Assembly (NCBI GenBank): GCA_000165345.1
Contig: CM000434.1
Location: forward strand, 608,001 to 672,000
Length of the DNA: 64,000 bases
Direction of reading: 5' to 3'
Shown here: piece by piece, positions 1 through 64,000 of the stretch
Layout of the letters: every line of letters starts with the position of its first letter
How positions within the stretch are numbered: the stretch's first letter is position 1
The notes under the pieces: model-generated
What the model was told of the DNA's origin: nothing
Databases searched by the model: none
The model's input: only the letters and a program-made list of their open reading frames with translations
Translations under genes and position numbers: made by a program

Positions 1-417
1 AGTTTCTAAAATATGGCCAGCTTCTTTTGGACTCCAAGCAAGAAACAGAGTCATATTTAAGTCAAAACAAATATCAGTAACTTCCAAAATAGCCGCATCA
101 ATCGCACCAGAAGGAGGAATATCCACCAGACATAATAAAATTCTGACTTTATAGTTCTTCTGCAAGGATTCGATCCTCTTCCTCAAATATTGGTTGTGAA
201 GCTTGTGATATTTTATGCTAATAAAAACCACAGCATCATACTTACCAACAAGAAAGTCTGGTACAATATTCTGAAAATCGTAAGGGACATTACACACATG
301 AGCAAGTATTGGATTTCCTCTTTGTCTAGTACTGGCTATTATCATTTCCCCTGCCTTGTCATCAAAAAACTTAGGCTGGGATTCCTTCTTTACAATATCT
401 TCTTCTTGGCTTGACAT
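1..417 (-). CDS. ERCC1: DNA excision repair protein ERCC1, N-terminal part; the gene runs off the left edge of the window. Start ATG on the minus strand at about 415-417.
   Basis: Minus-strand translation from the ATG (revcomp of cat at 415-417) gives MSSQEEDIVKKESQPKFFDDKAGEMIIASTRQRGNPILAHVCNVPYDFQNIVPDFLVGKYDAVVFISIKYHKLHNQYLRKRIESLQKNYKVRILLCLVDIPPSGAIDAAILEVTDICFDLNMTLFLAWSPKEAGHILE, with no stop before position 1. This follows the conserved ERCC1 central-domain pattern (RGNP...VPW/Y.F...PD[YF]..G....L[FY]LSL.YH.L.P.Y...R...L......R[VI]LL..VD......L.E........TL.LAWS.EEAG.YLE). It is not in the ORF track because it is truncated, and the listed 190..414 plus-strand ORF is antisense to it. 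Confidence 0.7.
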   Translation of the reverse strand, partial: MSSQEEDIVKKESQPKFFDDKAGEMIIASTRQRGNPILAHVCNVPYDFQNIVPDFLVGKYDAVVFISIKYHKLHNQYLRKRIESLQKNYKVRILLCLVDIPPSGAIDAAILEVTDICFDLNMTLFLAWSPKEAGHILET

Positions 418-706
418 GATTAAACTCTTCCAAATAAAATAGACCCTAAAAATGCTTTTGTCAGATTAACACAAGTTAAAAATGAATAACTGTCCAACAA
501 CCATATAGATATATATTTTCTAGACAAAGATATATAATTTTGCAAACTTTCGGTTCAGATTTTGCATGTAAAGTTTGCACTGACTACTTTTGAATTAAAG
601 AAGAAAATTGAAATATAATTGCAATCAACTTAATTTGCATTATAATTGTAAGCTCCTGCTAGAGAAGTTGTTTCTTCTTATTACTAATAGCAATTTTCTT
701 TAATAT

Positions 707-720
707 AAAAAAAAAAAAAA
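707..720. repeat. A14 homopolymer tract in the VAP-gene / ERCC1 divergent intergenic region
   Basis: Read directly: aaaaaaaaaaaaaa at 707-720. Confidence 0.6.
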
Positions 721-1175
721 GAAATTTAAAAACTATTATCTTTAACTGTGGGTAAATATTTACTTAATCATATTCAAAACCGCCAAAACTTTTGAATGTA
801 AAAGTTCCAATCGGATATTTCAGAAACTAGAGTAATTTTTCTCACTCTAATTTCTCCGGATTTTTTATTAAAAAGTTTTACAGGAAAAAAATATTTATTT
901 AATTGTTGCCCCTACATGTTTTGCTCGACAACTTTTTTACTGTACACAATTAAATGTCTCCAAGGCGCAAAAAGCCCTGGCCCAAATAAATTAAAATATA
1001 AGAAATCGACAGCGTGTACGTCTGGGTATCCTGGGTAAATAATTTTTAAATTATATTTATTGTACATCAAGCCACAATTAAATGTAAAGGACTCCCCCTC
1101 GCTTGAGAGTGTGATTGTACATTTAGAGGATTTTAACTGTTATATATACTTTGTGGAAATCATATACCTATAAGA

Positions 1176-1928
1176 ATGTCAATGGAAGGTGCAAAATTGG
1201 TGAGAGTGCATCCAGAAAAGGCTCTCGAGTTTCCGCTTGTGTTGTACAGCTCTGTGACAACTCCTCTTATTTTGGAGAATATTACATCTTCGACAGTAGC
1301 ATTTAAGATTAAGACTACAGCTCCAAGAGGTTATTTAGTACGTCCGAGCAGTGGGTTGATTCAAGCAGGCCAATCAAAGGAGATTCAGGTAATCCTGCAG
1401 CCTTTGCAATCAGTTGAACAAGCTTCTCCTTCTCACAGGTTCTTGATCCAAACTACAGCATGTGACAGTTCTGTTGAACAGCTTACTAAGGATTTCTGGC
1501 AGGACCTCAGCAAGGAACAACTCTTCGAACACAGATTATCAGTCATTTTTAAACAGGAAAACATGGGTGTGAATGAACCTCTCTCATCAAGCGCAGTTGG
1601 AACCTCGTCAAATGCATCTCAGGGAGTTCCAACATCTCTTATTTCTTCAGCAGCTGGATCTTCATCCAGTAATACTGCTCAGGCAGGTTCAATGGACTCA
1701 GAGTTTAAAAACAAATATGACGAGCTTGTTCAATATTGTCTGGCTTTAGAGAAGCAGAGCAATGAGCTTAAGGAGGAGGTGGTTTCTTTGAGAGAAAAAC
1801 TGGACAAATCTGAGTCTAAGCTCAAGTCCTCAAACCAGGGTAACATCGCACAAGGGTTTGAGTTCTGGCATATAATTGCTATGATTATTGTTGCAATTGT
1901 TGCCTTGAAACTAATCAACTACTTCTAA
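1176..1928 (+). CDS. VAP-type protein (VAMP-associated protein) with an N-terminal MSP (major sperm protein) domain, a coiled coil and a C-terminal transmembrane anchor
   Basis: ATG at 1176. The N-terminal 120 aa look like an MSP domain (VHPEKALEFP...TSSTVAFKIKTTAPRGYLVRPSSGLIQAGQSKEIQVILQP). A coiled-coil segment (ELKEEVVSLREKLDKSESKLK) is followed by a hydrophobic tail (FWHIIAMIIVAIVALKLINYF), i.e. VAP architecture. Confidence 0.75.
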   Translation: MSMEGAKLVRVHPEKALEFPLVLYSSVTTPLILENITSSTVAFKIKTTAPRGYLVRPSSGLIQAGQSKEIQVILQPLQSVEQASPSHRFLIQTTACDSSVEQLTKDFWQDLSKEQLFEHRLSVIFKQENMGVNEPLSSSAVGTSSNASQGVPTSLISSAAGSSSSNTAQAGSMDSEFKNKYDELVQYCLALEKQSNELKEEVVSLREKLDKSESKLKSSNQGNIAQGFEFWHIIAMIIVAIVALKLINYF

Positions 1929-2338
1929 TCAGTTTTTATATTAGTATACGGGGTCATTATGGGCTTCCTAATGTCAGTCTTAGTCAAATTATTAACTAGA
2001 ATCATCAAATATAGAATAGCTCATTTTGTCTAAATATTTATTTTAACCACATTAATATTTTGTTTTTTTTCTAATCTGCATTTTTTGATTCGATTGGCTT
2101 TTTACACGAGAATTCTAATCGAATTACCAAATTGAGTTTGTTCCAAGAAAATTTGATTTTTATTATTATTTCTAATTGAAAATTGGTTATAATAAATTTT
2201 ATGGAAAAATTTAAATTGAAAGTTTTTCAGTATTTTTGTCAGAAACCGCTGCCAAAAATAAATGGTCATATTTTTTGAATTTCTTTGAGCTTAACTGAGT
2301 ATTCAAAGAAAATATCAAAAGTTTGCAAATGTTAAATT

Positions 2339-5300
2339 ATGAAAAAAAAAGATGAAAAAGAGTTTGTTCCAAGCTGTGGGCATTGCCAAAACTATTTTCT
2401 TTACAAGAGAATAAGATCAATTATAGGAAAAGGTGAAAAGATAAATTTGACAAACTTATTTGAATTTAATTCATCTTCTAGCCAACCAAATGAATCTAAT
2501 CATAACATAGGAGGAAGACTTGTTTATACCAAAAATGGTAACTTTCTATTTCTCCAAGAGAATATTATGAATAAAAGTTCAAATCCAAGATTTGTTTTGA
2601 TACCATGCGAAATTTCTGGGAAATTTAGGTCAAACATAATGCTTAAATGTTGTGAGACAGAATTTTCATTTGTTTCTTGTTGGATAATCATAAGAAATTG
2701 GGCAATTGTGAAAATGAAGACTGGAGAGCCAAGTGCTCCTTTAAGAAGCATCCTGCTTAATAGGCATTTAAACCCCTCTAAGTTTCAGGACGAAAGTACA
2801 ACCTTTAAAGTCTTAAGAAAGAGGCTTTTATGTTTCAGTGCATCAACAGCTTTTTGGATACCATATACTTTTTCTAATGAAGAACATATAGTAAATGGGC
2901 TAAAGGGTATTCAAATTACAGGAATAATTACTCATATATCTACCGTGGTAATGCATAAGGGAAACAATAATATGAGCTCAACAAGTATGATAGTCAATGA
3001 TGAAAAAGCATCAATGATAAGTGGCTCTGAAACAAGTGACTCAGAAGAAATACAATTAAACTCACAGATTAATAAGTTTGGTATAGATGAGATTCTGAGA
3101 CCATCCGAAAATTCAGTGTGTGAATTAAGTTTTTCAATTGTAATAAAATCAATATCAAATAATCAAGAATTTGTAATTTTCTTCCCTGGAGTAAATCTCT
3201 CAATAAATAGATTTGTCCTGGAATGGAGGAATATTTACAGATTTGAAAATGTGATTGCAGGATCTGTATCAATTCATAACTTTGGAGAATCATCAAGAGA
3301 GAAAAAGTGTCTAATAGCTAATAAATGTACGTCAATAGTTGCAGAACCCGTAACTGAAGATATCTCAAGAACAATCTCCGAAACTCCTAAGTTAATTCAA
3401 ATTGAGAAAGTACTTGGATTTGGTGTATATGAAATAAAAACCGACAAAATACCTATTAAACTCTTTCTCCAAAATTCAAATATTCATGAGACATCATTAG
3501 GATGCTCAATTTCAAAAGGTTCAATTTTATGGGTTAGAAATTTTCGTGTAATTACCAAAGAATTTGGAGATCGTTCGCTTCCAATAGGGATTTCAATAGA
3601 ACCTTCATCTGACTGGGGACTAGAAAGACATTCTAAATTCGCATTAGAAAAAGTAACTGCCTTAAAAAAGACAATATGGGAAAACTTACCATTACATATT
3701 CAAACGATCGGTCACGAGTATTTGGAATTTAATGATTTTAATTCAGAAATCCATAACAATCCAGAGATTGTTTTCCATCATCCATGGGATATCAGAAACC
3801 TTTGCTATTTACATTATAGTCTTTATGTAGATTTGTTCAATTTAGTTAGAACTTCAGCAGATAAATCTCAAGTTCTTCCAATATTGCTAGTTCAGATTAT
3901 TTCAAACCAAAAAAGTGGCTCGCCAATTTCAGTTTCCAAGGATTTTGAAATCAAATATCCAGATGGGACAACAACTCCCCAAAATTCTTGCTCGCTCATT
4001 TGTAGTAACTGCTTGCATTTCCAAAATAATATTACTCATCCCAGCCAAACAGTTGAACTTAAATCAAAAGATTCACAACAGTGTCCAATATCTTGCACAG
4101 ATACATTGTTTGGACTCTGGAAAATTGCCTCGATTGAAGAATGGGTAGATTTGATTAAAAGCCTTGAAGTATCACAAAAACTTAGCTTAGGAAATTCATT
4201 TTCCTCTAATATTACTTTATATATTGAATATTTGTATTATATCAGAGGCGATGTCAGAAAACTACCTATATATCAAAAAAATCAAAAGAATGATAAAACT
4301 AGTGATGTCTCGAATAATGTTAATAGCCTCAGATGTTCGTTTATTGCAGAGGAAAGCTTTCCTGTATATATAGGTTCTTTTGGCCATTTTCTAGCTGAAG
4401 TTATCATGGAAAAGGCTTTTGAATCAAATGCTTGGATCTCAAATGTGTATTTCATCAAGACACCTTCCTTATATGACTCAAAAAATAACTATTATCCACT
4501 ATTTATTGATTGTAATTCAGAAGTAAATTTTTTATTCAATTCAAACTGCTCAAAATATTCTTTTGAAAAAAAATTTGTATTTATCAAGAAAGCAATGTTA
4601 AGATTATACAATCAAAGGATTTCGTTTTTTGTCAAAATTTCAGATATTGTATGTATTAATTTTGAAAATTGTTTCCTTAAACCTCCAATTTCACAAGGAA
4701 TTCTTTCAGGAAATCAAATAAGAGGAATTTTATTATTTATTTGCGATAAAGAAATTCAAAGCTCAGTTGAAGGATGCAAGCAGTATTTACATTGTCTCCC
4801 ATTTTTTAAAACATATTCAAAACTTTCTAAATTAGGAATTCAATTTGATAAGAATGAAATAATTGAATCTCAAATAGAAAAGTTTCAAGTACCTCCTAAT
4901 TGGTATTCATTCACAAGTGTTTCAAGGTTTGTGTTAATTCTAGATAGACCAATTTTACAAAATTCTGAAGTTTTGCTATCTGAAATTCAGGAAAAAGAAT
5001 TTTTTGAAGCCATTAATACATTTGATATTGAAAAGATTGAATATTTAATAATTAAAGAACTTGTTTTTCCATCCCAGTTTTCTTCAGATGCTATGAATTT
5101 TGACAAAACTAAATCATATATAGAAATAAAGCTATTGGGTAACAATAACGAATCTATATTATGGCCTGAATGCTTAAAATCCCCATTTTCCTATAAATTT
5201 GAAACCAATATTCAAGCTAATCAGGGTTCCTATACTGTATTTGATATTAAACATTGGACCGAATACTTATTTGAATGGCAGGTTCTTTCAAGGAGAAGTT

Positions 5301-7168
5301 CTATCATTTATAGATCCACAAAGGTTGCTAGGAATGAAATAATTAATTTTTTTACTAGCTTTTATCAGCAAATTTCTCTCGAATATGATAATGATTCAGA
5401 AATACAAATTTCTTTAGAAAGTGTAAAAATACTTGATATTATTCACTTCGTTGGACTCAATCCAAACAATAAGTATGGACGTTGGTCAATTATAAGAGTA
5501 ACTACAGATCTAAGTACTAAATTTAAGCCTGGAACTACAAATCTTCAGAGTATTTATTTGATTGCAGATCCTCCTTGGAACTCAGGATGGATTGACATTT
5601 GGTTCTCCGAGGAAGACGCTTTAACACATGATATTAAATTACTTCTCCCAGGGGAAACAGCATCTTTTACGAATATTAGAGTTGAAAAATTGGTCAATTC
5701 TTTCCCTCCTCTTTCTCCAGTTTCTGATATTATGATTTCTGTTTTAGATGAGTCTTTTGAATTTCCAGGACAAGATAAATCTATTTACTTTAATATGTAT
5801 GATCAATCTCAAACAAAATTGGAAAAGACAACATTTTCTGACTTTAATCAGGCTCAAACTGAAAGGAAAAAAACTGGAAACACTTTAAGTATTTTCAATA
5901 ATGGAGCAATTATCTTTAGAACATCAATTCAAAACGCAATGATCAAAAGAGATAAAGCTCAAATATATTCAAGTAGTCAAAATTTTAACAATCCTGGAAA
6001 AGATTTATTTTTTTCATATCTTTATTTTTCCCCCACCTCAATTTCAGATGTTGTCTCATATTATCATTTTGATCCAGGATATCAAGAATATATTCAGAAA
6101 GTCCATTGGAAAACATGTGATCCATGGATTGACAAATTTTTAATTTTGAATGGACCCAAAAAAATTGAAAAAGAACCTAATGACAACAAAAAGGATGAAT
6201 CTAACAAACTTGTAAATTCTTTCTCACAATCTAAAAACCTTAACAACTCTCATCAGATCTTTAATATTCATAAAATTCCAAATCCATATATTCTTGCCCC
6301 AGATGGAGCTCCAATTACTCGAAATTTTTTGTCTCTTATGAAAACCAATCATACATGTTTTATTGCCTTTAATAGAGCATACTGTATTGACACCGAAATA
6401 TCTACAGATATTTCTCAGATTAACTTTAATCCTAGTTTCAGCCCAATACTAAACTTTGATGAATTCAAAAGCATAGATCCAGATTTAGTGTTTTCGCTCA
6501 AAAGTTCAATATTGCATATTCAGAAAATCAGTTTAAGCTGGTTTTGTCTTAATTGTCTTCAGACAATTGTAGGAGACTCAGTTTGTCTTTGTGGAGTGGA
6601 TATTGGAAAATCATCTCTTTGGAAATCTCTTGCAATTTATTTAATTGGAGCTTTGGAGATAGAAACAACAGATTCAATGCCCAAGATACTTCCCTTTACC
6701 ATGTCAAACTGGAACGTGATCAAACTTCTTGCTTATGTAGATAAAATCGGTGATCAAGAGATAGAATCAAAAATCTTATACAATCGCATTATTGAACTTG
6801 CTGATATCATTTGGAATCACATGGAAGGTTTAAATAACTCTTTAGGAATTCAAACAATATACTCTTTTGGAAAAGCCCCAACAAATTGTGAATTTCTGAG
6901 TTCTATGGAAGATAATTCAGAAGAATGTAAGCCTGTTGGGATAATTGGACAAGTACAGTTGTTTGATAGAGATAAAGCTCTTAATATACCTACTGACCCT
7001 ATTTCTAATTTGGAAATGGAAGTATGTCTAAGATGTGTCCAATCTTCAAATAAAAATACGCTTTCATACATTTATTTACACGTAATTAGATGGAAGGTCA
7101 GAAACACCAAGTTAGAACTAGAAGAAAAACTCAAAAATATTAATTTTCAATTTGATCTTGAAATTTAG
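2339..7168 (+). CDS. Very large (1609 aa) hypothetical protein with no domain I can recognise
   Basis: A 4.8 kb uninterrupted ORF starting at ATG 2339. It is Cys-containing, Asn/Ser/Ile-rich and of low complexity, with no motifs recognisable by eye. Its TAG stop at 7166-7168 overlaps the stop of the convergent gene at 7165. Confidence 0.55.
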   Translation: MKKKDEKEFVPSCGHCQNYFLYKRIRSIIGKGEKINLTNLFEFNSSSSQPNESNHNIGGRLVYTKNGNFLFLQENIMNKSSNPRFVLIPCEISGKFRSNIMLKCCETEFSFVSCWIIIRNWAIVKMKTGEPSAPLRSILLNRHLNPSKFQDESTTFKVLRKRLLCFSASTAFWIPYTFSNEEHIVNGLKGIQITGIITHISTVVMHKGNNNMSSTSMIVNDEKASMISGSETSDSEEIQLNSQINKFGIDEILRPSENSVCELSFSIVIKSISNNQEFVIFFPGVNLSINRFVLEWRNIYRFENVIAGSVSIHNFGESSREKKCLIANKCTSIVAEPVTEDISRTISETPKLIQIEKVLGFGVYEIKTDKIPIKLFLQNSNIHETSLGCSISKGSILWVRNFRVITKEFGDRSLPIGISIEPSSDWGLERHSKFALEKVTALKKTIWENLPLHIQTIGHEYLEFNDFNSEIHNNPEIVFHHPWDIRNLCYLHYSLYVDLFNLVRTSADKSQVLPILLVQIISNQKSGSPISVSKDFEIKYPDGTTTPQNSCSLICSNCLHFQNNITHPSQTVELKSKDSQQCPISCTDTLFGLWKIASIEEWVDLIKSLEVSQKLSLGNSFSSNITLYIEYLYYIRGDVRKLPIYQKNQKNDKTSDVSNNVNSLRCSFIAEESFPVYIGSFGHFLAEVIMEKAFESNAWISNVYFIKTPSLYDSKNNYYPLFIDCNSEVNFLFNSNCSKYSFEKKFVFIKKAMLRLYNQRISFFVKISDIVCINFENCFLKPPISQGILSGNQIRGILLFICDKEIQSSVEGCKQYLHCLPFFKTYSKLSKLGIQFDKNEIIESQIEKFQVPPNWYSFTSVSRFVLILDRPILQNSEVLLSEIQEKEFFEAINTFDIEKIEYLIIKELVFPSQFSSDAMNFDKTKSYIEIKLLGNNNESILWPECLKSPFSYKFETNIQANQGSYTVFDIKHWTEYLFEWQVLSRRSSIIYRSTKVARNEIINFFTSFYQQISLEYDNDSEIQISLESVKILDIIHFVGLNPNNKYGRWSIIRVTTDLSTKFKPGTTNLQSIYLIADPPWNSGWIDIWFSEEDALTHDIKLLLPGETASFTNIRVEKLVNSFPPLSPVSDIMISVLDESFEFPGQDKSIYFNMYDQSQTKLEKTTFSDFNQAQTERKKTGNTLSIFNNGAIIFRTSIQNAMIKRDKAQIYSSSQNFNNPGKDLFFSYLYFSPTSISDVVSYYHFDPGYQEYIQKVHWKTCDPWIDKFLILNGPKKIEKEPNDNKKDESNKLVNSFSQSKNLNNSHQIFNIHKIPNPYILAPDGAPITRNFLSLMKTNHTCFIAFNRAYCIDTEISTDISQINFNPSFSPILNFDEFKSIDPDLVFSLKSSILHIQKISLSWFCLNCLQTIVGDSVCLCGVDIGKSSLWKSLAIYLIGALEIETTDSMPKILPFTMSNWNVIKLLAYVDKIGDQEIESKILYNRIIELADIIWNHMEGLNNSLGIQTIYSFGKAPTNCEFLSSMEDNSEECKPVGIIGQVQLFDRDKALNIPTDPISNLEMEVCLRCVQSSNKNTLSYIYLHVIRWKVRNTKLELEEKLKNINFQFDLEI

Positions 7169-8874
7169 TTAAGATACATTCTTTTGCTACTTCTTTTGCA
7201 AAGAACTAACTTAATAAGTAAAAGTATTAATATTATAAAAGATATTAATGCATAGAATAAAATTGAATAAATGCTTGAGCTCATCTGTAACTCTTGGTAG
7301 TAAATATAATTATTAGGAAAACCCATCTTTGTAAGCTTGTTAATTAATTGGATTGGGAATAGCTTTTTTATTGGAATATGAAATATTGAGGGTATAATAT
7401 TAAAACTTGAATTACCTGCAATACTAATTGTGTAATTCTTTTCTGGAACGAACAAGCGAATATATTTATATAAACTTGGATCAGAAAATATACCTGTAAT
7501 CATGAGGTAGAGCCCATATGATATTACTGATTTACTAGATTTATTTAAATTAAAGAGTTGGAACCTTGGTATAACTTCCATTAGTGTCGTTAAAAACGAC
7601 CCCATGAAGAATACTGCCACCATATGTGGTATAATCCAATATAAGTTGAACGAATTAGCAACAATGTCAATGATTGAGAACTTGGAAATGTTTGGAATTT
7701 CAAATATGAAATGTATTAATATCAAATTCAGCATGAAAAAGATCACAACAGAAATTGATGATAAACAAAGAATACTGATAGAGCTCATTCTACCAATTGG
7801 AGTTATAGAATCTATCTCAAACCTTTCCTTGAATTTTTTAGTGAGGCCAAATAGATTTTTATAAAGGATGGCAAATATAAGAGATCCAATTGCAGATCCA
7901 AGTAGGAAAACTACGCAATTTAATGTATAATAAGTCAAATTTAAACTTAACAGATATGCATCTGAACGATCTCCATTAAATCCCAAATCTTCATATCTTT
8001 CAAAAGAAAATGATGAAGTTATCTGATAGAAACTATATATTTCACTCACTATATTTGTGAATAATCCTACCAAAAATATCACAAAATAGATGATAATTAT
8101 TTTTATTTTGTCTTTGCTTTCATCACTATTATTTGAGATGCTGCTTTCCAATTTCTTGTAGTAGTAATTATCCTGAAGAACCATTTCAAGAGCTGAATTA
8201 TTATTTGAGCTCTTAAAGTCCTTATAAATAGAAATGACAAGTACAAGAGAAATTAATGTTGAAACTCCTCCAGTAAGAATCCAAATTATACGAGAATATG
8301 TTGTGACAACTTCATCATTTCCTTTTAGATAAACCATTGTAGAAACTGCAATAGATAAAAATGATCCAAAACTCTTGTAGCAAGATACTGCTCCAAATAA
8401 CTTGGCTGTTTCAGGGCTATTAAGTTTATAGTTTACAGAAATGACTTGTACTGATGGCTCCAATGCTCCATATGAAAAAGAAAGCAAATATCTACAGAGA
8501 ATCAAAGTAATGTACGAACTAGAAAATGGTTGTATCATAGATATCAAGCCACAAACCATAAATGATATACTTAAAACTATTTGTGGCTTCAAATAATTGC
8601 AAACTAGACTCCAAAACAAAAAGCCAATGCATCCAATAAGATGTTGGGAAAAAAGTATCCATTCTGAGTTCAAATAACCTGCTGATTTCCTCCAAATATA
8701 TCCAAATAAAAGCATATTTACAAATAACCTTTCGCTGAATCCTTGCAATAGACACATAAACAGTGTAAATTTGAATGAATGAGAAATTGGTCTAGATTTA
8801 GAGATGGTTACATTTTGACTTTCCTCGCTGTAGTCTGAAGTAAAATCACTAGAAGTTGTTTCTTCTCTAATCAT
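7165..8874 (-). CDS. Polytopic membrane protein, probably a 12-TM MFS-like or folate-biopterin-type transporter
   Basis: ATG is the revcomp of cat at 8872-8874. The 569 aa product has about 11-12 hydrophobic helices arranged 6 + central loop + 6 (e.g. LFMCLLQGF, IGCIGFLFWSLV, LSISFMVCGLISM, IWILTGGVSTLISLVLVI, IIIYFVIFLVGLF, CVVFLLGSAIGSLIFAIL, ISVVIFFMLNLILIHFIF, MVAVFFMGSFLTTL, SILFYALISFIILILLLI). The family assignment is inferred from topology only. Confidence 0.55.
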   Translation of the reverse strand: MIREETTSSDFTSDYSEESQNVTISKSRPISHSFKFTLFMCLLQGFSERLFVNMLLFGYIWRKSAGYLNSEWILFSQHLIGCIGFLFWSLVCNYLKPQIVLSISFMVCGLISMIQPFSSSYITLILCRYLLSFSYGALEPSVQVISVNYKLNSPETAKLFGAVSCYKSFGSFLSIAVSTMVYLKGNDEVVTTYSRIIWILTGGVSTLISLVLVISIYKDFKSSNNNSALEMVLQDNYYYKKLESSISNNSDESKDKIKIIIIYFVIFLVGLFTNIVSEIYSFYQITSSFSFERYEDLGFNGDRSDAYLLSLNLTYYTLNCVVFLLGSAIGSLIFAILYKNLFGLTKKFKERFEIDSITPIGRMSSISILCLSSISVVIFFMLNLILIHFIFEIPNISKFSIIDIVANSFNLYWIIPHMVAVFFMGSFLTTLMEVIPRFQLFNLNKSSKSVISYGLYLMITGIFSDPSLYKYIRLFVPEKNYTISIAGNSSFNIIPSIFHIPIKKLFPIQLINKLTKMGFPNNYIYYQELQMSSSIYSILFYALISFIILILLLIKLVLCKRSSKRMYLN

Positions 8875-9078
8875 TTTCTTATGGTTTATTTTGATTGACT
8901 TTAAGTCTTAATTTTTCATTTGAATTTTATTAAAGGAAAAACATGTATTTAATAGAGCCCGCCAATAATTTAAGATCCAATAACTTTGTCAAAAATTTCA
9001 AATTTGGAAATAATAATAATTTAACAGAAAGCCAAAACGTGAATTAAGCTTTTTAAATTACACACTGATTTCAATTCC

Positions 9079-9105
9079 TGAACTACAGAGAGTGTCCGTA
9101 GTTCA
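9079..9105. repeat. Short hairpin: 8-bp stem tgaactac / gtagttca with an 11-nt loop, lying between the DnaJ gene's 3' end and the transporter gene's start
   Basis: Read directly: 9079-9086 tgaactac, loop agagagtgtcc, 9098-9105 gtagttca (exact reverse complement). Confidence 0.4.
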
Positions 9106-9355
9106 AGTGAATGTATTCATTATTTTTGAAACATAGTGATATAACTTTGTCAAGTTTTTGTAAAAGCAGAAATACAAACATTAAGAAAAATTAAATTTGG
9201 CCACTTATTTATATGGCCAATTAATAAGTTAAATTTTTGGGATAATCCAAGATTCTTTGTATTCAATTTATAAAAATACAAGAAAATACATTTCTACTCA
9301 ATTTGTAATGAAAAAAGAGAATAAATCGAAACTAATGTACTTGTTTAAAGTATAA

Positions 9356-10177
9356 TTAACGATTTTGAGTTCTGCTTTGTCGGTGAGAACGAGTTCTATG
9401 AAGATTTCCAGTAGAAAGGGAAAAGCCATCGTTGAATTCTTGCGAGCTTCCTTGCCTTAGCATTCTATTTCTACTAGAACCTGAGGAATTGTCAGAGTTT
9501 CTGATAACCCTGTTTCCGCGTCCATCTTCTTCAATTTCTTGAACAGTCTCTCTAACAGTTCCATCTGCTAATCTTTCAGTAGTTTTAGTCCTAGTGATCA
9601 CTCTTCCATTTATAACACTTGTACTAGTAGAAACAGATTTTGAGACCCCTCCTTGGAATCCCATCCCAGAGCTGAATGAGGAAGATGAAAAGCTTTGCAT
9701 ATTTCCAAAACCTGAGCCTGATAGACCAAAATTACTAAATATTTGAGAATGTAAGTCGTCAAAAGGAGAAAGTCTACTCCCTCTTGATCTAGAAAACCCT
9801 CTACTACTTCTGGATGGCTCATTAAAGCCAGGAAATTCTCCGAAAGACGAAAATATGTCAAAAATATTGTTTGTACCAAAGAATTCTTCAAATATACGGC
9901 TGGCATGTCCCATACTAAAGTGACGATCAAATCCATGAAAATCAGATGAAAAGTCAGCAGAAACACCATCAGCTCCATAGGTATCATATCTATTCCTCTT
10001 TTCCGGATCAGAAAGAACTTCGTAAGCTTCTGCAATCTTTTTGAACATCTCCTCAGCTTCTTCTCTATTATCAGGGTTTTTATCAGGATGCCATTTTAAT
10101 GCTAATTTTCTATATGACTTCTTTATTTCACTAGTAGATGCATCCCTTTTAACTTCCAAAATTTCATAATAGTCCAT
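9356..10177 (-). CDS. DnaJ/Hsp40 co-chaperone of the DNAJB6/8 type: J domain, G/F-rich region and Ser-rich C-terminal region, no zinc finger
   Basis: J domain [37 protein letters not shown]...[14 protein letters not shown] with the HPD tripeptide. A G/F-rich stretch ([20 protein letters not shown]...[10 protein letters not shown]) follows, then an SSF/ST-rich region and a C-terminal [23 protein letters not shown] segment typical of DNAJB6-like proteins. Confidence 0.85.
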
Positions 10178-10341
10178 GATCTAAGGTTTTTAGATACTTA
10201 AGTGTTGTTGATAAATCCAAAAATTCATTAACCTAGAATGATTACTAAAAAATAAGGCGCTAAATTTTTCCCCCTTGCCATACCGGCAATAAAAAAGAAT
10301 AGGAAAAATTTGCCTAAATAAATTTGTGGGAATTAGAAATT

Positions 10342-13300
10342 ATGAATCCCATAAAAAATGAGTATTTAATTGAAGGCTATAGTGTTCCGTTTCCATATGA
10401 TGCTTATAAATGCCAAATTAATTATATGCAAAAGATTTTGTATTCACTTAAATACAAAAAACATGCACTTTTAGAAAGTCCTACAGGTACCGGTAAAACA
10501 TTATGTTTATTAGCATCTACCCTTGCATTTCAAAAGCATTTTCTGATTAGCCATGGGTCATTAAAGAAGCCTATTGAAAATACCAGTTCTGCTGGAGTTA
10601 TTAAATCAGAAGGAGGATCAATTGAATTGATGGGAGTCCCACGTACTGTTCTAGAAAACAACAAAGAGACAAAAATGGATATGCTTATCCCTAGAATAAT
10701 ATATTCTTCAAGGACGCACAGCCAACTTTCCCAAGTAATGCGTGAATTAAAATCTTCCGGAATTTCTGATGGCTTCACTATTGAGTTATTCGATACAGAC
10801 GCTGAAAATAAAGCGAAGATTGAAAAATCAACTTCAAAGAAACGTCCAGTTATTAAGGGTGGAAAGAAGCTTTTCAAAGCAACAATTTTGGGTTCAAGAG
10901 ACCAGCTATGTGTTCATCCTAAGATTTCCAAATTTAGAGGGAATGCATTGATAAAAAATTGCCGAAAAATAACCAAAGAGGGCAAATGCAAATATCATAA
11001 CAACTTAAAACAGGCAAACACTTCAGGGGTTGCTGCAGATATCCAAGATATAGAAGATCTTAAAAATATCGCATCATCTTCTGATTCGGGTTACTTTTGC
11101 CCTTTTTATGCAACTAGAGAAATTGAAAGCGTTTGTAATGTTGTTTTACTTCCTTATAACTATCTTTTAGATAGCATTACACGTCAGAACCTAAAAATTG
11201 ACTTAAATAATACTGTATTGATTTTGGATGAAGCTCACAATGTAGAATCTGTTTCAGAAGAGGCTTATTCATTTGATTTGAGAGATATTGATCTCGCTCT
11301 TTCTCAAAAAGCGATTCAGAATATTCTAGAGGCCACAAAGCTTGGGCTTTTGCAAGAAAAAGAATCTGATGAACAAGATTCAGAAGTAGATATTTCTTTT
11401 GATATTGAAGTGGCAGTTGCACTGGCAACTGGTATTCACTTACTTTCTAGAAATCTGAAGGAAATCCCATGTCCGGTTCCTACAAATAATAATGGTTCAA
11501 AGTTCAAGAGCTTCCCAAAAATGGGTGAAGTTCAAGGGACTACTTATCCAGGTTCTCATATTTACTCTTTGTTTGCTTCCTCTGGGTTCGGAATTGATAA
11601 TTTTCAAGCTATAGATGAATGCCTCACGAATATGATAAATTTTGGCCAAAACTTAGTTGGGCCTGGAGGCAATGTATCAAGCCAATTGGATGTAAATTCT
11701 ATTCAGATAAATGCAAGAATAGGCGCATTAGAAAGGTTTCAGAGATGCTTAAGACTAACATTCAATGAAACAGTAATGAAAAACCCTCAGTGGTTTAAAC
11801 TGTACATTCATTATGAGCCTGATAGTTACAAGGAAATTAATGGTTTTGATGAAAATGGAGGTCAGAATTCATTTGTAGACCCAGAAACTACAGATCAAGG
11901 ATTGAGCCTCTATCTTAGTTTTTGGTGTTTTAGCGCTGCTGCAGCACTTTCTTCTCTTGTGTCTGCAGGAGTAAGATCAATGATTATTACATCAGGTACT
12001 CTCTCTCCATTGGATACCTTGGCTCAGCAATTTAGCAGCTCAAATGTAACATTTGATGTGTTTCTTGAAAATGATCATGTTATAGATAGCGAGTCACAAC
12101 TTTGGGCTGCCACTTTAGAAAGAGGGAATTCAACTAATAATACACATTTAATTGGTTCATACGAAGCTAGAAACAATCCATCATACTTTTCTTCACTTGG
12201 AAGTGTAGTTTTCGATTGTGTTAAGCGAATTCCGGATGGGATTCTCTTATTCTTTGGATCCTATTCTTTAATGGATCAGGCTGTGAAACATTGGACAGAT
12301 CAGGGCCTAATTGAACGTATTAAGGCCTTTAAAAGTGTTTTCATTGAACCCAGAAATTCCTTTGAATTGGGTTCGGTTTTGGACTCATATATGGATTGCA
12401 TTAAGAAGGGAGCAGATTCTTCATCCCAGAATGATGGATATTTTAAAGACAAGAAAGCTAAAAGCGGCTTGTCAGATTTTGTCCTCAAATCCAAGAGGAT
12501 TTCTTCTTCAGGCTCACTACTTATTGCAGTATGTAGAGGGAAGGTTTCAGAAGGAATCAACTTTTCAGACAATGCTTGTAGAGGAGTAATCATTGCAGGA
12601 CTTCCATTCCCATCAATAGCAGATGCTAGGGTTTGTCTCAAAAAACAATATATGGATGAAAGCAAAATGGATGGACGTCAATGGTACAATCAACAGGCAA
12701 TTAGAGCTGTAAATCAAGCTATTGGCCGTGTTGTTCGCCATAGAAATGACTATGGAGCAATTATTCTTGCAGACAAACGCTTTAATCAACCAAACATTTA
12801 TACCAGGCTTTCAAAATGGATCAGAACTAATACAAAACATCTACCTCAATTAGATTCCAGACAGCTTGATAATATTTCAGATTTTTTTGAAAAGAAACTT
12901 TCTATTACTGTAAATGGCACTAATTGCCAGTCTTCAGAAGGCAATAATAACAAAGAAATCCCCACCAAAACTTTACCTAGTAATATTACAGGAAACAAAA
13001 CAACTTTGTACGGAAGAAATCCTTCTGTAGTTAGCTTCCCTAACTTGTCAAACGAAATTAATACATTGTTGAAACGGGTAGAGAATAAAAATACAACAAA
13101 GGAAGAATCTAAGGGAGAAGAGAATAATACTAATAACAAAATAATCATTCCAAAACCTTTCCCTGGCCTTATTTCCAAAGTTAGTGTACCTTGGAAGAGA
13201 GTAAAAACTTCTTCCCCTTGCTCAGAGTCTCGAAATTCAACACCATGGACATTTTCTTCAAATAAAAACGAAAGTAGTATTCATGAAAATCAAAAAAGGA

Positions 13301-13644
13301 CAAATTTCAATATTATTCCATTAGAAAAGATGAATTACCAAGAAATATTGAATAATTCAAAGAATATACTAAAAGAAGACGAGTTTAATCGTTTGAAGCC
13401 TTATATACAAAATTTGAGCCAAGTGAATTCCAACTCTTTAAGATCTATTGCTAATATTTTGTTTCCAAGCTATATAATGGATGAAAAGGAGTTAACTGAA
13501 AGAAAATCGTTGGCCCTAGAACTCTTAAAACTACTCTCGAATAAATATAGAGAAGAGTTTAGGACAATGATTGAGAAGATGACTTCAAACATCGATATGA
13601 TGAAAGATAAGGCTTTGGTTGATGCATTGGAAAGCGAATTATAG
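10342..13644 (+). CDS. Rad3/XPD-family Fe-S cluster DEAH-box DNA helicase (RTEL1/FANCJ/DDX11-like)
   Basis: The track start at 10324 is a TTG; the first ATG is at 10342 (MNPIKNEY...). Motif I is ESPTGTGKTLCLLASTLAF and motif II is LILDEAHNVES. Four cysteines between them (CVHP...NCRKITKEGKC...FCPFY) fit the Fe-S domain. An N-terminal F-P-[FY]-x-x-Y-x-x-Q motif is present, along with the C-terminal helicase motifs (GINFSDNACRGVIIAGLPFP, QAIGRVVRHRNDYGAIILADKRF). Confidence 0.85.
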   Translation: MNPIKNEYLIEGYSVPFPYDAYKCQINYMQKILYSLKYKKHALLESPTGTGKTLCLLASTLAFQKHFLISHGSLKKPIENTSSAGVIKSEGGSIELMGVPRTVLENNKETKMDMLIPRIIYSSRTHSQLSQVMRELKSSGISDGFTIELFDTDAENKAKIEKSTSKKRPVIKGGKKLFKATILGSRDQLCVHPKISKFRGNALIKNCRKITKEGKCKYHNNLKQANTSGVAADIQDIEDLKNIASSSDSGYFCPFYATREIESVCNVVLLPYNYLLDSITRQNLKIDLNNTVLILDEAHNVESVSEEAYSFDLRDIDLALSQKAIQNILEATKLGLLQEKESDEQDSEVDISFDIEVAVALATGIHLLSRNLKEIPCPVPTNNNGSKFKSFPKMGEVQGTTYPGSHIYSLFASSGFGIDNFQAIDECLTNMINFGQNLVGPGGNVSSQLDVNSIQINARIGALERFQRCLRLTFNETVMKNPQWFKLYIHYEPDSYKEINGFDENGGQNSFVDPETTDQGLSLYLSFWCFSAAAALSSLVSAGVRSMIITSGTLSPLDTLAQQFSSSNVTFDVFLENDHVIDSESQLWAATLERGNSTNNTHLIGSYEARNNPSYFSSLGSVVFDCVKRIPDGILLFFGSYSLMDQAVKHWTDQGLIERIKAFKSVFIEPRNSFELGSVLDSYMDCIKKGADSSSQNDGYFKDKKAKSGLSDFVLKSKRISSSGSLLIAVCRGKVSEGINFSDNACRGVIIAGLPFPSIADARVCLKKQYMDESKMDGRQWYNQQAIRAVNQAIGRVVRHRNDYGAIILADKRFNQPNIYTRLSKWIRTNTKHLPQLDSRQLDNISDFFEKKLSITVNGTNCQSSEGNNNKEIPTKTLPSNITGNKTTLYGRNPSVVSFPNLSNEINTLLKRVENKNTTKEESKGEENNTNNKIIIPKPFPGLISKVSVPWKRVKTSSPCSESRNSTPWTFSSNKNESSIHENQKRTNFNIIPLEKMNYQEILNNSKNILKEDEFNRLKPYIQNLSQVNSNSLRSIANILFPSYIMDEKELTERKSLALELLKLLSNKYREEFRTMIEKMTSNIDMMKDKALVDALESEL

Positions 13645-13668
13645 TATTATAATCGCTTTCCTTTGAAA

Positions 13669-15141
13669 TCACCAAATATAATTAAAGCTTTCTAATTGCT
13701 TCTTATTTAAGTTTAAATTATCAAAATTAATGTTTTGTTTTTCTGAATTAATGTATATTTTTCGTTGGTTTTTAGATTTCTTGTTATTTAAATCTTTTTT
13801 GTGATTTTGTTCGTTCTCCTCCCCATATAAATATGAACTAAGATCTGATGTATTTGACCAATGGATTGTATAGTGGCCATCTTCTGATGGCCACTTTTCC
13901 ATGTATTCTTGGGTTGCATAATACAATTTCCTCATTGTTTCTAATGCACTATATTGAGACATCTTTGATAATTCATTAGAGCTTTCTTTTTCTAATACCT
14001 GCTTTTCCATTGCATTCTCTGAAAAGGTATATCCATTTTCAATAATAGAATGGACTCCATAGCCATCATTCCCAGAGCTATAATCAGAATTATAACACTT
14101 AGTTTGGAAAATTTGGTTATTTTCGATATGGCTGGAGTCAAAGTATATATTATCTTCACTACTAGGTCCAGACTTACAAAGAATAGTCTGATTTAGCTCT
14201 TGATTATCATCGTACACAGTAAATCTGGCTCTTTTTCTGGCTCCCATGCCTCTATTTCCTGCTTCAATCTGATCTGTTTGACATTTGTTCAATTTACTCT
14301 TATTTCTAGCCTTTAACCAAAGCTGTTTTGCATACTCGTAAGCATCTTTTATTGAAGAATGCCTACTCAAAGCAACCCATCCGACGTATGAGTTGTGGTA
14401 CCTGACTCTATAACCAATTTGCCTTCTATCAAAGTATACCCCAGGAATTGATGGCATTAACTGGGCCTGAGTTTCAACCTCATTTAGTATGCTTCTCTTC
14501 CCATTCCTATCAACAGCAGTGAATTTATCCAATCCGGATGATCTTATTTGATGTTGATAACATTGTGAATGCACAATTCTTTGTCCATTATCCTGAATTA
14601 CTTCACCGAACATACTAAAATTATGATGAAAGTGAAAATTAGACAATGCTTTGTGCTGCGAATGATCAGATTTTAAACCACCAATTTCGTTGGTAAAAAC
14701 TTTAAGTTCACGGCAATCGTCTGATTCTTGACATCCTATGGAAAAAAGTTCTTCATGAATATTACTATCAGAAACTACACCACTCAAGCTTTCTGAGCCA
14801 ATAATCTCACCTATATTGCAGATTTTTGAGGATGAAAAGCTATCTCCTTGCAAAACATAATAAGGATTTAACTCCTTTAATCCCGATTTATCAATGCCAT
14901 CTCCGAATGAATGGTGACAATTAACAATATTTTCACCTTTACAATTCGGTATTTCACATTCGGCCTGATTGATTACTGTATTTGTTGATTCCTCAAATTC
15001 CTTGTTATTTGGAATGATAATTTCAGTTTCCTTTCCAGTTTTCTCTTCAATGACCAAATCCTTTCCTCCATTGAATTCTAATTGCAGATCTGGACAGTTG
15101 TTATATTTTTCAAGAAATGAGTTTTCTGAAGCTAATAACAT
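13669..15141 (-). CDS. ApiAP2 transcription factor with a single AP2 DNA-binding domain
   Basis: ATG is the revcomp of cat at 15139-15141. There is a clear AP2/ERF-type domain, SGLDKFTAVDRNGKRSILNEVETQAQLMPSIPGVYFDRRQIGYRVRYHNSYVGWVALSRHSSIKDAYEYAKQLWLKAR (three strands plus a helix, with the conserved YRVR..N and AYE.A motifs). The rest of the protein is low complexity. Confidence 0.8.
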   Translation of the reverse strand: MLLASENSFLEKYNNCPDLQLEFNGGKDLVIEEKTGKETEIIIPNNKEFEESTNTVINQAECEIPNCKGENIVNCHHSFGDGIDKSGLKELNPYYVLQGDSFSSSKICNIGEIIGSESLSGVVSDSNIHEELFSIGCQESDDCRELKVFTNEIGGLKSDHSQHKALSNFHFHHNFSMFGEVIQDNGQRIVHSQCYQHQIRSSGLDKFTAVDRNGKRSILNEVETQAQLMPSIPGVYFDRRQIGYRVRYHNSYVGWVALSRHSSIKDAYEYAKQLWLKARNKSKLNKCQTDQIEAGNRGMGARKRARFTVYDDNQELNQTILCKSGPSSEDNIYFDSSHIENNQIFQTKCYNSDYSSGNDGYGVHSIIENGYTFSENAMEKQVLEKESSNELSKMSQYSALETMRKLYYATQEYMEKWPSEDGHYTIHWSNTSDLSSYLYGEENEQNHKKDLNNKKSKNQRKIYINSEKQNINFDNLNLNKKQLESFNYIW

Positions 15142-15523
15142 CAGTGAGAAAAATAGAATTTTTTCTTGGAACTGGAGTTTCCTGCAAAAATCTTTGCAAA
15201 TTTGACATTACTTTTCATTTATGCACTTTTTTGTCATCTGGTGACAGAACCCACACATTGATTTACATAAAACATAAAATATAAATATTAAAAACAAAAA
15301 AACTCAAGATTCATCAAGACTAATGAAATACATTAATTAACATAAAATAATTACAAAAAATCAACAATAAATAAATTTCTGACTTCTTACTCATTACTTT
15401 AGTAGTCAAGACTTTTTTTTTCAAAAATAGTTTGCATGTATAGCCCGCCAAATGTATTAAAAAAAAATGAATTTTACTAGAATAATAGTATTAAATAAAT
15501 TCGAAGAAATTTTCGTTAGGTAA

Positions 15524-18271
15524 TTAGGAAATTGCAAAAAATAGATCAATAGGCTCGCCCATGTTGGCACAATGTTTGGATAATTCTGTATGATCGCTGA
15601 GTAATTGATCAGAAAATGAGGAAGCAATGTCAGGAAGTTCCACAAAGTCTTGATATTGAGCTGATGTAATAATTGAAAAAACACTAGATGAATCATGCAT
15701 ATTATTTCCAAGTCTAGGGGTTTCTGTTAAGTTTTGTGACTCTATTAGACTCTCTCCATTATCATCTACTAAACCGTCTCTAGAGATATTTGAGTCGTTG
15801 TGACTATCACAGCCATGAATAAGTTTTTCTTCTGAACAGCTTCTAATTCCAGCCTCTCTTGAAATATGTTCTTCATCATCTATTTGCCCCTCTTCCACAA
15901 TTCTTAATGGTGAATTGCAATGGAAAGACATGGATAAATGTTGTAAAGGAGATATCGAATTTAGTACAACATCCAAATTCTTGTGAAAAGGATCCAAATG
16001 ATCAGTATCTCTTTCTGAAATTGTGTTGTTACCTTCAAGAGCCTTAAGTAGAGCTTGTAGTTCGCTTGAATACATTAGAAGATGCTGTTGGATTGCCAAA
16101 TATAAAGCTTTATGGTATAATATTGTCCTTTTAGAATTAATTACTTCTGAAGTTTGTTTTTTGTTTAAAATGTCCGAATTCGTTTCTTTACAGTTATACA
16201 ATCGATCTGAAGACTCCTCTAAACGAGAATTTTCTACATTTTTTTGTATATTCAGATATTCTTGTACTACAGATGATTTGACAATCAGTTTAGTGACTCC
16301 TGGAATATTTCCATCCAACCAGCTTACATATAACCTGTTTAGACTTTCTATAGGAATTGATCTGACTAGATCCCAAATAAAGTTTGAGGAATATCCTTGA
16401 CTTGATGCTTGCTCAAATTCCATACCAAGCTCAAGTTCCAATTCTTCAATCGATTCATCTTGAGATCTTTCGCTGAACTTTTCATTTGTAATTATGGAGC
16501 TGTTATTCTCGCCTTCTTCTGATAAAAACATTCTTTTTCGTGGGAATTCATGCTCCTCCTCCTCAAAGAAGATCTGCTTTGGTTTTGATTTTGGCCTTCC
16601 TCTTCCCCTACTCTTCTTAGTACTTTTACAAAAAATTGAACCTTGATTTAGTGCTTGCATTTCTGCTGCTGAGTCATTGCATTCGCTGGAGCTTGAACTA
16701 CGAACACAATCTACATTATTTATTCCTGAATTATCAATACAACCATCATCTTCGATGAAATCTCGCTTTTGAAGATTCAAATCTTCCAACACTTGATTTG
16801 AGTTTATTTGTAAGTTTTCTTCATTCATATTTCTCTCAGTATTATTTGTAAGCAGTGAAACCTCTGGAACCGGGTTTTTTTTTAAAGCTCTTTCCTCAAA
16901 GCCATGTATTTTTGGAGTTATATATTCAAATTGTCCATTGGACTTTTTCCCTCTATATCTCCACTTTTTAATATGGCTTTCTATATCCAATGTTGATACC
17001 CACAACAAACTCCCTAAAGGATATCCTGCATCCAAGTATTCTTCTGGGCACATCTCCATACACCAAACCTTTAAGAGCCTTTTTATTGATTTTAATTTGT
17101 TCATTGATTTTAGCTGGTAATAAAAGTCCATCAGCCTTTGAGGATTGCTACTTCTTGCTCTTGGATCCAAGTGGTATGGTGGATCTACTACAAACATAAA
17201 TAATAATACCTTCATAAACACGGGGCCCATGATATTCTTTTGTCTGTGGTGATTCAAAACATCAACTTTATGACAACCATTCAGTTGAAGCTTCTTATCA
17301 AAGAAATAGTATTTCCCTCCTCCTCCACTCTTTAATGCTCGTTTTTCAGTACAAAATGCTAAAAACCCAGAATTTTGCTTTGAAACACAATTTACAAAGT
17401 AGTTCTCAAACTCTTCTATATTCTTCTCTTTCCCTAAATCGTCGATACTTTGTACTATTGGAATTGGGCACCTATTTGGAGCATCCCTCACTATTTTGAA
17501 GATCTCTATCACGCTAGGAACAAGCTTTAAGTAACATGTTCGACTTTTTGTAAACTCAAGCATTAGATTTGTCTTTAGAATATCTAGATACTCATTGTCC
17601 ATATATCTAGAGATATCTTTCGGCTCAGATGTTCCCTCTGAACGCATCTCTTTAAAGACAGTATCTGTAACATTGTATATTGAAACAGAAGATGTACTAC
17701 TTGAGTAGTTTGAAATCTGTCTATTCAAATTGATTTTTTCACTTGGAAAATTCGAGCAGCATTGTGTCTGAATGTTTGATATTTCTTGATTCCTTTCGTT
17801 TGCCTTATTTTCACTATCCAATAGAAACTTTGAACTAATTATTTGACCTTGCATTTCTTGACAACCGATCTTTTCTTCACTTTGAAACATATCATCAGCA
17901 TTATTATTATAGAAATTATAGCTAAAGATCCCATTTCTATCATTACTATGCGAAAGATCATCATCATGAATTATATTCTCTGACCATCCTAGCATTCCAA
18001 TACTATTGTTTATCAAGCAAGGAATATTCTCAGAAATTACCTTTTCTTCTTCTGAATTTCCTTCAGTACAAATAAGGTTTCTTCCCTCTTTTACCTTGTT
18101 ATATATAGAATTGGGTATCATCCTCTTATTACTATTTAATAAGGGAGAGCTTACCTCATGTAAAGACGCCGGAGAAAGTGTTGAGGGTGTCATTGGAGCC
18201 TTGTTCTGTCCATCATCATGCCAAAACAAGAATGGTGTTTTTCTAATATATTCTTCACTGTTGTTAATCAT
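15524..18271 (-). CDS. Large nuclear-type protein with an AT-hook (KKSRGRGRPKSKPK) and a divergent MT-A70-like (METTL3/METTL14-family) methyltransferase signature
   Basis: The track start at 18280 is a TTG; the first ATG is the revcomp of cat at 18269-18271 (MINNSEEY...). The AT-hook GRGRP core maps to about 16592-16606. Around 16940-17190 the protein reads FMFVVDPPYHLD...(56 aa)...SLLWVSTLDIESHIKKWRYRG. That resembles MT-A70 motif IV ([DE]PP[WL]) followed by F[LI]WV[TS]...L..WGYR[RE], as seen in METTL3/METTL14. The match is short and the downstream WVKTN motif is not recognisable, hence the modest confidence. Confidence 0.5.
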   Translation of the reverse strand: MINNSEEYIRKTPFLFWHDDGQNKAPMTPSTLSPASLHEVSSPLLNSNKRMIPNSIYNKVKEGRNLICTEGNSEEEKVISENIPCLINNSIGMLGWSENIIHDDDLSHSNDRNGIFSYNFYNNNADDMFQSEEKIGCQEMQGQIISSKFLLDSENKANERNQEISNIQTQCCSNFPSEKINLNRQISNYSSSTSSVSIYNVTDTVFKEMRSEGTSEPKDISRYMDNEYLDILKTNLMLEFTKSRTCYLKLVPSVIEIFKIVRDAPNRCPIPIVQSIDDLGKEKNIEEFENYFVNCVSKQNSGFLAFCTEKRALKSGGGGKYYFFDKKLQLNGCHKVDVLNHHRQKNIMGPVFMKVLLFMFVVDPPYHLDPRARSSNPQRLMDFYYQLKSMNKLKSIKRLLKVWCMEMCPEEYLDAGYPLGSLLWVSTLDIESHIKKWRYRGKKSNGQFEYITPKIHGFEERALKKNPVPEVSLLTNNTERNMNEENLQINSNQVLEDLNLQKRDFIEDDGCIDNSGINNVDCVRSSSSSECNDSAAEMQALNQGSIFCKSTKKSRGRGRPKSKPKQIFFEEEEHEFPRKRMFLSEEGENNSSIITNEKFSERSQDESIEELELELGMEFEQASSQGYSSNFIWDLVRSIPIESLNRLYVSWLDGNIPGVTKLIVKSSVVQEYLNIQKNVENSRLEESSDRLYNCKETNSDILNKKQTSEVINSKRTILYHKALYLAIQQHLLMYSSELQALLKALEGNNTISERDTDHLDPFHKNLDVVLNSISPLQHLSMSFHCNSPLRIVEEGQIDDEEHISREAGIRSCSEEKLIHGCDSHNDSNISRDGLVDDNGESLIESQNLTETPRLGNNMHDSSSVFSIITSAQYQDFVELPDIASSFSDQLLSDHTELSKHCANMGEPIDLFFAIS

Positions 18272-18344
18272 ATCCGGCAATTATTGCTCAATTGCCTATT
18301 TATTGGAAATAAACAAGTACTTGGATGCCTGTGTAATATATAAT

Positions 18345-18390
18345 ATATCTATAATTAATATATCTATGAATATATATATTAATTATAGAT
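18345..18390. repeat. Perfect 19-bp inverted repeat (atatctataattaatatat / atatattaattatagatat) with an 8-bp spacer, about 75 bp upstream of the ATG of the AT-hook/MT-A70-like gene
   Basis: Read directly from the sequence: 18345-18363 is the exact reverse complement of 18372-18390, and the spacer is ctatgaat. A second short palindrome (agataactt ... aagttatct) lies at about 18425-18451. Confidence 0.6.
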
Positions 18391-19931
18391 ATCAGCTTTA
18401 ATTAGTCAGCTTTATCACCCTTTAGAGATAACTTCTCATCTAAAGTTATCTAGTTTTATGGTTGATTAGTTTGACCTTTAATTATTAATTCAGCTATATT
18501 GTAGAACGCTCCAATTGATTTCATTCCACACATCAAACTATTACAGCGCTTCAGTAAGGCTCATATGACTGTGTTTAACATAAGTAACGCACTATTTAGT
18601 GCCTAATTACCCCCACAACACGACATAGTTTTATTATTAATGCAAATCAATAGGTAAGCATAGAGAATTCAGATTAGACTTATGTTTACTGTCCAACCAA
18701 TATCCAGAGTTTGCACCAATATTTCCCGGTATATTTTCCAGGTTCAACTATTGGAATATTTTAGAACAGTAGTACTACTATTTAACATTACAATGTTTTG
18801 CTATATATTGGAGGTCTACTAGTTTTTAAACAAAAGTGTTTGCCCCATTTAATTCCACTATATACTCCAAAATACTATTTAGTTTTCTGGAGCTCCATGA
18901 TATTATCGATGAGATAATAAATGGGAGATATATCTGGGAACTGAATAGAATATAATTTATAGTCTAATATTAAAAAATTCCAAATTACACCATTCATTTT
19001 TCCAATTACTCCAGATAAATTCTCCAAAATTATTATTAATGTTCCTAAACACGTCTGAAGTGACATAATTAAAGGTTAAAACGTGCATTCTGGAGTACAG
19101 TGGACACAGACTAGACATATTTTAAGACAAAAATGCATCCCAGCACAAAGCTTGCAATAAGCGCCTGCATTTTAAAGTTCAAGTTTGTTGTAATCCCTCG
19201 AAGAAATAATACTCCAGAACTATAATTTATTGGGAGAATTGCGTTTGCAGTACTTATTCTTACTCTGTATCTTATTACTTTCTTATACAAAGTGTCTCAA
19301 ATTATAGGCCTTAAAATATAAGCGGTCTGAATCTGACACAGAATGAACTGGGTTGCATTTTGAAATAAAAAAAAAATTCTATGATTAAAAAATAGTATAG
19401 TAATTTATGTGTTGTTAGGTAAAATGTTTCTAGTGAGAATTGAATGAATTCACGGAGAAATATGGTATTTTGGGCATTTCGAGAGTTAATCTCCGAGCTC
19501 GTCTTATTGTATGAATAAGGAGAACAAAGGCAATGAGAGAAAGTCAGCATAATGGGAACCTGTCATAGTATTTTTTCTAGAAAACAAGTAAAAATTTGAC
19601 GATATATGGACAAGTTATCGTGAAATTCAAGGTATACCTAACAAAAACAAAAAGTTTAAAGATCTACAAGGTGCAACCACCTTTTTTCACAAAAGAAAAA
19701 CCCTAAAATACGCTTCCTGCGGAACTAATAGTATCTATGTATGTGTGACTAAATTCGCTTTTTTATTATCGTTACTCAAACTCAAATCGTAGAAAGTTCG
19801 GATTTAACATAGGAAATTTGCTACTCTCTTTCTTCTCTTAGAATATGTCTACGTCTCTAGTATTTATCTAGGCTGGCATGGCGGGGTCCCGGGAAATAAA
19901 GATAAATTGTAAATGATAAAAAAAGGAAAAA

Positions 19932-20909
19932 TTAGAGTTCGTCAGAAGCAGAGCTAATCTCGTTATCAGGTTTTTTATTTTCATTTTTAATTATTTTTCC
20001 AAGCTTGAGCTTGAAAATGATGACCTCGTTAGGGCCAATAAGTTCTCCTGCGCCCTGTTCGCCGTAGGCTAGGTCATAAGGAGCGAAAAGAATGACTTCT
20101 TGTCCTTCAGTCATCATAGTTAGGGCTTCTATCCAAGCAGGGATTAACTGCGAGATTTGGAGCTTTGAGGGCTCTTCCCCCCTATTATATGATGAATCAA
20201 ATTCAATACCTCCAAGAGTTTTCCCTCTATAAAACACTTCAACCTCATCTTCTGGCTTAGGTTTCTCTTGTCCAGTACCTTCTTTGACCACGATGTATTG
20301 TAGTCCTGAACTAGTAGTAATAACGCCTTTTCTATCCTTATTCTTAGCGATAAATTCGTCTGATCTCTTTTTTAACAGACTTTTTTTGGATTCCCTGTTT
20401 TCTGGATATTCTTGCTCCGTCCATAATTCCGACTTGTCCTTGCATGACTTGGTCCCCAAACAAATTCTGGAAATTTCTTGATCAAAGCTCAATTTACTTG
20501 TTGAGATTAATTCTAGCTCAGGCTCCCAGGTACTTAGATTTGATCTGCATGCGCTAATGAAATCCTCTATAGTAAACTCGAGAGAGTTATCAGCTAAAGG
20601 TTGCCAAATATGGTTGGAGCATGCAACATGACTTTCCAAGAAATTTGAAACCACTATATCTGTAAAGCCCTTAGGAGGTTGCGAGCTTTTATAAATGCTT
20701 AGCTTCTTGGAAATATATTCCTTTAAGGCGAAGGTGATTAGCTGGCAAGACTCGCACATTAAAGTTCTTTGAACCTGCGGGACGGTGCCAGGGATAAAGT
20801 CAGTCAGTCGCTTTACTTCGAACTCATCGCCAGTCCACTCGAGTCTAGAACATAGTGAGATCGTGCTAACAAAGGAGAGGAACAAAATAACTTTTAGAAA
20901 CAATTTCAT
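19932..20909 (-). CDS. Secretory-pathway FKBP-type peptidyl-prolyl cis-trans isomerase with an N-terminal signal peptide, a Cys-containing N-domain of unknown function and a C-terminal SDEL ER-retention motif
   Basis: ATG is the revcomp of cat at 20907-20909. The signal peptide is MKLFLKVILFLSFVSTISLC. The FKBP domain is GVITTSSGLQYIVVKEGTGQEKPKPEDEVEVFYRGKTLGGIEFDSSY...IPAWIEALTMMTEGQEVILFAPYDLAYGEQGAG...IIFKLKL. The protein ends ...SSASDEL*. Confidence 0.85.
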   Translation of the reverse strand: MKLFLKVILFLSFVSTISLCSRLEWTGDEFEVKRLTDFIPGTVPQVQRTLMCESCQLITFALKEYISKKLSIYKSSQPPKGFTDIVVSNFLESHVACSNHIWQPLADNSLEFTIEDFISACRSNLSTWEPELELISTSKLSFDQEISRICLGTKSCKDKSELWTEQEYPENRESKKSLLKKRSDEFIAKNKDRKGVITTSSGLQYIVVKEGTGQEKPKPEDEVEVFYRGKTLGGIEFDSSYNRGEEPSKLQISQLIPAWIEALTMMTEGQEVILFAPYDLAYGEQGAGELIGPNEVIIFKLKLGKIIKNENKKPDNEISSASDEL

Positions 20910-21180
20910 TTTTTTTTCAAATTACCAAACTAATTAATTATCTAGTGTGGCGGGCTACTCATAGCTTCTTTTTCCCCCCCCTAAAAAAATGGGGAAACCT
21001 TTTCGCGAGAAAAGTCCTAAATTAAGGAAAAGTAAGTTAAAATATAGAACAATTAGACTCAATTAATGGAGATTAATGTTTTAATTAATTTGTTTCAAGT
21101 AATCCGTATATATATACATATATATATTTTTAAATTATAAACACAATTTTTTATTATTAGTGTAACCAGAGAATTTTTTT

Positions 21181-21343
21181 TTTGCATGCGCTGAAAAGCA
21201 AATAAAAAGTAGCACTGCCAACACTTCACACAAATCCAAAATTAAATATTGGAAAATAAAATTAAGAAAAAAATTCAATTTGTTTAATTTTTTATATTGT
21301 TTGTCAATAAATTTGCAAATTTGTGTAATTGCATGCGCCAATG
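21181..21343. promoter_or_regulatory. Bidirectional promoter region carrying two TGCATGCGC (G-box/ApiAP2-like) elements, between the divergent FKBP (minus) and nucleotidyltransferase (plus) genes
   Basis: tttgcatgcgc at 21181-21191 and ttgcatgcgccaatg at 21329-21343, both read directly. The second one also contains CCAAT. The divergent ATGs are at 20909 and 21650. Confidence 0.45.
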
Positions 21344-21649
21344 ATAATACTGTAAATTCAAAGTTTAGCTAACTATTTTATTTACATAAGAATAAAGCAT
21401 TTAAGGAGATTGTGTGATAGAGGCAGTAAATAAAGTTAAAGGCCCAGTTAGATTTCCAAGGGAACAAAATAAGTTTTATAATACATTTTTTTAAAAATAC
21501 ATTCTACAAGTTGAGTATTTATGCTCGCTTTGAAATACATGCTCGCTTGAAAGAGGACACGCCCACCAAACTCTGAGCGCAGAATTTAATTTTTTGGGAA
21601 ATTCTCATATAATGCTAAGTTGGTAAATTTGAGGGGAAAATAGCAAATT

Positions 21650-24223
21650 ATGAAAACAGCTTCAGCTTCTTCTTCAGGAAGAAGGGTGGAGTACGAAGCA
21701 AAGGAAGTTAACGCGTCAGGTAATTCAAAGAAAGGTGAGCAAGTGGGATATAATAATGGAATTCAAGAGACAAAGTTCTCTAATAAGAAATCTAGTAATA
21801 ATTTGCCAAATAGGAAATTAAAGCTCGACCATTGCGTTTTAAACGGGCCAGAAAATCATTCGTCGATTGAAATTTGTAAAGATATCCATGAATCGAATTC
21901 AAATTGTAGCATTAATTCAGAATCTGCTCCAAAGAGTAACCCAAAGAGGGTGTTTGAAATGATTGACCGAACATTAAATACTCTATTAGAAAAAATAGTT
22001 CCAAGCGCAAAGAAGAAAAAGGAGAAGATGATAATTTTACAATGTGTAGAGCTTTTGGTGAGAGAAACATTTGGCGATTCAGCAAAGCTGTTCCTCACAG
22101 GATCAGCAGCAGCAGAAGTTGACTCAGAAATGAGTGATGTTGATTTAGTCGTATTCACTCCATTAGATTCAAGGCTTGCTTTAACGAAAATAGCAAGTCA
22201 ATTCAAAAGTATTAAGAAGAAGCATAAGGAGGATTGTTTGAGGTGTAGAAAGCACAGTGGACACCAGAAATTCAAAGCTGATACTGACCTCAGCTCAGAA
22301 TGTATAGAAGGACATTTATGCGAAATGGAAGTTAATGTGATTGCAACAGCAAAAGTTCCAGTAATGATGATAAAAAGTAGATATTCAAAGTTTAAGACAG
22401 AATGCGACGTATCTGTAAATATGTATACTTCTTTAATGCATTCCATACTATTTCAGTGTGTGCTTTATTCGTATCCAGAGCTCCAGCCAGTTTTAAGGTT
22501 GTTAAAGTATTGGCTACATATTAGGAGACTCCCAGTTGCTAAAGATGGCGGCCTTCCATGTATAGTTTGGCTTCTTCTTGCAATTGTTCACTGCAGTGTT
22601 AACGGAAATAAGTCTTCAAGGTCCCAAAGAGAGCATCTGGAAAGTATATGTATTCCAGCTAAACATATACTTTTGAGCTTACAAGTTCACTCTTCTGGAA
22701 CTAGTTTTCAAAGTACAGAATTTGGATCTCCTTTAAACTCATTCCAGAATGGATCAATCAGTACTTGTGAGTACCATGATTGTGACTCTAGAACATTTGA
22801 TACTGAACTGGGCAATCCTTCGAGCATTCCAAATTTCAAAATGGATATTCTAACTCACAATCGACAAATTGAAAGAAACAGGTATTTAAGTCATTCTAAT
22901 TCGAACAATATTAACTCAAAAGTTCCAGATACTATTGATTTTGGTGAAACTGGAACTACATTTATGGCTCTTGTTTCATTCTTCACCTCACTTTGGAACC
23001 GAAGCTCTCTCACCTGCAGTGTTTCAGTTATTAATAAGAATGTTCAACCTAAAGATGTTAAAACTGTTTCACAAATTATATTCAACAATGGTGGAATATG
23101 GGATGAAATATTAACTCTTGACGATCCCTCTGCTTCGTTAGTAAGACAACTTGAGCTATTAAAGTGCGAGCTAGATGATTTTGGCTTCAAGAACAACTTG
23201 CTTGCGCAAATATTCGATCCAGAAGATCCTAATAAACTCGAAAAAGAACATTTCTATTTTGAATCAAAGGAGGCTGAGAAAAGACACGAGTTGGAAATTA
23301 GTCTAGCCAGCATCCTACCACCAAGTGATTGCTTGATGGTTTCTAACCTTGCTGCAAGAATTACTTGTGGTACCTGGTTAGTCTATTTGTACGAGCTTAA
23401 AAGATGCCACAATATTTTGGAAACTTACTTACAACAAATCGCAATTTCTACGAATGAAGTCAGCGAACAAGAGTTAGTTAATGAACTTTTTCATCCAGTA
23501 AACGATGAGATATACCGAATTCCAGCAAAATTGTCAACAAAAACTCCCGTATGCATGTATCCGTGTATGGATTTAGACCTCATTATTGAAAACAATATCA
23601 TCGCTTTGGTCCAAGTTCCATATTTTGAGCAAAACCACAAATTCTGTTTGGTACTCATATATGGCCACTTAGTTATTATGAGAATTGAAAATATCTGTGT
23701 AGATTGGGAGGGAGGATGGTGGAGCAAAGAGTTCCTCAGTAGAAGAGATGTAAGGTCAGTGCTTCATGGGTCTCTCTTCTCTCCTATCCCCCTTTCATTC
23801 AGTCATCTAGGAAATGGGGGGTCAGCCTGCTGCATCCTGCAGCCATTAGATTCTAGAACTATTAATTGTTTACCAAAAAATGACCAAAGTGACTTCAATT
23901 CAAAGGACATAGTAATTGACGAAATTATGGTTAACCCTGCCGTATTCATCACTCTTCTAAATGATGTTGAATGGTATTCAGTTGATGATATGAATGGGTT
24001 CTACATTATGCCCGTTAAAGAATATTACAGATTCCTCGATATGGAGTCCATTGCAAAGGAATCCCCATATTGGCATGAGAATTACTTTGGAAAAAATAAT
24101 TATTTGCAGCCACATGTTCCAAGTTGTAGATATTGTAAAAAAACTTCAAATTCTACTGGTATGGAAAAGATCCTCCAGTACAAAAACCAATTTTGGGCAA
24201 TTAAGAGAAAGAGTATCTCGTAA
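21650..24223 (+). CDS. Pol-beta-superfamily nucleotidyltransferase of the Cid1/GLD-2/TENT type (non-canonical poly(A) polymerase or terminal uridylyltransferase-like)
   Basis: ATG at 21650. The NTase motif is LTGSAAAEVDSEMSDVDLVVF (G-S...D-x-D). A downstream PAP-associated-like helix, LRLLKYWLHIRRLPVAKDGGLPCIVWLLLAIVH, follows. There are long unrelated N- and C-terminal extensions. Confidence 0.65.
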   Translation: MKTASASSSGRRVEYEAKEVNASGNSKKGEQVGYNNGIQETKFSNKKSSNNLPNRKLKLDHCVLNGPENHSSIEICKDIHESNSNCSINSESAPKSNPKRVFEMIDRTLNTLLEKIVPSAKKKKEKMIILQCVELLVRETFGDSAKLFLTGSAAAEVDSEMSDVDLVVFTPLDSRLALTKIASQFKSIKKKHKEDCLRCRKHSGHQKFKADTDLSSECIEGHLCEMEVNVIATAKVPVMMIKSRYSKFKTECDVSVNMYTSLMHSILFQCVLYSYPELQPVLRLLKYWLHIRRLPVAKDGGLPCIVWLLLAIVHCSVNGNKSSRSQREHLESICIPAKHILLSLQVHSSGTSFQSTEFGSPLNSFQNGSISTCEYHDCDSRTFDTELGNPSSIPNFKMDILTHNRQIERNRYLSHSNSNNINSKVPDTIDFGETGTTFMALVSFFTSLWNRSSLTCSVSVINKNVQPKDVKTVSQIIFNNGGIWDEILTLDDPSASLVRQLELLKCELDDFGFKNNLLAQIFDPEDPNKLEKEHFYFESKEAEKRHELEISLASILPPSDCLMVSNLAARITCGTWLVYLYELKRCHNILETYLQQIAISTNEVSEQELVNELFHPVNDEIYRIPAKLSTKTPVCMYPCMDLDLIIENNIIALVQVPYFEQNHKFCLVLIYGHLVIMRIENICVDWEGGWWSKEFLSRRDVRSVLHGSLFSPIPLSFSHLGNGGSACCILQPLDSRTINCLPKNDQSDFNSKDIVIDEIMVNPAVFITLLNDVEWYSVDDMNGFYIMPVKEYYRFLDMESIAKESPYWHENYFGKNNYLQPHVPSCRYCKKTSNSTGMEKILQYKNQFWAIKRKSIS

Positions 24224-24654
24224 TGATACATAACCTGATAAAATGTTTGTAAATTCAATTTTTGTTTTTATATTTAAAGTAAAACATGTTTCCAATGGGA
24301 GCAGGGAGTGATGCATAGCTTAAGATAAATAAAAGCCATATTTCATTTAAAACAGTCCATTCAGGCTATGATAAATTAAGTTCTCCGAAATTCCAAAATG
24401 ATAATTTCCGATAAAACAACAAACTATTCAATTAAGAACAATTTACTCCTAAAGCGAGATCACTCAAATGAAGAAATTCAAGATTATATCATATAGTCTA
24501 ATAGAATGTAAAATATAGTTTAGAGTTGCTCCTAATTTAAACTTTACGTTAATAAACAACTTTTGAACCTTAAACCATGTTTCAATAGGATGCTTGCAAT
24601 TCATTGAGCATCTTTTATAATAGAAAATGAGCAAAGTACGGCAGACTTAATTAT

Positions 24655-26205
24655 TTACCTATATGTTCTTGGTAGTGGGGTCTTTAGATCGTCATCTGTT
24701 AAATGGTGGTTACTGTCAATTTCCTTAAATTCTGGTTTTACTGTATGACGATAATAATCTAATTCTTTCAAATTAAAGTCCGTTTCTTCAAGGCCAGTAA
24801 ATTGACGAAGTTGTTTCCTTGCAACTGTTGCTTGGAACTTCCAGTTATTAGGAATACTAGTATTTGACTCATTAATCTTTCTAATAGAGCTCATTCCTGA
24901 AATAGTTGATTTACAGTTCAATATCGGAGAATTCTCCTCCGAATTCTTAAAATTTTCTTTAGAACCCTCTAGCGTACCGAATGATTGTCTTCCCAAGTGT
25001 GCTAAACTATTCATTGATAGGAAACCGCGCAACTTGGGAAGTTTTTGAGGTTGCATGCGTGCATGCAGTTCTGGTTTTTGGTCAGTATGCTGGCTTTGCG
25101 CTTCTCTGGGTTCAGAGTCCTGCTTTTTTAATTGCTCAAAAAATGCAAGAGAAGAATTATCATGGTTTTCCTGCGTTCGGTTATTATTCAATATATTAGA
25201 TTTTGAAATAGAGGAAGTTGTATCTGATTTAGACCAATTTGAATTACCTTCTTTCTTTTCAGAAAGAAGCATAGAGTCTAGGACGCCTCTGAGTTGGGCC
25301 TTTTTACTTTCTGAACGCATTTGTGTTGCAAATTTTGGAGTCTTAGGAACAGTAGTATTTCTCCTTGGAATACCGTATTTACTTCCAACTACTTCTTTAG
25401 TTACATTCATTTCTGTAGTGATTGTATCTAAAGATGGGTCGCTATTACTCAAATTAAATTTCTTTATAGATTCCAAGATAGTTTTAATACGCCTATCTTC
25501 ACTAAACTCCTTATTTTTTGTTGAAACTTCCTCATTAAATTTATCTTTCAAACTTCCTAATTTCTCATATAGTTCTTTGGATTTGCTTGCTGCTCTAGCA
25601 TCCGTTGCGAAGCTAAAAGGCTTGGGAACTGTTGTAGCCTTCGAAAAAGTGCTTACCCTTGATTCTGCACCAATAGATGACGTGGATCTGGCTGACATTG
25701 GAGCAGCGGGAATTCTTCCATTGTAAAGCTGATGTAAATTCAGACCTAGTTCAGCTTTGTAAATATTGGAACCCGAAGATGAAGATCTATTATGTTTTAG
25801 CCTTTGCTCTGCTCTTTCAGAAGTTGCAAATTCAAACCCCTTTGGTGTTGTGACATTTGTTCGAGAAGCCCTGCTTGAGTTGGAGAAGCTTCTAGGTTGC
25901 TTTTCTAAGCCAATCTCTTGATTCACGTCTGGTTTTGTATTATTTTTGCCCAAATGTGATAGAGTGGAGCTTCTGTTAATTCTTATTGAAGTTCTTAATG
26001 ATCTACAAGAAGGAAGCTGAACTGAAAGCCTTTTTTGTACTTCTGATTGCTGCCCATTTACTGATCTTGTACTTGTTAATCCTTTGCTGATACTTGAGTT
26101 ATTTATCTCACTCTTTGGAGTCAAGCCAGTAGATATGCAGCTTAAAGATAAAGAATCCAGCCTTAAATGGCTTGGAATCGCCAGCTTCTTCGTGCGTTCG
26201 CTCAT
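24655..26205 (-). CDS. Ser-rich low-complexity protein carrying three TPX2-type motifs (TVPKPFSFATDARA-like); putative microtubule-associated protein
   Basis: ATG is the revcomp of cat at 26203-26205. The three copies are TPKGFEFATSERAEQR (aa ~120-135), TVPKPFSFATDARAASK (aa ~192-208) and TVPKTPKFATQMRSESK (aa ~285-300). They match the TPX2/WVD2 signature (T)VP.PF.F.T(D/E).RA and map to about 25315-25850. Confidence 0.5.
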   Translation of the reverse strand: MSERTKKLAIPSHLRLDSLSLSCISTGLTPKSEINNSSISKGLTSTRSVNGQQSEVQKRLSVQLPSCRSLRTSIRINRSSTLSHLGKNNTKPDVNQEIGLEKQPRSFSNSSRASRTNVTTPKGFEFATSERAEQRLKHNRSSSSGSNIYKAELGLNLHQLYNGRIPAAPMSARSTSSIGAESRVSTFSKATTVPKPFSFATDARAASKSKELYEKLGSLKDKFNEEVSTKNKEFSEDRRIKTILESIKKFNLSNSDPSLDTITTEMNVTKEVVGSKYGIPRRNTTVPKTPKFATQMRSESKKAQLRGVLDSMLLSEKKEGNSNWSKSDTTSSISKSNILNNNRTQENHDNSSLAFFEQLKKQDSEPREAQSQHTDQKPELHARMQPQKLPKLRGFLSMNSLAHLGRQSFGTLEGSKENFKNSEENSPILNCKSTISGMSSIRKINESNTSIPNNWKFQATVARKQLRQFTGLEETDFNLKELDYYRHTVKPEFKEIDSNHHLTDDDLKTPLPRTYR

Positions 26206-26805
26206 ATATTCATTATATTACCAGATTCACCCATTAAATAAGGTTCAAATATTTCTTGTTATCTTTTTTCTGCTTTATGAAGATCTTCGATCGATCCTTA
26301 TTAAACATGCAAAACCCTTCCTAACATGAAATCAAGTGGGGTCATTGTGCCGCTCAATAATCCCACCCCACAAAAAATTTAGTGCCAGACCTTTGCTATT
26401 TCAAGGAAATGAAAATTTTAAGTTAAGCAGGTAGAGTATACTGCTAAACCCGCTAATTTTTTAAAGTCATTTAACAATAGCTGGAAGCTCAGTTTCCTAA
26501 CCTGAACTTTCTAAGTTAGCTTGAAATCTTCCTAATATCTACCCTCTATGACCCTAATTCGTTAAAGAAATTGATTCTAATATTACTCGAATGAGAATTT
26601 TGAAAACGAGATACTTATAATCTGATCTAAATCTTCTAATTAAAAGATAAAAAATAAGTTTCAATACTTTGTCTAATTTAATTATTTGTTTGTTGTGAAA
26701 AAAATCTAACTTTCAGGAAAGTAGATATATAAAAATAACGGAAATTTTATGTTAGCTTCTGCCAATTCCGAAGAGCAGACGGAAATGACTGTTCTGGATG
26801 AACGT

Positions 26806-28071
26806 TTATCGGATGTTTGGAACAACTGCATATCCAAAGACTTGTCTTCCTGGAGGTGGCTGCATAGGTGGTTGGTTTTGAGGAATAATTGGAGCTCTGC
26901 TATTATATGGCGGATTTTGAGGGGCATTCGGTGTGCCAGGAGGTGGGATGAGTGGCATATTTCCATGATTCCTGTTTGCACCGGTAGCTCCGCAGAAGCA
27001 AAAACCTCCAATAATGCAACTAATTATAAGGATAATAACAATGACTGAGATAGTCAATGGGCCGATGAATGAATTCTTATTATCTGATCCATTGTAGTTT
27101 TTATTCATGTACTCAAAATCGCCATTATCTCTAGTTTGAGGGGGCATTTGAGGAGCTTGAGGTGGAACCTGAGGTGGAACTTGAGGTGGGCCTTGAGTAG
27201 GGAATCTAGGAATCTGAGGTGGTGTAACATAACCAGGATGCCCAGGCATTTGTGGTACTTGCATTGGAGCATATAATGGCGCAATACTTGGCTGTGCAAT
27301 AATAACAGGTTGGATGTGCCTATTAACAACTTCAACTCGTTTAAGTTTATTAGCCTTGCTATCTTTGTTTTTTCTAACTTTTTTCTGATGATGACTAACA
27401 ACCTTATACTCCTCTCTTTCTCCGCTTTTATTAATAATATAATATCTCTTCCCAATCTCGCTTCTCCTAGCATTTCTATCTTTAGTGCATTTAACTCTAT
27501 TCTTTTTCGACTCGTTGATAATTATAACTCTGCAATCTCCAGTCTTACTTGAATGGTTATGCTTAGAGCAAGAACATGATTCCGAAGTCTTTGAATTTTT
27601 ATCGCTTGATGCCCTTGTATCAGCATTATTCACAAATAAAGTGTTTTCACTCAATTTCAATGTTTCTGTATCCAAAGAAGCTGATACCTTTTGCTCTGAA
27701 TCAATTTTAGTAGCTGGCTCCTCAATTGTTGTATTCCTGGGAATATCGCTAGAGTATATAACACTACTTGATGGAACAAAGCCTAATACGTCTTCATTCC
27801 CTGTTGGAGAATCAGTATATGGATCCTTAATACTATCAGAATCAACTTTACTTTTGGCAGTCTCTTCAATGGGAGAAGGATATTCCGCGTTCATCATGCT
27901 AATTAGTGTACTAATACTAATTCCTGCTTGTTTTGCTTCATCTTCAAGCTCACTAAGGGTAATATTATGTTTTTTACAAAATTGTAAAATTTCTTCTCCG
28001 CTACAGAATAAAAAAATACTTTGAAATAGCCCCAAAAAAATAAACGGCAGTAAAGCCCTCAACGATACCAT
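26806..28071 (-). CDS. Type I membrane protein: signal peptide, extracellular Ser/Thr-rich domain, one TM helix and a proline-rich cytoplasmic tail with PPQ repeats and PPxY-like motifs
   Basis: ATG is the revcomp of cat at 28069-28071. The signal peptide is MVSLRALLPFIFLGLFQSIFLFCSG. Proline repeats read PPQIPRFPTQGPPQVPPQVPPQAPQMPPQ. The TM helix is IGPLTISVIVIILIISCIIGGFCFC. The tail reads PPPGTPNAPQNPPYNSRAPIIPQNQPPMQPPPG. Confidence 0.6.
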   Translation of the reverse strand: MVSLRALLPFIFLGLFQSIFLFCSGEEILQFCKKHNITLSELEDEAKQAGISISTLISMMNAEYPSPIEETAKSKVDSDSIKDPYTDSPTGNEDVLGFVPSSSVIYSSDIPRNTTIEEPATKIDSEQKVSASLDTETLKLSENTLFVNNADTRASSDKNSKTSESCSCSKHNHSSKTGDCRVIIINESKKNRVKCTKDRNARRSEIGKRYYIINKSGEREEYKVVSHHQKKVRKNKDSKANKLKRVEVVNRHIQPVIIAQPSIAPLYAPMQVPQMPGHPGYVTPPQIPRFPTQGPPQVPPQVPPQAPQMPPQTRDNGDFEYMNKNYNGSDNKNSFIGPLTISVIVIILIISCIIGGFCFCGATGANRNHGNMPLIPPPGTPNAPQNPPYNSRAPIIPQNQPPMQPPPGRQVFGYAVVPNIR

Positions 28072-28198
28072 CGTTCAAACTGTTATACACTTATTTCGAA
28101 CGAAAATAGCTCAAATTTGTCGAAATTTTATTACAAAGTCGAATTTTATAGATACCTCTTAGATTTAACCTTTTATCCAGGTAAAATTCGACTAATAC

Positions 28199-28234
28199 AT
28201 ATGGCGCCATTATAGCAAATGTGGCGCCGCCAAT
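28199..28234. promoter_or_regulatory. Tandem E2F-like GGCGCC boxes (tggcgccat ... tggcgccgccaat) in the divergent promoter between two membrane-protein genes
   Basis: 28201-28233 atggcgccattatagcaaatgtggcgccgccaattaatgg, read directly. It sits about 130 bp upstream of the minus-strand ATG at 28071. Confidence 0.5.
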
Positions 28235-28839
28235 TAATGGATTATTTTCTTTCTATTTCATGATTTTGTAGCTTTTGCTATACAATGCTTAAGTACTATT
28301 CATGTTGGTCTAGCTAAGTTAGCTTTGTAGTTAATACCACTCAGAGATTTCTTTCATCATTTGCTTTAAAGACTCTGGTGTGGTTTATTATTAATTACTT
28401 TATGAGTATATAATGTAATTTTGGGCGATTGCACGCCTCAAATAATGTATGATCAAATAAACTGAAATCCTGAAAGCTATGAGTTATCTTCCCTACAAAA
28501 CTTCTAAACTTTACTGGAACTATTGCTTTAGAGCTTCAAAACATGGGGGCTCACCAAACTACTAAAGCTTTTTAAATTCACATAATTTATTTCATAAGAT
28601 TGGTATTTCTTTCTTAAACAATGGAATATATAACTAAAATAACCTTTAAGTGAGTATGTGAACGATTTTTTCTTTACGAGTTTTTTTCTGGTGTGAATGT
28701 AGAATTAAATTTGTATCTACACACAAAAGTCATTTAATTCTATGTATATTTAAGAGGCAGCTTGAGTTAAAATTGGAATAACCAAAATCCAAAATTTGTA
28801 AATTTTAATTGGAATGAGTAAATCATATAGAGCTGTGAA

Positions 28840-29613
28840 ATGAGATTAGAAGTACTATTTGCATTAATTCTTCTGATCTTTAATATTAATTATTCGCAAG
28901 GTTTAGGATTGAGAAGAAACTATAATAGCTATTCCGAAAGTGCATACACTGATATTAAAAGCAGTGAAGCAAAAGACTCTGATTCTGATTACTCCGATGT
29001 TAAAGATTCATCTGAGATCCTAAACAAATCCATTCCTTTAAACAAATCTGAAAAGTCTAACTATACATCTCAAGTAGAATCAGAAGATGAAGACGATGAG
29101 CCAGAGGCATTATCAAATAAAGTCAAAAGTGACAAACATTTTAGTGAAAAGGATGATGGTGAGGACGATTACAATTCCAATATTGAAAGCTCTGAAATTG
29201 AAAGCTCTCGGAATCACTCCCAGAGCAAAAAGATCAGCAAAGAAGAAGTGAATATGCCTCAGGTACAGTATATGGCTAGGCAACAAAGATTCAACCTTGC
29301 AAGTACTGTTAATCCTCCATCCGACGTTTCGAACATAAACTATGTATTCCTTTCTCCAGCAGCTCAAAGACGAATTGATAGAAAAATTTCAAAACTGCAA
29401 AAAGGAGGAAGATATCAAGGGTCAATGAGAGAAACTAAAGCTATTGGAGAGTGGCAGAAACGTTATTATAGCAGACCTGAAACAGAATATAGCGAAGCCA
29501 TGAGTTCAAATCAAGGAAACAACTCAATTTTCATGTGGGTAATCCTGGGGTTTATAGTCCTTCTATTAACGTTGATTTGTATATGTGGAATGCGCTTTAT
29601 AACTAAAGAATGA
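28840..29613 (+). CDS. Acidic Ser-rich type I membrane protein (signal peptide plus C-terminal TM); mucin-like secreted or surface protein candidate
   Basis: ATG at 28840. The signal peptide is MRLEVLFALILLIFNINYSQG. The middle of the protein is acidic and Ser/Asp/Glu-rich. The C-terminal TM is IFMWVILGFIVLLLTLICICGM, followed by a short tail RFITKE. Confidence 0.55.
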   Translation: MRLEVLFALILLIFNINYSQGLGLRRNYNSYSESAYTDIKSSEAKDSDSDYSDVKDSSEILNKSIPLNKSEKSNYTSQVESEDEDDEPEALSNKVKSDKHFSEKDDGEDDYNSNIESSEIESSRNHSQSKKISKEEVNMPQVQYMARQQRFNLASTVNPPSDVSNINYVFLSPAAQRRIDRKISKLQKGGRYQGSMRETKAIGEWQKRYYSRPETEYSEAMSSNQGNNSIFMWVILGFIVLLLTLICICGMRFITKE

Positions 29614-29959
29614 TATTCTGGAACCTCAGAATGAAAATCATAGCATACAGTAACAAAAACATAGGTGCACAACTATTGATTAAGCAATAGTTACAATTAG
29701 AAAGGTTTAACTCCAATCAAATTATCAAGTAGTTCGGGATTTGAGGTTTTAGTTTAATTAAATATTAAATTTGAGAATTCTTCGAAAATTTAAACCAGCC
29801 ATGCTGAATACTTGTCAATTTTTTGCAAAAAAAAGATCTTAGTGCATCTGCGTCTCAAATTCCAGGCTTAAATTTGGCGGCATGCCTTGGGCCCCCTCAC
29901 CTTAGAGAATTAAATAGGTTCTTTGTGAAAAAGTTTTGTTACTAGGCCTTAAGAATAAT

Positions 29960-30952
29960 ATGGCTAACCCAGTCCGAGGAAATCGTGATCCACGAAGGTC
30001 TCTCTTGATTAGGTCTTTGAGGTTTGATACGCCTACCTCTCTGGTGAGGAGAGAGTTTGAGCGATTCGGAGCTATCCGAGACGTTTATCTACCGTTGGAT
30101 TACAGATCGAGAAGGCCAAGAGGATTTGGGTTTGTCGAGTATGTGGAAGAGGAGGATGCCAGGGCTGCTTTAGAAAAGATGGATGGTGCTACCTTGGATG
30201 GGGTAACAATAAATGTAACTTTTGCTCAGGAAGGAAGAAAGTCACCAGAGTCTATGAGACATAGAGAGTATGAATCGTTCCATGGGAATGGAGGTAGACA
30301 CTTATCTGGCCATAGATATGGGCCTCACAACCATTACAAATCAGATCCATATAGGCGTTATCCTTCTCCAAGAGACTACAGAGAAGGGTCACGTTCATAC
30401 GGTGGCAATAGGCATCCACCGTATCGTTCAAGGTCTAGATCACCACCTCCTTCTAGGGGGTATGAAAGATATAAGGAACAGTATAATTATCGTCGGGATG
30501 AAGATTTTAGACGGGAAGATTATCCACGCTCACATAATATAAGAGGTAGAAGTTATTCTAACGGAAATGAAGGAGGCAACTACAGATCTGAGATTTATGA
30601 AAGAAACTATCCACAAAGAGATTCTGCACGAAGTTACAGCCGAGGTAGAAGCAGAAGTCGAAGTGGGAGTATAGGTAGAAGTAGGAGCAGAAGTAGGAGC
30701 AGAGACCGTATCCGTAGTAGAAGCAGAAGCATGAGTGAATTTGGAAGCCGAAATGTAAGTTGTAGTGTGAGTAGGAACAGAAGCACAAGTCTTAACCAAT
30801 CATCTTGCGAAAATCCTGAAAGAGGTAGAAACAATCATAGAAAGATTGAGACTCCTCAAAATGAGTCCAACTTTTTTCAAAAAGAATTTATGAATGAACA
30901 TAATGAAAAGAATTATGATAGATCCGACTCTGACCGCCAAATGTCAAACTAA
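29960..30952 (+). CDS. SR-family splicing factor (single N-terminal RRM plus an Arg/Ser-rich RS domain; SRSF2/SC35-like)
   Basis: The track start at 29936 is a TTG; the first ATG is at 29960 (MANPVRGNRD...). The RRM is SLLIRSLRFDTPTSLVRREFERFGAIRDVYLPLDYRSRRPRGFGFVEYVEEEDARAALEKMDGATLDGVTINVTFA (RNP-1 RGFGFVEY). The RS domain is RSRSRSPPPSRGY...RGRSRSRSGSIGRSRSRSRSRDRIRSRSRSMS, encoded by imperfect tandem aga-agc/agt repeats at about 30640-30740. An E2F-like tttggcggcatgcc element lies at 29873-29886, upstream. Confidence 0.8.
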   Translation: MANPVRGNRDPRRSLLIRSLRFDTPTSLVRREFERFGAIRDVYLPLDYRSRRPRGFGFVEYVEEEDARAALEKMDGATLDGVTINVTFAQEGRKSPESMRHREYESFHGNGGRHLSGHRYGPHNHYKSDPYRRYPSPRDYREGSRSYGGNRHPPYRSRSRSPPPSRGYERYKEQYNYRRDEDFRREDYPRSHNIRGRSYSNGNEGGNYRSEIYERNYPQRDSARSYSRGRSRSRSGSIGRSRSRSRSRDRIRSRSRSMSEFGSRNVSCSVSRNRSTSLNQSSCENPERGRNNHRKIETPQNESNFFQKEFMNEHNEKNYDRSDSDRQMSN

Positions 30953-32013
30953 TTGGGAACAACGGGAACTTGACAAACAGAAAAACGAAGAATCCCCGAT
31001 TCCTAGCAAATAGTTTTATGAGAAATTTTTGGAAGAAGCAGTTGTAGATCTGAGAAAACGAACTAAAACAGAAGCAGAGTGATCGATGAGTCACGGCTGG
31101 TGGTGAACTTAATACATTTCAACTACCAGTAGTTTTGGACCAAAATACGAAACTGTATATGGGTTCAAATAAGGCTCTTAATAGATTTTTGTTTTCTTTA
31201 TTGTGCAAACGTTTCTTTGGTACACTTATAATGCTCACACTAACTCATTTAAGTTGAATTCGTTTGAATGGATGTCATCTTAATGATGTTTTTTTAAGAA
31301 AAGAAGACTTAATTAATCGAAATACTAGTATACACATTTTAAAATAAATTAAATTAAAAAAAAGCTTAAACTCTCAATAATTAAACTAAACAGATAAGTG
31401 AATTTAGATGTTTAAATGAGTTATGGACACAATAGTCAATCATGCTCCAACCCTGTTCACAATGTTCAGACTTTTGCCAAGAAACATAAAGCCTTTTCTC
31501 CAACTTAAATTGAAATATTAGCCTTTGACTTTAGGGCATTGCATGTACTCCCCCTGTTTGCTTGCGTGAGCTTTTAAGCATTCTATTGAAAAATATTTAA
31601 ATATCAAGAATTCACTGATGTAGCCAGGAACCCCCTAGTTTTCCACATCTTTGACTCTGTATGCCCCCAGTAGCCTTATATGGAGAGCACTAAAGAAAAC
31701 ACTGAGAAATCTTCTCAGCAACTTACTTTCCACAAGTCGGACTTACTTGGACACATCTGCACCAAAAATTTTCTTCCGCCTCTGAATTCACATTGCTTGC
31801 TATATTTGAGTTTGAAGACCCTAGTCAATGATATTGTAAGTTTATATTAAGTCGAAGTTAGCTTTCGACCATTTAAACATGATATTCAGTTGGCTAATGA
31901 TTTAAGATTCCATTTTACGGGTTTTTTGTCTCCAACCTATCTCCTTATTACCACTGTCAATGTCATTTTTCCTGTTTCTTGTCGTTTTCTTTGTCATATG
32001 AATCTTTTTTGCC

Positions 32014-32023
32014 TGGCGCCTAT
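32014..32023. promoter_or_regulatory. E2F-like box (ctggcgccta) about 95 bp upstream of the OTU gene ATG
   Basis: Read directly at 32014-32023. Confidence 0.35.
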
Positions 32024-32115
32024 ATGGAAAGTTCACCCGCCTTATTTCTTTTTATGTCGAAAGAAGCAGAATTGTCAAAAGGAAATGTTGTAATGAGAAA
32101 AACTAGAAACAGCAG

Positions 32116-33315
32116 ATGAGAGAGGAATGCTTGCTTCCATATGAAGTGAGAGTGAAAAATATTGAAGGAGATGGTAACTGTTTGTTTAGGTCTATAGGAA
32201 GCCAGCTTTACGGGGAGAGTGAACACCATGAAATAATTAGATCTGCCTGCATGGATTACGTAGATTTAAACAAGGAATCATTTTCTGGATTTGTACATGA
32301 ATATTCTTCAATTGAAAAATATATTCAAGAGAAGAGAAAACTGGGGGTCTGGGCTGATAATATTGAAGTTCAAGCACTAAGTGACCTGTATCGTATTCCA
32401 ATATATATATTTGAAAAGGTCAGAAATAGTAAACTGAATGCTAGCTTATTAGAGAAGCATAGACTAGAAGGCTTTTCTGGTACTATGTCAGAAAATATTT
32501 TCTATGAGAACAAGGAATTTGTTTATAAGTTACTTTGTAAGATAGAGCCAAGGCATTCAAGTTTCCTTGACCAGATTAAGAATTATTATTCAAATAGTAG
32601 GCCAATTCGATTGCTTTATTACAATGACTTACATTATGACTCTTTATTTTATAGAAGAGAGCATCAAACCCCAATAATTAACAAGGATATTGGAATAATT
32701 GAGGCTGAGAGCATTAAGAACCTTAAAGTTTACAGAGCCATTGCAAAACAAAAAGAAAAAAGTAGTAAGTTTCCTGTTAGAGGCTCTAAAATAAAAACCG
32801 ACCAGGTCGGTCATTTTAATCATACATCATATGCACTACTAAGGAAGAAGGCAATTAAAAAGTTCCCTGTTAATTATGGATCTAGCAGTGAAAGTGACAA
32901 CTATGTCGCAAAATCGCCATTTTTCCTATCCGTTAAGAATAAATACCGAGACGAACCCGAATCATTTTTCGAGGGGAATTACCTAGATAAAATCTCTGAG
33001 GGTGAAACTCATTTTGAAAAGCTTCACCCCAAGAGCAAAGAGCCACATAGCAAGTTTATATCTGGGCCCAAATCATTTTCCGAAAGGGCAATAGGAAAGC
33101 CCGCCTGTGTTTCAAAAATTAAGTCATTAAATAATACTCATTTGGGAGTAGTTGATAGATACGCCAGGGATGTTCAACTCTCTTCTCATCAAAAGGAATT
33201 TAAAAAGCTGTTGATTAACGATTCACCTCGATTGTCTTCAACCCCAAATCCAAGAAAAAAGTGTGTTGCAATATATTGTCCACAAATTTTGAAACAAAGT
33301 GCGTTTAGAAATTAA
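32116..33315 (+). CDS. OTU-domain cysteine protease (deubiquitinase, OTUD5-like)
   Basis: ATG at 32116. The OTU catalytic core is DGNCLFRSIGSQLYGESEHHEIIRSACMDYV...KYIQEKRKLGVWADNIEVQALSDLYRIPIYIFE: the Cys box DGNCLFR, the conserved W-[AG]-[DG]-x-[IV]E[VIM]QA, and a downstream His region (YYNDLHYDS). Confidence 0.8.
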   Translation: MREECLLPYEVRVKNIEGDGNCLFRSIGSQLYGESEHHEIIRSACMDYVDLNKESFSGFVHEYSSIEKYIQEKRKLGVWADNIEVQALSDLYRIPIYIFEKVRNSKLNASLLEKHRLEGFSGTMSENIFYENKEFVYKLLCKIEPRHSSFLDQIKNYYSNSRPIRLLYYNDLHYDSLFYRREHQTPIINKDIGIIEAESIKNLKVYRAIAKQKEKSSKFPVRGSKIKTDQVGHFNHTSYALLRKKAIKKFPVNYGSSSESDNYVAKSPFFLSVKNKYRDEPESFFEGNYLDKISEGETHFEKLHPKSKEPHSKFISGPKSFSERAIGKPACVSKIKSLNNTHLGVVDRYARDVQLSSHQKEFKKLLINDSPRLSSTPNPRKKCVAIYCPQILKQSAFRN

Positions 33316-33323
33316 ATTTAAAT

Positions 33324-34409
33324 ATGGACAGTAGAACTTGGTTTGAAGGAGTTTCTGACTGTTCCAAAAAAATAATTGAAGCTTTAAAAAGTGATAATCA
33401 CTTGTATGGGAGAGATTCTAATCATTTTGCAAAAGAAGGTTTATCGATATTTTATAGTTATGACTTATGCTCGAGTTCTTGCTCAGTTCCAACTGTAGTT
33501 ACAGAATCAAACACTTTATCATCTGAAACAAAAGATAACAGAATGCTATTCTCTTCAGTAGATGAGGAGACTCTATTGCTTCTTCAAGAAGCATTAAAAT
33601 ACCATTATTCTGGAGGAGAAGGAACTTTCATTAATTTGGGAACCCCAGTTAATGAGATAAATGGGCTAAATTCAGCTCATAAGATAGTGCATAGCCCTGA
33701 AATTACGGTTCCTAGTGATGATAAAGAAACAAAGGTTAATACCGAAACTGAAGAAGATATTTTTGAAGGTGTTGGGAGCATTTTTGACCATAAAGAGCAT
33801 AAAAGAACACGAACTAGATCTCTAGAAAGATCTTTAACTCCAGATTTAGATGAGTTTATTGAGAATGTTTACGATTTTAAAGAAGAAGCATTGCATAACA
33901 CTAATGTTCAATCGTCTATTCAATCTCAAGTGATACAAACTAGAAAAGATCAAAATTCTGCTCAAAGAAGCTTCGGATTAGCTTCTAGGACGAAAAATAG
34001 AAAGAGAAATATTGACTACTCATTGTTGTCAAGAAAAGGTCCTATGAGTGCTCCTGATAAGAGCTTTGAAAGCCTTAAACTTCCTCAATTTGAAGATTCT
34101 TCTTCTTCTTATGCAGAATGTTACCTAGAAGTTGACGGTGTATCACATTACGAAACTCATCATGAGGAGTTAGAATCTTCAAGTATTAGATCTCAAAACA
34201 AAGAGATGGAAGATTCATCTTCGGCTCGTGATAAATCAAAAAGAAATATCGATAAATACAAACAAAGGAGGAAAGATAAATCTGTTCATCAGGAATGGAA
34301 GTCTATCCAAAAAATTATGAACAAGCAAAATTTTAGGTCTCTTGAAACTTTTAAGAGTTTAATTAGTGATAACAATGGTTCAATTAAGAATAATTTTGGG
34401 CAAATATAA
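33324..34409 (+). CDS. Hypothetical Ser/Glu/Lys-rich protein (361 aa) that starts only 8 bp after the OTU gene's stop on the same strand
   Basis: ATG at 33324. It is in a different reading frame from the OTU ORF and has no recognisable domain. It is an open frame with gene-like composition. Confidence 0.45.
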   Translation: MDSRTWFEGVSDCSKKIIEALKSDNHLYGRDSNHFAKEGLSIFYSYDLCSSSCSVPTVVTESNTLSSETKDNRMLFSSVDEETLLLLQEALKYHYSGGEGTFINLGTPVNEINGLNSAHKIVHSPEITVPSDDKETKVNTETEEDIFEGVGSIFDHKEHKRTRTRSLERSLTPDLDEFIENVYDFKEEALHNTNVQSSIQSQVIQTRKDQNSAQRSFGLASRTKNRKRNIDYSLLSRKGPMSAPDKSFESLKLPQFEDSSSSYAECYLEVDGVSHYETHHEELESSSIRSQNKEMEDSSSARDKSKRNIDKYKQRRKDKSVHQEWKSIQKIMNKQNFRSLETFKSLISDNNGSIKNNFGQI

Positions 34410-34492
34410 ATTTAGAGGGGTAGGGAGTTGTAATTTATAAATAACAGAAAGGTATAACTAACAAGATTATCAACACCATTTGATTTTTCTAA

Positions 34493-35956
34493 TTAATTGG
34501 TTGTCCTAGTTAGCTCAAGCTTGCTCCTCAGTTCTTCATTTTCTTTCCTCAGAATTTCCAATTTACGAACAGAAACGTCTAATAAGCTAACTAAAACAGC
34601 GTTTTGTTCCTCACTTTTCTCCAACTCATCCATTAGATATTCAATCTTCTCCCTATCACCTCCTGCTTTAAGCTTATCTTTAATTCCTTGCAGAATTTTC
34701 CTGCGAATTAGGCTATCTAGACCTGTCTTGAACTCTTCTATAGACTGATCTGCCTTTTTAGGCTCTTGATCCTCCGCTAAAGACTGTGGTTTCCGGGTTT
34801 CTGAAGATTTTTGAACCAAGGCTCCAATATCAGATAAAGCAATAGAATGCGAGCTACTGCAAACAACTTGAACAATATTCTTGTTTTGTAAGATTGGGTG
34901 TTTAGAAGGCATATTTGGATGTATTCCTTGAATTCCATGTCCAATATTTTTTGTCATACCCCAAGTATATATATCTCCAACATCGGAAAGAGCTACTGAA
35001 TGGGAATTACCGCATGAGATATCCACAATAAACGCTTTTTCGAGGTTAGAAAGTCTTTTTGGGGACAAAAAGTCGTGTTCTGGACCATTAAAAATGTGGC
35101 CAAGTCTTCCTCCTTGTCCCCAAGTATATACCTTGCCACACTTTGTGACAGCAGCTGAGTGTTGACTTCCTAAAGAAACCTTTGTTATCTGAATATCTTC
35201 CAAAGGTCCTTCTAATAGTCTTGGAATCAAAACGTCGTCAGTTGACCCAAAGCCAAGCTTTCCAAAAGCCCCTCCTCCGAACATATATAACTTTCCAGTA
35301 ACAAGCAAAATTGCTGTGTGATGTCCTCCACATGATATCTCTTTAATTGGAAGCCCTGCCAAACTTTCTATAAGCTTTGGAGTAAATATATCTTGAGTAT
35401 CTCCATGGCCTAATCGTCCTTGGAGCCCCAGACCCCAAGTTAATGCCTTTTTATCATCAGTTAAACACCCTGTATGGTAACTTCCGCATGAAACCTGTAT
35501 TACTTTCTCTCCTTCCAAAGCTTTAACTTTCATTGGTTGGGAGACTACATTATTTGAAATACTTAACTCAAATTGTCCATGCCCAAGCTTGCCATTTTTA
35601 CTACAACCCCAAGTATAAAGCTCACCATTACTCAAGATTGCTGCTGTATGTCTATCGGAGCAAGCAACTTGAATAACATTTTTAAGACTTAGATTTACTC
35701 TAGGTACCAAACAATCCTCTAAATTACCAAAACCTAGTTGGCCGCATCCTCCATATCCCCATAGGATTAAATCACCAGAATTTGTTATTGCTGCTGAGTA
35801 ATTTGACCCACAGCTTACCTTTGATATGCTGCTTAGATGTCTAAGTCCATCAACTAGATGTGGCCCGGGACTTACTTCCTCGCCTTTAGAACCATGCTGT
35901 CCATATTCGGTTGAACCCCACACCACTACTCCAGATTTTGATAAATTCTGTCCCAT
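34493..35956 (-). CDS. RCC1-repeat (beta-propeller) protein with an N-terminal myristoylation-type MGxxxS motif and a C-terminal coiled coil
   Basis: ATG is the revcomp of cat at 35954-35956. The N-terminus is MGQNLSKS. There are at least six RCC1-like blades (WGSTEYGQHG, WGYGGCGQLG, WGCSKNGKLGHG, WGLGLQGRLGHG, FGGGAFGKLGFG, WGQGGRLGH). The C-terminal EKSEEQNAVLVSLLDVSVRKLEILRKENEELRSKLE segment is coiled coil. Confidence 0.8.
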   Translation of the reverse strand: MGQNLSKSGVVVWGSTEYGQHGSKGEEVSPGPHLVDGLRHLSSISKVSCGSNYSAAITNSGDLILWGYGGCGQLGFGNLEDCLVPRVNLSLKNVIQVACSDRHTAAILSNGELYTWGCSKNGKLGHGQFELSISNNVVSQPMKVKALEGEKVIQVSCGSYHTGCLTDDKKALTWGLGLQGRLGHGDTQDIFTPKLIESLAGLPIKEISCGGHHTAILLVTGKLYMFGGGAFGKLGFGSTDDVLIPRLLEGPLEDIQITKVSLGSQHSAAVTKCGKVYTWGQGGRLGHIFNGPEHDFLSPKRLSNLEKAFIVDISCGNSHSVALSDVGDIYTWGMTKNIGHGIQGIHPNMPSKHPILQNKNIVQVVCSSSHSIALSDIGALVQKSSETRKPQSLAEDQEPKKADQSIEEFKTGLDSLIRRKILQGIKDKLKAGGDREKIEYLMDELEKSEEQNAVLVSLLDVSVRKLEILRKENEELRSKLELTRTTN

Positions 35957-36412
35957 CCTCGAATTTTAGTCAAACACAGGTATTAGTTTTCAAATTCACA
36001 ATATTATCTGAATTCAATAGCCGATGAACAATTTCCGATTATTTCTTGTTCTAAAAATTATATATTTAAATTTCACTTTGAAGTTCTTACTTTATTAGAA
36101 ATTGATATTCATGAGCAAATTGAAGTAGGTTAAGAATTTTTAGCTCGAGGGCTTTAGACTATTTCATCGATATTAACAAATAGAAATTCCTTTACTAGAA
36201 ATGTCAATGTTTTCTAATTTGCAGTATTTAATGTTGAATTTTTTTTGATCTTTTGTGCGCTAAAATTCATTTACATTTTTTACTGTGAGTGCCTCATTTC
36301 TTAGAGAACAGAGAAATAAAAGAATAAGATTTTGCTCTTGAAGAATTTTGATTAGAAATGAATTATCTCTAAAAGTTGTTCAACTCCAGATCTTGTTTAC
36401 GAGAAAATCAAA

Positions 36413-38611
36413 ATGTACGAAATTGAAAGTCACTTTTTTGAAAATAAACTACAAAGCTGGTTCTCTAAAACTTGTATTTCTAACTTCCCAGAAATTCAAA
36501 AACTCATTCTAGAATTTTTATTCAGCTTTAAAACATCCCAAAAACTTTCTTTAGTTAATAAAGAAGGTCTTTCCTTCTACAGAAGTATCCAAAAGGCAAC
36601 TTTGGGATGCATTAAGGAACTGAATACGCTTGAACACCAAACATGGATGAACTCAAACCCAGATTTGTGGCTATCTTGGTTATTAATGGGCAGAAATAAT
36701 TCTAAAGAGAACGATACTTCAACTCTTATTCCATTGGATCCGAGAATTGTCATGAGGATTTTGTTTAACTTTAGGAAGCTTTATCCTGTAAGCTATAAAA
36801 CCAGAATTATCAAAGACACTAATGGGGAACCATTTTTAAATGTTGAACTTTCAGCTATTTCTCTTGGAAATCTGGAAAATGATCTTGAAGACCCAAAAAA
36901 ACCTTTCTCCTCTATATATGACATGTTTTCTTCTAAAAGAATGGTTTTTGGTGTTGACTTGGTATATGGACAAAGAATTTACCAATTTGACTCTGAAAGA
37001 GACTCTGGAAGTGGAGAAATTATAATTAGTGTTCAACCTGAACATATTTTTGATGTTTTATCTCATAAAGAATTCTCTGAACACCTTTACTCAACCCTAT
37101 TAGGACTTGAAAGAAAATTTTGTTTAGGAGACTGGTCAGGTTACTTTAGTAATAATGCAGGGAAGGAAATGTATGGAAAATTCATGAAATCAGTTTTACT
37201 CCCTCTGAAGACTTTTGAGAAAACTTGTAGAAGGCCAACCTTTCCCTTTGTTTCCATTCTTGCTACTTCACATTTATGTAAAGGAAGAGAAGCTGGACGA
37301 GGATCCGAAAATATCAAATCTTCACTTTACGAATCTTCTATAGATCTTCTGGAAGAGATGTCTCACCAAGTTCTGGATGACTCTAGCTGTAGTAGGATGG
37401 TTGAGGATGCTATATTATACAAGTCTCCATCTTTTGCATTCTTTTTAAGCTCCTCCTGTCTAACAGAAAGTACATTCCAGCTCATTATTGACTCTGTTTC
37501 TCAGAAAGAAAAAAGTTTCTTTCTTGGTAAAAATTTGGAGCCTCTGGAAGAGCTTTATGAGACAAATCAATTGGATCTGGTTTGGGAGAATTTTGATGAG
37601 AATTCTCCTCTATTTAAAAATAGTTACAAAAGTAAGCATAGGCCACCATGGAGAACTTCTATTGATAATATTATCAATGCAATGCAAGAAAAGCAATCCC
37701 AAATCATTTCCCAGCAACCTTCCATTGCCTTCAATCATCAGACACTTAGAAATGATGCTGGACATATTAGTAGAGTAAACAGGCCCTCTTTTAGCTATTC
37801 TAACGAAAATTCAAGCACCGAAAGAAACTTCGAACATGATGATAACGATGAAGATAGAACTTATCTTGATGAAGGAAACTCTTTTGATATTTCTCCAAGT
37901 TCAGAACAAAACCATGTGGAAAGTCCAAGTCTTGTTGCTTCTGGGTTTGTCATGGGAGTTAGATGTCTTCCTGCATCTACAGCTATCACTTCTTTAGGAT
38001 CAATTATTGGAAATGGAAATCCAGGTCGTTCTGGTTCAATTAATAGAGTTAGAGGAACGAATTTGTTGGGAAATCAAAGTCAAAGATTATCCATTCCTCG
38101 TTCTGATATAACTGGGAGATTAAGTTCGTGTCCTACATTTAGTTCAATTGCGACAAGTTGGGGTACTCCAGTTCCCATCACTAGAACAATCCCAATTGAT
38201 GATATTCTTGGAAGAAGAAGAGAATCAATTCATAGTACTCTGGATCCAGAAAAAAACGATCAGAATGAACTAATTCTCAGTGAGATTAGAGTTAAATATA
38301 ATTTGGATAGTGATGAGGACGAGGTTCAAAATGGAAAGAATCTTATTAATGGCAAAGATAAGGATGAAGAATCGGAGAATTTTAAAGATAAGCAAAAATT
38401 AGATATTTATCATTTAGAGGAAAAAAGTAATAGCGAACTTGAACAGGCTTTAATTGAAGAAGAAGTTTTGGGATCATTTACTAATATGCAAATCAAAGAC
38501 TCTGATGCATCAATTCTTGCAAAGGAAACCCTAAAATCCTGGAAATATGTCAATTATGACTTTGATGAAGAATTGGAAATGGAGTCGGAGGAATATGAAA
38601 ATGAGGAGTAA
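36413..38611 (+). CDS. Hypothetical protein (732 aa) with an acidic C-terminus
   Basis: ATG at 36413. It is a long open frame with no recognisable domain. The C-terminal 100 aa are Asp/Glu-rich. Confidence 0.5.
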   Translation: MYEIESHFFENKLQSWFSKTCISNFPEIQKLILEFLFSFKTSQKLSLVNKEGLSFYRSIQKATLGCIKELNTLEHQTWMNSNPDLWLSWLLMGRNNSKENDTSTLIPLDPRIVMRILFNFRKLYPVSYKTRIIKDTNGEPFLNVELSAISLGNLENDLEDPKKPFSSIYDMFSSKRMVFGVDLVYGQRIYQFDSERDSGSGEIIISVQPEHIFDVLSHKEFSEHLYSTLLGLERKFCLGDWSGYFSNNAGKEMYGKFMKSVLLPLKTFEKTCRRPTFPFVSILATSHLCKGREAGRGSENIKSSLYESSIDLLEEMSHQVLDDSSCSRMVEDAILYKSPSFAFFLSSSCLTESTFQLIIDSVSQKEKSFFLGKNLEPLEELYETNQLDLVWENFDENSPLFKNSYKSKHRPPWRTSIDNIINAMQEKQSQIISQQPSIAFNHQTLRNDAGHISRVNRPSFSYSNENSSTERNFEHDDNDEDRTYLDEGNSFDISPSSEQNHVESPSLVASGFVMGVRCLPASTAITSLGSIIGNGNPGRSGSINRVRGTNLLGNQSQRLSIPRSDITGRLSSCPTFSSIATSWGTPVPITRTIPIDDILGRRRESIHSTLDPEKNDQNELILSEIRVKYNLDSDEDEVQNGKNLINGKDKDEESENFKDKQKLDIYHLEEKSNSELEQALIEEEVLGSFTNMQIKDSDASILAKETLKSWKYVNYDFDEELEMESEEYENEE

Positions 38612-38744
38612 ATATTTCAATTCAAGAAACAGGTTAAAGAACTTATTATATTACAATTCATTATCATAAGACTTTTTTTAATGCATTATGTAATTTTCCT
38701 TTTCTAATTGGAAATATTACTCGAACAACAAATTATTTAAATGT

Positions 38745-41018
38745 CTAAGCCTTTACTAGGGAGGACTTTCCTCCTCCTCCTTGGATTCCTTTAACAATAT
38801 TAGGAGGAGCTAATTTAGCAAAAATAGGCTTTAGTTTGGAGATATTTTCAATAGTTTTGGTTAATGAGTTACATTGCATTAGTAACTTTGTATACTTTGT
38901 TTTTGCATTGATTAGTGATCTTTCAAGCTGTTCAATTCTTTCTTCCTTCCTCAACAACCTTCTCTCATTTAGTTGACTTTGTGATTTTAGGTTTGAATTC
39001 TGTTCAACCATCTTTTGGTAAAGCTTTCCAAGTTGTTCCATATTTGTATCTAGTTGAGACATTCTTTCAAGCATACTTTTAGTATCTTGGTCATTAATAT
39101 CTAACTTTTTAGCACCTTTATTGCTTTCCTTTAATTGGAGCTCTAAATTAGCAATTCTAGCAACATTATCTTCAATAGTTTCTAATAATGCTTTATGTTC
39201 AGAGCTCCAAGCTGCATCTTCTTTTGGGTCTGTATTGCTTCTAATTGCAAGTAAGTATTCTCTAAGTTGTTGTATTTCACTAGAAAGACTTTGAAAAGCT
39301 TTGTTAGATTCATTTTCCTTTTCTTCATTTCTTCTTTGTGACTCCTCTGACTTATATTCTTCAATTCTGGCTTCTAAGTCGTGAATATGAATCTGTGATT
39401 GCTCAAGTTCTCCTATTAAAGACTTATTTTTGAGTTGAAGATGTTCAACAGTTTCGGCTTGGTCCTGCTGTTGATATTTTGTTTGACTTAACTCTTGGAT
39501 TAAATCGGAAAGTTTGATATTCAAATTTTCCTTTTCTTCAGACATTAACTTGAGATTATTTTCTTTTTCTGAAATCTCTTGCTTTAATTGAGTAATCTTT
39601 TCGCTGTTTTCTTTAAGTTGTTGTTTGGCTTCCTCCAACTCATCCAATTCATCATTATCTAAAGTTCTCATATTTAAAGTGGTCTTTTCAGATCCAGGAA
39701 TGATTCCTTCCTGAAGCTCTTTCCTTTCTCCAATATTCAAAGAAGAATTAAGTATAATACTACCTCCTTTATCTCCAGATGGTTTATTTTCAGGAAGTTC
39801 ACCTCCAAGCTTTTTAACTAACTCTTCGAGAGTTTGAATATAATTGTTTCTCTCTGCCAATTTTCTTTGTGCTGAGTTAAGAAGAACTTGTAATTGTTCA
39901 ACAGAGTATTGTTGGTTGACTTTAGGAGCATTCTTAACCATTTTAGCTCTGATTCCAAATCTTAAAGTACCAATAGTCTCAGATTCATTTACAATACTTG
40001 GAGAACAAGTAACAATTAAAGCTGTAAGAGAGTTCCCACCAAGGGAATTCTGAAGAATTCTTGTTAATTTCGAATCACGATAAGGAATAAAGTTTTTTGT
40101 ATTATCTGTTAGAGCATTGATAACATTTCCCAAGCAACTTAAAGATTTGTTAATGGTTTTAGCTTCATCCAAAGTTAATCCTTCTGCTCCAGTTTTACTA
40201 ATTTTTTCCGATCCTGCAAGATCAACAAGGAAAAGTTTTCCAACTTTAATACTAGAATCAAATACATTCTTTTGCTGAAGTTGTAACATAAAAATCAAAT
40301 GAGATCTTGACGAATATGAATTCATATTTGTAGATGCCACAGCTCTATGCTTATGTCCAAGAGCCATTAACTCAAAAACTTCCTCTGGAGAAGTCACAAA
40401 GTATTCACTTAAGTCCTTTACGTAAATACCATGTATCTTATCTTCATGTATTCTCAGATTACTTTTTGTCCCACTTGTGTCTAATAGATCTCTAATTCTT
40501 TCCATATAAACCTCGCAAATAGAAACTTTTAGTTGAAACTCAATATGTTCCTCAGCATTACTAATGGTTTCAAATACATCATGAACCATACGAGGAATAA
40601 CTCCCATCTTCTCATTGTCTCCAATTATACCTTCCATTGTAAATGTCTTACCACTAGAAGTCTGTCCATAAGCTAAAACTGTTCCATTAATACCTTTAAA
40701 TAGTTGATCTACAATTGGTTTTGCAGCAGTCTTATAAACATAACTTTGATTAGTATCCATAGGAAAAATATGATCTAAATAGAAAGTCCTTTCTTTTGTT
40801 TCACTATCACTTTTTGATTCTGATGAGCTAATCTCTATACATTGTTCAGATCTCACATTTACACACAGCAAGCCATTTCCATGGGTCTTTTCTGCTTCAT
40901 TTGGAGGTCTAACTCTGCAATATACATGGACTCCAGAACCTGAACCATGCTCATTACCTGTTGTTCCTGAAGTTCCGGATACATTTTCTATATTTCCTAA
41001 ATTCTCGTTTTCTCCCAT
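38745..41018 (-). CDS. N-terminal-motor kinesin (kinesin-1-like heavy chain) with a long coiled-coil stalk
   Basis: The track start at 41039 is a TTG; the ATG is the revcomp of cat at 41016-41018 (MGENEN...). Motor motifs present are the P-loop GQTSSGKTFTM, switch I SSRSHLIF and switch II LVDLAGSEK, plus the neck/coiled coil. The tail has a kinesin-1-like PIFAKLAPP motif. An E2F-like gtggcggg lies at about 41367-41374, upstream. Confidence 0.9.
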   Translation of the reverse strand: MGENENLGNIENVSGTSGTTGNEHGSGSGVHVYCRVRPPNEAEKTHGNGLLCVNVRSEQCIEISSSESKSDSETKERTFYLDHIFPMDTNQSYVYKTAAKPIVDQLFKGINGTVLAYGQTSSGKTFTMEGIIGDNEKMGVIPRMVHDVFETISNAEEHIEFQLKVSICEVYMERIRDLLDTSGTKSNLRIHEDKIHGIYVKDLSEYFVTSPEEVFELMALGHKHRAVASTNMNSYSSRSHLIFMLQLQQKNVFDSSIKVGKLFLVDLAGSEKISKTGAEGLTLDEAKTINKSLSCLGNVINALTDNTKNFIPYRDSKLTRILQNSLGGNSLTALIVTCSPSIVNESETIGTLRFGIRAKMVKNAPKVNQQYSVEQLQVLLNSAQRKLAERNNYIQTLEELVKKLGGELPENKPSGDKGGSIILNSSLNIGERKELQEGIIPGSEKTTLNMRTLDNDELDELEEAKQQLKENSEKITQLKQEISEKENNLKLMSEEKENLNIKLSDLIQELSQTKYQQQDQAETVEHLQLKNKSLIGELEQSQIHIHDLEARIEEYKSEESQRRNEEKENESNKAFQSLSSEIQQLREYLLAIRSNTDPKEDAAWSSEHKALLETIEDNVARIANLELQLKESNKGAKKLDINDQDTKSMLERMSQLDTNMEQLGKLYQKMVEQNSNLKSQSQLNERRLLRKEERIEQLERSLINAKTKYTKLLMQCNSLTKTIENISKLKPIFAKLAPPNIVKGIQGGGGKSSLVKA

Positions 41019-41585
41019 AATGCTACTACAATTCTTCAATGAGGAGGTAGCCTTTGATTTTATAGAAATAATTAATATAGCCCAGTTGTTTTTTGAGGTG
41101 GCTCTCTAATAATACTTTACAGAGTTTCTAGGTAAGTTCCCCTTAAAACACTGTTCAGTCAAACTTTACCTCCTATTATCCGAACCTTTAAAACATTGGC
41201 CAAACCTATTATTTTTCCTACTTTCCTCCTTTGAAATCCTAACCTTTTTTTTTCCTAATAAAATAAATCTTTATTTTCTAACATTCATGTAAAACTTGAC
41301 TTTCGGCTACATGCCGTCCAAGTGTGATTAAAATTCAGAATTCAACCTACACACCCTCAATTTACATTGTGGCGGGAAATTTGTTAATAAAAAAAAAAAT
41401 TGTGAATTTCTAATTAATGAAAAAAATAAAATAAATTTAGATGTAATGAATGAGGAAATAGTAAACAATTGTAAATTTAGAATCACTTAACAATTACATA
41501 CTTTTATAATCCAAATTCAAAGGGATTACTAGCTTTAAACACAAAACACTAATCGACTTATTTGAAAAGGAATTACAAAAATGAA

Positions 41586-41950
41586 TCAGATTCCGAGTTT
41601 GTCTGCAATAATGAGTAGGTCTATTGCTTGCGAATCCTCAATCTGAAATTCCCGTGGCTCTTTCTGTTTAGATGAATATTGATGTTTGTACTCTAAATAC
41701 TCAATAACCTTCTTCATTTGACTTGAGTTAATGTAGTTAAATTTCATGCTTCCCGCTTCAAATAACTCATCTTTAATATTAGTAATATATTCAGCCAAGA
41801 CTGGTTTTAGTTGAAATTTCACGCCATCCACACTATAATATAAAGGTAATTAGTTTGAACTTCTTTTTAATTGAGATTGTAACATTCATAATACAACCTA
41901 ACTTACCAAATCAAGTCCAAATATCTCTCTTTTGCTGAGTTCTCAGACAT
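41586..41950 (-). CDS. ELOC: Elongin C (Skp1/BTB-fold subunit), two exons: 41907..41950 and 41586..41832, with a 74-bp intron at 41833..41906
   Basis: Only the 3' exon is in the ORF track. The minus-strand ATG is at 41948-41950. The donor is TTGATTTG|GTAAGT and the acceptor TATTATAG|TGTGGATGGC. The spliced product is MSENSAKERYLDLICVDGVKFQLKPVLAEYITNIKDELFEAGSMKFNYINSSQMKKVIEYLEYKHQYSSKQKEPREFQIEDSQAIDLLIIADKLGI. This follows the Elongin C pattern (Y[VL]KLISSDGHEF.V.RE.A..S.TIK.ML...... and ..EIPEF.I.PE.ALELL.AANFLD). Confidence 0.65.
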
Positions 41951-42357
41951 GTTGAGCTTTTTCTGTTTCTGAGATAAGATTTGTCCAACAATCCCAGCTA
42001 CAATTAATAATCCCACAACATGACTCTTTATTAATTTAGGCGGGAAGGTGAGATTTTTTTTTTTCAGTTTTGATTTAATAAATTTTTGATTTCGAAACGG
42101 GAATAAATAATTATTTTAAATATTTTCTATTTAGATTGTTATGGAATGATAAAATTCTTAATAATTGACATATTAATTTTGAATATTTATTTTATAGTTT
42201 CCATCTTTCTGAAACTTCAAATTTCAACATAAAATCTACAGATTGCAAATACAACTTTCTGTGTGATTATTTTCTTATAAAAATGTTATAATTCCTTCAA
42301 TTATCTCTTTTATTACCCTTTTTCTTTCTTAATAACAAAAAAAATTAGTGCATAATT

Positions 42358-42368
42358 TTTGGCGCCAA
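42358..42368. promoter_or_regulatory. E2F-like box TTTGGCGCCAA about 85 bp upstream of the SRP14 ATG
   Basis: tttttggcgccaact at 42356-42370, read directly. Confidence 0.45.
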
Positions 42369-42451
42369 CTCAAAAATGACTAAGGAGGAAATTCGAAAAA
42401 TATTATTAGGGCCGAAACTAAGAAAAATATAAATAAGAATTATATGGCAAA

Positions 42452-42834
42452 ATGAAAGAGTTTGATGTGAGTGGGTTCATTAATGAATTGAACTCAATTC
42501 TCAGAGATGAGAAGAATAAGAAACCTGTAAGGATCACAATAAAGAGATGTAAGTTGTTAACATTTTTAGCTTTAAGCGATAAAGTTAACTTATAAATTCA
42601 TTTATCACTTTAGATTATCCTGAAATTAAGGGATGCAAGAAAAAACGCAAAGCAATTGAGGAGGAAAAGACCAAGGATAACACGGATAAACATTATCACT
42701 TGGTTAGGGCAACAGATGGAAAAAAGAGGAAGTCGAGAGTCGTAATAAAGAATGAAAAAGACTCAAATACACTTGTCTCTGAACTTAGCAAAAGTTTAGT
42801 TAAAGCTGATATCCAAAAAAAGGTTAGAAAATAA
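42452..42834 (+). CDS. SRP14: Signal recognition particle 14 kDa subunit (SRP14), two exons: 42452..42548 and 42614..42834, with a 65-bp intron
   Basis: Not in the ORF track. ATG at 42452 (an upstream ATG at 42444 hits a stop immediately). The donor is AAGAGAT|GTAAGTTG and the acceptor CACTTTAG|ATTATCC. The spliced product is MKEFDVSGFINELNSILRDEKNKKPVRITIKRYYPEIKGCKKKRKAIEEEKTKDNTDKHYHLVRATDGKKRKSRVVIKNEKDSNTLVSELSKSLVKADIQKKVRK. It matches the SRP14 signature F[LI].EL..L.......V.IT.K+Y... and the LLRATDGKKKIST motif. Confidence 0.7.
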
Positions 42835-42883
42835 ATACAAAGCATTAACCGTTTGGAGATTCTACCAATGCTAGTCAACCTAA

Positions 42884-43960
42884 TCACTTGTTAATTTCAC
42901 TGTTTAAATGAGAAGCAATAATAGTTTCAAAGTGATCTCTGGCATGTTCTATATTATATAAGGCAGATGCAGAGGTTACGCCTAATTTAACATTAATTAG
43001 ATGATATTTTATAGTAACTTGGTTATTTATTAACTTACTTTTATCGTTGATTACTACTAATATATATGAATTTTGAGTGAATCTTTTGATTATACTAGAG
43101 AAATTAGGGGTTTCCAAGTTTATACCAACAAAATTGGTCTGTGACTTTGCGCAAGTTAGCTTAAATTGCTTACAAATATTGGAAATTCTTTCAAAACGTG
43201 ATCTGTGATGCTTTGAATCTAAAGTATTCGAATTCTCAGCATGGGAAATCACAAGAAATGTAGACTTCTCGAAGAGAACTAATTCCACAGCATTACAAGA
43301 TTCCGCTAAAATCTTGAGATTTTTCTCCAAGAGTCCTACATTTGGTATCAATGCATATACAATTTCGCTCCAAGCTGCAAAAAGAGTTTCATCCCAAATC
43401 GTTGTTGGAAAAACTCTGTAATTCATGTTAGATGCAACCCTTCCTATTTCTCTTTCATAATAGTTTATAGCAGATTCCCTCTCTATTGCTGAAAGCTTAT
43501 CCATCTTGTGAACTAAACAAAATAAATGGGATTTAGGTGAAAGAAGCTTCAAATTCTCCACTGTGCTTTTAAAATAAGCAAAATCTTGTTCAATGTCTTT
43601 TGTTGCGTGCTTGGAAGAGTAGTCCTTTCGAACTTCTAATACATAAATTAATACTTCTGTGCTTCTAAATATATGTTCTCTTTGACTCTCAAAATAATTC
43701 TCCATAAAAATATCCTAAAAAACAGCTAATAAGAAAAACTACCTTGTAATTAATCTTCAAAAACTTACTTGGCCTCCACAATCCCAAAGACTTAACACCA
43801 TATTCCCAAAGAACCTTAAGTGTGAATGCTCTATATTATTTGTTGCTGTTAATCTACTTGTATCTTTTGGAAGATAATTCGCAAAGATTATACTCCTCAT
43901 AGAAGTTTTACCTGCTCCTGCTCGTCCCATTAACAATACTTTCTTTCTATCGGAGTTCAT
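42884..43960 (-). CDS. Rag-family small GTPase (RagA/B / Gtr1-like), two exons: 43769..43960 and 42884..43714, with a 54-bp intron at 43715..43768
   Basis: The track start at 43966 is a GTG; the ATG is the revcomp of cat at 43958-43960 ([26 protein letters not shown]...). Exon 1 ends ...LWDCGGQ|GTAAGT. The acceptor TTTTTTAG|GATATTTTTATGGAGAATTATTTT gives ...[31 protein letters not shown]...CLVHKMD...WDETL. The G1 box, the DxxGQ G3 box and the HKMD G4 box are all present. The second half is a RagA-type roadblock domain. Confidence 0.85.
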
Positions 43961-44231
43961 TTTCACTAATTTTTATTTACACATTTCCCCATGTACCTTA
44001 AATATATGGCAAGAAAAGGCGCCAAAGTTCTCATAAGGAGTCATAAGTCAATAGCAATATTAAAATGTAAACGAAGTCCTAATTTATTAAGGAGAGTAAA
44101 TTACAGTTTAATGATACTCTTGATTTATTTAATAGGAAAAAGTATCTGGTCTATTACTTGAAGCTATATCTTGGGGAATCAATAGATCAAAAGAAGGTAA
44201 GAATTATTAGATTTGCCATATATAAGTCAAA

Positions 44232-46880
44232 ATGATTCAAATTCCCGAAAAAACTCAGAAAGACTCTTCAATTTATGGCTTAATTGGTGAATTTGACTTT
44301 TTTGGGGCCTCTGATTCAGATTTTGGAGAGCTTGTCCACACTATTGTTGACCAAATTGGAGGAGAAAATACCAATAATGAAAAGTTGTTTGATGTATTAA
44401 AGAAGAAATTAACCATTCTAGATAATGGGACATTAAACTTGTTTGCTCCTACTAAGTCTTCAAAGCCAGATATTAAGGATATTGTTCTACCCGATGAATC
44501 ATATTTTGACTGTAAGTCAAGTCTGAAGAAAGAGTTGAAAAGTATTTGCCAAAATGCTCAAATAGATTCACAGATTTTTCATTCAAAAGATCTTTCCATT
44601 TTAAGGTTTGTCTTTTCCTATCATAAGTTTTTTAACCCTCAAAATGAGACTAGATATCCCCAAGATTATGATTTTTATGTTATTAAGCATCCCAATACTG
44701 ACTTTAATGGATGCAGGACTTTTGCTATCAAGAAGAAACATGGAAAATCCTCTAAACAGGATGAATCTGATAATGAACAACAACTTATTCCAATTAGTTA
44801 TGTGTCATCTGTTGACAATATTACTACAAAATGGGAAAAGGCAGGAAAAAGGATTATTAACTTAATGCAAGCTATTGTTAACATTGTTCCTAGTGATATT
44901 AAGTTATTTATTACTACTATGCAGGATATTTATCCAATAGCTTTTAGAAATTCTTTGGATTCTTATATTTTGTACTCAAAGCTATTATTTCATGGAATTA
45001 AACTAATTCCTTCAACAATGAGTATTTTACTCAGATTTCTCATTAATAAACTCATCTCTTTAGAGTCTGAGATTCATTCCAAAAATCCAAATAACTATAC
45101 TAAAGAAAGGTTCGAAAAATGGAGACAAGAAGAACTTCAGACAGTTGCAATTAAGATCAGGAGAGGAGAATATGCAGACATTAACTCTGCAAAGTCTTAT
45201 ATACAAGATTTGGATGGTCTAAAAGCTCAATTTTCTCAAAGGTTTACAGAGGAAGATATTGATAGAAATGCTCAGGTTATTGATAATGTTATGAAAGGAC
45301 TATTTGATTTTATTTCTGAAGTATATGAAAATGGTTTCCAATATACTAAAATCTTTGTAAACTCTACTGAAACTTCATATTCTACTCAAACCAAAAACTT
45401 GAAAGTTCCCAGCAATGTTTCAAATATTCTCTCAAGTAGTGATTTGGAATCTTCTGCAGTAGAAGATATTGTTGTTTCAGGATATGGAAAGAAAGAGGAG
45501 TTGTTATACAAACAATTTGTTGATCTTGAAAGCACAATTTTGAATATATTTGAAACTCAAATTCTTGCAATAGAAAGTTGTCAATTCGTTAATTATATTC
45601 CTATATATTTGGTTTGTCATTGCGATTCTTGGTGCGAGAAATTCCTTCAAATTATCTTTAAGAAGTTGTTCAATCCCCATGAGACACTTATCATCAGAGA
45701 ATCCTCAGTAGATTACATTGTATTCTTTGTAACAAACTACCAAATAGTTTGCAACTTTAAATTTTACACACCTTGTATTAAATATTTAATGCAGTTTCTT
45801 CACGACTTTGTTGCTCATTGGAGTATTGAAAAATCTGATCAGAACTTAAGCTCCCAAGAAATTCTTCATTCAAATAAAAGATCAGGATTTAAAAGAAGTT
45901 TTGGAGGTGATTCTCAGAAACATTCACATCTTACTTTAAGAAATTTGTTCGGTTTATATTGTCATGTTGTATTTTCTCTTTGTAAATTTGTTTCAGTTAT
46001 AATAAATGCCATTTTAAGCGAAAATATCCAAGATAGTTCTTTTGAAGATTTATGCTTTCTCATTGACTCTTTACTAAACATGAACCGAGGTTTTATTCCA
46101 TTTATATTATGTGGAGATTTATCTCCAATTAATAATATAGACCCAAGTACTCTTACAATTTTTCTAAAATCTGTTATAATACTGATTTACAAGGTGATTT
46201 CTATTCAAAAGGAGAAATTAAGCATCTCAAAATATTATGGTGCTATTAAGCTTATTTCTGAACTCTTGAATTCCAATAGTAACAAGGAGATAGTTAAAGT
46301 TGAATCAAAGTTATTCTTAGATAAATTATGGCTATGGCATTCTGGAAAATACGTAAACAAATTCAAAACTTCCAACTCTAATTTAATAGAAGACCAAGAT
46401 ATTTCATGCCATATTTTAGAGCTCCTAAAGATGATAGAAGATGAAATGGAAATTCATTCTGAAGAAGAGCCAGAACCTCCAAATCAAGAAATCGATATCC
46501 CAGAAAAAAAATATGGTGAAATGGAGTCATCTATTCTTCCAGAACAATCCCTTTGGGAGTATGTATGGGGAGATGTTCCAGTTTCACATGAAGAATTGGA
46601 ACAAGAGCTTTATGTGACAAAAAACAAAATGTATAAAGAAGATTTGGACAAACAGCTCGACTACTCAAGGGAAGAGTTGAATGGACAAGATGAGGACAAA
46701 GAACCCAAAAGAGGCCTATGCTCAAAGAAACCAAGTTCTTCAGGAATGTCATTATTAGACACTCTTTTATCCTCGGATGCTTTCAAACGTGGAGAAGCTA
46801 TTCTACATAGTTATCAACGAAAACATTCCCCTTCAGGGAAAAAGATGAATAAATTTTCTAGGAAATCTAGGCTATTTTAG
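44232..46880 (+). CDS. Hypothetical protein (882 aa), probably alpha-helical (HEAT/ARM-like); no function assigned
   Basis: ATG at 44232. It is a long open frame whose C-terminal part is acidic and coiled-coil-like. I could not place it in a family by eye. Confidence 0.5.
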   Translation: MIQIPEKTQKDSSIYGLIGEFDFFGASDSDFGELVHTIVDQIGGENTNNEKLFDVLKKKLTILDNGTLNLFAPTKSSKPDIKDIVLPDESYFDCKSSLKKELKSICQNAQIDSQIFHSKDLSILRFVFSYHKFFNPQNETRYPQDYDFYVIKHPNTDFNGCRTFAIKKKHGKSSKQDESDNEQQLIPISYVSSVDNITTKWEKAGKRIINLMQAIVNIVPSDIKLFITTMQDIYPIAFRNSLDSYILYSKLLFHGIKLIPSTMSILLRFLINKLISLESEIHSKNPNNYTKERFEKWRQEELQTVAIKIRRGEYADINSAKSYIQDLDGLKAQFSQRFTEEDIDRNAQVIDNVMKGLFDFISEVYENGFQYTKIFVNSTETSYSTQTKNLKVPSNVSNILSSSDLESSAVEDIVVSGYGKKEELLYKQFVDLESTILNIFETQILAIESCQFVNYIPIYLVCHCDSWCEKFLQIIFKKLFNPHETLIIRESSVDYIVFFVTNYQIVCNFKFYTPCIKYLMQFLHDFVAHWSIEKSDQNLSSQEILHSNKRSGFKRSFGGDSQKHSHLTLRNLFGLYCHVVFSLCKFVSVIINAILSENIQDSSFEDLCFLIDSLLNMNRGFIPFILCGDLSPINNIDPSTLTIFLKSVIILIYKVISIQKEKLSISKYYGAIKLISELLNSNSNKEIVKVESKLFLDKLWLWHSGKYVNKFKTSNSNLIEDQDISCHILELLKMIEDEMEIHSEEEPEPPNQEIDIPEKKYGEMESSILPEQSLWEYVWGDVPVSHEELEQELYVTKNKMYKEDLDKQLDYSREELNGQDEDKEPKRGLCSKKPSSSGMSLLDTLLSSDAFKRGEAILHSYQRKHSPSGKKMNKFSRKSRLF

Positions 46881-46979
46881 ATAAAATAATATGACTAATT
46901 CTATATATTTGTTGTTAATATTTGTAAGTTGGAATATTTTTTTATTTTCTTAATTTTTAATGTGTGAATTAAATTTTAA

Positions 46980-46990
46980 TTTGGCGCCAT
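46980..46990. promoter_or_regulatory. E2F-like box TTTGGCGCCAT about 50 bp upstream of the METTL13-like gene ATG
   Basis: Read directly at 46980-46990. Confidence 0.45.
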
Positions 46991-47035
46991 TTGTCAAACC
47001 AATAATTATTATTATTCTTAGGAAATTATTAGGAA

Positions 47036-49129
47036 ATGGAGCTACTACCAAATTCAGTGGAAGATTTTACAAGTAGTGAATACTGGAGTGAGTTCTTTAA
47101 GAAGTATGGAGGCGAAAGCAACCGAGCATTTGAATGGTATGGAGACTTTGAGGTTCTGAGGGACCTTTTGATACAATCTTTACGTAATAGTGGCAGGTCA
47201 GAACTAGACAATAAGAGGATTTTGCATGTAGGATGTGGAAATTCCACTCTTCCAGCTAAATTGTATGATGAAGGTTTTACAGATATTACAAACATTGACT
47301 TTTCAAGTCAGATTATTGAGTTAATGAGAGAAAAAAATAAGTCCAGGGAAGGATTAAAATGGGTTTGTATGGATATTGAGAAGGACTTTGGTGATTACGT
47401 TGAGAAGGCGGAAAATTTGGGAAAATTTGATACGATTATAGACAAAGGGTTTTTGGATGCTTATTTATCAGACAGTACATCTGAGAATGGACTTTCTTCA
47501 AGAAAAAAATCAACTGATTTTTTGAATTCATCCATTAATCTTTTAGCTCCAAATGGAAGGTATATTTTGATTACTCTAGGCCAGGAGTATGTAGCTAAAG
47601 CTTTAACTATGGGGTTATATAATAAAGGTCTTGAGGTTATTGTTGAGCCTTTAGTTGGAATTAAAGATTCAAAGTTTCTTCCATATTATATTGAGATTAT
47701 CAATAAAAGTGATTTTCAGAATTTTGAGAAGTCATTTTTTAGATTCAGAGGATCTGGGACTGAGGAAATTTGTAGTGCTGAAGGTCAGTGTATTTGGACT
47801 TTAGCAAAAAGACTTAAGGAGCTTTCTGCTATGTTTTGGAATAACAAATATATTGGTGATTTTATGCCAGGAGAAATAAAGGAATACCAGCTTAATATAA
47901 AGGAATCCAAGAATAGCCTTTTTATCACTGTATATGATACAATGAGCAAAGAAAAGAAAAGAAAGCTTACAGTAGGTCTTCTCGTACCTTTAGGAGAGGA
48001 GCAGGATTGGCTTTATTCTACAAGAAAGGGGTTTGAAGAAATCTGTAGTCAAGCCAAGTGTAAGAGATTAATTGTGATTTCAAGATTCTATTCAGATTCA
48101 GAGGAAGCTTTGAAAGTAAGTGAACAGGAAATCCTGGATGAAATTTCGAATAATATCTCTCCTTTAGCTTTAAAAGGTTCTAACAGATTTCCTATTCTAA
48201 CTGTAGGCGGAGACAAGAATCTAGACAAAAAATGTATTTATAGCTGTGATTCAAAGTACTCTAAGGAAATACTTGTTTATGATATTCAAGAGTCTGGTAT
48301 TGAGAAGAGACAAATGATTTTCAGGTCAAGCCCAAGACTTATTCAGTCTGAAGTAGTAATTCGAAGAAATGATTCGAAAACAATTGAAATTGACTATTTA
48401 AGTGGGTTTTCAAATTATTATGTAGGAGTTATATTGGTTTCAAGTCTTATTTTGGATACTAAAAATCAAGACAAAACGAGAAACGCTCTCATTTTAGGCT
48501 TAGGAGGAGGAATCTTAGCTTCAATATTGAGAAAGTTTTATTCAAAGCCTAAACTCCATATTTCTGCAGTTGAAATTGATGAGAATGTAATGAATGTAGC
48601 GAAAAATTACTTTGGATTTTCTGAAAGTGAAACCAAAGTTATTATTGGAGATGCACTGGACTATGTTAATAACAATTATTTAGAGATTAAAGACTCTCTG
48701 GATTATATTATTGTAGATATTAACTCTGGAAATGTGAATGATTCTCTTATGTGTCCAGGAGTAGAGTTTCTTTCTAAAGGGTTTATAGAGAAGCTAATTG
48801 TTTCTTTAACAAAAGATGGTTGTATTGTTTATAACGTTTCATGCAGAGACTCTAATAGAAGAGAAGAGCTTTTTAATGAATTTAGAGATTTGTTGAATAA
48901 AATGGAAGAGAAAACTAATTCCAAAAGAATGATTCTTCAGGCAGTGGAGACAGGAGATGATGAGATTAATGAACTATGGATAATCAAAAGAGAAACAAAT
49001 GATAATATTGAAAAAGTTAGAAACTTTATAATAGAAAATGAATTATTTATAGGTAGTCAGGAAAATACATCTTTAGAGACATATGATAAAAAGGATCTCT
49101 GGATTAAGAGGTTCTCAAATCTTAAGTAG
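47036..49129 (+). CDS. METTL13 (eEF1A-KNMT)-like protein with two methyltransferase domains: an N-terminal class I SAM-MTase and a C-terminal spermidine-synthase-like MTase
   Basis: ATG at 47036. The N-terminus MELLPNSVEDFTSSEYWSEFFKKY...AFEWYGDFEVLRDLL...ILHVGCGNSTLPAKLYDEGFTDITNIDFS closely follows METTL13's N-terminal domain (W..FF......FEWYG.....L......LV.GCGNS.L...LYD.G...I.NID.S). The C-terminal half carries a second motif I, ALILGLGGGILASIL, and motif II, IIVDINSG. Confidence 0.75.
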   Translation: MELLPNSVEDFTSSEYWSEFFKKYGGESNRAFEWYGDFEVLRDLLIQSLRNSGRSELDNKRILHVGCGNSTLPAKLYDEGFTDITNIDFSSQIIELMREKNKSREGLKWVCMDIEKDFGDYVEKAENLGKFDTIIDKGFLDAYLSDSTSENGLSSRKKSTDFLNSSINLLAPNGRYILITLGQEYVAKALTMGLYNKGLEVIVEPLVGIKDSKFLPYYIEIINKSDFQNFEKSFFRFRGSGTEEICSAEGQCIWTLAKRLKELSAMFWNNKYIGDFMPGEIKEYQLNIKESKNSLFITVYDTMSKEKKRKLTVGLLVPLGEEQDWLYSTRKGFEEICSQAKCKRLIVISRFYSDSEEALKVSEQEILDEISNNISPLALKGSNRFPILTVGGDKNLDKKCIYSCDSKYSKEILVYDIQESGIEKRQMIFRSSPRLIQSEVVIRRNDSKTIEIDYLSGFSNYYVGVILVSSLILDTKNQDKTRNALILGLGGGILASILRKFYSKPKLHISAVEIDENVMNVAKNYFGFSESETKVIIGDALDYVNNNYLEIKDSLDYIIVDINSGNVNDSLMCPGVEFLSKGFIEKLIVSLTKDGCIVYNVSCRDSNRREELFNEFRDLLNKMEEKTNSKRMILQAVETGDDEINELWIIKRETNDNIEKVRNFIIENELFIGSQENTSLETYDKKDLWIKRFSNLK

Positions 49130-49148
49130 ATAGGAGTCAGAATTTGAC

Positions 49149-49799
49149 TCATTGTTTACTGCTTGATAAGTATAATTGAATATGATATATTTTTCTCTGT
49201 TCATCCCAATATGTTTGAGTTCTTTGCTTAATTAGCTCTATATTTGGAATTCTTATTCCAATAGTATTATAAGGTTCAGCTCCCACAAATAAGTATTGGT
49301 ATTTCGGGTTAGGTTTTTCAACCTTTTGTTCCCAACAAGACATGATTCTGTAACCAGGAATATGATCCTCAAGAATTTCTTGGAAATAGAATTTGCAATA
49401 TACACAGTTAGTACCAGTTGACCCTTCTCTATGCTTGGAGACTTTATATTTTGGTTGTCCTATCCTTGGAGCTCTTGGCTTAGCTTGCTCTGGATTTTCA
49501 GCCTGAGGTTTCACAACAGCCTTCAAATTTTTCTCTTTGGATGCTCTATATGCCAGATTTGTTTGGTGTTTCCTTCCTTGAGTATGAGACAAATATGATC
49601 CCTCATTTGTGTGAATTGTAGAACAAAGTCTGCATTCAACTTGTCCAAGGTGGTTCTTCATATAGTAAGGATCCTTAGAAAGATCTATGGACTCTAGAGC
49701 AAGCCTCCTAAGTCTCTCTCTCCTCTCAATTGCAATATCCTGGGAGCTCGCCAGAGCTCCACTACCCGTTTTGTGGCCTCCTCTGTTTTCATAGTCCAT
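49149..49799 (-). CDS. SF3A2: Splicing factor 3A subunit 2 (SF3a66/Prp11), with a matrin-type C2H2 zinc finger
   Basis: The product MDYENRGGHKTGSGALASSQDIAIERRERLRRLALESIDLSKDPYYMKNHLGQVECRLCSTIHTNEGSYLSHTQGRKHQTNLAYRA... carries the conserved SF3A2 N-terminus and the CxxC...H...H U1-type finger. The conserved C-terminal core runs to ...VEKPNPKYQYL. By my own count the ATG falls 1 nt from the track's boundary, so I kept the track coordinates. Confidence 0.85.
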   Translation of the reverse strand: MDYENRGGHKTGSGALASSQDIAIERRERLRRLALESIDLSKDPYYMKNHLGQVECRLCSTIHTNEGSYLSHTQGRKHQTNLAYRASKEKNLKAVVKPQAENPEQAKPRAPRIGQPKYKVSKHREGSTGTNCVYCKFYFQEILEDHIPGYRIMSCWEQKVEKPNPKYQYLFVGAEPYNTIGIRIPNIELIKQRTQTYWDEQRKIYHIQLYLSSSKQ

Positions 49800-49848
49800 T
49801 TTCTCTTTTAAGTAGAGTCATTTTCTATTAGTTTTTTTTCACAGCACC

Positions 49849-49870
49849 TTGGCGCCAATTGCGCCAAAAT
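49849..49870. promoter_or_regulatory. Double E2F-like element cTTGGCGCCAATTGCGCCAAAA, 50-70 bp upstream of the SF3A2 ATG (minus strand)
   Basis: Read directly at 49849-49870. Confidence 0.5.
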
Positions 49871-50092
49871 AATATGCAAGTTCACGAGCATGAATTTGCT
49901 GAAATAAAAGGAAGAAAAAAAATGGTTGAAAAATGAATACATATTCATCTGTTTAGGTTAATATACAATAATCAAGGTCTTAATTAGGGTAACTCTGAAA
50001 GTTGTACTTATTCAATTTTTGGAGTTTTGTAAATTAGATTACTATTTTTAGATTTAGGAAAGCTTGGTCAGCTATTACTTAATCAAGAAAAT

Positions 50093-51521
50093 ATGGTCAG
50101 AGTTCAGTTGTTTTACAATTCCTCATGGGAACGAGTCTTTTTTTACAGTGATGAGCAAGAAAACCTTTTTGATAATGAGCAGAAGTGGGTATTTAGAGAA
50201 ATGAAACCATTAGAAGAAAATTTGGACTGGCATACAATCGAGTTGGAAACAAAAAGGTATGTTGTTTTTTGAAGAATAGGTCTGAAAAGTTAACTTTCTA
50301 CTATTTAGAGCTTTTTTGGAGTTTGTTTTGTGTAATACTGAGAAAACAGAATGGGACAATCCTCCTAGTTCATATGGTAGAAAAAATTACTTTATTAGTA
50401 TCAAAGATGCAGAGAGGGAGTCAGGAAAAGATGCCAAAAAAGGTCTAAAATTTTGTCTAAAGGATGGAAACTTAAGCCATATAGTTTCAAGACCTCCAAT
50501 TGCAATTGTAACAGACTTGGATGGAACTTTGATAGGACATGACGAGTATTTGAAGATGTTCAATGAGATTTGGATTAGACAGCATATGTTCAATAATTCC
50601 AAATTAATCTACTCAACTGGTAGGAACCTCAAAGATTTCCTCCTTGCAGCAAAGCAATTCAATCTTCTTAGACCTGACTATGCAATTTGCGGGGTAGGAA
50701 CAGAAATATATGAATTTCCAAATAAAGAAATGAATCTTGAGACATTTTGTCAAAGGTTATCCAATACTATAGGAAGGAATGTAACAAAAGAGGAATTATT
50801 TTCCTTGTTGAGATTCCAGGACATGGGGGAGCGTGTTGAAACCAAGGAGGGAGACGAGGAGAAAGTGACCAAAGATGTGAATCCCATGTTCCCAAGATGG
50901 TGCAAAAGCAGGTTATTTGCTTGGCCTGTGGATAAGTGGTTGGAAATCATAAGAAAAACATTCAACAGAGATGAATTGAAAAAAGAAATTCAAGAAAATC
51001 TGAACAAGATCGGTCTAGAATATTACATTAATGGAAACAACTTTCATGATCCATTTCGTCTATCAGTATCCATCAAAACAGAATATGCTTTGAAAGTGTA
51101 TGAGGAAATACAAATAAACAAAAAAAGCTATAGGTTCGCCATTAGCGGACAAGGAGCATGGAAATATTTAGATGTGCTTCCTGATAAAGGTGGAAAGCAC
51201 TTATCTATAATATTTCTCCAAGATGAGATTCTAGGAAATTCTATCCCTTTGGAAAGGTTTCTGGTATGCGGAGACTCTGGAAATGACGCTCATATGTTTA
51301 CAATCGAGACATGCAAAAACTGTTGTGTCGGAAATGCTCAACAGGATCTCAAGGATTTCTTATTAGGAGGTTGCCTAGTGAACAGTGATGAGCCTGAGTC
51401 AAGAAAAGTCTTGAGTAGCCAGAGTGAGCTCCTATGTAGAATTATGGCTTGCCAGAATCTGAAGCCTCCAAAAAAAGTAAGTTTTACTCCAAAAATGTCA
51501 TTTTGTATTTCACTCAATTGA
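50093..51521 (+). CDS. HAD-superfamily phosphatase of the sucrose-6F-phosphate phosphohydrolase (SPP/S6PP) family, two exons: 50093..50256 and 50309..51521, with a 52-bp intron
   Basis: The track ORF begins at a TTG (50316) and has no ATG before the HAD motif I, so a 5' exon is required. ATG at 50093 ... AAAAAG|GTATGT; acceptor CTATTTAG|AGC, in frame (..ETKR|AFLEFVLC..). HAD motif I is IAIVTDLDGTLIGHD, motif II is IYSTGRNLKDF...AICGVGTEIYEF (it follows plant SPP [VF]STGRS........K....P.I.I.SVGTEI), and motif IV is GDSGNDAHMF. Confidence 0.65.
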
Positions 51522-51785
51522 ATCTGAACTTGATTAGGTTTTCATTTCTATGTTGCCAAATGCTGGCGGAATTATTCAAGCATTAATACATAATGATTTT
51601 ATCACCTATAATATCGACAGTCCAAGCAGTTGATTAGACTTTGGTTAAGTCGGAAACTTGGGTAGCTTTAAAGCCAGATACAGGTCCCGATTCGAATGAG
51701 GGGCCCAAGAAGACGGGGGATCGGAAATATTGAGTATATCTCTGATACTCAACTCCTTTCAAATGATAAGTATATCAGACACTCA

Positions 51786-51832
51786 GCTATCTTTCTTTCT
51801 CTTTATCTCTCTCTTTCTTTTCTCTATAATAG
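51786..51832. repeat. Polypyrimidine (CT-rich) tract in a convergent 3' intergenic region
   Basis: ctatctttctttctctttatctctctctttcttttctct, read directly. Confidence 0.5.
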
Positions 51833-51940
51833 TTGAAATCCTTCCTATCATTACATCCAATATATTCTAAACGGCTACTATCCGAATATGGGAATAGATA
51901 GCTAATAATTCGCTACCGAGTCTCATATATAAGGCAAAGA

Positions 51941-52723
51941 CTAATAGAAAACTTGGTCTCTTCCAATTGGTAGTTGGGAGTCGTACTTAACCATCTTGAA
52001 GTTTCTTTCTTCTTCGTTAATTTCTTTTACGAGCTGTCTTTTAAGGATATTTGTTGAGTCAATTGGGATTGACATAGAGTTTTCTTGATTATCCACAAAT
52101 GATTCGCAAATCAAGGGAATGTTGGATCTAAAAGAAATAGGGAATACTTCTTTAAAGTGTTCATTATTTGAAGAGTCATTGAGATGGTTGCGCCCAAATT
52201 TCTCAATAAAACTATTACAATTGCCACCTTTGTGTAAGAGATCATCACTCTTTTCTAAATTAATGCCTGAACTATTCTTGAAACTTCGATCGAGATCACT
52301 CATATCTACCTCAGAGTCAGAAGTTCCATCATCGTCTTCATCTTCAGTTAAAAAGCTTCCTTCACTTGTGGATTCGCAGTCATCATAATAGGTCCAAGAC
52401 GCACCTCCAATAGCTTCATTCTGTGTAGAGACGGGGTTTGGAGAGGTTACAATAATGTAACTAGATGATCTATTATGAATTTGAGATATAGAAAGGTTTT
52501 CTTGGGAATTTTCATAAGGAATTACTAATAGATCTTCGGTTCTAGTTTGTATTGGCGGAAGCTCGTCAACAATTCTAACATCACAAATATCCAGGATTGT
52601 AGAGAGAGATAGATTAGAAAGTGAGGATATATCATACTTTTCCGATCCAAGGGATTCATTAATTAGAATAATTGACTGCTTTATCTCCTCCAATACTTGG
52701 TTGATTACAGGTTCCGATTCCAT
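51941..52723 (-). CDS. Hypothetical acidic protein (260 aa)
   Basis: ATG is the revcomp of cat at 52721-52723. The product is Asp/Glu/Ser-rich with no recognisable domain. Confidence 0.4.
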   Translation of the reverse strand: MESEPVINQVLEEIKQSIILINESLGSEKYDISSLSNLSLSTILDICDVRIVDELPPIQTRTEDLLVIPYENSQENLSISQIHNRSSSYIIVTSPNPVSTQNEAIGGASWTYYDDCESTSEGSFLTEDEDDDGTSDSEVDMSDLDRSFKNSSGINLEKSDDLLHKGGNCNSFIEKFGRNHLNDSSNNEHFKEVFPISFRSNIPLICESFVDNQENSMSIPIDSTNILKRQLVKEINEEERNFKMVKYDSQLPIGRDQVFY

Positions 52724-53432
52724 GATTCTTCCTTAATAAATAAACACGTTTTTCGAACGCATACAATTCAAGTTAGGCCACTGATTGTATATTAATTGTT
52801 ATTTTAGGCTACTTGGTTCAACTTTTATCATACACGTTTGAATAAGTTAGTCTTCTACTCTACATATTAAAATTGGCTACTACTTTGCGTTTGGTAATTT
52901 TATGCCATCTTTCCTGCGGGCCAGAAATTAATAGAAAATACCCTCTAATAACTTTGGCAGTAAAATAACAAAAATTAAACTTTTGCCCCTCCTTGCCGGA
53001 TTATTGGTTAGATTTGTTAATTTATATATTTTTTTTTAATAATTTTTTGATTATTAGTTGTAAAACAGATTTTTTGAAGCAAGGATATTATTACTTTTTG
53101 TTAAGTTTTGATTAGAATAGGCCTTCCATAAAATTGGCTGTAAATAAGGCAGTTGGAAGCTCTAAATAGAAATTTAATTTCCAAGACTATAAGATAATGT
53201 GATTTTGAATGACCTTTCTGAATTTCACGTAATAGATTGCTTTTTTTATTAAAAAAACTTCAACAAATAAATTGAACATTCTCTGCCGCCAAATTCAACC
53301 ATTAATTATTGAAAAATATTCAAATTTGAATAAATCTCATATTTTTGCGATTTTTTGCAAACAAAACCACATAATTTTAACATTCTGCTCTGACCTTCAT
53401 CTTTGTCCACAAATTTTAGCATGTTTTAGTGG

Positions 53433-53518
53433 CATATACCGGTGTTTTGACATTCAGGCGTTTCCCGCCTAAATTCGTATGTAAATTGGCCGCTAGCATG
53501 AAAAAAGCATGTAAAACA
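53433..53518. promoter_or_regulatory. Composite upstream element: CATATACCGGTGTTTT (ACCGGT core) followed by a GCATGTAAA box, 25-110 bp upstream of the coiled-coil gene ATG (53542)
   Basis: catataccggtgtttt at 53433-53448 and gcatgtaaaac at 53508-53518, read directly. The same 15-mer occurs reverse-complemented at 62241-62255. Confidence 0.45.
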
Positions 53519-53541
53519 ATGTGGGTACATGCAAAAAAAAC

Positions 53542-55635
53542 ATGGAAATTAAGAAAATAACACAAATGCAGCAGGATGAGATTTTTCAAGAGAATTTGGA
53601 ACTATTTTTAAGGAACTGTGAGTTGAATAGAGAGGTGGGATGGAGGGAGGTTGAAAACACGGATTTACTAGTCCGTTTGAATGATTATAAAGAGAATCAG
53701 AAGAGTTTGGAGCTTTTTATAAAGAAGCTAAAAGAAGATGAGATTGACTCATGCTTAGGAGAAATTTCGGCAAAAAGTCAGCTTAAAGAGTCTCAGAAGA
53801 TAGTGAGAAGCTTGGAAAAATACAACGAATATTTAAAGGCTATGCTACGTAAGTATATGAATGCTGGTTGCCACATAAATAAAATTTTGAATGGGGAAAA
53901 GATAACTTCGGAAGGATCATTAGAAAATGAATCTGAGGACGAATTCAGAGAGAATTTGAAGAAATGTCTGAACATACTGGAACTGCTTTCGATGGATATT
54001 GAGGAGCAAGTCAAGTATAAGGACAAGTACAAAGCATTGAAGACAGAAAACAAAGATTTAAAAGGTAGAATTGAGAAGTTGACTAGGGTTAAGCCAAGCA
54101 AAAAGGTGAGAATGGAGGTTTCTCTGACAATAATTGAACCATTTGAGTTTGATAAAGAATTAATCAAAGATACCCAAATAGTTGAGGATGTTTTTGAGCA
54201 GATAAAAAACGACCCTGTGGATAAAAGTCTGGAGGAAGAAGATATTGATAACAAAGAAATTGATATTAGTTATGAAGTTGAATGTTTGAATTACCTAATA
54301 AAACAACATAAGAAGGAAAATTTCGAGCTTAAGCAAAAAATTTTCGAGTATGAATTCAAAGATAACAAACTTGACGTGGAAGCACTAATAGAGTCAAAAC
54401 TTATGGATAAGCAAAGGGAACTAGATGAGTTGGAAGAAGAGTACTCAAATTGGGTAATTAGACTTCAGGGAGAGAATTCTGAGCTAAGAAAAGTAATTGA
54501 AATCCAAGAAAAGAAACAATCAGAATTTATTGATAACTTTACCAAAAAAAGCCAAGAGAAAGCAAAAGAAATGCAAAATATGCAGTTAAAGTTGGTAGAG
54601 AATTACGAGGAGAGGCTTAGAGAAAAGAATGAAGAGTTGAGGAAGCTAAGAGGAGAAAATATACAAGGAGAAAAGGATAGTATAGAAATAGAGTCTCTAA
54701 ACAAAATAATTAAGAGTCTCGAGGAAAAATTAGTTTCTATTTCCAGTGAGAGGCATCGTTTATCATTAGAACTTGAAAAAACAGCTAAAGATCTCAAAGA
54801 TACCGATAAGAGACTAGTTTTGAGTGAAGAAGAAATAAAGAAAAGAGAAAAAGAATTTGATTCTCTAAAAGCTGAGCAGGAAAAAATCCTTGAAGAATAT
54901 TACCATGAAAAGAAGTTGCACCAGAAGTTCGAACAAGATGCTCACTCACTAAAAAAGGAGCTCGATAATGTACTCAGTGATATGTACAAGAATCAAAAGA
55001 AAACTAGATCTGGAATTGTTGGCGATTCCATTGATAGCGACAAAATTTCTTCGATTGAAGCTGTTATTAAGCATTGCAAAGAACTTGAAGGTAAAGTTGA
55101 AGAATTAGGTTGCGAATTAGATCAACTTAAAAGTGGGAAATCTGTCACTTATACAAATTCAAGTCATAATAATGCAGAAATTGAAACTCTATTTGATCAG
55201 GTACAAAGCCTCAGGAAAGAACGTGAACAACTTAAAAAAGACATTAGGCAGAGAGATTGGGCCAAAGTCGAAGTTGAAATTCTTCATAAGCGTATTACCG
55301 AGGAAATTGATCAACTCAAGAGGGATAACACTCGACTAATGCTTGAAAATCTCAGATTAAGAGATTCTGGCGGAATCCAGATTTCTCAAAGGCAGAATTT
55401 CTTGAATTCAAACAATGAAAATATTCAAGCCAATAGTACGAGATCATCCATTTCGGGTGACAAGCAGGAATTACTAAATAAAGGCACTGAGACGAACCCT
55501 TCAAATCTTGAAGAAACTAATCATAATAATTCAAACGTTTCTGTTTCTAGAAACAGTATTCAATCTATACTTAATCTAAAGGCTCCTAGAAGGCCTAGTT
55601 TACTAGTTCAACAAAGGAACTACTCCGAAAAATAG
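53542..55635 (+). CDS. Long coiled-coil protein (Glu/Lys-rich, ~700 aa)
   Basis: The track start at 53521 is a GTG; the first ATG is at 53542 (MEIKKITQMQQDE...). The product has extensive heptad-like E/K/L-rich sequence throughout (e.g. LEEEYSNWVIRLQGENSELRKVIEIQEKKQSEF). Confidence 0.55.
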   Translation: MEIKKITQMQQDEIFQENLELFLRNCELNREVGWREVENTDLLVRLNDYKENQKSLELFIKKLKEDEIDSCLGEISAKSQLKESQKIVRSLEKYNEYLKAMLRKYMNAGCHINKILNGEKITSEGSLENESEDEFRENLKKCLNILELLSMDIEEQVKYKDKYKALKTENKDLKGRIEKLTRVKPSKKVRMEVSLTIIEPFEFDKELIKDTQIVEDVFEQIKNDPVDKSLEEEDIDNKEIDISYEVECLNYLIKQHKKENFELKQKIFEYEFKDNKLDVEALIESKLMDKQRELDELEEEYSNWVIRLQGENSELRKVIEIQEKKQSEFIDNFTKKSQEKAKEMQNMQLKLVENYEERLREKNEELRKLRGENIQGEKDSIEIESLNKIIKSLEEKLVSISSERHRLSLELEKTAKDLKDTDKRLVLSEEEIKKREKEFDSLKAEQEKILEEYYHEKKLHQKFEQDAHSLKKELDNVLSDMYKNQKKTRSGIVGDSIDSDKISSIEAVIKHCKELEGKVEELGCELDQLKSGKSVTYTNSSHNNAEIETLFDQVQSLRKEREQLKKDIRQRDWAKVEVEILHKRITEEIDQLKRDNTRLMLENLRLRDSGGIQISQRQNFLNSNNENIQANSTRSSISGDKQELLNKGTETNPSNLEETNHNNSNVSVSRNSIQSILNLKAPRRPSLLVQQRNYSEK

Positions 55636-56060
55636 TCAATAATGTACTGTCAAATATAGTTCATCCTCCAAAAATAAGTAATTTCAGACAAATTATGTTA
55701 AATCCCTAAATCTACATTTATCTAAGAAATATAATTAGTGAATATTAATTTATTAATTTATAATCTTTATGGTTTAGAGAATCTTGCAAATATTTCGCGC
55801 CATTTCCTTTTAATGTTTAAAAAATAAATATTTTGAAATTATTTAACTCAATTGTTCATTAAAAATCAAACTCTTACAAGAATTAAGGTAAGAAGAGCTA
55901 AACAATTATAAATATCTGTTTTAATTACTAGAAACTTTAATTGATATTTGAAAGCTCCATATCCAAAAAAGAAAAGTTGAATGCAAGATCTAAAAAAAAG
56001 CCAAAGCAAGTAAATTAGTGTTATAAACTATTCTAGGTGCTTTCTTAAAGATAGCTCTTA

Positions 56061-56813
56061 ATGGAGATAATCAGAAATATAATTAACATATATCTTAAAA
56101 AGTTCTTGCAGCTTGAGGATCTTAAGTGGGACATCAACCAAGGACTACAAGTTGACCATGTTAGGGCAAACTCACAGAGTATCAATAAACAATTCGAAGA
56201 AAAAGGTATTCCCATTCAAATATATAATGGAACTTTAGATTCAATAAAGATTACTTACTCTCCTACAAACGGAACATTTCAAATACATATAAAAGAAATT
56301 AATGCTCAAATCAAGCCTAGGGTACTTTCTACTGTCGGAAAAAAGATCCAGCAAGGAATTGTTAACATTATTCTGGATGAGGACCCCATTGAATTTATTG
56401 ATTCCTACTCATACATCAGAGATCTACCCATATCATACCTAGAACAAGCAAGTAAAAAATCAGAATCATCTATTGCTGATCCCGACCTTATTCCAGACCC
56501 TCCCAGGTTTCCCACTGCTGCCTTGAAAATCAAACAACATACAGATTACCCGCCCAAATATTACCCGCCACTTCATTTTAGTATTTATAAGCCAAAAGTT
56601 ACAAAGATGCCTGCAACATCAACACCACTCATATTTCAAAATCGTTGCCAGGAGCATCATCTACCATCTAGTCCACTGGTGTATGGGCCAAGGAATCAAA
56701 GTGTTCCTATTTTACAGGATTTCCACAGCCAGTTTCAGCCCAGTTATATAACAAATAATAACTGCGAAAATGGACATGTTAGAGCACTTAGGGAAAGCGG
56801 TTTTTGCATATAG
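56061..56813 (+). CDS. Hypothetical protein (250 aa) with a Pro-rich C-terminal half
   Basis: ATG at 56061. The N-terminal ~90 aa (MEIIRNIINIYLKKFLQLEDLKWDINQGLQVDHVRANSQSINKQFEEKGIPIQIYNGTLDSIKITYSP) show an amphipathic pattern weakly like chorein-N-type N-termini. The C-terminus is Pro/Tyr-rich. Confidence 0.4.
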   Translation: MEIIRNIINIYLKKFLQLEDLKWDINQGLQVDHVRANSQSINKQFEEKGIPIQIYNGTLDSIKITYSPTNGTFQIHIKEINAQIKPRVLSTVGKKIQQGIVNIILDEDPIEFIDSYSYIRDLPISYLEQASKKSESSIADPDLIPDPPRFPTAALKIKQHTDYPPKYYPPLHFSIYKPKVTKMPATSTPLIFQNRCQEHHLPSSPLVYGPRNQSVPILQDFHSQFQPSYITNNNCENGHVRALRESGFCI

Positions 56814-56858
56814 ATTAGAGGAAATAGCTTAGCTATCGTTACTACTATCAATGTCATT

Positions 56859-57881
56859 TTACTTTCTATTGCTTCTCGAATTCCTCAACTTGTTTTTTGA
56901 GGCAGTTCTATTTTTGTTTGCACTAATGAAAGTTTTGTTTAAAAGTGTTGAAAGCTCCTTATCTTGTTGATTTATTTGGTCTATTATAAATCCTGTGTTT
57001 GTAATAACATCTTCAGTATTCTCTGATACATCGTATTCCCCTGAGTAATATTCTTCATCTGACAATGAATCTTCTCCCATGTTTAGAGAGTTATCAACTA
57101 TCCCAATACCAGAGAACGAGTCTAACTCATTCTTGTACATTCTATTACAAAGTTTCGGGTACTCTAAAGGTTTATAAAGTTCCTCAATCTGATTTAACCA
57201 ATCTTTTGCTCTTTCTGATTTTAGATTTAAATCCTTAGAGCTTTCGTTACCTGAAATGGCTTTCCCCAGAGTCCTACCATCACTTGGGATCTTGATCCTC
57301 TCAGCTGTCCTGTTAATACCAAAAAATGAATTCTTTCTTGAAGGTAAGCCTCTATTAAAAGAATGCCTTCCATTTCTTGCATCAAAACTCATGGAAAGCC
57401 TACTTTCTTTCAAGTCAAATTCATTCAAACCTCTCAAATTTAACCTGTTCTTTTTTTCGAATCTACTATTTTCATTATTAAAGTAGCAATCATTCTGAAA
57501 TAATTCGTTTATCTCAATCTCAACCTGTCTTGAAACTGCCAAATCTACTTGTCTACACTTACTTTTTAAACTATCTCCTTTTAACCTGTCAATTTCGCTC
57601 CTCATCAGCTCATTATGTTCTAATGTATTACTGTATAGCTGGTATGTTTCTAGAAGCTTTTTTCTTAAATTATTTACTTCATATCTTAACTGTCTTCTTA
57701 GCTTTAACTCAGTCTTATGTTCTAATTCTACTTGTCTCAATTTTCTCTCGAGGAATCCAACAGTTTGTGCTTCCCTCTCCTTAGTCTCTAAATGTCTCTT
57801 TTCCAAATCATTCAACTTCACCTCTAACCGACTTTTGAGAATAAAGTCCTTCTCATTGATTAGTCCAGAATTATCCTCCAT
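56859..57881 (-). CDS. Hypothetical coiled-coil protein
   Basis: The track start at 57899 is a TTG; the first ATG is the revcomp of cat at 57879-57881 (MEDNSGLINEKD...). The N-terminal 130 aa are coiled coil (LEVKLNDLEKRHLETKEREAQTVGFLERKLRQVELEHKTELKLRRQLRYEVNNLRKKLLE). Confidence 0.45.
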   Translation of the reverse strand: MEDNSGLINEKDFILKSRLEVKLNDLEKRHLETKEREAQTVGFLERKLRQVELEHKTELKLRRQLRYEVNNLRKKLLETYQLYSNTLEHNELMRSEIDRLKGDSLKSKCRQVDLAVSRQVEIEINELFQNDCYFNNENSRFEKKNRLNLRGLNEFDLKESRLSMSFDARNGRHSFNRGLPSRKNSFFGINRTAERIKIPSDGRTLGKAISGNESSKDLNLKSERAKDWLNQIEELYKPLEYPKLCNRMYKNELDSFSGIGIVDNSLNMGEDSLSDEEYYSGEYDVSENTEDVITNTGFIIDQINQQDKELSTLLNKTFISANKNRTASKNKLRNSRSNRK

Positions 57882-58094
57882 TAATAAGCTTTTGATCAAT
57901 TCAAACTACCCTACATTAACTTAAACATTAAGTAATATTAAATACTAAGTTTAAACCCAAATAATTGCTCTCACTTTATTCCTCGATTTGTAAACAATTT
58001 TAAATCTTTTTTTTAAATTTTTTTAATTTTTAATATTTTCTTTTTCCTCAATTAGATTAAATCTTTGTAATATAATAAATATGCTTACTTGCGT

Positions 58095-58105
58095 GGCGCC
58101 AAAAG
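58095..58105. promoter_or_regulatory. E2F-like box TGGCGCCAAAA in a divergent promoter (about 140 bp upstream of the 58244 ATG)
   Basis: gcgtggcgccaaaag at 58091-58105, read directly. Confidence 0.45.
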
Positions 58106-58243
58106 ATTCCCATTTGCATGCTTTTTAAAAAAAGCCCTCAAATATTCAAGAAAAAAGAAAATCTGAAAGATTCGTCTGACACAGATAAATATGTTTTTAA
58201 ATAAAATCTGAAACTTCAGATGGTAATTAAATCTTTTGTTTAA

Positions 58244-59464
58244 ATGAGTCACATTAGGCCAGTAATTAAATTAAAAGGAATAGAACCAATATGGAAGAAT
58301 TCAACAGATATTCTCTCATTTGAAGAAACTTCTATCATACAAAAGTCTCTCAAGCATATGTCTAATGAAATTAAAGAGCTAAAAGAATGTAAACAAAGTT
58401 TATCTTATTTAGAAGTTGTTGATATTTATAAAAGATTTGGTGATCTTATAAACTGTTTTGTTACTCATTTTGACTTTAATAGAGTAAAGATATTTTCTCA
58501 AAGGAGAAGCATTGCAAAGTACTCCTACCATATATTGATATGTATTATCAATATTATTGAAGATAAGTCATTTCAGCTTGATAAAGAAAGTTTAGTAAAA
58601 AGTTGTCAGATATGTTTGAATTATTACTTTCCATCAAAGGCAATCAAACAAATGGAATCCAACTCAAATAAATCAGAATTCGATCTAAATAGCAGTTCTC
58701 AGAGGTTTGATTTAAATAGAAGTCAGGATTTATGTAGTACTCCTCCTAGAAGTTCCGTATCTATGGATATTTCAAACTGTCTTCCCAACCCAAGTCCATT
58801 TAATTTATCTTTAATATCACCAGGATCTTCAAGTATTTCAATTTACCAACAACCTATTACAAGATATAACTCTTCAGAAAATTGTCTCTCTGAATATACA
58901 AATTTACATATCCAACATAATCAAGAAGAACCTTTTAGCTGTGAATCAGAGTTTTTCCCAAATGAATTTCAGTTGCCAATGCCAATTGAGGAAGCAAAAA
59001 GAAGACTCAGAGAAAAGCTATTGAGGAAGGAAATATCTGATATGAAGAAACAAAAAAATAAGGAGCTTGACTACCAATCCGACTATAGCAATTTAAGCTC
59101 TCCTTTAAAAAGTAAATCTCTCTTACATTCTTGGGGAAGCGAGCAAAGCGATAAGTCTGAATTACATATTGAAGATCTTGCTGGTGCATCAAGTGAAAAT
59201 CCATACAAAAGCAATAAAGTTGTCAATATCAAACATAATCTACAAACCCAATCAGACTTTTGGGAATCTACAAAAGTTGCTGCTCAATTAGCTGAAACAT
59301 TACCCGAACCTCACAGGACTCGTAGAATCAGAAAAGAAATCTATCAACAAAGTATAGAAAGATCTGTTGAACTTTTAAAGAGCTTAGGGATTTGTAGGAA
59401 CTTCAGACCATCAGTCCTTACAAAGACGATGATACATACTGTAGAATGTATAATAGATTACTGA
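58244..59464 (+). CDS. Hypothetical protein (406 aa)
   Basis: ATG at 58244. No recognisable domain. The C-terminus is basic (EPHRTRRIRKEIYQQSIERSVELLKSL). Confidence 0.45.
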   Translation: MSHIRPVIKLKGIEPIWKNSTDILSFEETSIIQKSLKHMSNEIKELKECKQSLSYLEVVDIYKRFGDLINCFVTHFDFNRVKIFSQRRSIAKYSYHILICIINIIEDKSFQLDKESLVKSCQICLNYYFPSKAIKQMESNSNKSEFDLNSSSQRFDLNRSQDLCSTPPRSSVSMDISNCLPNPSPFNLSLISPGSSSISIYQQPITRYNSSENCLSEYTNLHIQHNQEEPFSCESEFFPNEFQLPMPIEEAKRRLREKLLRKEISDMKKQKNKELDYQSDYSNLSSPLKSKSLLHSWGSEQSDKSELHIEDLAGASSENPYKSNKVVNIKHNLQTQSDFWESTKVAAQLAETLPEPHRTRRIRKEIYQQSIERSVELLKSLGICRNFRPSVLTKTMIHTVECIIDY

Positions 59465-59511
59465 TATTTAGAATGACGGATTCTATTTTCTATATACTAA
59501 TATCTAAATTC

Positions 59512-60835
59512 TTAATATAATGCTAAATACTTACTTTCTATATTTTGTTTTAAAATAATATCGGGAGGAAGTCTTTTAATTACTTTTAATATATAGTTTG
59601 TGATTCCCAGATAAGTAAACCAATGTTTGAATTTCTTAATCTGTTCAAATTTGAATTTTAATTCATCTTCACTGAGTGAGTTTAAAATATCGAATAAATC
59701 TTCAATCTGAGAGATATGGATAACTATTCCAAGTCTCTCCATTAAATTCCCATATGGAATCCAATTTACATCGTCCCAAATATATATTGGAATAGTTCCT
59801 AATTGAACTGATTCATATAGTCGAAAAGAAGTTCTTCCGAACCCTCTAGGACATAAATGAAAAGTTGAACGTTGAATTACTTGTTTGAACTGATCTCCTT
59901 GATAGTGAATAAATTGGTTTGTTACATTTTCTAAAACCTTAAAGGGGGTAATTTTATCCAACATTTCATCAGTCACATTATAATATGAAAAAGTCTCAAA
60001 TAATTTTTTCCTAACAGGGAAGTGTTTTTTAACAATAGTTGAAGATACCCAAATATCCTTTTTTGCTTTAAGTCCTTCATATTGAAGTTCGCCTTTAATT
60101 AATGGTATAGGAACTTGTTTAAATCCAGTGGTTGCTCCTCCAGCATTGAATACTATTAGATTTGACATGGACATAAATTTCAATTTAGACTTTTTAAATC
60201 CTTCTGCATCCTATATTGAGTTAGAGTTATAAAAATGATTGAATATTTGGAATAATACCAAATATTTTAAAGCTTACCTGTAGTACAGTAAAATACATTG
60301 TTTCATTTTTAAGTGAATTTAATACATCCTGAGCTTCTTTTTTCCATTCTTTCTTTAAATCAAGCTCAACCTTATTTCTATGAATTGAAGTCCAAAATAT
60401 TGGGATGTAAACTGGAGGAATAGGTTCAGATTCATTACATACTTTGATTTGTTTTGTTGAATACTGTGTAATCCAATTGCAAAAGACTCCATCTTCTATC
60501 CATGGTCCCATATATCCTGAATAGTTTGTATTTAGTCTAGGCCTTAAATTTTTGGTTAGGTTGAAAATTCGGATTTGTTCATCACTTAAACATATTTCTG
60601 TGGTATTATCTCTATTTTGTTTTGTTATATTTTGCAAGTTTATTTGATCCAAATTTCCATCAAAATTCAAATTGCAGTCCAAATAGTCAAACTGAGGATA
60701 GTTTTCCAGGAAGAAACTCCTTGGATTATTATTGCTAGGAAATTCTTGGATGTACAGGTAAATTATTATTCCACCGGTAATTATTAGCATGCATGCAAAT
60801 TCTAATAAAATTAGAAAATTGCATGACAATTTCAT
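59512..60835 (-). CDS. Exostosin-like glycosyltransferase (GT47 family, type II membrane topology), two exons: 60278..60835 and 59512..60210, with a 67-bp intron at 60211..60277
   Basis: ATG is the revcomp of cat at 60833-60835. The signal-anchor is MKLSCNFLILLEFACMLIITGGIIIYLYI. The donor is CTACAG|GTAAGC and the acceptor AATATAG|GATGCAGAAGG, in frame (...YFTVLQ|DAEGFKKSKLKFMSMSNLIVFNAGG...). The downstream exon carries the exostosin/GT47 C-terminal signature STFHLCPRGFGRTSFRLYESVQLGTIPIYIWDD. The ORF track splits this gene into two ORFs, the second starting with a TTG. Confidence 0.7.
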
Positions 60836-61350
60836 TTTCTAATATTTTTTGGAAGAAAAAAATGATTTTTTTTTTAAGAAAAAAAAAAATTTAAATCTTT
60901 TTAGGAAAAATAATATCTCTTGCCACTGTCACTTTTATAACCTTTTCAGTATAATTTTATTCCTTTCTGAATCAATATTTAACTCAAACACTCTTTTCTT
61001 GAAGTTTAGAAATATCATCTACACTTTGTTCAATTACTCTTATTTTTCAAAAATATTATTTCTATATTCTAGAAATACTTCCAGTTCAATGCTTTAAAAT
61101 ATTTTGTTTCTTTTGAAATATTTTTTTTTAATTAAATTAATTTTTGTATTACGTGTCATATTATGATACCTTTTAGTAACGCGTACATGTAATCTTTAAA
61201 TATTATTTTTTCGAATTAATGTGGACGCCCCCAATTAATAAGGAAAAAAAAAATAAAATAAAAAAAATTTTAAAAAAATTTTAAATAAATAAAATTTAAT
61301 ATTTTAAAAATTCTACAAATTAATAGTGTTTGTGAAAGAATACTATTGAA

Positions 61351-62110
61351 ATGCAAAGCCAAGAAATGAGACCTTTGGAAACTTCATCAGAAAGATCTGG
61401 CGAGGTTGTGGGTAAGTTAAATTCCGTGCATACGTATGTGGGGTTAAAATAATTTACAAAAATCTCAGAAAATTCAACTAAAGCAATGGAAGTAAAATTA
61501 GAGGAGAACTCTGAGCCAATGACTCCGAACTATGTTGTTTTCTTAAGAGAACTATTTGTGGGAATGATTGGGGTGCATGCACTATATATTTTTGTAAATT
61601 TCATATTCAGGAACTACCCTGGTTCATTATTATCTCTATTACTGTAAGTTTAATAATATTAAGACATTTAATAATAAAATATTTATACTTTTTTTTAGTA
61701 CAATTTCTGCAATTTATACCCATTTTGACAGAAGAGTTGCGACTTATTCATTAAATACAGGTATAGAACTTCTATTGGGAATTACAATAGGATTGTCAGG
61801 TAAGTTATTTGGTTATTTTTAGTTAAAAATAGATTATTTATATTAATTTATCTTAACTTATAGTTTACTCTCCAGTCCAAGGTTTCGAAAAGTATTTTAA
61901 CGATTCAAACTTAAAGGTGAGTTAGGAAAAAGGATTTGAGTTTTTTTTTTAAAGAATTTCTAATTAAACTATTAATTTTAATCTATTTTACAGAGAGTAA
62001 CTCTTCCTCAACTTGTTTATTGTGCTTTATTTGCATTAATTTCCATTATTTTGGCACGTTTTGAGTACAAATTCAACCAGAAGAGAATAATTAATTCAAA
62101 AAGAACATGA
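61351..62110 (+). CDS. Small polytopic membrane protein encoded by a five-exon gene (approximate exons 61351..61411, 61469..61643, 61699..61799, 61864..61916, 61994..62110)
   Basis: Not in the ORF track. The donors are GTAAGT, GTAAGT, GTAAGT and GTGAGT, and the acceptors are poly-T plus AG, all read from the sequence. The spliced frame is continuous: MQSQEMRPLETSSERSGEVVENSTKAMEVKLEENSEPMTPNYVVFLRELFVGMIGVHALYIFVNFIFRNYPGSLLSLLLTISAIYTHFDRRVATYSLNTGIELLLGITIGLSVYSPVQGFEKYFNDSNLKRVTLPQLVYCALFALISIILARFEYKFNQKRIINSKRT*, with about 4 hydrophobic helices. The family is unknown. The start could instead be the ATG in exon 2 (MEVKLEE...). Confidence 0.4.
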
Positions 62111-62220
62111 AATTATTTAAAACATCTTTTTTAATTTGTTTATTTAATTTTAATAAAAAAAATGGAAGAAGTCAATTGAATAAGTATTTAGTACGTGGAA
62201 GCTTGTTTATGTTACATGAC

Positions 62221-62255
62221 TTGCATGTAAAATTGCATGTAAACACCGGTATATG
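62221..62255. promoter_or_regulatory. Composite upstream element: two TGCATGTAAA boxes followed by AAACACCGGTATATG, the reverse complement of the 15-mer at 53433
   Basis: ttgcatgtaaaattgcatgtaaacaccggtatatg at 62221-62255, read directly. It lies about 140 bp upstream of the 62394 ATG and about 110 bp downstream of the small 5-exon gene. Confidence 0.45.
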
Positions 62256-62393
62256 AGTTTATTTACTAAATATTGACTAGTTATTAAGGATGATTAATTA
62301 ATTCTATAATTTCTTGAATAAAACATATATATATAATTTTTTTTTTGGAATAAAATTAGTTATTAGATTAGAATTGAATCTAAGTATTCGAGT

Positions 62394-63659
62394 ATGAACC
62401 TACATAATGATTTAACAAGTGGTAAAGCAGTAAAGTTCCAATTACTTGCCTTTGGATTGTCAATATTAATATTCATGGGAGGAACTTTTTATATGTTAAT
62501 AAATTCAAGCAGAAACCTTGAGAATGGAAAACAGAGAATTTTTCTCGAGTTAGAAGAGAAAGATATAACAAATCAAAAAAGCTTGGACGAATTAGATAAG
62601 CTAAATGACTCGATGCTCAGAATTTCACTTAAGTTGTCAGAAAGCAAAGATATGTTTGATACCATTGGTGCTTCAATTAATAAAATTGCCAAATATGTGG
62701 AAGCAAATGAAAAGAATATGACAGCAAAAGAATTTATTATTAAAGAAGAGTCAAAGAATGGCTTTGTTTTGGATTCAGTGTTGTTTCCATGTAAATATAG
62801 TTTTGATGGCCCGATATATATATTACTTACTACTACCCCAAAAAGAATTGATAACTTGGGTAAGTATTTGGACTTATTACATAAACAGACTTATGGGATT
62901 AAGGAAGTGATTTTATCCATTCCATACATTTTTGAAAGGACAGGAGAAGAGTATCCACCAATTCCAGGTTATTTGCAAGATAAAAATAGATTTCCTTTAC
63001 TGAGAATTTTAAGGGGAAAAGACTACGGTCCAGCAACAAAATTTCTATTACCAATAGAGATTGGGAATATTCCAGAAGATTCAGGACTGGTAATATTGGA
63101 TGATGATACAAGATATTCAAGACATCTAGTTTGCGATTATATTTATATACACGAAAAATTTCCAGAAGCAGCTTTAGGTAGAAGAGGACAGGCTTTTCAC
63201 GATAAATGCGATCCAACATATAGAACAGATAGAACTCACAGAGTAAGTCACGATCAAAAGAGTGCAAATTTTGTTATTAGAAGCGTAGATCTCCTGAGTG
63301 GAGTTGGAACATATTTTATTCAAAAAAAGTTCATTAGTAAGGATATTTTAACTCTAAAGAATAATTGTCCTACAGAAACTATCAATCATATGTTCTTTAC
63401 TGATGATATTTTGATTTCAGGTTATCTTGCATACAAGAACATTTCAAGGATTGCATTTTCAGATGAGCTTTCAATAGAAGATTTGAATCGACCATATTTG
63501 TTAGGATCTGGTCCTGGAGCTCTTTGGGATATTAATAAGGAAACCTTTCATAATGACAATAGTACAGCAGCATTTGGTTTATATTGGGGATGTAGGAACA
63601 AAGATACAATAGTAAGCAAGCATGGAGAGATACTTTGTAGGTGGAGAAACGAAGTTTGA
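62394..63659 (+). CDS. Type II membrane protein with a DDD (DxD-like) motif; putative Golgi/ER glycosyltransferase-like protein
   Basis: ATG at 62394. The N-terminal signal-anchor is VKFQLLAFGLSILIFMGGTFYMLI, followed by a coiled stem. The globular domain includes YILLTTTPKRIDNLGKYLDLL...GLVILDDDTRYSRH (a Rossmann-like beta-strand start plus DDD). The family is not assignable by eye. Confidence 0.45.
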   Translation: MNLHNDLTSGKAVKFQLLAFGLSILIFMGGTFYMLINSSRNLENGKQRIFLELEEKDITNQKSLDELDKLNDSMLRISLKLSESKDMFDTIGASINKIAKYVEANEKNMTAKEFIIKEESKNGFVLDSVLFPCKYSFDGPIYILLTTTPKRIDNLGKYLDLLHKQTYGIKEVILSIPYIFERTGEEYPPIPGYLQDKNRFPLLRILRGKDYGPATKFLLPIEIGNIPEDSGLVILDDDTRYSRHLVCDYIYIHEKFPEAALGRRGQAFHDKCDPTYRTDRTHRVSHDQKSANFVIRSVDLLSGVGTYFIQKKFISKDILTLKNNCPTETINHMFFTDDILISGYLAYKNISRIAFSDELSIEDLNRPYLLGSGPGALWDINKETFHNDNSTAAFGLYWGCRNKDTIVSKHGEILCRWRNEV

Positions 63660-63819
63660 TGTATTCCAGATCAAATAAACATCAATTTAAGTCTGAAGAA
63701 TCGTAATGCCTTTATTTTTTTTTTTTTAATAGCTTTAAGGGAATACTTTTAAATTAAAAAGTAATTTCTTGATTCATTAAAGAACTGATAATTGTGTTAA
63801 TGATAAAAAAAATGGAAGG

Positions 63820-64000
63820 TCATTCTTGGTCATTTAAAATCTCGATCTCAGCCTCATTCTCAGATAAGTTGGAATCTTCAACTATATCATCTTCTTCATC
63901 GAAATCAATACTATCTTCCTCGTCATCATCATCATCTTCCAAGTACATAACTTTTGATGTTGAAGCTCTAGAAGGTCTTTTTCTTTTTGACCTATTATTT
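63820..64000 (-). CDS. 3' end of a minus-strand gene running off the right edge (acidic C-terminus)
   Basis: The minus-strand frame reads ...NRSKRKRPSRASTSKVMYLEDDDDDEEDSIDFDEEDDIVEDSNLSENEAEIEILNDQE*, with the TGA stop at 63820-63822. The start lies outside the window. Confidence 0.4.
   Translation of the reverse strand, partial: NNRSKRKRPSRASTSKVMYLEDDDDDEEDSIDFDEEDDIVEDSNLSENEAEIEILNDQE

Follow-up and report, generated by a model that had tools for sequence, protein, structure and literature searches.

A GT47/exostosin-type and a GT45-like glycosyltransferase encoded at one Cryptosporidium parvum locus are candidates for building an oocyst glycan

A locus on chromosome 6 of C. parvum encodes a GT47/exostosin-type enzyme (gene (i)), a small membrane protein (gene (ii)) and a GT45-like enzyme (gene (iii)). 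The reading that we cautiously favour is that genes (i) and (iii) encode catalytically intact type II transferases, which would attach one sugar after another to a secreted glycoconjugate destined for the wall or glycocalyx of the oocyst. It is to the oocyst wall that Cryptosporidium owes its resistance to chlorine and the environment, and the two genes have been overlooked as candidate builders of the sugar coat that surrounds infectious oocysts. They are new members of known enzyme kinds and are not part of the host-like pathways for N-, O- and GPI-glycans. Neither figures in the 2022 reconstruction of Cryptosporidium glycosylation, which agrees with a preliminary description of this DNA that had set them apart from the standard parasite toolkit, nor in the glycosyltransferase heat-map gene list of 2019 (PMC6877471). 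No mention of cgd6_2900, 2910, 2915 or 2920 was found in the main texts of the literature searched, and the search revealed no paper that connects exostosin, GT47, GT45 or the synthesis of heparosan with Cryptosporidium.

The window, i.e., the whole stretch of 64,000 nucleotides analyzed, carries the following features (window coordinates):

59512..60210, minus strand: gene (i) exon 2, aa 187-418 and the stop codon; GT47-like, predicted nucleotide-sugar-binding C-terminal half; cgd6_2900
59770..59859, minus strand: GT47 hallmark motif HLCPRGFGRTSFRLYESVQLGTIPIYIWDD, aa 304-333
60211..60277, minus strand: gene (i) intron, 67 nt, GT..AG; its excision fuses both ORFs in frame, giving P0084
60278..60835, minus strand: exon 1 of gene (i), aa 1-186; encodes the membrane anchor behind a short cytosolic tail, and the N-terminal half of the predicted lumenal domain; cgd6_2910
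60836..61350, no strand: divergent intergenic region of 515 bp, common to genes (i) and (ii)
61351..62110, plus strand: gene (ii), 168 aa; cgd6_2915 / CPATCC_0014470
61351-61411, 61469-61643, 61699-61799, 61864-61916 and 61994-62110, plus strand: exons of gene (ii); all introns GT..AG
62222..62256, plus strand: two tandem copies of TGCATGTAAA followed by ACCGGT; candidate promoter element in the intergenic region, 149-172 nt before the start codon of gene (iii)
62394..63659, plus strand: gene (iii), single exon, 421 aa; cgd6_2920; anchor at aa 12-36, helical stem at ~aa 40-125, GT45-like GT-A catalytic domain at ~aa 135-421
63021..63041, plus strand: DYGPATK motif of gene (iii), aa 210-216
63099..63107, plus strand: DDD (DxD) metal/nucleotide-sugar motif of gene (iii), aa 236-238; invariant in the alignments

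The preliminary description had placed three adjacent genes here, and this is borne out: each of the three gene models translates to exactly the sequence of a deposited C. parvum protein (P0084, P0092, P0097). The older identifiers (cgd6_2900 and 2910 for gene (i), cgd6_2915 for gene (ii), cgd6_2920 for gene (iii)) were matched by product names and numbering order, not by sequence. Gene (i) has two exons on the minus strand and a product of 418 aa; gene (iii) lies 1.5 kb away on the opposite strand, with gene (ii) in between. Some deposited models start gene (i) at Met16 (403 aa); this start was rejected because conservation across species extends over the first 15 residues, without which the membrane span would not have its full length. 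The order of the trio is kept in C. muris, the most divergent species examined. As Cryptosporidium genomes are highly collinear overall, little weight is placed on this conserved adjacency.

Gene (i) is, by its sequence, a genuine GT47/exostosin relative and type II membrane protein, as had been proposed. Pfam Exostosin_GT47 (PF03016) matches aa 284-364 only, with 36.3 bits (cut-off, 33.4), and is also carried by the orthologues and bacterial relatives of the protein. The profile of the gene (i) family (A2) matches EXT1 at 1.9e-14, EXT2 at 1.4e-11 and EXTL3 at 8e-10, EXT1 being the best match among solved structures, and hydropathy gives a single N-terminal membrane span (aa 7-25). The hallmark motif aligns with the EXT1 segment PRGRRLGSFRFLEAL, and 30 homologues share its residues P307, R308, G309, G311, S314, F315, R316, Y318 and E319 without exception; G110, P111, W112, E114, Y143 and P145 are likewise invariant, bacterial homologues included. 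An inverting enzyme of this type would form a beta-linkage, the stereochemistry being that of the family.

Gene (iii) is GT45-like rather than GT64, judging from profile comparisons. A profile of its wider family (A3; 71 sequences, the window protein among them) finds PmHS2 (1.8e-15, profile positions 13-252) and KfiA (4.5e-9). The link to GT45 is transitive, running through a family match at 1e-30 to 1e-47, since the Cryptosporidium/chromerid profile alone reaches PmHS2, the sole glycosyltransferase that it matches, only at E=0.019. The DDD motif aligns with those of KfiA (LTDDDIIYP) and PmHS2, and hydropathy gives a single N-terminal membrane span (aa 12-30), which together sustain the earlier assignment of a type II, DxD-containing GT-A glycosyltransferase. 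DYGPATK shows no variation in the alignment of orthologues (A1); of its residues, D, G and K alone are strictly kept throughout the wider alignment A3, where P and T are near-invariant. All six cysteines are invariant or near-invariant among orthologues. The UniRef label GT64 of the C. hominis orthologue was rejected: Pfam GT64 gives no match at E<=1, and the family profile reaches EXTL2 at E=0.44. The AF2 model is of moderate confidence (pLDDT 57), and Foldseek searches with it do not tell GT2, GT45 and GT64 apart. Pfam and NCBIfam assign no family to gene (iii) or its relatives, some bacterial ones having sub-threshold GT2 matches only. Gene (iii) thereby brings to light a large, unannotated GT-A family related to GT45, with 4,228 cluster representatives (E<=1e-3) and no Pfam or NCBIfam model. 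As a homologue of the alpha-N-acetylglucosaminyltransferases KfiA and PmHS2, the enzyme would be retaining and form an alpha-linkage.

A motif pair had been ascribed to two promoters of this stretch. The copy upstream of gene (iii) is truly intergenic; C. muris has TGCATGCA and CCGGTAT in each of the two orthologous intergenic regions. The other TGCATGCA/ACCGGT copy (60773-60799), however, is coding sequence and belongs to the gene (i) codons that specify ..ACMLIITGG..; as the N-terminus of gene (i) is conserved at the protein level in other Cryptosporidium species, this copy is not part of a promoter. The 515-bp intergenic region contains neither TGCATG nor ACCGGT.

In asexual stages, transcripts of genes (i) and (iii) are at the detection floor of published RNA-seq data; in females they are ~16-fold up. 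Values of log2 CPM for asexual stages, females in vitro and females in vivo are 1.44/5.67/6.39 for cgd6_2900, 0.96/5.31/6.05 for cgd6_2910, 1.36/5.33/3.87 for cgd6_2920 and 0.96/7.43/8.10 for the UDP-glucose dehydrogenase (UGDH) gene cgd8_920 (Tandel 2019, PMC6877471, supplement 4). Transcription of genes (i) and (iii) is almost exclusive to female gametes and zygotes, and their shared upregulation accords with a part in making a wall or glycocalyx glycan specific to that stage. The co-expression expected of the trio holds for these two genes; gene (ii) is absent from the annotation of that data set. All four identifiers belong to SortCluster3, a co-membership that is weak evidence for a single pathway because the cluster is very large.

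The cluster size is also in keeping with genes (i) and (iii) being unrelated neighbours in different pathways, their adjacency a by-product of a compact, collinear genome; we regard this as possible, if rather unlikely. RXYLT1/TMEM5 and chlorovirus PBCV-1 A075L are single-action exostosin-like beta-xylosyltransferases. Gene (i) could, as they do, transfer one sugar only, in its case to extend an O-glycan, and gene (iii) could place a terminal alpha-linked sugar on mucin O-glycans or a glycolipid. Pfam RXYLT1_C (PF24785) comes near its threshold on gene (i) but misses it (25.6 against 27 bits), and the gene (i) family profile matches A075L at 1.7e-3. A xylosyltransferase role is less likely, since the published reconstruction reports no UDP-xylose synthase and never mentions xylose.

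The distribution of the two genes bears on the same question. An exhaustive search with gene (iii) retrieved orthologues from Vitrella and Chromera and then nothing better than 1e-47; a word-indexed search with gene (i) gave one eukaryote-like relative at 8e-56, which we take to be chromerid (GT47 orthologue P0019), and then nothing better than 3e-36. The two genes thus appear to share a restricted phyletic pattern, Cryptosporidium and chromerids, which, together with female-specific expression of like magnitude, speaks against separate pathways. Beyond these, the closest relatives of both genes are uncharacterized environmental proteins, those of gene (i) being short, bacterial-type exostosin/RXYLT1-like proteins. 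On the other side, no GT47 gene lies within 10 kb of the Vitrella gene (iii) orthologue, and none of the 250 proteins retrieved fuses a GT47 domain with its GT-A partner. GT47-like genes were examined at 91 prokaryotic and metagenomic loci (11 genome and 80 metagenome loci, 885 kb); only one of these has a GT45-like gene nearby, and none of the 11 genome loci does. The paired locus is part of a large mixed glycosyltransferase island. A common pathway for genes (i) and (iii) is plausible.

Gene (ii) encodes a real and conserved product, predicted to form four helices, that matched no known family and probably takes no catalytic part in such a pathway. It had been described as an intron-rich protein with four transmembrane segments; it has four introns, hydropathy gives just two spans, and the AF2 model shows four long helices. 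As a membrane subunit, anchor or chaperone of both transferases it would make the locus a three-gene functional unit, to which we give little credence. The divergent intergenic region shared with gene (i), the position of gene (ii) between the transferase genes throughout the genus, C. muris included, and its strong conservation (69% mean column identity) are consistent with such a unit. Against it, Pfam gives no match to small subunits of glycosylation complexes (PIG-P, DPM2/3, the OST subunits OST4/DAD1/TMEM258, ALG14), its structural matches are generic four-helix bundles, and it is Cryptosporidium-restricted: the search found no chromerid homologue, unlike for both enzymes. Of the module of three first proposed, then, genes (i) and (iii) stay together by adjacency, co-expression within a large cluster and phyletic pattern, but nothing links gene (ii) to glycosylation, the adjacency is not seen in Vitrella, and the pairing is almost absent in prokaryotes.

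We return to genes (i) and (iii) as a pair adding successive sugars. Their catalytic domains would face the lumen of the secretory pathway, and the proteins would most likely be single-action transferases of the ER/Golgi or wall-forming-body route, gene (i) adding a beta-linked sugar and gene (iii) then an alpha-linked one to a secreted glycoconjugate. Several donors are used among GT47 members, and donor specificity is not readable from sequence because identity to characterized enzymes is only 16-21%. Our best guess for the beta-linked sugar is GlcA, and for the alpha-linked sugar HexNAc or hexose. GlcA is favoured because UGDH is co-induced and the 2022 reconstruction lists no UDP-GlcA-consuming transferase.

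The same two observations, the induction of UGDH in females being strong (log2 fold change 6.47, PMC6877471), are also in keeping with a split exostosin-like co-polymerase, in which the GT47 enzyme would add beta-GlcA and the GT45-like enzyme alpha-GlcNAc (HexNAc) alternately, with UDP-GlcA supplied by UGDH, to form a heparosan-like or acidic GAG-type polymer of the oocyst glycocalyx or (inner) wall. The domain logic resembles that of EXT1/EXT2 (GT47 and GT64) and of KfiC/KfiA or PmHS2 (GT2 and GT45), among solved structures gene (i) is matched best by EXT1 and gene (iii) by PmHS2/KfiA, and Tandel 2019 (PMC6877471) states that no polysaccharide of the oocyst wall has been identified. Nevertheless, we consider this improbable, and a heparosan-like product is speculation: the identity to characterized enzymes is very low, the nearest relatives are uncharacterized, polymerizing activity cannot be inferred from sequence, the literature search returned no report of Cryptosporidium glycosaminoglycan synthesis, and the annotated 44-64 kb part of the window contains no primer/linker enzymes and no sulfotransferases. 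If true, it would mean GAG-type synthesis in an apicomplexan, with a bacterial-type GT45 partner replacing GT64. Genes (i) and (iii), UGDH and pyruvyl transferases form a short, testable candidate list for the wall or glycocalyx glycan and are possible transmission-blocking targets.

Among known systems, the EXT1/EXT2 heparan sulfate co-polymerase (PDB 7sch, 7zay) likewise has a GT47 nucleotide-sugar-binding domain with the PRG..SFR..E motif found in gene (i). Here too a GT47 enzyme is accompanied by a relative of alpha-HexNAc transferases, a GT-A enzyme with a DxD motif, and type II membrane proteins are found in both. However, EXT proteins are two-domain polypeptides, whereas two separate genes are found here and neither product is an EXT-type bifunctional enzyme; the GT-A partner matches GT45 rather than GT64, and the significant similarity of gene (i) is confined to the C-terminal half of the GT47 domain. 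With RXYLT1 and A075L (PDB 8avq), gene (i) has in common that it is a stand-alone GT47-like domain, and RXYLT1_C also scores on most of its bacterial relatives. It differs in its sub-threshold RXYLT1_C score and far stronger EXT1 match, and UDP-xylose synthesis is not reported for Cryptosporidium. KfiA of E. coli K5 and the KfiA-like domain of PmHS2 are heparosan alpha-1,4-GlcNAc transferases of CAZy family GT45 (PDB 5z8b, 8vh7, 8viw), to which the gene (iii) family is homologous across the catalytic domain. Gene (iii) differs from them, beyond its low identity, in a eukaryotic type II anchor, a coiled-coil-like stem and conserved cysteines, and KfiA has DYKDVGK in place of DYGPATK. Their partner is a GT2 GlcA-transferase (KfiC, or the N-terminal domain of PmHS2), while that of gene (iii) would be a GT47 enzyme.

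Three adjacent genes in this AT-rich region (26-30% GC) encode proteins that agree exactly with deposited Cryptosporidium parvum sequences; their models are as follows.

59512-60835, minus strand: gene (i), exons 60835-60278 and 60210-59512 joined over a 67-nt GT..AG intron; exostosin-like (GT47) type II protein of 418 aa (P0084, "Exostosin-like protein", CPATCC_002829)
61351-62110, plus strand: gene (ii), five exons and four canonical introns in 760 bp; small membrane protein of 168 aa (P0092, CPHLJ_6g2915 / CPATCC_0014470)
62394-63659, plus strand: gene (iii), single ORF; DDD-motif protein of 421 aa (P0097, Q5CX14)

Hydropathy gives one N-terminal membrane span in gene (i) and one in gene (iii), and the AF2 model of gene (ii) predicts four long helices. 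Together with the matching gene models, this bears out the preliminary description of the trio as two type II membrane proteins flanking a small four-span protein.

Existing annotation of the locus is uneven. The original Iowa II annotation of gene (i) held the C-terminal exon only, and database models still disagree between this 218-220 aa form, a 403 aa form starting at Met16 and the full 418 aa. The entries cgd6_2900 ("Exostosin-like protein") and cgd6_2910 ("Uncharacterized protein") are apparently two exons of this one gene, so that expression tables count it twice. Gene (ii) appears to have been overlooked originally, its ID, cgd6_2915, looking interpolated; deposited models of its orthologues range from 96 to 168 aa, a spread that suggests frequent annotation mis-splicing. 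Its four introns contrast with the long, uninterrupted reading frames of the other ORFs examined in the window. A segment of its product, YTHFDRRxATYxLN, is invariant at all positions save x, no homologues were found beyond Cryptosporidium, and gene (ii) remains an orphan.

Gene (i) is, by its profile matches, a genuine GT47 relative. With the Pfam family Exostosin_GT47 it reaches 36.3 bits (cut-off 33.4), over residues 284-364 only, and RXYLT1_C falls slightly under its cut-off. In an alignment of the 30-sequence gene (i) family, invariant residues span positions 105-393 and include a P-R-G-x-G-x-x-S-F-R-x-Y-E motif. When the profile of these 30 sequences was run against solved structures, it matched EXT1 (E = 1.9e-14), EXT2 (1.4e-11), EXTL3 (8e-10) and Chlorovirus A075L (1.7e-3). 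The nearest relative beyond Cryptosporidium is the GC-rich, eukaryote-like P0019 (39% identity), followed at about 30% identity by proteins of 290-360 aa from cyanobacteria, Planctomycetota, other bacteria, one archaeal MAG and metagenomes.

Gene (iii) matched no family in Pfam or NCBIfam, and apart from Cryptosporidium species a word-indexed search returned nothing but Vitrella (P0010, 50% identity) and a single weak environmental match. An exhaustive profile search recovered 4,228 cluster representatives at E<=1e-3, 1,890 of them at E<=1e-10. After Vitrella, the second-nearest relative beyond the genus is Chromera velia Cvel_21244 (P0103, 2.3e-68); the others examined are environmental or MAG sequences, typically of 250-320 aa and at best named "hypothetical protein", with an organism given for two only (a cyanobacterium and a Candidatus Delongbacteria MAG). 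Common to the family are the motifs TTxPxR, QT, D(Y/W)GPxTK, DDDxxY and DDxxxSG. The profile of 71 family members matches the KfiA-like half of the Pasteurella heparosan synthase PmHS2 over the whole domain (1.8e-15) and E. coli K5 KfiA with the DDD motifs aligned (4.5e-9), and reaches only 0.44 with EXTL2 (GT64). Gene (iii) is thus a predicted GT-A enzyme, best described as GT45-like. The UniRef name of its C. hominis orthologue, "Glycosyl transferase 64 domain-containing protein", is therefore roughly right on fold and possible chemistry, and by sequence evidence the protein stands nearer to GT45. Among the family members P0104-P0250, some have the domain twice in tandem (P0104), and in others it is fused to GT2 domains, to TPR repeats or to what may be a methyltransferase domain, scoring below threshold (P0105, P0121, P0113).

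Expression was taken from supplement 4 of Tandel et al. 2019 (PMC6877471), with cgd6 IDs mapped to the window genes by inference from product name and numbering order (2900, 2910, 2915, 2920).

Expression in sorted stages (log2 CPM): gene; asexual; female in vitro; female in vivo; log2FC female vs asexual
cgd6_2900 (gene (i)); 1.44; 5.67; 6.39; 4.23
cgd6_2910 (gene (i)); 0.96; 5.31; 6.05; 4.35
cgd6_2920 (gene (iii)); 1.36; 5.33; 3.87; 3.97
cgd8_920 (UDP-glucose 6-dehydrogenase, UGDH); 0.96; 7.43; 8.10; 6.47
cgd6_1450 (pyruvyl transferase); 1.72; 6.11; 8.36; 4.38

Most asexual replicate values of these five entries equal the per-sample minimum, so in asexual stages these transcripts go essentially undetected. 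All five fall in one co-expression sheet, SortCluster3, which is large. The same study described "numerous glycosyltransferases" as female-specific and stated that no wall polysaccharide had been identified; cgd6_2900 and cgd6_2920 are absent from its glycosyltransferase heat-map gene list. A 2026 review counts glycosyltransferases among the genes of a second expression wave in females. Genes (i) and (iii), GT47 enzymes of any kind and xylose all go unmentioned in the 2022 reconstruction of Cryptosporidium glycosylation (PMC9713705), which shows UDP-glucose dehydrogenase in a figure legend only, without a downstream transferase.

The trio had been proposed as a glycan-synthesis module. For genes (i) and (iii), the proposal gains from shared female-specific expression and from adjacency across the genus, including C. 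muris, which keeps order and orientation and where the 426-aa neighbour matches the gene (iii) profile at 2e-215. Both genes also share a phyletic pattern of Cryptosporidium plus chromerids, with no comparably close orthologue found elsewhere. Against it, Vitrella has no GT47 gene up to 10 kb away from its gene (iii) orthologue, no two-domain fusion of GT47-like and GT45-like was found, and of 91 prokaryotic and metagenomic loci with a GT47-like gene (885 kb) only one has a GT45-like gene close by. This sole such locus found beyond Cryptosporidium (L062, 1-20738) belongs to metagenome contig Ga0206130_10000030 (242 kb, 28% GC, gene-dense), whose source could be a giant virus or else a bacterium with AT-rich DNA; its mixed island holds eight or more genes of glycosyltransferase type, among them HtrL/GT4, GT32-like+GT2, GT2, GT47-like, GT-D-like, GT45-like and GT11. 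On this mixed evidence, one pathway for genes (i) and (iii) is plausible, not demonstrated.

Elsewhere in the window, the neighbours that were annotated are housekeeping genes. A 401-aa ORF at 50316-51521 (plus strand) matches Pfam S6PP (sucrose-6F-phosphate phosphohydrolase-like HAD phosphatase; 1.3e-35), a sugar-phosphate phosphatase-type enzyme, and lies at a distance of 8 kb from the transferase genes. In a 697-aa ORF at 47036-49129 (plus strand), a SAM-methyltransferase domain at the N-terminus is joined to a spermine/spermidine-synthase-like domain at the C-terminus. Four consecutive ORFs (53521-55635, 56061-56813, 56859-57899 and 58244-59464) match no Pfam family at E<=1e-3.

A promoter motif pair had also been proposed. 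Two tandem TGCATGTAAA copies with ACCGGT lie at 62222-62256, 149-172 nt upstream of gene (iii), and in C. muris (locus L013, 4840-5145 and 5742-6000) TGCATGCA(TG) with CCGGTAT occurs upstream of the gene (iii) orthologue and in the (i)/(ii) intergenic region. The TGCATGTAAA/ACCGGT-type pair could be a conserved cis-element pair for the locus; across the whole window TGCATGTAAA (<=1 mismatch) is not enriched (10 matches vs 7.4 expected). The second TGCATGCA/ACCGGT copy, at 60773-60799, is no promoter element: it lies within the gene (i) coding sequence, in the codons of ACMLIITGG. Because C. canis reads ACI here, conservation of the DNA motif is impossible in that species, and the copy looks coincidental.

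Together, the best-supported reading is that genes (i) and (iii) encode membrane-anchored transferases that each act singly in the secretory pathway of females, one from an inverting family (GT47) and one from a retaining family (GT45-like), and that would decorate or build a glycoconjugate bound for the oocyst wall or glycocalyx. For gene (i) we infer GlcA as the favoured donor sugar, because among characterised enzymes EXT1 matches best, UGDH is co-induced, and the published reconstruction has neither a UDP-GlcA consumer nor UDP-xylose synthesis. That the pair forms a split EXT-like co-polymerase producing a heparosan-like polymer fits the domain logic, but we consider it improbable. Both genes are annotated already, but poorly and inconsistently, and are uncharacterised; they offer Cryptosporidium biologists concrete candidates that had been overlooked and are worth follow-up. 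Taken alone, the finding reveals no new kind of system: genes (i) and (iii) add divergent new members to kinds of glycosyltransferase that are already known.
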